Origin: a virus | Lineage: Duplodnaviria > Heunggongvirae > Uroviricota > Caudoviricetes | IMG/VR virus record: IMGVR_UViG_2526164666_000034 | DNA: 31,448 nucleotides | Reading direction: 5' to 3' (one strand) | In this document: in pieces, positions 1-31,448 of the stretch | Layout of the letters: the number at the start of each line of letters is the position of its first letter | Position numbering within the stretch: position 1 is the first letter of the stretch | The notes under the pieces: generated by a model | Told to the model about the DNA's origin: nothing | The model's input: the letters and a program-made list of their open reading frames with translations, nothing else | Database searches by the model: none | Position numbers and translations under genes: made by a program

Positions 1-9163: not shown

Positions 9164-9897
9164 ATGGAGACTGTTTTTGACGCACTGAAAGCGATGGGAA
9201 AAGCCACGTCGGTAGAGCTGGCTGCGCGACTTGATATCAGTCGTGAAGAAGTACTGAACGAGCTGTGGGAACTGAAAAAGGCTGGCTTCGTTGATAAAAG
9301 CGTATACACCTGGCGTGTGGCTGATAACAACGTTCAGCAGGAACAGCCAGCGCCAGAAGAAACCACCACGGCAACAGAAGCGAAAATCTCAGAGTGCGAT
9401 TTAACCGCGACGATTGAACAACGCGGACCACAAACGGCGGATGAACTGGCTACGCTGTTCGGTACAACATCCCGCAAAGTTGCTTCAACGCTGGCAATGG
9501 CAATCAGCAAAGGTCGTCTGATTCGCGTAAACCAGAACGGTAAAATTCGTTACTGCATACCAGGTGATAATTTACCAGCAGAGCCGAAAGTTGAATCGGT
9601 AGCGGAAACCGATGGTAAAGCCTTTCCTCAGCCAGCCGGTGTTCGTTACCGGTACAGAAAGATGCAACACAGGAAGATATTAAAACAGAAACTGTGGCGG
9701 ACATTGTGCAGTCGCTGCCATCGTTTACTGCAACGCGAGAAGATGATTTGATTTTGCCATCGCTGCATATGGCAAATCGCGAACTGCGTAGGGCGAAGAA
9801 TCATGTCCAGAAGTGGGAGCGAGTCTGCGCCGCGCTGCGGGAGCTGAACAAGCACCGGGATATGGTTGCCGGGATTTGTCGGAAGTCCGGGCAATGA
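9164..9897 (+). CDS. Hypothetical lambdoid early-region protein; apparent 1-nt frame break near 9630-9660
   Basis: ORFs 9164..9751 and 9694..9897 overlap in different frames; total length is 734 nt (3n+2), consistent with one missing base; the downstream frame looks protein-like only after about 9640. Confidence 0.4.
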
Positions 9898-10756
9898 GCG
9901 GATGGTGCAGGCCTGAAATCATGATACTAATAATGAAGGTAAAATGCATCGGCAGTCTGATTGGTCGTAGTGAGGCGGCGGTCAGGATGAAAGCCCAGGT
10001 TAAGGGAATAAGCCTGATTCTGCGGGGTGATTTTCACCAGTCAACAAAATATCCGTAGCGCGATAACGGTCAAAAATTATGGCGCTGACACTTTTGTGCC
10101 ACTGGAGATGACTGTACCTAAGTTCAGGGGAGAAGAACACGTCCGGTGGGATGGTCGGGCCAGATTTAAAGGGCAGGTCATGGCTCCAGCCTGTACGCTG
10201 GCAATGGAGGCTGCCTGGCGGGAAATTGATATGGGAACCACGCCACTCAGGGATTTACTGCCGGTCCAGAGAATAAATTCCTGTTACGGTTACACCACTG
10301 TGATCTTGCAAGTGCAGGAAAGTAGGTCTACACGGTAACGCGAGTGCGTGTAACTTTTGATGTCATTCCCGTAGAAACACCGGACAAATTTTCGCTGACA
10401 GGTCATGCAGAAGGTATAAATCTGCAGATTATGGACAATTACGGATATCCGGCAAGAGCCGGAAAAAGCATGCCGCCTCTAATTCTCAGTGGAAGATGGA
10501 CTTGATTATACTCATTGCATTGTCAGAAATAGTTATCCATTAAAGGCTGGCTATTCCAAACAGGATGTTGATTACAAAAATGTAATCAACATGTAAGGTT
10601 TATACTCTTCAATATGCGTATAATTTTCCTTATTTTGTTGACTTTAAATAACAAGCTATGCACGAGGTAAAGTCGGATAAGTTTATCTGGATGTAATATA
10701 TATTATTTGTAGTGTTTATAACTTTATTTCATGATAACCAATAAAAGGAGTTTTTT

Positions 10757-11515
10757 ATGAGGAACATAATGGCAGGTTTTTTAATATTCCTGTCTTCTGC
10801 TGCTTATGCTGATATCAATCTGTATGGTCCTGGTGGCCCGCATACAGCCTTGCTTGATGCAGCCAAACTTTATGCCGAAAAAACAGGTATTATAGTGAAC
10901 GTTCATTACGGCCCACAGAACAAATGGAATGAAGATGCCAAAAAAAATGCAGATATCTTGTTTGGCGCATCAGAACAATCTGCTCTGGCTATCATTCGGG
11001 ACCATAAAGACAGCTTCAGTGAAAAAGATATTCAGCCTCTTTATCTGCGAAAAAGTATTTTACTGGTAAAGAAAGGTAATCCTAAAAATATCCGGAGTAT
11101 TGACGACCTGACCAGACCTGGGATTGGCGTAATTGTTAATGATGGTGGTGGTACCAGTAATACATCAGGCACTGGCGTCTGGGAAGATATTGCCGGACGT
11201 AAAGGGAATATAGAAACTGTCGCCGCAATCCGAAAAAATATTATTTTATATGCGCCCAATAGCGGAACTGCACGTAAGGCTCTTGAGAATCAGCCTGGAG
11301 CAGATGTCTGGATAACCTGGGCTGACTGGGCAGCCAGTAATCCAGAAATTGGTGATGTCGTGGAAATAGCGCCAGACTACGTGATATGGCGTGATATGAA
11401 CATTACAGTACGTCAGGATGCAAATGATGAAACCCGTCGATTTGCAGAATGGCTACAAACCGATGAAGCGGCGCCTGCATTCAAAAAATATGGCTGGACC
11501 AGGAAAGGCACTTGA
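10757..11515 (+). CDS. Periplasmic solute-binding protein (ModA-like fold), orphan
   Basis: 252-aa ORF with AAGGAG RBS and a signal peptide (MRNIMAGFLIFLSSAAYA|DI); length and C-terminal ..FKKYGWT.K resemble ModA-type binding proteins; no adjacent permease or ATPase; preceded by ~250 bp of very AT-rich DNA. Confidence 0.6.
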   Translation: MRNIMAGFLIFLSSAAYADINLYGPGGPHTALLDAAKLYAEKTGIIVNVHYGPQNKWNEDAKKNADILFGASEQSALAIIRDHKDSFSEKDIQPLYLRKSILLVKKGNPKNIRSIDDLTRPGIGVIVNDGGGTSNTSGTGVWEDIAGRKGNIETVAAIRKNIILYAPNSGTARKALENQPGADVWITWADWAASNPEIGDVVEIAPDYVIWRDMNITVRQDANDETRRFAEWLQTDEAAPAFKKYGWTRKGT

Positions 11516-11633
11516 CATCCTCGTCCTTCAGGACGTGGATTCTTTTTCCGGATGCCGCGCCAGCGGCATGTAGGGGCAGCTCACAAAACGGAAAAATTGT
11601 ACGCTAAGCCTCGCCAGGTGAACTGAATTCATT

Positions 11634-11657
11634 CCGATATGGGAATTCCCATATCGG
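11634..11657. repeat. Perfect 24-bp palindrome CCGATATGGGAATTCCCATATCGG upstream of hok
   Basis: Read directly from the sequence; lies between the binding-protein gene and the hok locus. Confidence 0.6.
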
Positions 11658-11849
11658 GCGAAAACGGTTTGCTGTAACGGCAGAGTTAAGTAGGATTGCT
11701 GCGGGTGCTTGAGGCTATCTGCCTCGGGCATGAACACCAACGGCAGATAGATAAAAGCCCCACCCGACTATAAATCGAAGTGAGGCCCCTATATGCTCGT
11801 CACATATAGATTGCCTCTTACGGACCGAAAGGTCAAGGAGAAGCAGGCT

Positions 11850-12005
11850 ATGAAGCAGCAAAAGGCGATGTTAATCGCCCTGATCGTCATCTGTTTAACC
11901 GTCATAGTGACGGCACTGGTAACGAGGAAAGACCTCTGCGAGGTACGAATCCGAACCGGCCAGACGGAGGTCGCTGTCTTCACAGCTTACGAACCTGAGG
12001 AGTAA
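11850..12005 (+). CDS. hok: Hok-family type I toxin (HokD/RelF-like)
   Basis: 51-aa protein MKQQKAMLIALIVICLTVIVTALVTRKDLCEVRIRTGQTEVAVFTAYEPEE matches recalled HokD; AAGGAG RBS; in-frame upstream extension from 11793 resembles a mok-like leader; terminator follows. Confidence 0.85.
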   Translation: MKQQKAMLIALIVICLTVIVTALVTRKDLCEVRIRTGQTEVAVFTAYEPEE

Positions 12006-12073
12006 GAGACCAGGCGGGGGAGAAATCCCTCGCCACCTCTGATGTGTCAGGCATCCTCAACGCACCCGCACTT

Positions 12074-12100
12074 AACCCGCTTCGGCGGGTTTTTGTTTTT
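12074..12100 (+). terminator. Rho-independent terminator after hok
   Basis: Hairpin AACCCGC-TTCG-GCGGGTT followed by a T-rich tract. Confidence 0.55.
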
Positions 12101-12225
12101 ATTTTCAACGCGTTTGAAGTTCCGGACGGCGCCGGAATAGAATCAAAAATACTTAAGTAGCGCGCAGGGAGAAGAGGGATGGACCCCGAACAGGGGAGTG
12201 CTATTTATCTGGAAGGATTCTGTTG

Positions 12226-12483
12226 ATGAGAATCGAAGAATTACGTGAAATTTTTAGTGAAGATGGCCTCTATACTGTGCGCGTTGAGAAGGGCGCTATT
12301 GTCAGCCACTGCCGTATTAAATGTTTACAGTCTCAACAAAGGAAGAGTGGAGCTGCGTTAATTCATTTTGTGGATGGGCTTGTGACGGATGGTTTTATTT
12401 TGCGTGCAAATGAATTTGTCACATCGTTGCCGTCTCTGAAAGAAGCTGGGATTAAGGCTGGTTTTTCTGCTTTTGAAGATTAG
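12226..12483 (+). CDS. Hypothetical 85-aa protein
   Basis: ORF with GGAAGGA upstream; no recognisable family. Confidence 0.35.
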   Translation: MRIEELREIFSEDGLYTVRVEKGAIVSHCRIKCLQSQQRKSGAALIHFVDGLVTDGFILRANEFVTSLPSLKEAGIKAGFSAFED

Positions 12484-12552
12484 TGAATTCATCTACAATT
12501 CAGCGCAGGGCTGAACCCCTGTTGAGTAACACTGTGCCACCGGAGAAAGCCG

Positions 12553-12831
12553 ATGGCGCAAAATTCCAGACTACACAATTCTGATAATTCAGCCGTCTTT
12601 GCCAGCAGGCACGGGCGGCGTTCTCATGCATTCAAATCTGACTGGTTCCGGCACGCCCCATGCACTGAAGAACAGGCCGAATGGCTGATTCAGAACTACC
12701 GCAGACGTGGGTATGAGTTTAGGAAAGCCCTCAGCCTCGATTATCGTCACTGGATAATCTACGTCAGGCTGCCGTACTCCGAGCGCCCACCGCGTCCGTC
12801 CCGCACATTCCAGCAACGCATCTGGAGGTAA
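12553..12831 (+). CDS. Hypothetical 92-aa nin-region protein
   Basis: ORF with GGAGAAA RBS; stop lies 1 nt before the GTG start of the next gene; occupies the position of rem in Qin, but similarity was not checked. Confidence 0.4.
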   Translation: MAQNSRLHNSDNSAVFASRHGRRSHAFKSDWFRHAPCTEEQAEWLIQNYRRRGYEFRKALSLDYRHWIIYVRLPYSERPPRPSRTFQQRIWR

Positions 12832-12832
12832 C

Positions 12833-13887
12833 GTGCGGGTATTACTTCGACCTGTTCCGGTACCGGAACTTGGGTTGGTGGTCCTTAAACCAGGCCGTGA
12901 ATCCATGCAGGTATTCCATAACCCTCGAGTGCTTGTGGAGCCGGAACCGAAAAGCATGCGCGGTCTGCCGTCCGGCATCGTCCCTGCCGTTCGCCAGCCG
13001 CTGGCGGAGGATAAATCATTACTGCCGTTTTTCAGCAATGAGCGTGTGATTCGTGCTGTTGGTGGCGCTGGTGCACTGTCTGACTGGCTGTTGCGTCATG
13101 TCAAATCCTGCCAGTGGCCTCATGGTGACTATCATCACAGTGAAACCGTTATTCACCGTTATGGTACCGGCGCAATGGTGTTGTGCTGGCACTGCGACAA
13201 CCAGCTGCGTGACCAGACATCCGAATCACTCGAGCAACTTGCTCATCAAAACCTGTCAGCATGGATGATTGACGTCATCGGTCACGCAATAAGCGGTACG
13301 CAGGAGCGTGAATTATCTCTGGCTGAATTATCCTGGTGGGCGGTCCGCAATCAGGTGGCGGACGCGCTACCGGAAGCGGTATTACGTCGTTCGCTGGGGT
13401 TGCGTGCGGAAAAATCCGCTCAATGTACCGTGAAAGCGACATCGTACCGGGAGAGCAGACCGCCACCATCATACTGAAGCAGCGCACAAAAAATCTTGCG
13501 CCGCTGCCTCACGCCCACCAGCAAAACCCGCCACAGGAAAAGACGGTGGTCAGCATTGCCGTTGATCCGGAGTCACCGGCTCAGTATCTCCAGCGCCAGA
13601 AACCACAACGGGAAGAGATGCCTGTATACACGCGCTGGGTAAAAACGCAGAAATGCATGACGTGCGGTAATCAGGCAGATGATCCGCATCACATCATTGG
13701 TCATGGACTGGGAGGGATGGGAACAAAGGCTGATGATTTGTTTGTTATTCCGCTGTGCCGTAAATGCCATAGCGAACTACACGCCGGGGTAAAAGATTTT
13801 GAAGAAAAACACGGCAGCCAGCTGTTGTTGCTGATTCGTTTTTTAATGCACGCGAGAAATTCGGGTGTCCTGAAGTGGAAAGCATGA
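12833..13887 (+). CDS. YdfU-like nin-region protein with a Cys/His zinc-binding motif; frame broken in a 5-base homopolymer
   Basis: ORFs 12833..13477 and 13336..13887 overlap in different frames; one extra base in the run at 13410-13414 yields one ~350-aa ORF, the size of Qin YdfU; C-terminal CMTCG...HH..GHG...C.KCHSELH motif. Confidence 0.5.
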
Positions 13888-14253
13888 ATGACTGAACGGA
13901 TAGAATTTGTTTTGCCTTACCCGCCGACGGTGAATACCTACTGGCGACGTCATGGCAATACGTATTTCATCTCGGAAGCCGGAAAGCGTTATCGCCGTGA
14001 TGTGGCGCTAATTGTTCGCCAGCAGCGGCTGAAATTAAACCTGTCCGGAAGGCTGGTGATAAAGATTATTGCAGAGCCACCGGATAAGCGCCGTCGTGAC
14101 CTGGACAATATCCTGAAAGCACCACTGGATGTGCTGACGCATGCCGGACTTCTCATAGACGACGAGCAGTTTGATGAAATCAATATTGTGCGCGGTCAGC
14201 TCGTTCCTGGTGGGCGGCTGGGGATAAAAATCACAGAACTGGAGTGCGCATGA
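13888..14253 (+). CDS. rusA: RusA Holliday-junction resolvase
   Basis: 121-aa protein; ..PPT.N.YWR.., ..RRRDLDN.., ..GGRLGI.ITE.. motifs match RusA as recalled; start overlaps the upstream stop. Confidence 0.85.
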   Translation: MTERIEFVLPYPPTVNTYWRRHGNTYFISEAGKRYRRDVALIVRQQRLKLNLSGRLVIKIIAEPPDKRRRDLDNILKAPLDVLTHAGLLIDDEQFDEINIVRGQLVPGGRLGIKITELECA

Positions 14254-14408
14254 ATAACCACTATTTACAGTTTGTGCGTGAGCAGCTCATTATCGCCACC
14301 GCTGATTTGAGTGGGGCAACAAAAGGTCAGCTTGAAGCCTGGCAGGAGAATGCCATGTTCGATACAGGGCGTTACAGGCGAAAAAAATCCGGTACCGCGA
14401 TGAAGTGA
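14250..14408 (+). CDS. Small 52-aa ORF translationally coupled to rusA
   Basis: ATGA start/stop overlap with rusA; below the ORF-track size cutoff. An extra base in the 7-base run at 14381-14387 would fuse it in frame to the downstream Q-like ORF. Confidence 0.35.
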   Translation: MNNHYLQFVREQLIIATADLSGATKGQLEAWQENAMFDTGRYRRKKSGTAMK

Positions 14409-14416
14409 CTGGAAAA

Positions 14417-14938
14417 ATGATAACGCGGGATAATCCACCAATCCCGGGAAAGCAATCGCTGGCGAAGGTGACGTCAATTCCTCTGGTCAGTCCGGTTGAG
14501 TTTTCGACATCATCGTGGCGGCGGGCTGTTCTGTCTCTTGAAGAACATCATAAAGCCTGGTTGTTGTGGTGTTACAGCGGGAGTATTTGTTGGGAATATC
14601 AGATCGCGATAACACAGTGGGCGTGGAATGAATTTAATACTCAATCCGGTACCAGAAAAATTGCTGGGAAAACGCAGGAACGCCTGAAAAAATTAATCTG
14701 GCTGGCGGCGCAGGCAGTAAAAGCAGAACTTTTTGGTGGGGAAGGTTATGAATATCAGGAGCTGGCATTACTGGCGGGAGTGACAACTAAAAACTGGTCC
14801 AAAACATTTACTCGTCACTGGGTTGCAATGAAACACATTTTTCACCGACTGGATAGTGAGGCTTTATTATTTGTAATGAGAACACGTTCAAAACAAAAGG
14901 CGGCATTTTCAAAGCAAAGTGTTGCAAAAGTAGATTGA
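14417..14938 (+). CDS. Putative late-gene antiterminator (Q-like)
   Basis: ~173-aa ORF (alternative GTG start at 14405) immediately upstream of a terminator, a late-promoter-like element and the tRNA cluster, which is the canonical Q position; family assignment is by position. Confidence 0.45.
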   Translation: MITRDNPPIPGKQSLAKVTSIPLVSPVEFSTSSWRRAVLSLEEHHKAWLLWCYSGSICWEYQIAITQWAWNEFNTQSGTRKIAGKTQERLKKLIWLAAQAVKAELFGGEGYEYQELALLAGVTTKNWSKTFTRHWVAMKHIFHRLDSEALLFVMRTRSKQKAAFSKQSVAKVD

Positions 14939-15003
14939 AAGGCATATATTTCATGCAAATCTGATATTTTGCCGATTTTGTACGTGATGGCAAAAGCAAA
15001 CAA

Positions 15004-15030
15004 AACCCGCCCACAAGCGGGTTTTGTTGT
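15004..15030 (+). terminator. Rho-independent terminator downstream of the Q-like gene
   Basis: Perfect 7-bp stem AACCCGC/GCGGGTT with a CCACAA loop and T-rich tail. Confidence 0.5.
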
Positions 15031-15095
15031 GCCACTTATCTCGGATAGACATGGTGAATGCGCTGGTGGAGGAGATAAGGGTGATTTTTGTATGC

Positions 15096-15124
15096 TTGCA
15101 ACATTGATTTCGTAACGTTATTAT
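15096..15124 (+). promoter_or_regulatory. Sigma70-like promoter (TTGCAA-17 nt-TATTAT), candidate late promoter
   Basis: Near-consensus -35 and -10 hexamers with a 17-nt spacer, ending ~10 nt before the first tRNA gene. Confidence 0.45.
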
Positions 15125-15133
15125 CCTGCGCCC

Positions 15134-15209
15134 GGCCCTTTAGCTCAGTGGTGAGAGCGAGCGACTCATAATCGCCAGGTCGCTGGTTCAAATCCAGCAA
15201 GGGCCACCA
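15134..15209 (+). tRNA. ileZ: tRNA-Ile (anticodon CAU, ileX/ileZ-like)
   Basis: 76-nt cloverleaf ending GGGCCACCA; closely resembles E. coli ileX as recalled; anticodon loop CTCATAA; encoded CCA. Confidence 0.8.
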
Positions 15210-15210
15210 A

Positions 15211-15286
15211 CCGCCACTAGCCATCAGGAAAGAGCGTCAACCCTTTAAGTTGAGTGTGCGAGGTTCGAGTCCCCGGTGGTGGTCCA
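15211..15286 (+). tRNA. tRNA-like gene, identity uncertain (anticodon loop CCUUUAA, nominal UUU)
   Basis: 76 nt with a 7-bp acceptor stem, perfect 5-bp anticodon stem, TTCGAGT T-loop and CCA end, but a weak D-stem and C at position 33; may be a divergent phage tRNA (Arg slot in Stx phages) or a pseudo-tRNA. Confidence 0.5.
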
Positions 15287-15299
15287 TTATCGGTATTCT

Positions 15300-15373
15300 G
15301 CGTTGTTAGCTCAGCAGGACAGAGCAATTGCCTTCTAAGCAATCGGTCACTGGTTCGACTCCAGTACAACGCG
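15300..15373 (+). tRNA. tRNA-Arg (anticodon UCU)
   Basis: Cloverleaf with acceptor GCGTTGT/ACAACGC, anticodon arm ATTGC-CTTCTAA-GCAAT, T-loop TTCGACT; no encoded CCA. Confidence 0.75.
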
Positions 15374-15388
15374 CTACACTTATTTTCC

Positions 15389-15414
15389 CGGCTCGCTTTT
15401 GCGGGCCTTTTTTG
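15389..15414 (+). terminator. Rho-independent terminator downstream of the tRNA cluster
   Basis: GGCTCGC-TTTT-GCGGGCC hairpin (one G-U pair) followed by a run of six T. Confidence 0.5.
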
Positions 15415-15456
15415 TATCTGCGCCACGCCCGGCGCATACCAACCACAGAGCCTTTC

Positions 15457-15470
15457 GGGGGGGGGGGGGG
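15457..15470. repeat. Run of 14 consecutive G
   Basis: Read directly from the sequence; intergenic, between the tRNA terminator and the TerB-like gene. Confidence 0.9.
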
Positions 15471-15552
15471 AGCTTACGGAGTGGTCAGTGTGACTTTCTC
15501 TGTGGGCAGATCGCTCCCGGGCGTTGGCTCACCCACCCAAAGGAACGTCACG

Positions 15553-15985
15553 ATGTTTGGTATTTTTGGTAAAAAAAGCCCGCAGAGCGGCAACGGAAAT
15601 TAAAAAGTTTGAAAAACGCGATCTGGCACAGGTGGTGATTAACGCCGCCTACCTGGTGGCCTATGCAGATGGTGAATGTGAGGCTTCCTAGAAAGCGAAG
15701 ATCGAACAGGTACTGCGTAATCAGCCTGCGCTGTACGCGTTTACGTCAGAAATTAATGCGATTAGCGCAACCATTATCGGTCAGCTGGATACGAACTTTA
15801 AAACTGGTCGTCGTGCGGCGTTACGTGAGATCGAGGATGTGAAACACGATACGCGTGAAGCGGAAGATGTGCTGGATGTGGCGGTGGCCATTGCGGAGGC
15901 AGACGGCGAAATTGAGCCGGAAGAGCGCAAGGTGCTGGAAGAGATTGCCGGTGTTCTGGGTCTTCGTCTGGAGAATTACCTGTGA
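15553..15985 (+). pseudogene. TerB-like (tellurite-resistance TerB family) gene, disrupted by a frameshift and an in-frame TAG
   Basis: ATG at 15553 with AGGA RBS gives MFGIFGKKSPQSGNGN then a stop; the +1 frame continues ..FEKRDLAQVVINAAYLVAYADGECEAS(TAG at 15689-15691)KAKIEQVL....AIAEADGEIEPEERKVLEEIAGVLGL.., a TerB-like pattern. The 7-base run at 15571-15577 is the likely frameshift site. Confidence 0.5.
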
Positions 15986-16149
15986 CGGTAAAACTGCGCC
16001 TGACTGTGGCTGCACTCCTGCTGTTTCTGGTGGTGATGGTGGATTTCACCAGCAGAATCATGTCGGTGCTGGCGGATGGGGTGCTGGTCTGCGGCATTAT
16101 GGTATTGCTGTGGCCGGTGATAAAAAGAAACAGCCTGCATAATGCTTGA
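15982..16149 (+). CDS. Small hydrophobic protein (55 aa) coupled to the TerB-like gene
   Basis: GTG overlapping the TerB-like TGA (GTGA); translation is largely hydrophobic (..LTVAALLLFLVVMV...VLVCGIMVLLWPV..). Confidence 0.3.
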   Translation: MTVKLRLTVAALLLFLVVMVDFTSRIMSVLADGVLVCGIMVLLWPVIKRNSLHNA

Positions 16150-16349
16150 TTTTTTGTTTGCTGTTTATTAAAAACACTTCTGCATGGTGAATCCCCCTGT
16201 GCGGTGGGGCAATCAGCAAGAAGGAATATGGGGTAATCGCGGATTCAGGTGCTGATACTGAATTCACCGGGAGGCACCCGGCACCATGCTTTGCCACAAA
16301 AGTGTTATTTCTGTTTTTCTCAAACTATCATCGTTATCCCTTTATTTTC

Positions 16350-16376
16350 GGCTGCGCATGGCGCGGCCTTTTTTTT
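16350..16376 (+). terminator. Rho-independent terminator upstream of nanS-p
   Basis: GGCTGCGC-ATG-GCGCGGCC hairpin followed by eight T. Confidence 0.45.
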
Positions 16377-16462
16377 ACGACCAGCCACTGGCAGATGGTC
16401 ATCCTGTGATTTGATTCCGCTTCCGGCTTTTTAACTCTGTTCCTCTACACGGGAGAAATTCG

Positions 16463-18310
16463 ATGTCGATTAAACATTACGATGTTATCAGGGCGGCGTC
16501 GCCGTCAGACCTTGCGGAAAAGCTGACACACAAACTGAAAGAGGGCTGGCAGCCATACGGCGGACCGGTTGCCATTACGCCGTACACACTGATGCAGGCG
16601 GTGGCTATTGAAGGAGAGCCACAGGTCGGCCCTTCATCTGAGCCGGATTGGTACTACGTCATCGTACTGGCCGGGCAGTCCAATGCCATGGCTTACGGTG
16701 AAGGGCTTCCGCTGCCGGATTCTTACGATGCTCCGGATCCGCGCATTAAACAGCTGGCGCGCCGCAGTACAGTTACGCCGGGTGGGGCTGCCTGCAGATA
16801 TAACGATATTATTCCGGCCGACCACTGCCTGCATGATGTGCAGGATATGAGTACGCTGAATCATCCGAAGGCAGACCTGAGCAAAGGGCAGTACGGCTGT
16901 GTCGGCCAGGGGTTACATATTGCCAAAAAACTGCTCCCGTATATCCCGAATAACGCGGGGATCCTGCTGGTACCATGCTGTCGTGGTGGTTCGGCATTTA
17001 CCCAGGGCGCGGAGGGGACATTCAGTGCGGACACGGGGGCCAGCCAGGATTCGGCGCGCTGGGGTGTGGGTAAACCGTTATATCAGGACCTGATTGCGCG
17101 CACCAAAGCTGCATTACAGAAGAACCCGAAAAATGTGTTGCTGGCGGTGTGCTGGATGCAGGGAGAGTTTGACATGAGCGCCGCCACCCACGCACAGCAA
17201 CCTGCGCTGTTTACAGCCATGCTGACACAGTTTCGTGCTGACCTCTCCGTGTTTAACGCGCAGTGCCATGGTGGCAGTGCTGCAGATGTGCCGTGGATTT
17301 GTGGTGACACGACGTATTACTGGAAAAATACCTACGGCACCCAGTACAACACCATTTACGGGGCGTACAAAAACAGGGAGAGTGAGGGCGTTTATTTTGT
17401 GCCCTTCATGACAGACGGTAACGGCGTCAATACCGCCACTAACGCGCCGGCAGAAGATCCGGATATTCCGGCATCAGGATATTACGGTGCGGCATCGAGA
17501 ACGAATGGAAACCAGGTATCATCAAACCGCCCGACACATTTCAGTTCATGGGCGCGCAGGAGCATTATTCCGGATCGTATGGCAACCGCTATTCTGAACG
17601 CAGCCGGGCGCACCTCAGCCTTCATCAGTGGTAAGGCACCGGAAATCAAACCCTCGCCCGGCGGCAACACGCCATCGGGTCCGTCTGCAGATACGTCCGT
17701 TCGCACAATCTCCCTGCTGCCGGCAGCCGGAGAGGCTGCTGCGCAGGGCTGGAGCATTAAGGATGGCGGAATTCAGTTGTCAGATGGTGTATTTAAGATC
17801 ACCAAGCAGAGCAATAAAACCTGGTCCCTGACGCATCCGGTGGATGACGCAATTACCCTGCTGACACAGGGCGGCAGACTGACCTGTAAGTTCCGCCTGT
17901 CAGGCGCACTGACCAACAATCAGTTCGGGCTGGGGATTTATCTGTATACGGATGCTCCCGTTCCTGATGGTGTGGCGATGACGGGTACCGGTAATCCGTT
18001 CCTGATGTCGTACTTCACTCAGACCACTGACGGCAGAGTGAATCTGATGCATCACAGGAAAGCCGGAAACACGAAGCTGGGGGAGTTCGGCGATTACGGT
18101 AACGACTGGCAGACGCTGGAGCTGGTGTTCACCGCCGGCAGTGCCACGGTTACTCCGAAACTGAATGGAGTGGCTGGCCCGGCATTCCAGGTTATAAAAG
18201 ACAGTCTGACACTGGGACTGAATGCGCTGACGGATGTTACAAAAAATGCAGCGTATGGCGTTGAGATAGAAAGTCTGGTGCTGGAGATAAATGCACCGGC
18301 ATCATCATAA
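16463..18310 (+). CDS. nanS: Prophage sialate O-acetylesterase NanS-p (DUF1737 N-terminus plus esterase domain)
   Basis: 615-aa ORF; N-terminus [28 protein letters not shown].. and a GQSN motif block (..[18 protein letters not shown]..) fit the NanS-p proteins encoded between Q/tRNAs and the lysis genes of Stx-type phages. Confidence 0.75.
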
Positions 18311-18396
18311 AAAGTGAGCCAGTCAAATGGAAGGTATCGTTAAACTCACCGGTAGTGTCAGTGGGTCGTCTGAGACGCCTGCATGAGTTATCAGAG

Positions 18397-18426
18397 CCAT
18401 CAGTAGTTAACTGGTGGCTTTTTTAT
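18397..18426 (+). terminator. Terminator-like hairpin between nanS-p and the holin gene
   Basis: CCATCAG-TAGTTAA-CTGGTGG stem-loop (one G-U pair) followed by CTTTTTTATT. Confidence 0.4.
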
Positions 18427-18459
18427 TGTTGTCAGCTTCCGGATAACGGGAGACGGGGT

Positions 18460-18675
18460 ATGTACCAGATGGAAAAAATCACAACAGGTGTGTCATACAC
18501 CACGTCAGCGGTAGGGACGGGATACTGGTTACTGCAACTGCTGGACAAAGTCTCTCCGTCCCAGTGGGTGGCAATAGGTGTACTGGGGAGTCTGCTGTTT
18601 GGCCTGCTGACGTATCTGACTAACCTGTATTTCAAAATCAGGGAGGACCGCCGTAAGACGGCGCGGGGAGACTAA
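18460..18675 (+). CDS. S: Class II holin / pinholin (phage 21 S21 family) with dual-start motif
   Basis: 71-aa protein [16 protein letters not shown]...[45 protein letters not shown].. resembles S21 as recalled; Met1 and Met4 give holin/antiholin starts; GGAG RBS. Confidence 0.85.
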
Positions 18676-18679
18676 AGCG

Positions 18680-19024
18680 ATGAAGAAAAAATACGAACTG
18701 GTTGTTAAAGAGATAAATAATTACCCGGATAAGATTGCTGTTACTGTGGCACTTGAAATTGGCGGGCATCCGTCGTTGTTGTTGCCACATGTGGCGATTA
18801 GTCTTGACCGTACTGAAGGTGCCACGCTGGAGTTTTACGAAGCTGAGGCGAAAAAGCAGGCGAAGCAGTTTTTCATGGATGTTGCTGCCGGGTTATGTGA
18901 AGGGGATGGTCCGTTACCGGAAAAGCGTCCCGTAATTTTAGAGGCGCAGGATGTGTTGATAACCTACAGAGGAAAACTACCGGGAATAATTACGGGTTCT
19001 CTGAAGACTCCACCGCTGGCCTGA
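18680..19024 (+). CDS. Hypothetical 114-aa protein inserted between holin and endolysin
   Basis: ORF with GGGGAG RBS starting 5 nt after the holin stop; no recognisable family; the canonical S-R arrangement has no gene here. Confidence 0.45.
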   Translation: MKKKYELVVKEINNYPDKIAVTVALEIGGHPSLLLPHVAISLDRTEGATLEFYEAEAKKQAKQFFMDVAAGLCEGDGPLPEKRPVILEAQDVLITYRGKLPGIITGSLKTPPLA

Positions 19025-19074
19025 AGACTTAACATATCCAGGGATTTGAAATCGATAAACCCTGATAAATATCC

Positions 19075-19608
19075 ATGAACGCAAAAATCAGATACGGCCT
19101 GTCGGCTGCCGTTCTGGCGCTGATTGCCGCAGGTGCGCCTGCGCCTGAAATCCTCGACCAGTTTCTGGATGAAAAGGAAGGTAACCACACCACAGCATAC
19201 CGTGATGGTGCGGGTATCTGGACCATCTGCCGTGGAGCCACCCGGGTGGATGGTAAGCCTGTTATTCCTGGCATGAAGCTGTCGAAGGAAAAATGCGACC
19301 GGGTTAACGCCATTGAGCGTGATAAGGCGCTGGCATGGGTGGAGAAAAACATCAGAGTGCCACTGACCGAACCCCAGAAAGCGGGGATTGCGTCATTCTG
19401 TCCGTACAACATTGGCCCCGGTAAGTGTTTCCCGTCGACGTTTTACAGACGGATTAATGCAGGAGATCGAAAAGGTGCCTGCGAAGCTATTCGCTGGTGG
19501 ATTAAGGACGGTGGCAGGGACTGCCGTATTCGCTCAAATAACTGTTACGGTCAGGTATCCCGTCGTGACCAGGAGAGCGCGCTGGCGTGCTGGGGAATCG
19601 ACAGATAA
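19075..19608 (+). CDS. R: SAR endolysin (GH24 lysozyme with N-terminal signal-anchor-release domain)
   Basis: 177-aa protein; N-terminal Gly/Ala-rich weak transmembrane segment (GLSAAVLALIAAGA) followed by a catalytic E..D/C..T block (EGNHTTAYRDGAGIWTICRGAT); the expected partner of a pinholin. Confidence 0.85.
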   Translation: MNAKIRYGLSAAVLALIAAGAPAPEILDQFLDEKEGNHTTAYRDGAGIWTICRGATRVDGKPVIPGMKLSKEKCDRVNAIERDKALAWVEKNIRVPLTEPQKAGIASFCPYNIGPGKCFPSTFYRRINAGDRKGACEAIRWWIKDGGRDCRIRSNNCYGQVSRRDQESALACWGIDR

Positions 19609-19878
19609 GCAGAATATTTTGCTGAAAAATGAGGTTTGCTTACATGGATGGATAACACGAAATCCTGCAAATTGGCAAAATGTAAGTGAATAAAGTCAAA
19701 ACAGTTGTTTAACACTCAGGCACCGTAATGATGCCTTTGTCATTTCTGCGCATCTCACGCGCATCTCACAACACAGAACCTTTCAGGATGACCCTTGAGG
19801 ATACCGGTTTGGCTGTCGGTGCCTTTCTGTGGGCTGGATTCCTGTGAGACAAGGTTCATCACTAAAAGGAAATAACCG

Positions 19879-20448
19879 ATGAATATGATGGCCGTGCCGT
19901 TTCACGGCAACTCTCTTTATGTAGTTAACCATAATGGCGAACCATACGTTCCCATGAAACCTGTCGTTGCGGGGATGGGGCTGGCCTGGCAATCACAGTT
20001 GGCTAAGTTAAGACAGCGTTTTGCGTCAACTATAACGGAAATCGTTATGGTTGCTGAGGATGGGAAACAACGCAATATGGTGTCCATGCCACTTCGAAAA
20101 CTTGCCGGCTGGCTACAAACCATTAATCCCAACAAAGTAAAACCCGAAATCCGCGATAAGGTCATCCGGTATCAGGAAGAGTGCGACGATGTTCTTTACG
20201 AGTACTGGACGAAGGGTTTTGTCGTTAATCCCCGTAAAATGAGCGTGATGGAAGAACTCAACCAGGCTTGTGCTGACATGAAACGGGATAAAAACATTGC
20301 CAGTGTGTTTGCTACCGGGCTGAATGAGTGGAAACAGGTTAAAGCCGCGCATGTATCAAAAATCCGTACGCTGGTAAATGAAGCGAATATGCTGATTGAT
20401 TTTGTCCTGGCTGATACAGGCAAAGGGAAAATAACAAAGGCGGATTGA
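19879..20448 (+). CDS. Putative antirepressor (Ant-like)
   Basis: 189-aa ORF with AAGGAAA RBS; N-terminal pattern (..FHGNSLYVV.HNGEPYVPMKPVVAGMGLAW..) resembles phage Ant/Rha-type N-terminal domains; lies between R and Rz, as in several Stx-type phages. Confidence 0.5.
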   Translation: MNMMAVPFHGNSLYVVNHNGEPYVPMKPVVAGMGLAWQSQLAKLRQRFASTITEIVMVAEDGKQRNMVSMPLRKLAGWLQTINPNKVKPEIRDKVIRYQEECDDVLYEYWTKGFVVNPRKMSVMEELNQACADMKRDKNIASVFATGLNEWKQVKAAHVSKIRTLVNEANMLIDFVLADTGKGKITKAD

Positions 20449-20459
20449 TGGGGTGGCTA

Positions 20460-20594
20460 ATGATATCAGATAAACTCATAACGCTGGTGAAGAGCCTCTG
20501 TGTACTTGTCGGCATTTCATTTTTAGTCATGCTGGTTGCCATTTTCTTTTCCACCGCCTGGCGAGTCCTGACGTTATCGGGACTGGTGGGGTGA
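20460..20594 (+). CDS. Small membrane protein (44 aa) upstream of Rz
   Basis: ATG with GGGGTGG RBS; one hydrophobic segment ([18 protein letters not shown]); below the ORF-track cutoff. Confidence 0.3.
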
Positions 20595-20601
20595 AAGAGA
20601 G

Positions 20602-21069
20602 ATGAACCGTGTTCTGTGTGTGGTGATTATTGTCATGGCGGTTGGCTGTGGTGCGCTGTGGCTGGCAACAAACCATTACCGTGACAACGCGCTCACCTAC
20701 AAAGCGCAGCGCGATAAAAAAGCCAGAGAGCTGGAACAGGCGAATGCCACCATTACTGACATGCAGGTGCGCCAGCGTGATGTTGCTGCGCTCGATGCAA
20801 AATACTCGAGGGAATTAGCCGATGCGAGAGCTGAAAATGAAACTCTGCGTGCTGATGTTGCCGCTGGTCGTAAGCGCCTGCGGATCAACGCCACCTGCCC
20901 CGGTACCGTGCGTGAAGCCACCGGCACCTCCGGCGTGGGCAATGATGCCGCCGTCGAACTCTCTCCGGTTGCTGGACGAAACGTTCTCGGTATCAGAGAC
21001 GGAATCATCAGCGACCAGGCAGCATTGAGAATGCTTCAGGAATATATCCGCACTCAGTGTATTAACTAG
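20602..21069 (+). CDS. Rz: Rz inner-membrane spanin (i-spanin)
   Basis: 155-aa protein; ..[57 protein letters not shown].. matches lambda Rz as recalled. Confidence 0.85.
20837..21028 (+). CDS. Rz1: Rz1 outer-membrane lipoprotein spanin (o-spanin), embedded in Rz
   Basis: +1-frame ORF inside Rz: [17 protein letters not shown].. with a lipobox Cys and a proline-rich stretch ([10 protein letters not shown]). Confidence 0.75.
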
Positions 21070-21092
21070 TATTTTTGTTATTCGGAGAATGC

Positions 21093-21317
21093 ATGAAGAA
21101 ATTATTGGTAACCGTAAAGCCTTTTCAGGGAACAATTCCGTTCCGTATTTTGCAGCGTGGTCGTGTTCTTGTTGAAGGTTCGTTCAGTGGTAAATGTACG
21201 CAATTACACTCCAGGACCTTTCAGGTGAATGCCACGAATGAAGAGCTAACCGTTGAGTGTACGATGAATGCCGCTAAATGCCGCATGGTATCCGCTGCAT
21301 TACAGCCAGTGTGTTGA
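21093..21317 (+). CDS. Hypothetical 74-aa protein downstream of Rz/Rz1
   Basis: ATG with GGAG RBS 5 nt upstream; contains several Cys; no signal peptide; not Bor-like. Confidence 0.4.
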   Translation: MKKLLVTVKPFQGTIPFRILQRGRVLVEGSFSGKCTQLHSRTFQVNATNEELTVECTMNAAKCRMVSAALQPVC

Positions 21318-21673
21318 GCGACCTTATTATTCATGCGCGGTATTGTCGCCGTATTCCTGCATTAACAGAGACCGCAGCCCGACCGGGAGAATCCTCTGCG
21401 CGAGTGTGCGGGGATAATCAAAAACGATACACACCGGGGTTTACCGCGTTAACGGAGCGCGGCGTTGTCCCCTCATGGTCGCTGGTCCGGTGCGATGGTG
21501 GAAGAAGCCGGATGTTTATCACTATTAATTGATAACACAGAAATGGATTCATTGATTTTCAGCACGTTTTTGTATTCGTATTATTGAACATCTGTTTATT
21601 TTACTTTTAACATATTGATAATAAAAAGAGCTGTAAATCTTTAGATGAGTCGATTTTGTCCGGGGAAGTTCAA

Positions 21674-21814
21674 ATGGATTTTATGCTGACGGTTTCTGGT
21701 GTGGTTATCCTGTCCATTGCTTATACTGCAGATAAATATGGCTGCCATTTGTTATCACGTATTGGCGCTTATTGCTCGTTGATGCTGATTTTCTCGTCGC
21801 TTTTTTTTGAGTAA
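21674..21814 (+). CDS. Possible small hydrophobic ORF (46 aa) in an AT-rich segment
   Basis: ATG with GGGGA RBS; hydrophobic translation; weak evidence. Confidence 0.2.
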   Translation: MDFMLTVSGVVILSIAYTADKYGCHLLSRIGAYCSLMLIFSSLFFE

Positions 21815-21943
21815 GTTATATTAATTATAACAAATAATTTTCTGTGTTTTTTCAGGCTATCCCGTCAGACGGGAAGCCTGTACTGCCGGGGGACGAATGG
21901 AAAACTGATGTGTCCGGTAACTGTGTGTTCTGTGAACACCATG

Positions 21944-22129
21944 TTACTTAATTATGTAATTCATACCCGAACGCTCTGTTGACAGCCTTCTTCTGCAGGC
22001 TTCAATAACCCACGCTGAAAAGTTACCGGAACCTTTATGTTCAAGGGCGATATTGATCTGTTCAATCATGTGATTGGGGAAACGGATATTGCGGGTTGTG
22101 GTTCTGCGGGTCCGGTTTTTCGATGACAT
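21944..22129 (-). CDS. YlcI-like small prophage protein
   Basis: 61-aa protein MSSKNRTRRTTTRNIRFPN.MIEQINIALE.KGSGNFSAWVIEACRRRL.. resembles DLP12 YlcI as recalled; AAGGAAA RBS; opposite strand to flanking late genes. Confidence 0.55.
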   Translation of the reverse strand: MSSKNRTRRTTTRNIRFPNHMIEQINIALEHKGSGNFSAWVIEACRRRLSTERSGMNYIIK

Positions 22130-22170
22130 ATTTATTTCCTTTACTGATTGCCATATGACGGGGATTTTAC

Positions 22171-22536
22171 ATGGCTGAGCTTCGTACACTCCAGAGCAGA
22201 ATCAAAACACTGAATACCCGACGGGTGAATATTCTGAAGGGTGAACAGCGTCGTGTCAGTGGCAGTGCACGTGTTTCCCTCAAGCGTCATATCTGGCTCA
22301 GGGATGCCGGGCAGTGCTGTCTCTGTGGTCGTGTGGTTGACCTCTGTGACAGTGAACTCGATCACCGAATTGCACTTCAGTTCGGTGGTGGTAATGAGGA
22401 GACGAATCTCTGGACGCTCTGTACCGAATGCCATCGACAAAAGTCTGCTCGTGAAGCGGCGGGTGGTATGCCGGACCCGACGCTGCCGGAGGTGTCCGGA
22501 GGTAGTGGCAGAGCGGACGACATCATCGGACTGTAA
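22171..22536 (+). CDS. HNH endonuclease (terminase-associated)
   Basis: 121-aa protein with C.LCGR...DHRIAL..GG.NEETNLWTLCTECHRQK (HNH motif with Cys pairs), located just upstream of terS. Confidence 0.8.
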   Translation: MAELRTLQSRIKTLNTRRVNILKGEQRRVSGSARVSLKRHIWLRDAGQCCLCGRVVDLCDSELDHRIALQFGGGNEETNLWTLCTECHRQKSAREAAGGMPDPTLPEVSGGSGRADDIIGL

Positions 22537-22628
22537 CCCGAGCGGGGGGGTATCATCCGGCGTAAAAAACGATCGCTCCGGACACCGCGCCCCCTCTCAC
22601 GCAGAGAAAAAATTCCCGTTTCAGGGCA

Positions 22629-22750
22629 GTTAACATGTTAACTGGCTGTCCGGGCATTTTTGCGGTTTTTATCTTTATTATTCAGTTTGTTGTGCGGAAA
22701 AAATGTTAACAGGCTTTTTCAGCAAATGTTAACCAGGCAGCAGTTAACAT
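22629..22750. repeat. Four ATGTTAAC motifs, including a 14-bp palindrome GTTAACATGTTAAC, upstream of terS (candidate cos/pac or operator)
   Basis: Motif at 22629-22642 (palindrome), 22703-22710, 22726-22733 and inverted at 22743-22750. Confidence 0.5.
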
Positions 22751-22757
22751 TTGCGGC

Positions 22758-23303
22758 ATGAGACGCCGGGAAAAATGGGCTGAACCATACCCGGCTGAGT
22801 GCGTTCTGGACCCGGGAGGAGGCTGTGCTGACAACGCAAAAACGAAAAATTTGCGCTGGCGCTCATGTCCGGGAAAAAACAAAACAGCGTCAGCCATTGC
22901 CGCCGGTTATTCGGCGAAGACCGCCAGGGTTAAAGGCTCGCAGCTGGCAAAAGATCCGGAGGTGCTTGCGTTTATAGCCCGTAAACAATGCGAGACGGTG
23001 GAGGTGGATGAGGTTCCTGTTTACCGGCAGAAAAAATCAGAGCAGGAGGATAAACCCCGTCGCCGTGAGGCGGCTGCAATACCACAGCCGGACGAAAACA
23101 ATCCGGAGATGCCACCGTCCGCGGTGATGTCTCCTGGTATTGAATATATGGAGGATGGTCTTCCCGATCCGGTGAAAGCGATGGGGCGTCTTCTGGTGGA
23201 GAACATTAATACCGACCCCAGGCTGGCGCTGGATGCGGCTTATAAGCTGGCGCAGTTCACGCACCATAAAAAGGGGATGCCGGTAAAAATCGGCAAAAGG
23301 TGA
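22758..23303 (+). CDS. Terminase small subunit
   Basis: 181-aa ORF immediately upstream of the large terminase gene; N-terminal part has a helix-turn-helix-like stretch (..SAIAAGYSAKTARVKGSQLAKDPEV..); preceded by the repeat cluster. Confidence 0.65.
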   Translation: MRRREKWAEPYPAECVLDPGGGCADNAKTKNLRWRSCPGKNKTASAIAAGYSAKTARVKGSQLAKDPEVLAFIARKQCETVEVDEVPVYRQKKSEQEDKPRRREAAAIPQPDENNPEMPPSAVMSPGIEYMEDGLPDPVKAMGRLLVENINTDPRLALDAAYKLAQFTHHKKGMPVKIGKR

Positions 23304-23383
23304 CGCGGCGAAAAAGCGGCTAACCGTTTTGCGGTGCCACCACCACCCCGCCTGGTGGTGAATAATGATAATGAGGGCAACGG

Positions 23384-25045
23384 ATGATACCTGTGTGGAG
23401 CACGGCCTGCCCGGACTGGGCAGAGCGCCTGAAAAAGGGGCTGTCGATTATTCCGGCTCCGATTTATCCGGACCAGGCTGCACATGCACTGGCGATTTTT
23501 AAACAACTGCGAATTGTGGATGCACCTGGTAGCCCGACATTCGGGGAGTCCTGTGCACCGTGGGTGTTTGACCTGGTGGCGGCCCTGTTTGGCTCCTACG
23601 ATGCGCAGACCGGTGTTCGCCATATCAAGGAAGTGTTTATCCTTATCCCCAAGAAAAACTCGAAGTCCACGCTGGCTGCGGGGATCATGATGACGGCGCT
23701 GTTACTGAACTGGCGGCAGGCGGCGGGCTACACCATTCTGGCCCCGACCGTGGAGGTGGCGGCTAACGCCTTCAACCCTGCCAGGGATATGGTACGACGG
23801 GACGATGATCTGGATGACCTCTGTCAGGTGCAGACCCATATCCGGACCATCACCCATCGGGTGACGGACACCACCCTGAAGGTGGTGGCAGCCGATCCGA
23901 ATACGGTGTCCGGTATCAAGTCCGTGGGGACACTGATTGATGAACTGTGGCTGTTTGGCAAGCAGTACAAGGCGGAAGACATGCTACGTGAAGCCATCGG
24001 CGGGCTTGCCTCCCGTCCGGAAGGGTTTGTGGTGTATACGACCACCCAGTCGAATGAACCGCCCGCCGGGGTGTTCAGACAGAAACTGCAGTATGCCCGG
24101 GATGTCCGTGACGGCAAAATTCATGATCCGCACTTTCTGCCGGTGATATTTGAACACCCTCCTGAAATGGTGGAAAGCGGGGCTAACCTGCTGATGGAAA
24201 ACCTCGCCATGGTCAATCCGAATCTCGGCTATTCAGTGGATGAGGCCTTTCTGTACCGGGAGTACCGTAAAGCCCGGGAAGCCGGTGAAGAGACATTCCG
24301 GGGGTTCATGTCAAAACACGCCAATGTGGAAATTGGTCTTGCCCTGCGCTCTGACCGCTGGGCGGGGGCTGATTTCTGGGAAGAGCAGGGCCGTTGTATC
24401 AGCCTGGACGATATCCTGCGTCGTGCTGATGTGGTGACGGTGGGGATTGACGGCGGAGGGCTGGATGATCTGCTGGGGATGTATGTGACTGGGCGTGGCC
24501 GGGAGACCCGCGAATGGCTGGGCTGGGGCCATGCCTGGGCGCATGAAACCGCGGTGGTCCGACGGAAGAGCGAGGCGTCCCGGTTTCAGGATCTTGTTGC
24601 CTGTGGAGATATGACCATTGTCCGGCGTGTCGGGGATGACACGGCGGAAGTGGCGGAATATGTGCGTCGCATTCATGAGGCTGAGTTACTGGACCATATC
24701 GGTATTGACCCGTCAGGGGTGGGGCAGATTCTGGATTCACTGGCGGAAGCCGGGATCCCCGACGGAATTGTGGTGGGGATAAGCCAGGGCTGGAAACTGG
24801 GCGGGGCCATTAAAACCACCGAGCGCAAACTGGCTGAAGGGGTGCTGGTGCATGGTGACCAGCCCCTGATGGCCTGGTGTGTCGGCAATGCCCGGGTGGA
24901 GCCTAAAGGTAACGCCATTCTTATCACCAAACAGGCCAGTGGACGGGGAAAAATTGACCCGCTGATGGCGCTGTTCAATGCGGTCTCCCTGATGTCCCTT
25001 AACCCGGAACCGAAAAAGAAAGAATATGCGGTTTTTTTCATATAA
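23384..25045 (+). CDS. Terminase large subunit
   Basis: 553-aa ORF; N-terminal ATPase-like region with Walker-A-like ..IPKKNSKSTLAAG.. and a C-terminal nuclease-like region including ..GRGKIDPLMALFNA.. Confidence 0.85.
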   Translation: MIPVWSTACPDWAERLKKGLSIIPAPIYPDQAAHALAIFKQLRIVDAPGSPTFGESCAPWVFDLVAALFGSYDAQTGVRHIKEVFILIPKKNSKSTLAAGIMMTALLLNWRQAAGYTILAPTVEVAANAFNPARDMVRRDDDLDDLCQVQTHIRTITHRVTDTTLKVVAADPNTVSGIKSVGTLIDELWLFGKQYKAEDMLREAIGGLASRPEGFVVYTTTQSNEPPAGVFRQKLQYARDVRDGKIHDPHFLPVIFEHPPEMVESGANLLMENLAMVNPNLGYSVDEAFLYREYRKAREAGEETFRGFMSKHANVEIGLALRSDRWAGADFWEEQGRCISLDDILRRADVVTVGIDGGGLDDLLGMYVTGRGRETREWLGWGHAWAHETAVVRRKSEASRFQDLVACGDMTIVRRVGDDTAEVAEYVRRIHEAELLDHIGIDPSGVGQILDSLAEAGIPDGIVVGISQGWKLGGAIKTTERKLAEGVLVHGDQPLMAWCVGNARVEPKGNAILITKQASGRGKIDPLMALFNAVSLMSLNPEPKKKEYAVFFI

Positions 25046-25070
25046 CCCTGTTCACACTGTAACCATCACG

Positions 25071-25095
25071 AACCGCTCCGGCGGTTTTTTTATTT
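25071..25095 (+). terminator. Intrinsic-terminator-like hairpin between terL and the protease gene
   Basis: AACCGC-TCCG-GCGGTT stem-loop followed by a T-run, 14 nt before the protease start. Confidence 0.45.
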
Positions 25096-25108
25096 TCAGG
25101 AGGCTGAT

Positions 25109-25759
25109 GTGACTCTTAAACGGGCCTGTTCCCTGCTGACGGTGAAATCCTTCAGTGAGGATGAACGGGTGATCACCGGGATTGCGTCAACGCCTTCTCC
25201 GGATCGGGATGGTGACATCCTGGAGCCGGAGGGCGCGGAGTTTGGCAGTGCGATACCGTTTCTCTGGCAGCATGACCATTCCCGCCCGGTGGGGCAGTGT
25301 ACGGTGCGCCGGGTCAGCGAAGGGCTGGAAATCACGGCAACACTGGTGAAGCCCGTACCGGATATGCCGTCGCAACTGGCTGCCCGGCTGGATGAGGTCT
25401 GGGCGGCCATTAAGACCGGGCTGGTCAGGGGGCTGTCCGTGGGCTTCCGTCCCCATGAATACACCTTTCTGGACGGAGGCGGACTGCATTTTCTGCGCTG
25501 GGAACTGATGGAGGTGTCTGCCGTCACCGTGCCCGCGAATGCGGAATGCACCATCCGGACCATTAAATCTTACGACCGCCCGTTTTCTGCCGCGTCCGGC
25601 AACCGGAAACCGGTGGTGAAAATCGCATCTTCTGCCGGCGCTGCGGCACAGTCAACAACCGTTTTTCATAAGGAAAAGACCATAATGAATATTGGCGAAC
25701 AGATTAAAAGTTTTGAAAACAAGCGTGCAGCGCTGGCAGCCTCCCTTGAGAGGTCATGA
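25109..25759 (+). CDS. Prohead maturation protease (HK97 gp4 / peptidase S78 family)
   Basis: GTG start with AGGAGG RBS; ..FLWQHD.., ..GLSVGF.., ..EVSAVTVPANAEC.. motifs are typical of S78 proteases. The last ~24 codons (MNIGEQIKSFENKRAALAASLERS) look like the capsid N-terminus. Confidence 0.8.
   Translation: MTLKRACSLLTVKSFSEDERVITGIASTPSPDRDGDILEPEGAEFGSAIPFLWQHDHSRPVGQCTVRRVSEGLEITATLVKPVPDMPSQLAARLDEVWAAIKTGLVRGLSVGFRPHEYTFLDGGGLHFLRWELMEVSAVTVPANAECTIRTIKSYDRPFSAASGNRKPVVKIASSAGAAAQSTTVFHKEKTIMNIGEQIKSFENKRAALAASLERS

Positions 25760-31448: not shown

Follow-up and report, generated by a model that had tools for sequence, protein, structure and literature searches.

The lone binding-protein gene that lies between the replication genes and hok in this prophage is paa (synonym adfO), that is z2053 of O-island 57 in prophage CP-933O of strain EDL933, and its product represents the AcfC/PEB3/Paa family in E. 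coli. The gene has already been described as an adherence and colonisation factor carried as prophage cargo in pathogenic E. coli, and it is a virulence marker (OI-57) routinely typed in EHEC, EPEC and ETEC; its presence here is thus a known finding and adds nothing to gene discovery. It is carried by a lambdoid prophage, one of the "PPompW" type that integrates at ompW. Taking identity and function together, we consider it very probable that the gene is paa/adfO cargo whose periplasmic product, in its ligand-bound form, aids adherence and gut colonisation without importing the ligand. The window analysed is the whole stretch of 31,448 nucleotides, to which all coordinates refer. The features of the locus are as follows:

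9868..11682, plus strand: variable cargo slot, from the DUF1627 gene to the hok/sok module (blastn against the paa-less prophage L007)
10063..10596, plus strand: fimbrial-subunit pseudogene, frameshifted and with an internal stop (RefSeq annotation of a 99.9% identical locus)
10567..10590, no strand assigned: inverted repeat with perfectly matching 10-bp arms, GTTGATTACA-AAAA-TGTAATCAAC, bounding the paa cassette on its left
10597..10756, plus strand: AT-rich intergenic region, presumed promoter/regulatory, 160 bp with 26% GC (0.263)
10745..10750, plus strand: Shine-Dalgarno AAGGAG, 6 nt 5' of the ATG at 10757 (from the sequence)
10757..10810, plus strand: predicted Sec (type I) signal peptide, 18 codons, cut after AYA, without lipobox (hydropathy)
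10757..11515, plus strand: paa/adfO coding sequence, 252 aa including the signal peptide (ORF listing; stop TGA at 11513-11515)
11522..11545, plus strand: terminator-like hairpin CGTCC-TTCA-GGACG with a T-rich tail, 7 nt past the stop (consensus scan)
11552..11569, plus strand: second hairpin ATGCCGC-GCCA-GCGGCAT, close to the right-hand end of the cassette (allele alignment)

Identity, reading frame and fold of Paa

The protein encoded in the window is 100% identical, at 100% coverage, to RefSeq cluster P0001, "AcfC family adhesin Paa [Escherichia coli]", and the DNA is 99.9% identical to loci annotated as paa or Paa/AdfO in RefSeq and GenBank annotations and in phage records. The phage records label the gene Paa/AdfO, z2053 of O-island 57 in EDL933. 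In the literature, adfO is likewise z2053 of OI-57 (PMC8565820), and adfO and paa are given as synonyms (PMC10562709).

The open reading frame at 10757..11515 encodes a precursor of 27.7 kDa, whose N-terminus (MRNIMAGFLIFLSSAAYA, followed after the predicted cut by DINLYGPGG) displays one basic residue, a hydrophobic core with a Kyte-Doolittle 9-mer maximum of 2.83, and the cleavage motif A-Y-A, while the cysteine of a lipobox is absent. The earlier note's description of a 252-aa protein with a signal peptide is therefore correct. Two starts are in use for this gene, giving 252 aa in RefSeq and 248 aa in LC567822. The former is favoured because of the Shine-Dalgarno sequence at 10745..10750 and because AATAAAAGGAG is unchanged across three diverged paa alleles in a three-way alignment. 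Aligned residue 19 coincides exactly with the first residue of the crystallised mature PEB3 chains, and residues 1-15 have a pLDDT below 50 in the AlphaFold2 model of Paa. Both the periplasmic location of Paa and the cleavage of its signal peptide are predicted from the sequence.

Paa is similar over nearly its whole length to PEB3 (Cj0289c) of Campylobacter jejuni (E 1.2e-81, residues 11-248) and to AcfC (VC_0841) of Vibrio cholerae (E 3.5e-81, residues 16-248), sharing 52-53% identity with the solved structures of both, and it matches the Pfam family SBP_bac_11 (5.5e-34). When the AlphaFold2 model (pLDDT 90.9, pTM 0.85) was compared with known structures by Foldseek, the best match was AcfC (4jb7; TM 0.90, rmsd 1.2 A, 52% identity), and the PEB3 chains gave TM values of 0.87-0.88 (3fj7: 0.88). 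The next-best structural matches, ModA and Sbp, reach a TM of about 0.7 at 12-19% identity and an rmsd of about 4 A. According to the model, Paa would adopt the two-lobed class-II periplasmic-binding-protein fold of PDB entries 2hxw and 4jb7 and would be nearly superimposable on AcfC and PEB3.

The sequence motifs point in the same direction. An alignment of 22 AcfC/PEB3/Paa sequences, which spans Enterobacterales, Aeromonas, Vibrio, Francisella, Helicobacter and Campylobacter and goes down to 51% identity, contains 53 invariant columns. The family-invariant motifs GPGGPH, G-x-S-x-QS, SNTSGTGVWED, NSG, W-x-TW-x-DW and R212/N215 are all intact in Paa, where they are probably placed at the cleft between the lobes. 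Paa thus has the full-length similarity, the fold, the motifs and the N-terminal Sec signal of the family, export itself being predicted.

As to the description of the protein as ModA-like, it is appropriate for the structural class and fails for the family. ModA and Sbp/CysP are oxyanion binders that, like Paa, have the class-II fold and belong to the SBP_bac_11 family or clan; Paa shares little sequence with them, and its gene has no modBC or cysUWA neighbours. In an NCBIfam scan, Paa matched no model dedicated to Paa/AcfC, and the sulfate and molybdate matches that did appear stayed below threshold: 18.3 bits against a cut-off of 62.5 for TIGR01256 (modA), 11.7-17.7 bits against cut-offs of 253-470 for the modA models NF002920, NF002918 and NF007958, and 21.5 bits against 155.5 for the sulfate-binding family model. 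Moreover, no modB permease or modC ATPase gene is adjacent in two annotated equivalents of the window or beside the plasmid alleles described below. Membership of the ModA family was therefore rejected, since the modA scores lie far under the cut-off and ModA shares the general fold only. A phage structural protein was also considered, and is rejected by the Pfam and structural matches. Homology and structure prediction, which the earlier note had proposed as a check, thus find a binding-protein fold and exclude a phage structural family, so that the core of that note stands, although it is not new.

Within this close relationship, Paa and PEB3 differ in several respects. The two are 52-53% identical across the whole mature protein, and the motif set, SNTSGTGVWED included, is conserved between them; however, PEB3 is N-glycosylated at the sequon DFNVS, and Paa has no such sequon because the aligned stretch is DSFSEK. 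Position 133 is a threonine in Paa and corresponds to Lys135 of PEB3, the residue mutated in PDB 3fir, and the specificity of Paa may therefore differ from that of PEB3. Furthermore, PEB3 is chromosomal whereas paa is prophage-borne. The ligands 3-phosphoglycerate, PEP, phospholactate and citrate are those of PEB3; PEB3 is listed with PEP and 3-phosphoglycerate in the literature (PMC8835900), and PDB titles name PEB3 with L-phospholactate and AcfC with D-aspartate.

The paa cassette in prophage and plasmids

paa is located downstream of the replication-region genes and of the DUF1627 gene (early region), and is followed by sok (Rfam RF01794, 11703-11852, 103.9 bits) and hokD; an Rfam scan of 9500-12600 detected nothing beyond sok. 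The annotation and the sok match bear out the position between the replication genes and hok that had been read from the sequence. On the other hand, the gene does not quite sit alone, as had been stated: it has no transporter partner, but the fimbrial pseudogene at 10063-10596 lies directly upstream in the same insert. This pseudogene was identified from the RefSeq annotation and from a comparison with strain CPww7, in which an intact subunit gene belonging to a chaperone-usher operon is 86% identical in nucleotide sequence to positions 10091-10555, whereas a Pfam search with its ORF fragments, which are too broken, gave no match.

Comparison by blastn with the related prophage L007 defines the insert: backbone homology ends at 9867 and restarts at 11683, and L007, which lacks paa, has DUF977 and QueH in the same slot. 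The arrangement with the fimbrial pseudogene on the 5' side and hokD on the 3' side recurs in O157, O26, O103, O111 and other STEC strains and in PPompW phage records. The surrounding prophage in the window lacks the IS1203 insertion of strain PV15-279 and, compared with LC567822, has several 1-nt frameshifts; apparent 1-nt deletions affect the dicA-like, DUF1627, DUF968 and Q genes. The region is carried by 577 of 5426 complete E. coli genomes, and its hok part alone is matched in 2989. The base composition also sets the insert apart, the GC content being 0.416 in the paa cassette and 0.263 in the intergenic region as compared to 0.518-0.529 in the flanks. A phage "moron" is, reportedly following Hendrix and colleagues, an autonomous cargo unit. 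The reading of paa as such a gene is upheld by its insertion between backbone genes, its deviant GC content and its absence from related prophages such as L007.

The paa cassette of about 1 kb (10563-11575) is found again on F plasmids of porcine and bovine ETEC/STEC, such as pSTEC388_3 and pCFS3246-1. The plasmid alleles share the inverted repeat, the TATAAT, the Shine-Dalgarno sequence, an ORF of 252-253 aa and the 3' hairpins, and likewise have no transporter genes, although they are only 86-89% identical to the window at the nucleotide level and are named in RefSeq merely as "substrate-binding domain-containing protein". Their surroundings are different: IS elements with sta1 or plasmid maintenance genes, instead of phage genes, flank the cassette, and the fimbrial pseudogene is absent. 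Homology to these alleles starts at the inverted repeat (10567..10590), which is partly degenerate in pCFS3246-1, and stops at about 11575-11583 (blastn end point 11575). The hairpin at 11522..11545 is kept in two of the three paa alleles, its left arm being deleted in pCFS3246-1. The fact that the upstream region accompanies paa on the plasmids argues for autonomy of the unit.

The upstream DNA had been called AT-rich and promoter-like. The first part is correct, since the GC content drops to 0.275-0.305 in 200-nt windows over 10500-10800 as compared to 0.514 for the whole window. As for the second, no sigma-70 promoter above chance was found. A consensus scan of 10300-12100 gave two weak sites, both outside the AT-rich stretch, and this number is lower than expected by chance (4.0 +/- 1.7 in shuffled controls). 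A relaxed scan yielded nothing convincing either, because no -35 element can be recognised ahead of the perfect TATAAT at 10619. This hexamer (10619-10624) is nevertheless unchanged in the three paa alleles, and the term "promoter-like" therefore rests on base composition and on the conserved TATAAT, the consensus match being poor. We presume that paa has a promoter of its own in this region. The inverted repeat at the left edge of the cassette is absent upstream of the homologues in Edwardsiella, Enterobacter, Vibrio, Campylobacter, Francisella, Helicobacter, Aeromonas and Salmonella, and is therefore specific to the E. coli cassette. To our knowledge, it does not fit, by eye, the consensus sites of FNR, CRP, TyrR, ArgR, Fur or Zur.

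Absence of a transporter partner

In two records of the arrangement seen in the window, the annotation shows neither a permease nor an ATPase gene for approximately 6-11 kb around paa. The same holds more widely: a dedicated permease or ATPase is found in 0 of 11 contexts in 8 genera, namely the prophage, two plasmids and single homologue loci in each of the eight genera listed above. At the Campylobacter locus examined, for instance, the PEB3-family gene is alone and without transporter neighbours, like paa. In Edwardsiella and Enterobacter, ABC systems do occur 0.7-1.9 kb from the homologue, but they have a binding protein of their own; nor do the eight homologue loci share a recurrent partner gene. 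The claim that the binding protein is an orphan is thus confirmed, and it extends to the AcfC/PEB3/Paa family as a whole. Docking of Paa to a distant transporter would be compatible with an empty neighbourhood.

The comparison with AcfC is instructive also at the level of genetic context. AcfC and Paa are both encoded on horizontally acquired virulence elements (VPI-1 in the case of V. cholerae), and both are linked to intestinal colonisation; however, acfC shares a ToxT-controlled transcript with the chemoreceptor gene acfB, and paa has no such partner.

Possible roles of Paa

The family-wide orphan status, the strict conservation of the motifs from Campylobacter to E. coli and the occurrence of paa as a cassette of about 1 kb together favour a ligand-dependent, non-transport role. 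By analogy with its homologues, Paa would be exported to the periplasm, possibly being released further as reported for them, and would close over a small anionic ligand. Candidate ligands are phosphorylated three-carbon acids, as in the case of PEB3, or, following a suggestion made for AcfC, a sulfate or carboxylate group; the same anionic groups might also be borne on mucin or glycosaminoglycans. Ligand-bound Paa would then promote the adherence of the lysogen and gut colonisation, the ligand not being imported. Its action may be indirect, periplasmic sensing altering secretion, chemotaxis or surface properties; this is the weakest step of the proposal, although we regard it as more likely than the action of a classical surface adhesin.

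The reported phenotypes so far connect Paa/AdfO with adherence, protein secretion and colonisation, and AcfC with mucin chemotaxis. In the summary given by a later paper, an adfO mutant adheres less well to HeLa cells and secretes less of several proteins (PMC8565820), and RNA-seq showed that the gene is induced in EDL933 by bovine rumen and rectum contents (PMC8524897). A role in lysogenic conversion, as put forward in the earlier note, fits the published reports on adherence and colonisation. Its specific proposal of ligand sequestration, in which Paa would mop up a periplasmic or extracellular small molecule and keep it away from competitors or a host sensor, is so far unsupported and appears highly improbable. 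Paa would suit such a function in that it stands alone, its cleft is conserved and its gene has a strong ribosome-binding site; however, the adherence, secretion, chemotaxis and colonisation phenotypes are not obviously explained by it, and anions as abundant as sulfate or phosphate esters could presumably not be removed effectively by stoichiometric binding.

That Paa is itself an adhesin is possible, though we doubt it. Surface-exposed or released Paa, for example via the type 2 secretion system of pO157, would bind molecules of the host cell or mucus, using its anion cleft in a lectin-like manner and helping early attachment before attaching-and-effacing lesions form. This is the function implied by the RefSeq and literature name, which is at odds with the indirect action preferred above. 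Paa and PEB3 are "considered to be adhesins", and PEB3 is described as a surface-localised glycoprotein. AcfC binds heparin, chondroitin sulfate and mucin (PMC5976639), its binding to sulfated glycosaminoglycans and mucin having been detected by ELISA, and the poor HeLa adherence summarised for the adfO mutant would also agree. On the other hand, Paa has no lipobox, beta-barrel, autotransporter or fimbrial anchoring feature. Fractionation places AcfC in the periplasm, and chemotaxis to mucin depends on it whereas cell adhesion does not (PMC5976639); it mediated no attachment to Caco-2 or HT-29MTX cells, and this was also true of E. coli expressing it. Since the adfO mutant, in the same summary, also loses secretion of other proteins, its adherence defect may be indirect.

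The requirement of AcfC for mucin chemotaxis and the fact that acfC and the MCP gene acfB share an operon (PMC5976639) point instead to a co-receptor in chemotaxis or signalling, and docking of AcfC on AcfB has been proposed. Applied to E. coli, loaded Paa would dock on an MCP or a sensor kinase and steer the lysogen towards mucus-derived anions, a tentative and rather doubtful reading. MBP with Tar is a precedent for this kind of docking. The absence of transporters across the family fits a sensory role, the Enterobacter homologue adjoins a hybrid sensor kinase with SBP_bac_3 domains, and the gene is discussed among chemotaxis genes in the transcriptome of EDL933 in bovine contents (PMC8524897). 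Yet no MCP or kinase gene lies beside paa in the prophage or the two plasmids, a receptor partner in E. coli is not known, and the homologue neighbourhoods lack a common partner; the AcfC data may not transfer to E. coli. Delivery of an anion (sulfate, thiosulfate, a phosphorylated acid or a molybdate-like ion) to a chromosomal ABC importer such as CysUWA, by which the substrate range or affinity of the lysogen would widen, is improbable. The fold and the weak sequence matches do point to sulfate, thiosulfate and molybdate ABC binding proteins, and CysUWA of E. coli, which already serves the two binding proteins Sbp and CysP, provides a precedent for such sharing; but none of the 11 contexts has a cognate permease or ATPase, the nearby ABC systems have a binding protein of their own, and the transporter-family models score far under their cut-offs.

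Returning to the ligand-dependent role without import, a bolder version of it would hold that AcfC, PEB3 and Paa are transporter-independent periplasmic anion sensors rather than adhesins, and that the inverted repeat is an operator for a host regulator. Taken as a whole, this combination seems unlikely. If it were true, a prophage or plasmid delivering paa would bring a new sensory input, for instance for mucus-derived sulfated or phosphorylated compounds, feeding a resident chemoreceptor, kinase or secretion system, and the 10-bp inverted repeat at the cassette edge would serve the host regulator in timing expression in the gut. The cassette is common to prophages and F plasmids, and its motifs and regulatory DNA define mutants with which these roles can be tested.

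Identity, fold and conserved motifs of Paa

The lone binding-protein gene of this prophage is paa (adfO). Its product matches over the full length, and at 100% identity, the NCBI cluster "AcfC family adhesin Paa [Escherichia coli]" (616 member sequences), and the surrounding 1.5 kb reappear at 99.9% identity in Shiga-toxin-producing E. coli, O157:H7, O26, O103 and O111 among them, where the annotation reads "paa: AcfC family adhesin Paa" and the gene adjoins a "fimbrial protein" pseudogene. At least 80% of this 1.5-kb stretch is present in 577 of 5426 complete E. coli genomes. Eleven PPompW_* phage records (ompW-integrating prophages) name the gene [quoted passage not shown] and place gef/hok after it; with one of these records, LC567822, the window shares 99.6% identity over its first 15.4 kb. 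A review of the O157 O-islands equates adfO with z2053 of OI-57 (PMC8565820), and adfO is the same gene as paa (PMC10562709). Published work already describes the gene: that it is homologous to PEB3 and AcfC, that it occurs in the OI-57 prophage and on plasmids, that it serves as a virulence marker and that the lysogen expresses it. The finding is therefore already known, although the raw-sequence reasoning of the earlier note was largely sound. Specialist-level additions are the family-wide orphan status, the slot in which the cargo varies, and the defined cassette boundaries, where an inverted repeat is conserved.

The features at the gene itself are:

10745-10750, + strand: Shine-Dalgarno AAGGAG, 6 nt ahead of the first ATG
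10757..11515, + strand: paa ORF, 252 codons (ORF listing)

Because the Shine-Dalgarno block is unchanged in an alignment of three diverged alleles, the 252-aa start (RefSeq) is likelier than the 248-aa start of LC567822. The N-terminus (MRNIMAGFLIFLSSAAYA, then DINLYGPGG) is a predicted Sec signal peptide of type I; the earlier note had already called the product a signal-peptide protein. Inspection of the N-terminal sequence revealed no lipobox. Aligned residue 19 corresponds to the first residue of the crystallised mature PEB3 chains.

Paa falls in the Pfam family SBP_bac_11 (E = 5.5e-34), and among solved structures it matches best to PEB3 of C. jejuni (E = 1.2e-81) and AcfC of V. cholerae (E = 3.5e-81), in each case over essentially the whole mature protein. 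The AlphaFold2 model, built with 22 homologues as input (mean pLDDT 90.9), superposes on AcfC (PDB 4jb7) with a TM-score of 0.90 and an rmsd of 1.2 Å, and on PEB3 with TM-scores of 0.87-0.88. Comparison with ModA and the sulfate-binding proteins gives a TM-score of ~0.7 at 12-19% identity, but the curated models of these families, modA included, score far under their cut-offs and membership was rejected; the "ModA-like fold pattern" noted earlier is therefore right for the fold and wrong for the family. Neither of the two outcomes named in advance as fatal to the proposal, lack of a binding-protein fold and membership of a phage structural family, was found.

An alignment of 22 family members with identity down to 51%, drawn from Enterobacterales, Aeromonas, Vibrio, Francisella, Helicobacter and Campylobacter, contains 53 invariant columns. 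These include GPGGPH (24-29), G70/S72/Q74/S75, GNP (107-109), SNTSGTG-WED (134-144), NSG (168-170), W185/T187/W188/D190/W191 and R212/N215. The glycine/serine/threonine-rich loop is the portion weakly matching sulfate-binding proteins, and by analogy with these proteins the residues should line an inter-lobe anion pocket. The ligands in the structures of relatives are L-phospholactate (PEB3, 3fj7) and D-aspartate (AcfC, 4jb7), and for PEB3 a review tabulates PEP and 3-phosphoglycerate (PMC8835900). Paa differs from PEB3 in having DSFSEK, without a sequon, in place of the N-glycosylation sequon DFNVS, and Thr in place of Lys135, the residue mutated in 3fir.

Genomic setting of paa

In agreement with the position first assigned to it, paa lies between replication-region genes followed by a DUF1627 gene, upstream, and sok (Rfam match 11703-11852, 103.9 bits) and hokD, downstream; no permease or ATPase gene is annotated nearby in equivalent prophage records, including LC567822. 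Eight homologue neighbourhoods were compared (Edwardsiella, Enterobacter bugandensis, V. cholerae, Campylobacter, Francisella, Helicobacter pametensis, Aeromonas and Salmonella), that of V. cholerae being an island with tcp and toxT-like genes. A dedicated permease or ATPase occurs in 0/11 contexts (the eight homologues, the prophage and two plasmids), which upholds the orphan claim, and the lack of a transporter partner is a family trait. The ABC systems within a few kilobases of the Edwardsiella and Enterobacter homologues have their own binding protein and are set apart from the homologue by 0.7-1.9 kb, and no partner gene of any other kind recurs among the eight neighbourhoods. In Edwardsiella and Enterobacter the GC of the homologue is well under that of its surroundings, which suggests horizontal acquisition there too. 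Two single observations may be added: the E. bugandensis homologue (L010, 7421-11014) adjoins a 1197-aa hybrid sensor kinase with SBP_bac_3 domains and several response regulators, and that of Aeromonas (L017) sits in a mobile-looking region with AlpA, DsbA-like and FaeA-like genes.

Backbone homology to the paa-less prophage of strain ZH193 ends at 9867, the end of the DUF1627 gene, and picks up again at 11683, in the hok/sok module. Because ZH193 holds a DUF977 gene and queH (epoxyqueuosine reductase) there (L007, 2770-4142), instead of the fimbrial pseudogene and paa, the slot at 9868-11682 is, by this sequence comparison, a variable cargo position in this lambdoid prophage group. The insert contains the following elements, those from 10567 on being common to prophage and plasmids in this order, with the invariant Shine-Dalgarno block and the ORF between the TATAAT and the first hairpin:

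10063-10596: fimbrial-subunit pseudogene directly upstream of paa, frameshifted, with an internal stop
10567-10590: perfect 10-bp inverted repeat GTTGATTACA-AAAA-TGTAATCAAC (4-bp spacer), where prophage/plasmid homology starts
10619-10624: invariant TATAAT, ~30 bp downstream of the inverted repeat
11522-11545: terminator-like hairpin with a T tail, after the ORF
11552-11569: second hairpin, after the terminator-like one

Thus paa is "alone", as first described, in having no transporter partner, but it shares its insert with the pseudogene. Positions 10091-10555 of the latter are 86% identical in DNA to an intact subunit gene in a chaperone-usher fimbrial operon of strain CPww7, so that the cargo is a patchwork of two pieces, each related to adhesion but not to the other. 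The CPww7 counterpart is the second subunit gene (L006, 6923-7510) of a PapB/FocB-regulated operon. The stretch 10563-11575 has counterparts, at 86-89% identity, in the paa alleles that F-type plasmids carry in porcine and bovine strains; IS1 copies flank one of these alleles, which adjoins the heat-stable enterotoxin gene sta1. To judge from these alignments, paa is borne on a self-contained, apparently mobile cassette. The inverted repeat at its edge, absent upstream of paa homologues in other genera, may be an operator or else the trace of a recombination event.

The cassette has a GC of 0.416 against 0.52-0.53 in its flanks. Upstream of the ORF the value drops to 0.263 (10597-10756), with 0.275-0.305 in 200-nt windows over 10500-10800, against 0.514 for the whole window; the AT-richness reported earlier is real, but a consensus scan found no sigma-70 promoter in this stretch, so that "promoter-like" applies to its composition and conserved TATAAT. 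The moron assignment holds: a low-GC cassette in a variable slot that breaks the backbone homology from 9867 to 11683 matches the usual description, except that the promoter is only putative.

Possible modes of action of Paa

By its sequence and predicted structure, Paa is a soluble binding protein of two lobes, exported through Sec; the invariant family motifs are intact, and it has no transporter partner. Two papers, citing earlier work, tie the Paa/AdfO genes to attaching-effacing adherence (PMC8565820, PMC10562709); the former also summarises reduced secretion of several proteins in an adfO mutant, and a third reports induction of paa in EDL933 in bovine rumen and rectum contents (PMC8524897). 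The periplasmic protein AcfC binds mucin and sulfated glycosaminoglycans; chemotaxis to mucin and normal intestinal distribution require it, whereas adhesion to cultured cells does not (PMC5976639). Paa would close on a small anionic group, and the ligand-closed protein may promote colonisation with no uptake of the ligand.

An indirect, periplasmic sensory route of this kind is somewhat more likely than a true surface adhesin, because Paa has no anchoring feature, the AcfC data agree with such a route and the secretion effects of the adfO mutant are pleiotropic. For these same reasons a direct, lectin-like adhesin, for all the link to adherence, is possible but doubtful. That Paa works as a co-receptor of a chemoreceptor or kinase, a special case of the sensory route, is rather unlikely when taken by itself. 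Service as an accessory binding protein to a distant ABC importer appears improbable, and the ligand sequestration originally proposed has very little chance of being correct.

Other features of the prophage

Relative to LC567822, the window is short of single bases at 6778, 9643, 11591, 13409 and 14380, and also at 3144, most of them in runs of A or T. The genes split in this way are those of the dicA-like repressor, DUF1627 (9164-9751 / 9694-9897), DUF968/ydfU (12833-13477 / 13336-13887) and the Q antiterminator (frameshift near 14380), while paa is intact. Either the prophage is defective and truly decaying, or the source assembly contains homopolymer errors. Near the integrase end, a large exonuclease-like gene (1422-3893, - strand) is broken into the overlapping ORFs 1422-3155, 2912-3577 and 3453-3893; it corresponds to the LC567822 pseudogene "putative exonuclease; frameshifted", with different indels (4-nt and 1-nt differences at 2492, 3144 and 3455).

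Three tRNA genes (Met-CAT, Lys-TTT and Arg-TCT; 15134-15374) come after the Q gene, and the ~1.1 kb beyond them (15375-16462) contain no ORF of at least 100 aa. In Stx phages the Shiga-toxin genes occupy the corresponding position; no ORF of StxA size (~319 aa) is present in this gap. From 15464 on the window no longer follows the PPompW records, where ISEc20 is found at this point, and is similar to late regions of the PPyecE type. A 615-aa ORF (16463-18310) lies within a stretch matching a record with a 9-O-acetyl-N-acetylneuraminic acid deacetylase gene (yjhS).

Follow-up and report, generated by a model that had tools for sequence, protein, structure and literature searches.

The hok locus analyzed here raises two questions: whether it makes up a complete type I toxin–antitoxin module, and whether a perfect 24-bp palindrome, which lies 45 nt upstream of where hok transcription starts, has any part in it. 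The locus is carried by a 31,448-nt stretch of viral DNA (IMG/VR record IMGVR_UViG_2526164666_000034), which as a whole is called the window in the following. Over 500 complete E. coli genomes, most of them from O157, O26, O111, O103 and O145 strains, are 99.9% identical to positions 11500-12250, which also match phage records named PPompW, some of them joined to Stx2a phage sequence. The gene order in the PPompW records is ompW, int, xis, exonuclease, dicB, repressor/cro-like genes, replication genes, a fimbrial pseudogene, paa, hokD, a rem-like ORF, DUF968 (ydfU), rusA, Q, tRNAs, genes for lysis and genes for T3SS effectors. The Rfam matches in the window are DicF, two tRNAs, STnc100 and 'sok'. 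Because of the PPompW annotation and these Rfam matches, the window is identified as a Qin-like lambdoid prophage of EHEC, of the PPompW type. The hok module belongs to the early-right (nin-equivalent) region, with the paa adhesin cargo (10757-11515) on its upstream side and rem-ydfU-rusA-Q, with the rem-like ORF as the nearest neighbour, on its downstream side. Both Q and ydfU are frameshifted in the window, and the prophage may therefore be decaying.

The Hok protein is identical to HokD of K-12 at 51 of 51 residues, and its ORF matches Pfam HOK_GEF (PF01848) with 81.6 bits (cut-off 22). The first-pass annotation had proposed an intact Hok ORF with a mok-like in-frame leader and a terminator, and all three were recovered, as reading frames of 51 and 70 aa and a hairpin with a T run (Table 1). 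It had also assigned the locus to the hok/sok type, which is borne out by the Hok identity, the Rfam leader match, the tac/fbi and ucb elements and the Sok homology described below, and had seen no relBE-like genes, which is correct, the neighbours being paa and the rem-like ORF. The relBE-hokD arrangement, with relB-relE directly upstream and no mok or sok, was not found at the locus, where paa lies upstream and the whole leader is kept. Judged from its sequence, 11669-12100 is a complete hokD-type hok/mok/sok type I toxin–antitoxin module, of a kind already known and annotated.

Table 1. Features of the hok locus and of the DNA immediately upstream (positions in the window; strand given as + or -, a point where the feature has none).
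Feature	Position	Strand	Description and basis
Perfect 24-bp palindrome CCGATATGGGAATTCCCATATCGG	11634-11657	.	Most likely core of a KilA-N/BstA-like fossil; same extent as the dyad of intact homologues
KilA-N (BstA-like) gene fossil, most likely	11622-11665	-	SPDMGIPISE*IQ, Leu changed to a TGA stop
Putative hok promoter	11669-11696	+	Inferred hexamers: -35 TTGCTG 11669-11674, 16-nt spacer, -10 TAGGAT 11691-11696
Full-length mok-hok mRNA, about 394 nt (predicted)	11703-12096	+	Rfam leader, fold, terminator
tac (translational activator), GGGUGCUUGAGG	11703-11714	+	Predicted to pair with 12055-12067 in full-length and with 11755-11761 in truncated RNA
Predicted Sok, about 57-59 nt	11745-11803	-	Alignment to annotated sokC/sokB of K-12 (mapped 11803-11747)
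ucb, anti-SD box of mok	11755-11763	+	Predicted to pair with the mok SD in full-length RNA and with tac once truncated
mok Shine-Dalgarno GUGAGG	11780-11785	+	Within the Sok target; sequence reading, fold
mok ORF, 70 aa	11793-12005	+	hok frame; 81% identity to K-12 MokC; labelled 'gef' in phage records
Putative sok promoter	11808-11836	-	-35 TTGACC 11836-11831, 17-nt spacer, weak -10 CAATCT 11813-11808
hok toxin ORF (HokD), 51 aa	11850-12005	+	SD AAGGAG at 11835-11840; RefSeq annotation hokD
fbi (fold-back inhibition), CCUCAACGCACCC	12055-12067	+	Pairs with tac in the full-length minimum free energy fold
Intrinsic terminator of hok mRNA	12074-12100	+	Hairpin 12074-12091, 7-bp stem, 5 G-C pairs, T run

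The leader of the hok mRNA was recognized by Rfam family RF01794, the full model (1-157) of which matches 11703-11852 on the plus strand with 103.9 bits (gathering score 59), while the minus strand scores just 15 bits. Despite being named 'sok', this family in fact models the sense leader of the hok mRNA, ending at the hok AUG. The predicted transcript folds far more stably than shuffled sequences (11703-12096, minimum free energy -166 kcal/mol, z = -7.1). In the full-length fold tac is paired with fbi, and positions 11757-11763 of ucb are paired with the mok SD (11780-11786). When the last 44 nt were removed in silico, tac (11703-11710) switched to 11755-11761, and in the centroid of the 3'-truncated fold a downstream box at 11813-11817 is paired with the mok SD. 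Of the 44 distinct relatives, 42-44 retain the tac/fbi helix, and two-sided changes were observed at 19 other pairs. For the putative hok promoter, the -10 hexamer of relatives is TAGAAT or TATAAT. Neither the hok nor the sok promoter reached the threshold in a consensus promoter scan of the window.

An antisense sok-like RNA had been expected on the minus strand across roughly 11780-11860. The strand stands, since a position homologous to sokC/sokB was found there, but the interval does not: the predicted RNA would run from about 11803 to about 11745, and 11808-11836 corresponds to its putative promoter. In the predicted Sok, a 5' tail that can base-pair with the mok SD and AUG precedes a strong stem-loop, after which comes the U-rich tail UUUUAUCUAU; the fold reaches -22.7 kcal/mol (z = -3.3). 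Its -35 hexamer, TTGACC or TTG-CC, is conserved among relatives, and the -10 hexamer is TAACCT or TAATCT in most of them and CACTCT in hokC, while the CAATCT of the window lacks the usual first T. The check by alignment that the first-pass annotation had suggested was run, and by alignment together with folding the tac/fbi pair, the ucb anti-SD box, mok, the sok promoter region and the terminator hairpin of Sok were all present. The window thus supplies coordinates for a predicted, unannotated Sok in a widespread EHEC prophage.

The locus was compared with several known systems. Between the hok SD and the terminator, hokD (relF) of the Qin prophage of K-12 is nearly identical in sequence to the window, and it has the same neighbours (hokD-rem-ydfU-Q, and dicF/dicB on the opposite side). 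However, the homology starts only at about 11835, and in K-12 relBE replaces the promoter, tac, ucb, the mok start and sok, whereas the window keeps all leader elements and has paa upstream. Because the homology starts at this point and relBE replaces the whole leader, the window shows the hokD locus in its complete form, with the module as it was before relBE displaced the leader in K-12. The hokC/mokC/sokC (gef) locus of K-12 is similar in its leader (about 80% identity, the same length class, Mok 81%), its sokC maps to 11803-11747, and its -10 hexamer is of the same CAxTCT type. Unlike hokC, the hok coding part in the window is of the hokD type; hokC has IS186 just downstream, whereas the locus in the window has fbi and a terminator. 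The hokW-sokW locus of the Stx2 prophage Sp5 belongs to the same family and occupies a similar lambdoid prophage position, and hok loci of Stx2 phages, presumably the hokW-sokW locus, are about 86% identical to the window locus. Most relatives of the hokW-sokW type differ by about 21 additional nt inserted into the stem-loop region of Sok and by a -10 hexamer of TAACCT or TAATCT. The hok/sok system of plasmid R1, for which a switch on 3' processing and decay by RNase III have been described (PMC9841398), shares the tac/fbi closure, the masking by ucb, the 3'-processing switch, reproduced here in silico, and, by prediction, the antisense Sok. It differs in its plasmid setting, against a prophage here, and in its sequence, which is divergent according to the literature (HokW and R1 Hok share 44% identity; PMC8621323).

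On the model of R1 and hokW, transcription from a weak promoter would yield a stable mRNA of about 394 nt, in which the 5' tac would pair with the 3' fbi and ucb would mask the mok SD, so that the full-length RNA would be translationally silent. Slow trimming of the 3' end would take off fbi, tac would then move to ucb and mok would be translated, with hok translated by coupling to mok. The short-lived Sok (11803 to about 11745, minus strand) would pair over the mok SD and AUG and block mok translation for as long as it is transcribed. Activity of the locus is assumed here, because the chromosomal hok loci of K-12 were reported inactive in tests of post-segregational killing (preprint 10.1101/2025.08.07.668861). 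That report, together with the weak sok and hok -10 hexamers and the frameshifts in Q and ydfU, would fit a module that is structurally intact and functionally a silent passenger like the K-12 chromosomal loci. We regard this as rather unlikely: all regulatory elements are intact and conserved, the HokD peptide is toxic when expressed according to the literature, and hokW-sokW of Sp5 was experimentally shown to be a working toxin–antitoxin pair of type I which aids phage release (PMC8621323).

The second question concerns the palindrome. The first-pass annotation was right in describing 11634-11657 as a perfect 24-bp palindrome: its two 12-nt arms are 100% complementary with no spacer, no other perfect palindrome in the 31 kb is as long, and at up to 3 mismatches it is the sole match to itself in the window (0.00 expected from 100 shuffles). 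One extra exact 10-mer of it occurs at 10228, inside the fimbrial pseudogene and without a dyad partner. The two roles that had been put forward for it, a transcript-end structure and a protein-binding site, were not borne out for the hok/sok locus. The palindrome can fold into a hairpin of 10-11 bp on either strand (-18.3 kcal/mol, z = -4.4), and such stability would suit a hairpin that ends or stabilises transcripts of paa or of a truncated 34-aa ORF upstream. Nevertheless, the hairpin is followed by GCGAAAAC or AATGAATT, and because there is no T run on either strand it is not an intrinsic terminator; the terminator scan made no call there. As paa has its own terminator-like hairpin at 11522-11535 in that scan, and the same sequence occurs inside ORFs elsewhere, a transcript-end role is highly improbable. 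Where the palindrome is present, it comes after the stop codon of the 34-aa ORF, which in the window was cut away by the paa cargo (junction at about 11600-11612). In one genome (L008), the same palindrome stands ahead of a different cargo instead of hok.

A regulatory role in front of hok deserves consideration as well, since the palindrome ends just 11 nt upstream of the putative -35 hexamer and 24-bp dyads are typical of dimeric regulators, so that it could act as an operator or as an insulator for the hok promoter or against read-through into hok. As an operator of the resident repressor it was rejected, for half-sites occur at about chance level in the window (38 matches at up to 2 mismatches versus 28 expected), none of them in the cI-cro intergenic region 6826-6901 of the immunity region. 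The sampling of hok loci points the same way. An unbiased sample was drawn by means of a 22-nt pattern that covers tac and the end of the -10 region, and many of the sampled loci with identical tac and -10 region have unrelated upstream DNA without the palindrome (L296- and L303-types). In the hokC, hokB and mEp460-type loci the similarity starts right of the palindrome, which they lack. Since hok loci that share the tac sequence and the -10 region do without it, the palindrome is no component of hok/sok, and in all probability it does not contribute to hok control. In addition, descent from a coding region accounts for its sequence, as described below, and an operator or insulator is therefore very unlikely. 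A protein-binding role, if there is any, would concern the KilA-N/BstA-like gene family and not hok/sok.

The origin of the palindrome was indicated by its minus strand, where 11622-11665 reads SPDMGIPISE*IQ against SRDMGIPISELIQ in the intact protein of L088, an E. coli homologue (tblastn E = 0.068). At the nucleotide level, 40-44 nt share 84-90% identity with the antisense strand of intact genes, always in a single orientation, and the flanks match the consensus of the KilA-N/BstA-like family except for the change from Leu to TGA. The minus strand of the window also fits, in core and flanks, the 24-nt dyad of the family at the codons for x-D-[MIVTA]-G-I-P-[IVTAM]-S/T-E, and the edges of the palindrome coincide with the sharp boundary of 12-bp arms seen in 75 intact homologues. 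The L088 homologue has 257 aa and a Pfam KilA-N domain; along its entire length it matches PHROG 6287 'BstA abortive infection system' (299 bits), and its C-terminal half is called BstA by PADLOC. Its gene lies divergently about 355 nt from a hok locus, the relative arrangement being as in the window, and the inner 22 nt of the window palindrome are identical to it. An intact ORF with KilA-N (PF04383) and the BstA C-domain was not found at the locus in the window; since only about 14 codons are left, with an in-frame TGA, the locus holds a fossil and not a gene. Likewise, no intact KilA-N gene was found within 1.5 kb upstream of the hok loci with the exact tac pattern.

The fossil in the window is one of several. 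The 16-nt core of the palindrome occurs in at least 120 viral contigs, and among these are cases inside long ORFs encoding x-M-G-I-P-I-y. A generic phage palindromic motif was considered for the 16-mer cases outside KilA-N and hok contexts, and these were put down to chance, on a rough estimate, given how many long palindromes a very large collection contains. Other decayed copies exist, some of them longer (L079: SPDMGIPISRLTQSVKA) and some in unrelated contexts. A KilA-N/BstA-like gene would formerly have stood divergently beside hok, with the palindrome as its surviving core; related phages still carry an intact gene in this arrangement. On sequence grounds, the palindrome is most likely an inert leftover of this KilA-N/BstA-like phage-defence gene, with the caveat that the stretch is short and that the palindrome is still perfect though the reading frame around it is dead.

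The intact genes show that the palindrome is a property of the family. From one-genome-per-species bacterial assemblies, 80 homologues were collected with the peptide patterns QW[LA]SPKFA and QGTWVHPx[VI], both of which lie outside the palindrome region. They come from Alpha-, Beta- and Gammaproteobacteria, Chloroflexi, Firmicutes and other groups and share 58-71% identity. In essentially all of them (about 74-75 intact genes analyzed) the same codons form a 24-nt palindrome, and the complementary fraction is 0.69-1.0 up to 12 nt from the centre and 0.19-0.31 farther out. Many variants are compensated (ATG..CCC ATA, ATC..CCG ATA, ACG..CCC GTT, GTC..CCG ACA, GCC..CCG GCA and ACT GGG ATC CCA GTA). 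The mean stem pairing is 9.15 of 10, as against 2.57 when these genes are centred elsewhere and 6.79 ± 0.12 when synonymous codons are resampled without changing the protein. Fourfold-degenerate control codons have an entropy of 1.7-1.9 bits versus 0.7-0.9 in the palindrome, and the synonymous third base of the Pro codon is complementary to its partner in 69 of 69 genes. Counting by pairs, 92.5% of the cells are paired (27-46% in slid controls), two-sided changes occur in 8 of the 10 pairs, and 71 cells with two-sided changes were observed versus 15.4 ± 3.0 in shuffles. KilA-N relatives without the G-I-P motif have no palindrome.

These patterns suggest that selection acting directly at the level of DNA or RNA may preserve the palindrome in intact genes; a neutral process, in which quasipalindrome correction by template switching keeps the arms matched without any function, could also produce them. 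An mRNA hairpin in the intact genes was not supported, as no excess of G·U was found on the sense strand (7 mismatches of the G·U type and 17 of the A·C type) and the loop positions showed no covariation. The literature searched contained no description of the coding palindrome and no paper that connects KilA-N with a hairpin or palindrome, nor is it covered by any Rfam family. Conservation with compensatory changes across phyla is rare for a coding palindrome. It is the sole part worth following up, and it sits in a phage-defence gene family whose DNA-based self-immunity lacks a mechanistic explanation.

Taking the locus as a whole, we consider it likely that the hok/mok/sok module is complete and would work as in R1 and hokW, and that the palindrome is a KilA-N/BstA-like fossil outside hok control. 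The main competitor for the palindrome comes from the BstA system (Owen et al. 2021), to which its probable parent gene is linked by a KilA-N and a BstA C-domain. The orphan palindrome could be a working copy of a cis-element of BstA-like genes, for example a KilA-N-bound site acting like the aba self-immunity element, in which case a prophage without bstA could replicate in cells expressing the cognate BstA-like protein. Support for this comes from the very strong constraint at the nucleotide level in intact genes and from the self-immunity of BstA, which is DNA-based, located within the bstA locus and cognate for each variant (PMC8585504). The palindrome and aba are alike in being short DNA features within the gene, with differences from one variant to another. 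The perfect palindrome of the window with its 22 nt shared with L088, fossils centred on the palindrome in several unrelated contexts (L079, L035, L106, L011 and L108), and the presence of orphan palindromes in 751 E. coli genomes versus 137 with an intact gene also fit. A palindrome that is perfect despite the dead frame, together with this surplus of orphans, could therefore mean retention for a function. If the palindrome were a site recognised by BstA-like proteins, it would offer a direct handle on the discrimination of self from non-self, and orphan anti-defence sites would be scattered through prophages.

On the other hand, the only mapped aba, that of BTP1, is 63 bp long, non-palindromic, bears terminal CCCGCC direct repeats and spans the start of bstA, and the N-domain of BTP1 bstA is divergent, with no palindrome in the gene reaching 8 nt. 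The palindrome is therefore not the published aba element, from which it differs in position and form and whose BTP1 gene lacks such a palindrome. A working copy in the window is unlikely in our judgement, and the same low probability, or nearly so, is given to an orphan palindrome kept as a cis-element or decoy. Slightly more doubtful still is the broad proposal that the palindrome is a free-standing recognition or self-immunity element of BstA-like genes across Bacteria, with the orphans as anti-defence decoys; if true, such decoys would let prophages without bstA escape a co-resident BstA-like system. By hand count over haplotypes, the relic copies decay about as fast as their flanks (about 4 variable sites in 24 nt versus 7 in 30 and 3 in 20). 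Purifying selection on orphan copies was rejected for the window's lineage in the unbiased tac-pattern sample, where the palindrome changes as much as the flanks and its changes are uncompensated, consisting of an outer C to A or G, a 1-nt deletion and a central C to T.

The D-M-G-I-P-I-S codons of KilA-N/BstA-like genes carry a conserved 24-nt palindrome, and this conservation extends over many bacterial phyla (80 homologues from one-genome-per-species bacterial assemblies, L210-L289, and the intact gene of the viral contig L088; example sites and the counterpart in the window are given in the table). Compensatory covariation in this coding palindrome is strong, with one synonymous site being complementary in 69/69 genes. 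No description of it was found in the literature searched, nor in Rfam. In the E. coli genome collection, 751 genomes contain the intergenic segment with the palindrome (2069 occurrences in total, with a median of 3 per genome), while the intact L088-type gene was present in only 137 genomes.

In other prophages, the palindrome is preceded by a 34-aa hydrophobic ORF (MSDDISLAMEGALAVIAVVGVYCLVVFLMDRLGN), of which only the last few codons are left in the window because the paa cargo took the place of the remainder. The same small ORF, the palindrome and the start of the hok-upstream sequence are also found in an O170:H18 genome (L008), after which there is no hok; an IbrB-like gene and a PAPS-reductase gene on the opposite strand are located in its place. 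Therefore, the site beside the palindrome appears to be a cargo-exchange spot.

The match to the Rfam family RF01794, named 'sok antitoxin', lies in the leader of the hok mRNA in sense orientation and reaches as far as the hok AUG. Since the real Sok would be encoded on the strand opposite to this match, annotation based on Rfam assigns 'sok' to the wrong strand. For the 3' UTR and terminator of hok, similarity to isrK, a Salmonella prophage sRNA, was weak and remained below the threshold (24.9 bits vs. a gathering score of 50, E = 0.0025). The target context of TadA is TACG. Near the end of the hok ORF, the Tyr codon is TAC and is followed by G. Recoding of Tyr to Cys by A-to-I editing has been described for hokC, hokD and hokE mRNAs, like the TadA editing of hokB (preprint 10.1101/2025.08.07.668861).

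Comparison with the close relative L001 revealed single-base deletions within A runs of the window at 11592, 13410 and 14381, and all top-listed genomes have one extra base relative to the window within 11500-12250. As a result of the deletions at 13410 and 14381, the DUF968/ydfU gene is split and the Q antiterminator gene is truncated, respectively. Either sequencing errors in homopolymers or genuine decay of this copy of the prophage could account for these deletions.

Locations and strands of the sequence features
Feature	Location	Strand	Remark
Coding palindrome, example sites	L210:636-675; L088:2800-2835		counterpart in window 11634-11657
34-aa hydrophobic ORF	L006:2412-2516; L007:2403-2507		remnant in window ~11600-11626
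Small ORF and palindrome without hok	L008:2400-4540
RF01794 match	window 11703-11852	+	Rfam
isrK match	window 12014-12095	+
hok Tyr codon and following G	window 11988-11991	+
Second inverted repeat	window 10565-10592
Extra half-site copy	window 10228-10237
DicF sRNA	window 4537-4588	-	Rfam
STnc100-family RNA	window 16153-16325	+	Rfam
Two tRNA genes	window 15134-15373	+	Rfam

The terminal part of the fimbrial pseudogene, ~165 nt upstream of paa, contains a second inverted repeat that is also perfect (12+12 nt with a 4-nt spacer, ATGTTGATTACA/TGTAATCAACAT). Inside the same pseudogene, the half-site GATATGGGAA occurs once more without mismatch; about 0.06 such copies are expected by chance (estimate), and this copy has no dyad partner nearby. 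The DicF sRNA, the STnc100-family RNA and the two tRNA genes of the prophage are ordinary for this phage type.

Follow-up and report, generated by a model that had tools for sequence, protein, structure and literature searches.

Which genes lie where an Stx-converting phage would carry its toxin, and which of them can still yield a protein? We address this question for a window of 31,448 nucleotides from a virus of the Caudoviricetes (IMG/VR record IMGVR_UViG_2526164666_000034). We consider it very probable that the accessory slot of its late region holds the gene pair tciA-tciB instead of stx2AB, that tciA was rendered null by an A7 run and then by a TAG codon, and that tciB is intact.

Layout of the late region

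An initial annotation had compared this late region to that of Stx-converting phages. The comparison was borne out by Pfam matches of the neighbouring genes, the tRNA genes, homology of the flanks to the Stx2a phage F349 and the presence of an STnc100-family gene. Within the window, Q, pR'/tR', a tRNA module, a cargo slot, STnc100, nanS-p, a holin gene and an endolysin gene were found in this order (Table 1). The host type of this lambdoid, Stx-phage-like prophage is EHEC/EPEC-type E. coli. The N-terminus of the endolysin is hydrophobic, and between nanS-p and the holin gene (18250–18520) neither AgvB, AsxR nor any other Rfam sRNA was detected, even at E ≤ 1.

Table 1. Features of the late region, in window coordinates.
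Feature	Position	Strand	Basis
Q, late antiterminator gene, Q82-like	14244..14938	+	Pfam PF06323, E 7e-70
Candidate late promoter pR' (TTGCAA, 17-nt spacer, TATATT)	14922..14950	+	Consensus scan
tR'-like hairpin terminator, 13-pair stem	14999..15028	+ (inferred)	Terminator scan
Sigma-70-like promoter (TTGCAA, 17-nt spacer, TATTAT)	15096..15124	+	Consensus scan
ileZ-like tRNA, anticodon CAT	15134..15209	+	ARAGORN; Rfam tRNA 72.5 bits; RefSeq tRNA-Ile in relatives
Degenerate argN remnant	15211..15286	+	ARAGORN only ('Lys ttt'); alignment to argN
argO-like tRNA-Arg (TCT)	15300..15374	+	ARAGORN; Rfam tRNA 68.1 bits
Intrinsic terminator after tRNA cluster, hairpin 15390–15407 then TTTTTT	15390..15413	+	Terminator scan
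Cassette in stx2AB position	15425..16167	+	F349 homology ends 15424, resumes 16168
G14 homopolymer in tciA leader	15457..15470	+	Run counted
tciA pseudogene, TerB family	15553..15985	+	Pfam TerB, phrog_632, PDB 2JXU; RefSeq 'internal stop' in relatives
A7 run (A6 in intact alleles)	15571..15577	+	Alignments; run counted
In-frame TAG, codon 46 (GAG in intact alleles)	15689..15691	+	Alignments
tciB, DUF3927, 55 aa, intact	15982..16149	+	Pfam PF13064; phrog_1470; hydropathy
STnc100-family sRNA gene	16153..16376	+	Rfam RF02076 match 16153–16325; terminator scan
nanS-p-type sialate O-acetylesterase gene	16463..18310	+	Pfam SASA, DUF1737, DUF6645
Lysis genes: P21-type holin, DUF1327 ORF, lysozyme-family endolysin	18355..19608	+	Pfam PF04971, PF07041, PF00959

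The Q gene shares 75% identity with that of phage 434. It is split into two ORFs (14244–14408 and 14405–14938) by a 1-base deletion at 14380, where the window has seven A residues versus eight in its relatives, in which Q is a single gene of 690 nt. This private deletion is most likely an assembly error.

The late promoter had been placed at 15096–15124, an assignment that we revise, as this site is the sigma-70-like promoter of a conserved tRNA module. It is kept in phage F349, whose homology to the window starts at 15084 and which is unrelated further upstream. The likelier position of the late promoter is 14922–14950, upstream of the terminator at 14999–15028. There, the candidate promoter overlaps the 3' end of Q, a terminator lies about 50–80 nt downstream, and weak, sub-threshold Rfam matches to the short-transcript families isrK/isrJ fall at 14954–15028; it may be pR'. 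The terminator scan listed the hairpin at 14999–15028 on the minus strand. Its plus-strand reading is followed by TTTTGTTGT, and the plus strand is the one to which we would assign it.

Both the ileZ-like and the Arg tRNA genes that had been recognised earlier were recovered by ARAGORN and by Rfam. The argN remnant between them differs from argN of Stx2 phages by a 1-base deletion in the D-arm and an altered anticodon loop; it scored below the Rfam gathering threshold and carries no RefSeq annotation in identical relatives. The terminator that closes the tRNA cluster is conserved in Stx2 phages.

Directly after tciB we found a gene of the STnc100 sRNA family, which the initial annotation had overlooked. 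It matched RF02076 with 100.8 bits (gathering score 47, E 4e-21). The 3' hairpin of the model was left unmatched, and a probable terminator follows at 16350–16376, composed of the hairpin 16350–16368 and a run of eight T residues (16369–16376). In folding stability, the region by itself does not exceed shuffled sequences (z = -1.3), and the identification therefore rests on the covariance model. Members of this family also lie 3' of stxB in F349 and 3' of tciB in other phages, the offset being 75 nt after stxB in F349 versus 4 nt after tciB in the window. STnc100 has been detected by RT-PCR in vesicle preparations of STEC (PMC12370729).

The cargo of the slot

In phage F349, stx2A and stx2B occupy the interval between the same two flanks. 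Homology to F349 extends to 15424 and is found again from 16168 onwards, inside the STnc100-family gene, which indicates, on alignment of the two sequences, that the tciA-tciB cassette exactly replaces stx2AB. The absence of stx, as claimed before, was confirmed by tblastn of StxA and StxB from an Stx2a phage against the whole window (best E 0.75); the same search gave nothing that could count as an stx remnant, and we rejected this possibility. Since the slot lacks stxA and stxB and is filled by tciA'-tciB, the prophage is not an Stx phage. The interval constitutes the accessory ('moron') site within the late operon, located between the tRNA module and the STnc100-family sRNA gene/nanS-p, and its position suggests that the cassette would be expressed on induction. 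The two occupants that had been proposed, a decayed TerB-like gene and a small membrane ORF, are indeed present. They represent the known accessory pair tciA/tciB, named after phage P1; the finding is real but ordinary and already known.

TerB membership was analysed with a translation in which both lesions of tciA had been repaired. The repaired protein matched Pfam TerB (PF05099, E 1.3e-14; score 54.9 bits, cut-off 24.4), as the earlier assignment to this family had anticipated. It also aligned end to end with phrog_632 (143/143, E 1.2e-68) and, over residues 15–137, with the TerB structure PDB 2JXU (E 5.7e-7). The gene has a Shine-Dalgarno sequence (AAGGA, 15540–15544), an ATG at 15553 and a TGA stop at 15983–15985. 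However, an uninterrupted frame from the conserved MFG start to the stop is absent from the window copy, which is a TerB-family pseudogene and not a working member. A structured leader upstream of tciA was considered and rejected, the fold z-score being only -2.2. The G run of the leader varies in length from 6 to 14 in A7-type alleles, and the tract takes the interrupted form GGGGGTG in 32 of the 34 intact A6 alleles.

The second gene, tciB, extends from GTG at 15982 to TGA at 16149 and has its own GGAG at 15970–15973. Its description as a coupled hydrophobic ORF of 55 aa holds: the gene is intact, and the 3' end of tciA and its start overlap in the four bases GTGA (15982–15985). TciB matched PF13064 (E 1.7e-16; score 60.4 bits, cut-off 25) and positions 1–54 of 54 in phrog_1470 ('TciB-like'). 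Hydropathy peaks at about residues 5–21 and 27–47. Relatives with identical DNA over tciB are annotated with RefSeq WP_000216649.1.

By homology, TciA and TciB may constitute a TerB-type module for stress or ion sensing that is associated with the membrane and would be dispensable for phage growth. The name 'tellurite/colicin/cell division' is derived from homology alone. NCBIfam gave only sub-threshold matches, among them one to the TerB-like part of DjlA, and our literature search on DUF3927 and on TerB in lambdoid prophages found no functional study. A role in anti-phage defence was rejected, since PADLOC gave only a 13-bit match for TciA and none for TciB.

The lesions of tciA and their spread

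The A7 run throws the conserved ATG out of the TerB-domain frame; read from this ATG, the product is MFGIFGKKSPQSGNGN, which ends at TAA 15601–15603. A homopolymer frameshift had been reported at this gene. This stands insofar as the A7 run is real and disconnects the ATG, but RefSeq counts no frameshift here and starts A7 alleles at TTG 15557, in the TerB frame. Accordingly annotated A7 alleles that lack the TAG appear in RefSeq as intact proteins. A start at TTG loses the MFG N-terminus, which is conserved out to P1 TciA (52% identity), and the A7 change may lower the amount of TciA without abolishing it. The 'intact' TTG-start TerB proteins of O157:H7 in RefSeq are thus probably already impaired. 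At codon 46, TAG takes the place of a nearly invariant glutamate of the family. Because the A7 change displaces only the first eight codons and RefSeq accepts the alternative TTG, the TAG is the sole unambiguous lesion of tciA. RefSeq labels this exact A7+TAG allele a pseudogene of a 'tellurite resistance TerB family protein' ('internal stop') in many genomes.

Sequencing or assembly errors could in principle have produced the frameshift, the stop or both in a gene that is really intact, and the window gives some reason for suspicion. Compared with a 99.8%-identical relative, it lacks one base at each of five places. These deletions are private to it, four lie in homopolymer runs, and they break Q and the DUF968 gene. 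The stretch 13300–14500, which contains the DUF968 and Q deletions, had no exact match in 5,426 complete genomes; the best was 99.8% identical and 2 bases longer. As most of the private deletions lie in homopolymers, run lengths of the window were trusted only where accurate genomes agree. For tciA they do: both the A7 run and the TAG (the latter already said not to be a homopolymer artefact) recur identically in independent complete genomes, the stop in many of them (see below), and a substitution is not an error type of homopolymer miscalling. Thus, neither lesion is an artefact. On these genome comparisons we regard an error as refuted for both lesions and an intact source gene as having next to no probability; only the G14 run may be of another length in the source strain.

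We detected tciA-like DNA at 2,731 places in 805 of the 5,426 complete E. coli genomes. The exact 33-mer around the TAG occurred at 961 places in 576 of these genomes, with a maximum of five per genome, so that the same nonsense codon is present in about 35% of all tciA copies and in 72% of the genomes that have tciA. Among 90 loci with a complete gene, 33 were A7+TAG, 19 A7+GAG, 34 A6+GAG, three A6+TAG and one A8. Nearly all TAG loci are therefore A7 alleles, and TAG alleles are 99–100% identical to one another. The null tciA is a common allele segregating among recombining lambdoid prophages of O157, O26, O111, O103, O121 and O145 strains. A nonsense mutation common to roughly every third tciA copy in the complete E. 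coli genomes provides a useful marker for tracing recombination of EHEC prophages.

Intact tciA alleles showed pN/pS values of 0.01–0.06 at pS up to 0.44. Segregating changes numbered 18 synonymous and 12 non-synonymous in the A7 clade versus 36 and 10 in intact alleles (Fisher P=0.12, blurred by recombination). Relaxed selection in the A7 clade was consequently not accepted, the trend being in the expected direction but not significant. Polymorphism counts for tciB were discarded because alleles with different 3' ends had been mixed. Of the A7-clade loci examined, all have an intact tciB, save possibly one. In the O121 lineage, which has the TAG, tciB too has been lost, through a premature stop.

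The favoured course of events is as follows. The cassette would originally have encoded a soluble protein with a TerB domain and, in translational overlap with it, a small membrane protein of two segments, an arrangement like that of P1. A +1 slippage from A6 to A7 after codon 8 would have come first and cut the Shine-Dalgarno sequence, the ATG and the MFG N-terminus from the TerB frame. The change from GAG to TAG at codon 46 would have come second, and a product started at the in-frame TTG would now end after 44 residues. With its own Shine-Dalgarno sequence, tciB would encode the sole protein that the cassette can still make. Transcription would proceed from pR' under Q antitermination, through three terminators en route to the lysis genes, and the tRNA promoter may contribute some transcription in lysogens.

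Might tciA still be made by recoding, as a gene of low-level or conditional expression? For this, either TTG 15557 would have to serve as the start codon or slippage would have to occur in the A run, and in both cases the amber codon would have to be read through or suppressed. The TTG is in frame, lies 4 nt past the ATG, could use the same Shine-Dalgarno sequence and is the start that RefSeq chooses for A7 alleles. Moreover, the TAG allele is frequent, the copies read have no further disabling lesion in tciA, and a database protein (P0004, a 142-aa TTG-start form) has W at the position of the stop and may be a TAG-to-TGG revertant. However, the missing further decay is expected of a young allele, given the near identity of the TAG copies, and the changes within the A7 clade lean non-synonymous. 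The residue at codon 46 is, as noted, a nearly invariant glutamate. An amber suppressor among the phage tRNAs is ruled out by the anticodons of the three tRNA-like genes (CAT, TTT in the degenerate copy, and TCT). Continued synthesis of TciA is therefore very improbable to us.

Two other readings concern the reason for the loss. If full-length TciA were costly or interfered with host functions while TciB alone was useful, the loss would have been selected and not neutral. The frequency of the nonsense codon in copies and genomes, its occurrence in several serogroups and in up to five prophages per genome would fit, as would the maintenance of tciB in the A7 clade and its occurrence without tciA in phage 434. 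But hitch-hiking on late-region modules that are swapped between near-identical lambdoid prophages gives the same pattern, and the O121 lineage did not keep tciB; we consider selected loss unlikely. The A run could also act as a switch, its lengths A6, A7 and A8 toggling TciA between strong initiation at the ATG and a TTG state in which it is off or weak, with the G6–G14 tract as a second hypermutable element; the EHEC 'pseudogene' copies would then be off states of a contingency locus in which TciB alone is expressed. All three A-run lengths and G6 to G14 do occur among near-identical alleles, and the pure G tract (G6 to G14) is almost confined to A7-type alleles. With the TAG present, a slippage switch is irrelevant for the window allele, and we give this idea little credence. 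A stepwise loss of tciA next to an intact tciB remains our preferred explanation.

Comparison with known systems

The closest relatives are EHEC prophages in which RefSeq annotates the pseudogene together with WP_000216649.1, and they show no substantive difference. In strains 2013C-3250 and E2865, the stretch 15380–16000 of the window recurs without change, A7 and TAG included, save one G in the G run; the flanking Q, tRNAs and esterase are the same. The O111:H- strain 11128 is 99.8% identical over 15540–15990. The G run is off by one base in some copies, and the private 1-base deletions of the window lie elsewhere.

An intact counterpart is found in Escherichia phage JLK-2012, in which tciA/tciB are annotated in the same slot (tRNA cluster to STnc100/nanS-p). 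The GTGA overlap is shared, and nucleotide identity to the window is 92% over 15553–16088. Its tciA combines A6 with GAG and encodes an intact protein of 143 aa, and its G tract is interrupted (GGGGGTG). The tRNAs (Asn, Thr, Gly) and the Q type are unlike those of the window.

In the tciA-tciB-tciC cassette of phage P1, the TerB-domain protein is 52% identical to repaired TciA and keeps the MFG N-terminus. A DUF3927-type TciB follows immediately, and tRNA genes flank the cassette as in the window. However, tciA and tciB abut in P1, whereas they overlap by GTGA in the window and in JLK-2012. P1 has tciC as an extra gene, and it is a phage-plasmid, not a lambdoid phage, with the cassette outside any Q-dependent late operon slot. 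All three P1 genes were nonessential by CRISPRi (PMC10695390), the one experimental result that we came upon for these genes. TerB of the Klebsiella ter operon (PDB 2JXU) belongs to the same domain family as TciA by sequence, but it is encoded in the terZABCDEF operon and not in a phage moron, and it lacks a TciB partner. To our knowledge, it is only for this Klebsiella operon that the tellurite-resistance label has an experimental basis.

With respect to the slot itself, Stx2a_F349 has the left flank of the window (tRNA promoter, ileZ, argN, argO and terminator; 93.6% identity) and the same right flank, STnc100 followed by nanS-p. It differs in Q type and in cargo, with stx2A and stx2B on 1,374 bp between the flanks versus 743 bp for tciA'-tciB. 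The slot of phage 434 is also similar: a Q82-like Q is followed by a terminator, by accessory membrane genes, among them that for TciB, and by a SASA esterase. This slot is devoid of tRNAs and of a TerB gene, and a membrane protein of 248 aa precedes TciB. In Stx-type late regions, a conserved RNA module marks each border of the cargo slot: the tRNA cluster and its terminator lie to the left of it, and the STnc100-family sRNA gene to the right. Between these exact same borders cargoes are swapped: stx2AB, tciAB, or a membrane protein with tciB.

The tci cassette and the toxin slot

For family searches, tciA was repaired: one A was removed and TAG was replaced by GAG. Its 143-aa product then matched Pfam TerB (E = 1.3e-14), phrog_632 'tellurite resistance' end to end (E = 1.2e-68) and the solved TerB structure 2JXU (E = 5.7e-7), which bears out the family named in the initial annotation. 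The 55-aa tciB product, with two hydrophobic segments, matched DUF3927 (E = 1.7e-16) and also phrog_1470 'TciB-like'. Phage records label the same gene pair tciA/tciB, names that originate from phage P1. A 48-aa, GTG-started ORF at 15839-15985, the C-terminal fragment of the broken tciA, matches phrog_3920 (48/48, E = 7e-36); fragments of the tciA pseudogene thus get annotated as proteins in phage genomes.

Features of the cassette and its flanks (window positions)
Feature	Position	Strand	Remarks
Candidate pR'	14922-14950		ahead of terminator 14999-15028
Sigma-70-like promoter	15096-15124	+	TTGCAA / 17-nt spacer / TATTAT
tRNA, anticodon CAT	15134-15209	+
tRNA-like stretch (degenerate argN)	15211-15286	+	ARAGORN alone, as tRNA-Lys
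tRNA-Arg(TCT), argO	15300-15374	+
Terminator	15390-15413	+	hairpin and T-run
Run of 14 G	15457-15470	+
tciA start	15553	+	AAGGA Shine-Dalgarno, then ATG
Run of seven A in tciA	15571-15577	+
In-frame TAG in tciA	15689-15691	+
tciA stop	15983-15985	+	TGA
tciB	15982-16149	+	55 codons, GTG start; shares GTGA with tciA TGA
STnc100-family sRNA gene with terminator	16153-16376	+	Rfam 100.8 bits at 16153-16325; terminator 16350-16376

Homology to the Stx2a-converting phage F349 starts at 15084, just 5' of the tRNA promoter, runs at 93.6% identity up to 15424 and picks up again at 16168, and stx2A and stx2B occupy the corresponding gap in F349. By this alignment the cassette sits in the exact toxin slot of an Stx2a phage. 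The late region had been described as Stx-phage-like but lacking stx, and both points hold: besides the F349-like flanks and the tRNAs, DUF968, RusA and a Q82-like Q gene lie 5' of the tRNA module, nanS-p, a P21-type holin, DUF1327 and a lysozyme-family endolysin follow in that order downstream, and a translated check found no StxA- or StxB-like coding sequence anywhere in the window.

The layout was as described, except that an STnc100-family sRNA gene had been overlooked. This gene forms the right-hand flank of the slot and begins 4 nt past the tciB stop. In F349 the family scores 158.5 bits and starts 75 nt past stxB, the same distance downstream of stx2 as in a published study (PMC12370729), and it also lies 3' of tciB in JLK-2012, Evi and an O157:H7 prophage. 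According to a 2026 preprint, TerB, RusA and DUF1627 are the usual neighbours of PasA/PasC sRNAs and STnc100 is related to PasD, which places the module in a known, recurrent prophage context. In relatives, the intergenic DNA that separates the STnc100 Rfam match from the start of nanS-p carries a RefSeq pseudogene on the minus strand, a spurious 'hypothetical protein'.

Within the tRNA module, the stretch at 15211-15286 falls under Rfam's tRNA threshold and carries no RefSeq annotation in identical relatives. Aligned with argN of Stx2 phages, it has a deletion in the D arm and, in the anticodon loop, TTT in place of TCG, and is therefore a dead argN. In argO, too, the encoded 3' end reads CTA, not CCA.

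Elsewhere in the window, a sok antitoxin RNA (11703-11852, plus strand, 103.9 bits) adjoins a toxin gene of the hok type, named hokD in the annotation of a relative, and a DicF sRNA lies at 4537-4588 (minus strand, 76.7 bits); each is a typical component of lambdoid early regions of the Qin/Rac-like type. A 252-aa ORF (10757-11515, plus strand) matches in position the 'AcfC family adhesin Paa' gene of the near-identical 2013C-3250 and is, on this positional assignment, a virulence-associated prophage cargo gene.

Two lesions in tciA

Compared with 2013C-3250 (99.8% identical), the window carries five 1-base deletions, at 9643, 11591, 13409, 14380 and 16149. Four of these private deletions fall in A or T homopolymer runs; that at 14380 splits Q and that at 13409 the DUF968 gene. 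The stretch 13300-14500, which holds these two and was the only one searched, had no exact match in 5426 complete E. coli genomes. The five deletions look like homopolymer errors of long-read assembly, and homopolymer lengths in the window are reliable only where other genomes concur. For the A run they do: 2013C-3250 and E2865, independent complete genomes, differ from the window over 15380-16000 by a single G in the G run and share with it the seven A (A7) and the TAG. RefSeq calls tciA in both a pseudogene with an 'internal stop'. Both lesions, as initially reported, therefore stand in complete genomes and are real.

Of the 5426 genomes, 805 have tciA-like DNA, at a total of 2731 places. 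An exact 33-mer with the TAG at its centre, for which a differing centre base cannot seed a match, was found at 961 places in 576 genomes, at most five per genome, including O157:H7, O26, O111, O103, O121 and O145 strains. The TAG is thus present in about 35% of tciA copies and 72% of tciA-positive genomes. Alleles were classified at 90 loci with the whole gene readable (80 of them from IMG/VR, the others being the window itself and earlier loci): 34 were A6 with GAG, 19 A7 with GAG, 33 A7 with TAG and 3 A6 with TAG, and one was A8. TAG is thus nearly restricted to A7 alleles. The A insertion came earlier and the nonsense mutation later, on the A7 background.

Whether A7 acts as a frameshift, as initially proposed, depends on the start codon. 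The A7 versus A6 difference is real, but RefSeq reads A7 + GAG alleles (O157:H7 TW14359 and three others, for example) as intact 142-aa proteins from an in-frame TTG at 15557, and A7 by itself may be tolerated in this way. The TTG start turns the N-terminus MFGIFGKK into MVFLVKK, and the MFG motif is conserved as far as P1 TciA (52% identity). Intact alleles are under strong purifying selection (pN/pS 0.01-0.06 at pS up to 0.44). Segregating synonymous and non-synonymous changes number 18:12 in the A7 clade versus 36:10 in intact alleles, a contrast in the direction of relaxed constraint that is not significant (P = 0.12). We consider that A7 alone had probably already crippled tciA and that TAG completed the loss. 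One database TciA (P0004), 99% identical to the repaired product, is in the TTG-start form with W where the window allele has its stop, and may be a TAG to TGG revertant.

By comparison, tciB is intact in the window, with its own GGAG 8 nt 5' of the GTG, and its product is the only protein that the cassette can still make. The gene is intact in every A7-clade locus examined, except possibly one; in one O121 TAG allele tciB is also lost through a premature stop.

Expression and the homopolymer tracts

A late promoter had been placed at 15096-15124. That site is the tRNA promoter, and the element at 14922-14950 is a better candidate for pR'. Judging from position and established lambdoid biology, the cassette would be transcribed from pR' once Q permits read-through of tR', the tRNA terminator and the sRNA terminator, while the tRNA promoter would give tRNA expression in the lysogen and perhaps some read-through.

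The G14 in the tciA leader has no counterpart elsewhere in the 31-kb window, where no other run of G or C reaches 9. Alleles have 6, 7 or 8 bases in the A run. The G run ranges from 6 to 14 in A7-type alleles, and 32 of the 34 intact A6 alleles carry the interrupted form GGGGGTG, which is stable. Both runs are slippage-prone and together could form a switch; a dead gene whose homopolymers change length neutrally would explain their variation equally well. PADLOC returned no defence-system match for the cassette, and we found no functional study of TciA or TciB in the literature.

Relation to known phages

P1 also has tRNA genes flanking its tciA, tciB and tciC, which are nonessential there (PMC10695390). 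Asn and Thr tRNAs precede tciABC and a CAT-anticodon tRNA follows, and tciAB of the lambdoid phage JLK-2012 is likewise tRNA-flanked, which suggests that tRNA and tci genes travel together as one module. Phage 434 differs in that its equivalent slot holds tciB without tciA, behind a different membrane protein. The initial observation is real and was interpreted correctly. In it, tciA-tciB is a gene pair already known, in a slot of known type, with a pseudogene allele already flagged publicly in many genomes; only the pair of tracts is left as a point of some novelty.

Follow-up and report, generated by a model that had tools for sequence, protein, structure and literature searches.

What is the role of a gene that stands between the holin and the endolysin of a prophage? 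The question is raised by an open reading frame (ORF) of 114 codons in the stretch of viral DNA analysed here (31,448 nucleotides, referred to as the window). A sequence-only reading had described its product as an acidic protein of no recognisable family that is co-expressed with the lysis genes and could be a lysis regulator or a moron using late transcription. According to our analysis, the ORF is almost certainly a genuine gene of the YdfR family and an optional accessory gene; we infer that its product is an accessory protein of the late phase and does not belong to the lysis components. Both the gene and the place where it lies have been catalogued before, and the family was already known.

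The locus and its expression signals

The window is a lambda-like prophage. Its annotation places an integrase gene at one end (1-1131, - strand) and replication genes at about 7.5-9.1 kb, further on RusA, the antiterminator Q (14405-14938), three tRNA genes (15134-15374; Met-CAT, Lys-TTT and Arg-TCT) and a NanS-p-type sialate esterase (16463-18310), which is followed by the lysis genes, terminase and the head genes. No stx gene lies between the tRNA genes and NanS-p (15134-16460), and the Q-tRNA-NanS-p arrangement is the layout of Stx phages minus the toxin. Three other features of the window deserve mention. In the early region, the minus strand encodes a 577-aa protein (1422-3155) that ends in a Rv2179c-like 3'-5' exoribonuclease domain (E 1.6e-67). 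A 252-aa ORF (10757-11515) with the periplasmic solute-binding domain SBP_bac_11 (E 5.5e-34) is flanked by the replication genes on one side and the DUF968/RusA/Q region on the other, a position for which it is unusual cargo. The DUF968 gene itself appears to be broken up, probably by a frameshift, since two ORFs that overlap each other (12833-13477 and 13336-13887) represent it.

The pinholin S of the S21 type (71 residues; 18460..18675, + strand) was identified by PF04971 'P21 holin S' (E 1.7e-32) and by the PHROG holin families. Its gene starts with the ATG at 18460, displays the dual-start motif M1/M4 (MYQMEK) and ends with the TAA at 18673-18675. Four nucleotides (AGCG) separate this stop codon from the ATG of the 114-aa ORF, which occupies positions 18680..19024 of the + strand, stop codon included. 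A Shine-Dalgarno sequence, GGGGAG (18665..18670, + strand), is contained in the 3' end of S, 9 nt upstream of the ATG at 18680, which bears out the earlier description of a well-initiated ORF that interrupts the S-R pair. The SAR-type lysozyme R (177 residues; 19075..19608, + strand; PF00959, E 1.5e-24) has an N-terminus rich in Ala and Gly (YGLSAAVLALIAAGAPAP), as in SAR endolysins. It is preceded by a 50-nt spacer (19025..19074, + strand) in which a canonical Shine-Dalgarno sequence for R was not found. The cassette is interrupted a second time between R and Rz (20602-21069, with Rz1 embedded in it) by an Ant-like gene of 189 codons (19879-20448) with P22_AR_N and ORF11CD3 domains; phage 933W has a gene annotated 'ant' at the same place.

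A consensus scan of the + strand revealed neither a promoter-like site upstream of the ORF nor a terminator-like site downstream of it. The sole match on this strand between the starts of S and R was a weak terminator-like hairpin of six pairs within the ORF (18760-18775), and the scan as a whole was not enriched, with 9 sites compared to 6.3 ± 2.5 in shuffled sequence. Co-expression with the lysis genes, as had been proposed, is most probable given that no promoter-like site was detected on the + strand and that the Shine-Dalgarno sequence resides in the 3' end of the holin gene. Judged from this layout, the ORF would be read from the Q-antiterminated late transcript, with the Shine-Dalgarno sequence near the end of S directing its translation. 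Two further reading frames were considered as genes and rejected as by-products: a +2-frame ORF (18735-18935) that overlaps the 114-aa ORF, in which selection acts on the main frame, and a reverse ORF (19029-19412) that is antisense to R.

Family membership and coding status

A family was readily recognised, contrary to the first description. Residues 1-112 match the Pfam family DUF1327/PF07041 with 145.1 bits (cut-off 25; E 7.4e-43), the protein is assigned to phrog_406 (E 7e-63), and in RefSeq E. coli chromosomes the DNA is 100% identical to a gene annotated as 'YdfR family protein'. The protein is also 100% identical to BCI50133.1 of phage PPyecE_EH1910. DUF1327/PF07041 and PHROG 406 are both catalogued without function. 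The single paper found to mention DUF1327 does so in a listing, and a literature search for Stx phages with an additional ORF separating S from R yielded nothing relevant.

Of 5426 complete E. coli genomes, 2924 contain DNA that matches the gene, with a coverage of at least 80% in 1258 of them and a maximum of 8 copies per genome. The gene is among the commonest E. coli prophage genes without an assigned role; annotations as a YdfR-family or hypothetical protein exist for thousands of genomes of this species as well as for Stx1a and Stx2c phages. A DUF1327 profile search of 1.84 billion representative proteins returned only 91 clusters. On the evidence of these searches YdfR/DUF1327 appears as a very narrow family, known mainly from Escherichia and Shigella prophages.

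The length of the ORF is by itself uninformative since the window contains 76 ORFs of at least 90 codons. Comparison of the gene with 29 distinct homologues gave dN/dS values of 0.12-0.44, well below 1 in both halves of the gene, and the reading frame is kept in relatives that are 43-96% identical. Together with the Pfam score, these data demonstrate that the ORF is more than a chance reading frame, and the ratios indicate that the gene is under purifying selection.

Structure of the protein

The protein consists of a DUF1327 core (residues 1-74; 18680..18901, + strand), delimited by AlphaFold2 models, the identity with K-12 YdfR and free-standing homologues, and a C-terminal module (residues 75-114, GDGPLPEKRPVILEAQDVLITYRGKLPGIITGSLKTPPLA; 18902..19021, + strand) that recombines apart from the core. 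In two agreeing AlphaFold2 runs, residues 1-72 were modelled with a pLDDT of about 70-89, with strands at residues 5-14, 18-27 and 37-43 and a helix at residues 50-76; for residues 75-114 the pLDDT was below 50 and no confident fold was obtained. The core is characterised by the motif LDRxEGAxLEFYEAxA, of which D-R-x-E-G-x-x-L-E-F-Y-E-A occupies residues 43-55. F52 and E54 are invariant and Y53 is near-invariant (at least 90%) in one alignment (A3), and Y53 and E54 are invariant in another that comprises 20 diverse cores (A5).

The core exists in two deep alleles, which differ by a dS of about 1.5 and both keep the frame and the motif. The dS of the tail between these two core alleles is only 0.13, which points to recombination at about residue 74. 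The 40-aa tail is absent from K-12 YdfR, and in the database protein P0243 it is joined to a different N-terminal module.

With a mass of 12.4 kDa, a pI of 6.1 and a net charge of -1, the protein is less acidic than had been stated. It lacks a transmembrane segment (maximum 19-residue Kyte-Doolittle value 1.09) and a signal-like N-terminus, and Pfam and PHROG revealed no similarity to holin families. The product is predicted to be soluble and to reside in the cytoplasm. Foldseek searches of PDB and BFVD retrieved nothing at E <= 0.001, and a sequence profile search of the PDB gave no match. The homology and structure searches that the sequence-only reading had recommended thus assigned the protein to families and returned no informative structural relative. 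A resemblance of the core to dsRNA-binding domains (dsRBD) was dismissed as evidence because the beta3-alpha unit is too simple a shape.

An optional insert

The gene is missing from closely related lysis cassettes. In 933W, whose S and R are 92% and 97% identical to those of the window, R starts 4 nt past the stop codon of S. The same sequence of S stop codon, 4 nt and R is found in the contig L064, such that S is 92-93% and R 92-97% identical to the window in the two cassettes. A three-way DNA alignment reveals a clean indel whose borders are the stop codon of S and approximately codon 7 of R. In cassettes that lack the insert, R begins with MSRKLRYG and is served by GGGGAG, the same Shine-Dalgarno sequence that precedes the 114-aa ORF. 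With the insert, R begins with MNAKIRYG after the 50-nt spacer, which is devoid of a Shine-Dalgarno sequence. The first approximately six codons of R (MNAKIR) are therefore part of the inserted module, 933W having MSRKLR instead. Since near-identical cassettes do without the gene, it is optional and dispensable. Absence of the ORF from such cassettes had been contemplated beforehand as an argument against a gene, if coding signal were also lacking; it is indeed absent from 933W and L064, yet the coding signal is clear.

In a collection of phages, the holin type is present in 436 records and a YdfR homologue in 101. Among the records with this holin, sorted by record name, a YdfR homologue occurs in 41 of 47 'Stx1a-converting', 15 of 17 'Stx2c-converting' and 2 of 124 'Stx2a-converting' phages. 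This link between the Stx type and slot occupancy may reflect only the phage backbone (long-tailed versus 933W-like).

The S-R gap as a polymorphic slot

A sample of 80 viral contigs from IMG/VR was examined, all of them encoding a holin with an identity of 93% or more to that of the window; 71 of them contain both S and R. The gap is occupied in 58 of these 71 loci, a proportion that is not general since the sample leans to the holins closest to that of the window. The assumption that holin and endolysin genes are normally adjacent was not upheld in this sample. In one locus, S and an R of the same type are separated by 4 nt, and in 11 loci S overlaps with an unrelated type of lysozyme. A gap of 399 nt (398 nt in one case) with the 114-aa gene as in the window occurs in 18 loci, and the remaining loci display some twenty other gap lengths between 374 and 1316 nt. 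The comparison of S-R intervals suggested at the outset yielded about 25 different lengths.

Throughout the sample, the stop codon of S and the start of the first + strand ORF, whichever gene this is, lie 1-5 nt apart; the exceptions are two loci with a gap of 687 nt in which no such forward gene follows S. At the right-hand junction, most occupied slots share the spacer of about 50 nt with the pattern '...cttaacatatccaggg..gataaa(t/c)cctgataaatatcc ATGAAC' regardless of their cargo. Only a few slot classes, with gaps of 596, 1027, 687 and 374 nt, deviate from it. An RNA element in the 50-nt spacer was considered and rejected: the sequence is conserved, but its fold is no better than that of shuffled sequences (z -0.32).

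The occupants of the slot are mosaic proteins of 104-329 residues in which the DUF1327 core (residues 1-74) is combined with other modules. The core is continued by the 40-aa tail of the window, by a coiled-coil linker or by one of two larger C-terminal modules. Occupants without the core exist as well, for example proteins of 185-186 and 213 residues. Coreless slot proteins of 162-213 residues (L079:3220-3777, L004:3217-3777, L017:3220-3861 and L051:3217-3705) are composed of an N-terminal coiled coil (MNHEEMNQRFSRLENEIAELNKKLS...) and one of two C-terminal modules, and the same C-terminal modules follow the DUF1327 core in the versions of 263-329 residues. Pfam searches with these other slot modules gave nothing but noise below the threshold, and PADLOC gave no match; the PADLOC-DB defence models matched neither the 114-aa protein nor three longer slot occupants at E <= 0.1.

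The slot frequently contains genes on the reverse strand as well, which represent several PHROG families. In the longer gaps they belong to phrog_2411, 18136, 1853 and 10490, to which a 233-aa ORF has to be added. The S-R gap serves as a slot for polymorphic cargo, and its occupants have undergone domain shuffling. The survey of this gap is useful for prophage annotation and for picking deletion targets and does not disclose a new kind of system.

DUF1327 cores in other settings

The core is not restricted to the S-R gap. Free-standing cores of 71-76 residues, 24-42% identical to the core of the window, are encoded in lambda-like tail gene clusters next to homologues of M, L, K or I, and one lies between a holin of the PF16080 family and its lysozyme. 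These settings are known only where the contigs are legible: among the seven contigs named below, L084, L086, L087 and L090 show the neighbours, and L085, L091 and L095 are too short to show the tail-cluster setting.

The occurrence of cores in tail clusters and beside the PF16080 holin renders a lysis-specific role unlikely, and this bears on the first of the two roles that had been suggested for the gene. As a lysis regulator, the protein would tune the triggering of the pinholin or the release of the SAR endolysin, or the insert would tune the translation of R. The gene indeed has its place within the lysis cassette, and the Shine-Dalgarno sequence that closes S would initiate its translation. 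By the insert, R is moved from a strong Shine-Dalgarno sequence, as in 933W, to a start without one behind the 50-nt spacer, which may lower the R:S ratio. Moreover, a deletion of ydfR in K-12 appears in the hit lists of a screen for envelope leakiness with CPRG (supplement, PMC3879167). However, ydfR is located directly upstream of the lysozyme gene rrrQ, and we suspect that a polar effect of the resistance cassette on rrrQ accounts for the CPRG phenotype. The 114-aa protein has neither a transmembrane nor a signal sequence, the near-identical 933W cassette works without the insert, the core is also encountered with an unrelated holin family, and the slot accepts unrelated proteins. Regulation of lysis by the protein or its insert is consequently an unlikely explanation.

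In 7 of 9 free-standing contexts, a small gene on the reverse strand directly follows the core; the families seen among these genes include phrog_18578, 25324, 10490 and 2572. The pair of core and convergent small gene is seen at L086:4695-5515, L087:3788-4607, L090:449-1001 and L084:1636-2160 and, in further contigs, at L085:446-992, L091:503-1328 and L095:93-616. In these seven contigs the convergent partners are of phrog_18578, 25324 or 10490, which have no known function; a phrog_10490 partner is also found in an S-R slot (L027). Core and reverse gene may form a mobile two-gene cassette. According to this explanation, the forward DUF1327 protein would neutralise or regulate a convergent gene that is expressed in the lysogen (a toxin, exclusion or defence gene), and the copy in the window would be an orphan. 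The recurrence of phrog_10490 and phrog_18578 partners in different slots and the longer S-R gaps, which contain a DUF1327 gene together with reverse genes, are in accord with such a pairing. The pairing is not strict: in about 28 of the 71 sampled loci with both S and R, a DUF1327 gene is the sole occupant of the slot (in 19 of these it is of the 114-aa type of the window), and reverse genes occur alone or with coreless forward genes. In addition, the partner families are heterogeneous, PADLOC reveals no matches, and in L096 and L097 the core is not accompanied by a reverse gene. We consider it improbable that the gene of the window is half of such a pair.

Least of all is the gene likely to be decaying or selfish filler without function for phage or host, a view in favour of which its dispensability, the many truncated or frameshifted database copies (e.g., P0043, P0057, P0114 and P0161) and the cryptic state of many host prophages, Qin included, can be cited, and to which the low dN/dS in both halves, the frame and motif kept by both deep alleles, the presence in inducible Stx phages and the conservation of free-standing cores down to 24-30% identity are opposed.

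YdfR of E. coli K-12 and RNase E

The explanation that we prefer, a late accessory protein, gains content from the homologue in E. coli K-12. YdfR (P76160, b1555) is encoded by the cryptic prophage Qin and belongs to PF07041. The gene order, essQ holin-ydfR-rrrQ lysozyme, is that of the window, ydfR starts 4 nt past the holin stop codon, and the two proteins are 43% identical over residues 1-74, including the LEFYEA motif. The K-12 protein differs in its length of 103 residues, in the C-terminal 29 residues, which are unrelated, and in its stop codon, which overlaps with the start codon of rrrQ (ATGA). The window protein instead has the 40-aa 'PEKRPVILEAQ...KTPP' module, followed by the 50-nt spacer, and its core is the other of the two deep alleles.

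A fragment of YdfR comprising residues 1-72 was isolated three times in a bacterial two-hybrid screen in which RNase G served as the bait; its interaction with RNase E was the stronger one (PMC13232886, RNA Biol 2026). Full-length YdfR gave a two-hybrid signal with Rne 1-597, which was the only partner bound by a short-linker YdfR fusion, and Rne 1-598 co-eluted with Strep-YdfR (PMC13232886). DNase-resistant nucleic acid co-purified with YdfR, for which the authors leave retention of RNA by a contaminating protein possible, and overproduction of YdfR changed few transcripts (PMC13232886). In the grouping of the authors, YdfR is one of the proteins with contacts to the catalytic half of RNase E, for which Srd of T4 is mentioned as a precedent (PMC13232886). 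This N-terminal half, together with RNA, is the sole partner demonstrated for a protein of the family, and the segment of YdfR that binds it, residues 1-72, is the part to which the window protein is 43% identical, with the most conserved motif of the family included.

Transferred to the 43%-identical protein of the window, these data suggest, as the likeliest role, that the core binds a host factor late in infection. An identity of 43% does not guarantee that both proteins have the same partner, and RNase E as the relevant target of the window protein is a possibility that we regard as rather doubtful. The more general reading, in which the gene encodes a late-transcribed accessory protein that is not a component of lysis and whose core binds RNase E and/or RNA and may thereby modulate RNA turnover, is the one we tentatively adopt. 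If we commit ourselves to a guess, the protein would act as a late modulator or adaptor of RNase E-dependent RNA turnover.

In a more far-reaching model, the core is a portable module of late host takeover whose docking site is the catalytic half of RNase E; the swappable tails and the reverse genes would vary the output, and the S-R gap and the gaps in tail clusters of lambda-like prophages would be sites of exchange. We have little confidence in this model. If it were true, the exchanged cargo would consist of modulators of RNA decay or of antidote/effector pairs, and in relatives among the Stx phages it could determine the stability of the late transcript for toxin and lysis.

Returning to the late accessory protein, the gene would share the late transcript with the lysis genes and, in Stx phages, with stx. 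If the link to RNase E holds, it could bear on the stability of late mRNA and thereby on the timing of toxin synthesis and lysis.

Comparison with known systems

S21 and R21 act in the membrane. In phage 21, too, the S and R genes are adjacent. Of the known antiholins and regulators of lysis timing (S21 71, lambda S107, T4 RI), some reside in the membrane or the periplasm and others arise from the holin gene by alternative translation. The 114-aa gene resembles them in being encoded in or near the lysis cassette, but its product is soluble, without a hydrophobic segment, and has a domain that is also encountered away from lysis genes. For these reasons, and with lysis cassettes that lack the gene and cores in tail clusters and beside a different holin family, the designation as a lysis regulator is not supported.

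The second initial suggestion, a moron, comes closer. Morons in the sense of Hendrix are extra genes between conserved genes that are equipped with their own promoter and terminator, such as bor and lom. The 114-aa gene shares with them the presence/absence polymorphism between conserved, near-identical flanks, the sharp junctions and the varied cargo of its slot. It differs in that the consensus scan disclosed neither a promoter specific to it nor a terminator that would be convincing; it would rely on late transcription and the Shine-Dalgarno sequence in S. The reverse-strand genes of other slot versions fit the definition of a moron better than does the 114-aa gene.

The closest functional parallels come from small proteins of phages whose target is RNase E of the host, a target that the window protein may share. 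Srd of T4 binds RNase E and stimulates the decay of host mRNA, and Dip/gp37 of phiKZ blocks the sites at which the degradosome scaffold binds RNA (Qi et al. 2015; PMC4980113). No likeness of the 114-aa protein to Srd or Dip was detected in sequence or structure. The one biochemical property reported for YdfR of K-12 is binding to the N-terminal half of RNase E, and Srd is listed for the same half (PMC13232886). Srd and Dip are proteins of virulent phages, whereas the gene of the window belongs to the late operon of a temperate phage. Should the link to RNase E hold in infection, the YdfR-family protein would be a temperate-phage counterpart of T4 Srd.

What the first reader, a model, noticed from the sequence alone, without database searches (positions are those of the whole stretch)
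22629..22750. Cluster of four ATGTTAAC motifs, including a 14-bp palindrome, immediately upstream of terS
The motif occurs at 22629-22642 (as the palindrome GTTAACATGTTAAC), 22703-22710, 22726-22733 and inverted at 22743-22750, within 125 bp ending at the terS start. The position and the mixed direct/inverted arrangement are typical of terminase small-subunit recognition sites.
Basis: partly seen in the sequence, partly recalled or inferred. Interest (0 to 1): 0.45.

Follow-up and report, generated by a model that had tools for sequence, protein, structure and literature searches.

The report
Terminase recognition repeats in a cos site
The repeated ATGTTAAC words lie just inside the end of the packaged phage DNA and are most likely the marks by which the phage's small terminase recognises its own genome; this is an ordinary kind of feature, but it has not been described for this very common family of E. 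coli (Shiga-toxin) prophages.

Summary
The motif cluster is real: all five strand-specific ATGTTAAC hits in the 31-kb window lie in 22629-22750, where about one is expected. The conserved start is GTG 22825, so the cluster ends 75 nt upstream.

The window is the HNH-terS-terL packaging module of BP-4795/2851-type lambdoid prophages. A near-identical phage, Lys8385Vzw, has PhageTerm-mapped 3' cohesive ends. Its virion left end corresponds to window 22596, with the 10-nt overhang at 22586-22595. The motifs therefore sit at +34 to +155 of the end packaged first, where lambda cosB and the HK97 TerS site lie.

Comparative evidence supports TerS recognition:
- 0 of 38 motif columns vary in 65 family variants, against 75 of 288 intergenic columns overall.
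- A terS-less satellite island keeps the cos core and all copies at the same spacing, while its spacers diverge.
- Satellites encoding a TerS with a changed DNA-binding domain keep the core but carry GTTACAC repeats instead.
- An Acinetobacter relative with mapped ends has GTTAAA repeats.
- The first repeat always starts at +33/+34.

In most genera ATGTTAAC is the terS start itself (Met-Leu-Thr). Binding has not been shown experimentally.

This is a new member of a known kind, of moderate interest.

The parts
22171..22536 (+). HNH endonuclease gene, the accessory nuclease of HK97-type cos terminases
   Evidence: Pfam PF01844 HNH, E=7.5e-7. Homologs lie upstream of the cos core in all phage-type relatives and are absent from the satellites.
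22544..22550 (.). G-run (G7 here, G6-G12 in relatives), a conserved upstream element of the cos site
   Evidence: Its end lies exactly 45 nt before +1 in 7 of 7 versions, including Acinetobacter phage fEg-Aba01. HK97 has a G9 run 42 nt before its right end. Its role is unknown.
22580..22595 (.). cosN: GGACAC followed by the 10-nt 3' cohesive-end sequence CGCGCCCCCT (22586-22595)
   Evidence: The Lys8385Vzw record ends with ...GGACACCGCCCCCCCT, and PhageTerm gave 3' cohesive ends CGCCCCCCCT (PMC7946995). fEg-Aba01 has CGCCCCCCAT at the collinear position (PMC7354433).
22596..22628 (.). Conserved left-end leader CTCACGCAGAGAAAAAATTCCCGTTTCAGGGCA (+1 to +33), including an A-tract
   Evidence: The first base of the Lys8385Vzw virion record corresponds to window 22596. 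The stretch is nearly invariant in the family and conserved across genera.
22629..22642 (.). Primary repeat pair: the palindrome GTTAACATGTTAAC (+34 to +47). The ATG at 22635 is the relic of the ancestral terS start codon.
   Evidence: In about 20 other-genus relatives the collinear GT[A/T]AAC-ATGTTAAC contains the terS start ATG-TTA-ACa. A first repeat starts at +33/+34 in every version.
22643..22702 (.). 60-bp A/T-rich spacer with T-tracts and an IHF-like match ATTCAGTTTGTTG (22680-22692)
   Evidence: The spacer is exactly 60 nt in the window, L178 and the island despite sequence divergence. The IHF consensus is matched with 1 mismatch, and about 0.1 such matches are expected by chance in 60 nt. 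This evidence is weak.
22703..22710 (+). Repeat copy B (ATGTTAAC, +108 to +115)
   Evidence: It is invariant in 65 variants and kept in the island and in L178.
22726..22733 (+). Repeat copy C (ATGTTAAC, +131 to +138), left arm of the 11-bp inverted repeat CAAATGTTAAC/GTTAACATTTG
22743..22750 (-). Repeat copy D (GTTAACAT, +148 to +155), right arm of the inverted repeat. Similarity to the satellite island ends just after it.
22815..22822 (+). Shine-Dalgarno sequence GGAGGAGG of the present terS
   Evidence: Read directly from the sequence. It is conserved in relatives.
22825..23387 (+). terS (Terminase_2 family), GTG start, reading frame broken in this window by homopolymer indels
   Evidence: Pfam PF03592. 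Alignment to BP-4795, 2851 and 569R3. The best genome matches are 99.2-99.4% identical and annotate an intact gene.
23384..25045 (+). terL (HK97-type large terminase)
   Evidence: Pfam PF03354 and PF20441. It is 52-60% identical to the TerL of Pseudomonas, Burkholderia and Acinetobacter cos phages.

Best explanation
The ATGTTAAC/GTTAAC cluster is the small-terminase recognition part (the functional equivalent of cosB) of an HK97-type, HNH-dependent cos site.

Shown:
- In a near-identical phage the terminase cuts at 22586-22595, leaving a 10-nt 3' overhang.
- The cluster occupies +34 to +155 of the left genome end, the side next to terS.
- The copies are under strong purifying selection.
- The cluster travels together with the cos core as a portable module.
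- The repeat word changes when the TerS N-terminal domain changes.

Inferred:
- The N-terminal helix-turn-helix domains of an oligomeric TerS (Terminase_2 family) bind the GTTAAC half-sites.
- The palindromic pair at +34/+42 is the primary, universal site. It sets the register that places TerL and HNH on cosN 34 bp upstream.
- The 60-bp A/T-rich spacer bends, perhaps with IHF, so that the three distal copies (+110, +133, +148) contact the same TerS assembly and increase affinity.
- Packaging then proceeds rightwards into terS and terL.

In most genera only the primary pair lies upstream, and it overlaps the terS start codon (ATG-TTA-AC = Met-Leu-Thr). In the E. coli family about 185 bp carrying the extra copies now separates that relic start from a new SD plus GTG start.
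For: Position:
- The Lys8385Vzw virion record starts at window 22596 and ends in GGACACCGCCCCCCCT, and PhageTerm gave 3' cohesive ends.
- The collinear site in Acinetobacter phage fEg-Aba01 was confirmed by PhageTerm and by a heat/cool gel assay.
- HK97 TerS binds at +15 to +29 and its terS starts at +50.

Constraint:
- 0 of 38 motif columns vary, against 75 of 288 intergenic columns, in 65 distinct sequences. Hypergeometric P = 4e-6; block-permutation P = 1.6e-4 to 3.6e-4.

Portability:
- The E. coli FUJ80154 island has no terS, terL or HNH. It keeps the G-run, an identical 35-nt core and all copies with gaps 8/68/24/15, at 80% overall identity. Similarity stops right after copy D. This island end is present in 29 genomes.

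Covariation:
- The cos core is the same, but the repeats are GTTAAC with TerS ...TARVKGSQL (window, L178, about 20 genera).
- They are AAAGTTACAC with the satellite TerS types ...TARVKGWQL (L175-177, L179-180).
- They are AAGTTAAA with the fEg-Aba01 TerS ...TASAAGARL.
- Unbiased k-mer counts return these words as the most repeated.

Geometry:
- The first repeat starts at +33/+34 in all versions.

TerS family:
- TerS matches Pfam Terminase_2, with weak similarity to the SF6 TerS HTH domain.

Codon usage:
- High-GC Pseudomonas and Burkholderia relatives keep the rare TTA codon within GTTAAT-GGC-(G/T)TTAAC at the terS start.
Against:
- Covariation rests on three repeat classes and few independent lineages.
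- The satellites differ from the phages in many genes besides TerS.
- Most relatives manage with the primary pair alone upstream of terS, so copies B-D may be accessory or serve another purpose.
- The IHF-like match is weak: one mismatch here, two mismatches in L178 and at the collinear position in the island, and about 0.1 expected by chance.
- Synonymous invariance of terS codons 2-3 is not unique, because codons 6, 12, 13 and 15 are invariant too. An A/T-rich start region also favours translation initiation.
- HK97, the only structurally studied relative of this terminase class, uses a single non-repeated site and an unrelated TerS.
Confidence: 0.78

Rival explanations
1. The repeats are binding sites for a protein other than TerS that acts at cos. 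Candidates are the HNH endonuclease, TerL, the neighbouring DUF3950 ribbon-helix-helix-like protein (21944-22189, minus strand), or a host nucleoid protein.
For: HNH accompanies the core in all phage loci. A DUF3950/YlcI-YnfO gene lies next to HNH here and is also annotated in the FUJ80154 island. RHH proteins typically bind short repeated or inverted motifs (general knowledge). No experiment assigns the repeats to TerS.
Against: By tblastn, DUF3950 is found only in close E. coli relatives. It is absent within 2.5 kb of the roughly 20 other-genus relatives that keep the +34/+42 pair. Satellites with the altered GTTACAC repeats encode no HNH or TerL but do encode a TerS with an altered N-terminal domain. 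The satellite without a TerS keeps the phage-type repeats.
Confidence: 0.1
2. The copies are neutral relics of duplication and decay of the terS 5' end (ATG-TTA-AC = Met-Leu-Thr), with no function of their own.
For: In most genera ATGTTAAC is the terS start. The present start GTG-CTG-AC is a diverged version of the same word. The insert aligns collinearly with the terS 5' region of minimal relatives (z up to 7.8). Copies C/D resemble the DNA encoding NV(Y/N)TPAVN within terS of the minimal relatives.
Against: The collinearity signal disappears when the motif copies are masked (z 0.3-2.7). Relics would decay, yet the copies are invariant while their surroundings vary. They are kept at fixed spacing in the diverged island and in L178. 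An origin by duplication does not exclude present function.
Confidence: 0.05
3. The copies form a leftward sigma-70 promoter, or act at RNA level on terS expression through the palindrome and the C/D hairpin.
For: There is a minus-strand promoter-like match built from copies C and B: TTAACA, 18 nt, TG-n-TAACAT, 9 of 12 matches. The minimum-free-energy fold contains hairpins at the palindrome and at C/D.
Against: In the island the same module has no terS downstream, and a leftward transcript would be antisense to the capsid gene. The fold z-score is only -1.8. There is no terminator-like site and no Rfam match. A promoter model does not explain the fixed +34 register relative to the cut or the covariation with TerS.
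Confidence: 0.04

Closest known systems
Bacteriophage lambda cosB (R3-I1-R2-R1 between cosN and Nu1)
   Same: It is an array of short repeated TerS-binding elements in mixed orientation, on the terS side of the nick site, interrupted by an A/T-rich bendable segment. terS starts about 190-230 bp from the cut. Specificity resides in cosB, while cosN is shared with satellites (PMC6739421).
   Different: Lambda TerS (gpNu1) is a winged-HTH protein of another family. Lambda ends are 12-nt 5' overhangs and need no HNH protein. The R elements are 16 bp long and unrelated in sequence. The IHF site here is only a weak consensus match.
HK97 cos site and its TerS recognition site (+15 to +29; PMC11331095)
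   Same: Same terminase class: TerL of the PF03354/PF20441 families, an HNH accessory nuclease upstream, 10-nt 3' overhangs, and a G-run about 42-45 nt before the cut. The recognition site lies just inside the left end, upstream of terS.
   Different: HK97 gp1 is unrelated in sequence to this TerS (BLASTP E=1.2). It reads one 15-bp site through the ring channel, with no repeats. The cos sequences are not alignable.
SPP1/SF6 G1P (Terminase_2 TerS) binding to repeated boxes in pacL/pacR
   Same: Same TerS Pfam family, with an N-terminal HTH domain. Short repeated boxes are recognised, and some lie inside the terS gene itself (from my own knowledge of the SPP1 literature; not checked here).
   Different: Those phages package by the headful (pac) mechanism without defined cohesive ends, and their boxes flank the cut on both sides. 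Here the ends are defined and GTTAAC copies lie only downstream of the cut.
Satellite cos strategies: SaPIbov5-type cos SaPIs, and E. coli PICI EcCICFT073 with Rpp
   Same: The FUJ80154 island copies the helper cos, as cos-type SaPIs do. The P0059/P0053 satellites keep cosN but change the repeat word, as EcCICFT073 keeps cosN/cosQ and swaps cosB (PMC6739421).
   Different: Here the specificity swap goes with a satellite-encoded TerS homolog rather than an Rpp adaptor. The helper-satellite relationship is inferred from sequence only.

Membership tests
HK97-type (HNH-dependent, 3'-overhang) cos site | Defined cohesive ends with a 10-nt 3' overhang | tested here: met
   Not measured on this DNA. 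Lys8385Vzw (231 of the first 232 nt identical) has PhageTerm 3' cohesive ends CGCCCCCCCT, and its record termini map to window 22595/22596.
HK97-type (HNH-dependent, 3'-overhang) cos site | HNH endonuclease gene directly upstream of cos, and terS-terL directly downstream | tested here: met
   HNH at 22171-22536, terS from 22825, terL at 23384-25045.
HK97-type (HNH-dependent, 3'-overhang) cos site | Large terminase of the HK97 family | tested here: met
   PF03354 and PF20441. TerL is 52% identical to that of fEg-Aba01, whose paper reports HK97-type ends.
HK97-type (HNH-dependent, 3'-overhang) cos site | TerS homologous to HK97 gp1, reading a single site at +15 to +29 | tested here: not met
   BLASTP of BP-4795 TerS against HK97 gp1 gives E=1.2. 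This TerS is Terminase_2, and the candidate sites are repeats from +34 onward.
lambda-type cosB | Several copies of a TerS-binding element between cosN and terS | tested here: inconclusive
   Five conserved GTTAAC copies lie at +34 to +155. Binding by TerS cannot be tested with these tools.
lambda-type cosB | An IHF site between the repeat elements | tested here: inconclusive
   ATTCAGTTTGTTG (22680-22692) matches WATCARNNNNTTR with one mismatch, and about 0.1 such matches are expected in 60 nt. A one-mismatch match recurs in L179 but not at the collinear position in L178 or the island. The 60-nt spacer length is conserved.
lambda-type cosB | gpNu1-family TerS and 12-nt 5' cohesive ends | tested here: not met
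   TerS is Pfam Terminase_2, not the Nu1 family. The ends are 10-nt 3' overhangs.
Terminase_2 (SPP1/SF6 G1P-like) TerS recognition region | TerS with the PF03592 N-terminal HTH DNA-binding domain | tested here: met
   PF03592 E=5.4e-7, above the gathering score. There are weak PDB hits to the SF6 TerS DNA-binding domain, residues 10-53.
Terminase_2 (SPP1/SF6 G1P-like) TerS recognition region | Headful (pac) packaging with imprecise ends | tested here: not met
   Defined cohesive ends are found in close and distant relatives.

The most novel reading that the evidence does not exclude
In this terminase lineage, packaging specificity is a small exchangeable code. A universal cosN core is cut by TerL and HNH. 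An array of 6-7-bp words (GTTAAC, GTTACAC or GTTAAA) begins at +34 and is read by the TerS N-terminal domain. E. coli satellites exploit it in two ways. One type copies the helper's whole cos, and the other pairs a re-coded array with its own TerS chimera, which has a helper-like C-terminus and an altered DNA-binding domain. The ancestral primary site doubles as the terS start codon, so protein sequence (Met-Leu-Thr, and NV(Y/N)TPAVN in the linker) is partly dictated by the protein's own DNA recognition site. The E. coli family escaped this overlap by moving the sites out of the gene.
Probability: 0.45. Interest if true: 0.65.

Novelty: new member of a known kind. Interest (0 to 1): 0.45.

Why it matters
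This cos type is present in 1,288 of 5,426 complete E. coli genomes, with up to 7 copies per genome. It serves Stx1a, Stx2a and Stx2c converting phages such as BP-4795, 2851 and Lys8385Vzw. Knowing which bases mark DNA for packaging helps to predict three things: which prophages, defective prophages and satellites in a multi-lysogenic STEC strain can be packaged by one another's terminases; how Stx and effector genes are mobilised; and how to build cos-plasmid or transduction tools for these phages. The natural repeat-word swap in satellites offers a ready-made experimental system for TerS specificity in a Terminase_2/HNH cos system, for which no recognition site has been defined.

Tried and rejected
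1. ATG 22758 as the terS start: rejected. It is a frameshift artefact of homopolymer indels.
2. Relic small ORF from ATG 22635 (MLTGCPGIFAVFIFIIQFVVRKKC, stop inside copy B): rejected as a conserved gene. The island version stops after 4 codons, and two family variants carry an indel just before the stop.
3. RNA element: no Rfam match at E<=1, the fold z-score is -1.8, and there is no terminator-like site.
4. Direct sequence similarity to the HK97 cos: none beyond the G-run and the layout.
5. The insert as a decayed, shortened copy of the terS 5' region: the chained alignment is significant only because of the motif copies themselves, so this is inconclusive.
6. The island capsid fusion as a homolog of the helper capsid (Ccm-like): no BLASTP similarity.
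7. Record boundaries of the Burkholderia phages as mapped ends: they vary between records (terS matches begin 25-59 nt from the record end), so they were not used as evidence.
9. Literature search for the 14-mer: no paper holds it. One literature search failed on syntax.

Full report
**1. The observation**

ATGTTAAC occurs five times, counting both strands, and every occurrence in the 31,448-bp window lies in 22629-22750. The hits are at 22629-36 (-), 22635-42 (+), 22703-10 (+), 22726-33 (+) and 22743-50 (-). The expected number is 0.98, and none of 100 dinucleotide-preserving shuffles reaches five. The first two hits form the perfect palindrome GTTAACATGTTAAC. The core GTTAAC is itself palindromic, so "direct" and "inverted" copies differ only in which side carries the AT.

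The stated relation to terS is wrong. The ORF from ATG 22758 exists only because this window differs from all relatives by homopolymer-length changes. In BP-4795, phage 2851 and others, terS is a 564-nt gene. It starts at the GTG equivalent to window 22825, behind GGAGGAGG, and ends overlapping the terL start. No complete E. coli genome shares the window's exact terS, and the closest copies (99.2-99.4%) are annotated as intact.

**2. Context**

The gene order is a DUF3950 gene (minus strand), HNH endonuclease (22171-22536), a 288-nt intergenic region, terS (Terminase_2), terL (HK97-type), prohead protease and major capsid. The region is 95-99% identical to BP-4795, 2851, YYZ-2008, 1717 and many Stx1a/Stx2a/Stx2c prophages. 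It occurs in 1,288 of 5,426 complete E. coli genomes, with up to seven copies per genome.

**3. Where the DNA is cut**

Stx1 phage Lys8385Vzw was induced from E. coli O103 RM8385, a strain with a 100% match to this intergenic region. PhageTerm showed it to be a cos phage with 3' cohesive ends and cos sequence CGCCCCCCCT (PMC7946995). Its record ends in ...GGACACCGCCCCCCCT and begins with CTCACGCAGAG..., which is window 22596. The first 232 nt differ from the window at one base.

I had predicted the same position from Acinetobacter phage fEg-Aba01 (TerL 52% identical). Its 10-nt 3' end CGCCCCCCAT was confirmed by PhageTerm and a heat/cool gel assay (PMC7354433), and its junction aligns without gaps to the window core.

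In window coordinates this gives:
- cohesive end: 22586-22595
- +1: 22596
- palindrome: +34 to +47
- copy B: +108
- copy C: +131
- copy D: +148
- terS GTG: +230

The cluster therefore lies just inside the genome end next to terS. Lambda cosB occupies the same position, as does the HK97 TerS site at +15 to +29 (PMC11331095).

**4. What relatives show**

(a) Minimal relatives. In about 20 prophages of other enterobacterial genera (TerS 40-49% identical) and in Salmonella phage FSL SP-016, the core runs straight into ATGTTAAC. The core reads G-run, about 30 nt, GGACACCGCGCCCCCTCTCACGCACAGAAAAAATTCCC, GGAGGG, GT[A/T]AAC. In these relatives ATGTTAAC is the terS start ATG-TTA-ACa, encoding Met-Leu-Thr. 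The E. coli family keeps that word at the same distance from the cut, but its Shine-Dalgarno sequence has decayed. About 185 bp carrying three more copies follows before a new SD and the start GTG-CTG-AC.

(b) Constraint. Among 65 distinct family sequences, none of the 38 motif columns varies, while 75 of 288 intergenic columns do. The hypergeometric P is 4e-6, and block-permutation P is 1.6e-4 to 3.6e-4.

(c) Portability. A ~9.5-kb satellite-like island lies between cspD and clpS in E. coli FUJ80154. It carries an integrase, an HTH regulator, Icd-like and RepA-helicase genes and a protease/capsid fusion, but no terS, terL or HNH. It ends with the G-run, an identical 35-nt core and every motif copy, with gaps of 8/68/24/15. 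Its spacers have diverged to 80% overall identity, and similarity stops just after copy D. This island end is found in 29 genomes.

(d) A closer TerS relative. L178 (TerS 68% identical, same N-terminal domain type) has the same architecture with diverged spacers. It has a 22-bp perfect palindrome and one extra copy.

(e) Covariation. Two satellite lineages encode their own TerS (P0059 and P0053). The C-terminal half resembles the phage TerS, while the N-terminal domain is altered (...KGWQL and FADAL instead of ...KGSQL and FALAL). These satellites keep the cos core but carry AAAGTTACAC repeats, two copies in one lineage and at least six in the other, including an inverted pair. fEg-Aba01 (...ASAAGARL) carries three AAGTTAAA repeats. 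Unbiased k-mer counts return these words as the most repeated in each region.

(f) Geometry. The G-run ends 45 nt before +1 in all seven versions. The first repeat starts at +33/+34 in all of them, whatever the word.

**5. Mechanism**

The best-supported reading is that the repeats are the TerS recognition elements of the cos site.

These steps are shown:
- the position of the cut, in a near-identical phage
- purifying selection on the copies
- co-transfer of the cluster with the core
- the change of repeat word with the TerS domain

These steps are inferred:
- the HTH domains of an oligomeric Terminase_2 TerS bind the GTTAAC half-sites
- the primary pair at +34/+42 fixes the register that places TerL and HNH on cosN
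- the 60-bp A/T-rich spacer bends, so that the distal copies reach the same TerS assembly

The spacer length is conserved, but its IHF-like match is weak.

**6. Rivals**

DUF3950 is absent from the other-genus relatives that keep the primary pair. HNH and TerL are not encoded by the satellites that carry the altered word.
- Neutral duplication relics. This is contradicted by the invariance and the conserved spacing. The collinearity of the insert with the terS 5' region disappears when the motifs are masked.
- A promoter or an RNA structure. One minus-strand promoter-like match is built from copies C and B. The fold z-score is -1.8, and there is no Rfam or terminator match. The module also persists where there is no downstream terS.

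**7. Comparison with known systems**

The site works like lambda cosB, but it is not a member of that family. The TerS family differs, the ends are 3' rather than 5' overhangs, and an HNH protein is involved.

It is an HK97-type cos by TerL, HNH, end structure and G-run. Its TerS, however, is unrelated to HK97 gp1, and the candidate recognition site is a repeat array rather than a single 15-bp site.

The TerS family is that of SPP1/SF6 G1P, which reads repeated boxes, but those phages package by the headful mechanism.

The cohesive-end sequence of this family is published (PMC7946995). No paper in the library contains the 14-mer palindrome, and I found no description of the repeats.

**8. Verdict**

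This is a new member of a known kind of element, and its interest is moderate. The surrounding satellite biology and the overlap between a recognition site and the start codon of the protein that reads it are the more unusual aspects.

Noticed in passing
window 22825-23387 and 25109-26886: Homopolymer-length differences from all relatives break the terS frame: A5 instead of A4 near 22853, A6 instead of A5 near 22884, and three A-runs one base short near 23270-23315. They apparently also split the protease-capsid gene into two ORFs (25109-25759 and 25756-26886), whereas relatives annotate one ~1.9-kb gene. This is either sequencing error or a defective prophage.
   Followed up: partly
L171/L174 (E. 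coli FUJ80154, NZ_AP024687.1 3250868-3260576): A ~9.5-kb satellite-like island lies between cspD and clpS. It carries an integrase, an HTH regulator, YlcI/YnfO, Icd-like, DUF4222 and RepA-helicase genes and a prohead protease/MCP fusion. It has no terminase or HNH, and it ends in a full copy of this cos core plus the repeat cluster. Its capsid fusion is unrelated by BLASTP to the window phage's capsid. The island end is present in 29 of 5,426 genomes.
   Followed up: partly
L175-L177 (terS P0059) and L179-L180 (terS P0053): E. coli satellite-like elements (a D5/RepA primase or AlpA, small ORFs, a capsid-like gene) encode their own TerS. Its C-terminal half resembles the BP-4795-type TerS and its N-terminal domain is altered. 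Each is preceded by the same cos core but by AAAGTTACAC repeats. This looks like a SaPI-style packaging-specificity switch in a Gram-negative cos system.
   Followed up: partly
window 22544-22550, and the equivalent position in all relatives: A G-run of variable length (G6-G12) ends exactly 45 nt before the first base of the left end in seven diverged versions. HK97 has a G9 run 42 nt before its right end. Its function is unknown, and it may be a termination-side (cosQ-like) or HNH/TerL element.
   Followed up: partly
L004, L007-L022, terS codons ~69-76 (+244 to +268 from the cut): In the minimal relatives the only conserved stretch of the variable TerS linker, N-V-(Y/N)-T-P-A-V-N, is encoded by AATGTT(T/A)AT-ACCCCAGCG-GTAAACA. 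This is an inverted pair with a 9-nt gap that closely resembles the window's copies C/D (AATGTTAAC-CAGGCAGCA-GTTAACA). It may be a second TerS site inside terS that constrains the protein sequence.
   Followed up: partly
L181 (PPompW_132418, LC567822.1 15712-17170) and L173 (E. coli TB354): In PPompW prophages an IS110-family ISEc20 abuts the G-run and replaces everything between the Q/tRNA region and cos, so the lysis genes and HNH are lost. In TB354 an IS1 removes everything upstream of about window 22770, including cosN and all repeats. Both are defective packaging regions.
   Followed up: partly
window 4418-4436: A second tight GTTAAC cluster, GTTAAC-CA-GTTAAC-AA-TTAAC, has the same 8-bp periodicity as the palindrome. 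It lies inside overlapping ORFs in the early region. It was not examined further.
   Followed up: no
window 22635-22709: A relic small ORF starts at the ancestral terS ATG and encodes a hydrophobic 24-aa peptide (MLTGCPGIFAVFIFIIQFVVRKKC). Its stop codon lies inside repeat copy B. The reading frame is kept in close relatives but is broken after 4 codons in the island copy.
   Followed up: yes
window 21944-22189 (-) and 22171-22536 (+): The DUF3950 (YlcI/YnfO family, RHH-like) ORF as listed and the HNH gene are divergently oriented, and their 5' ends overlap by 19 nt. Relatives annotate a shorter DUF3950 CDS (228 nt) that does not overlap HNH. A gene annotated as YlcI/YnfO family is also present in the satellite island.
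   Followed up: partly
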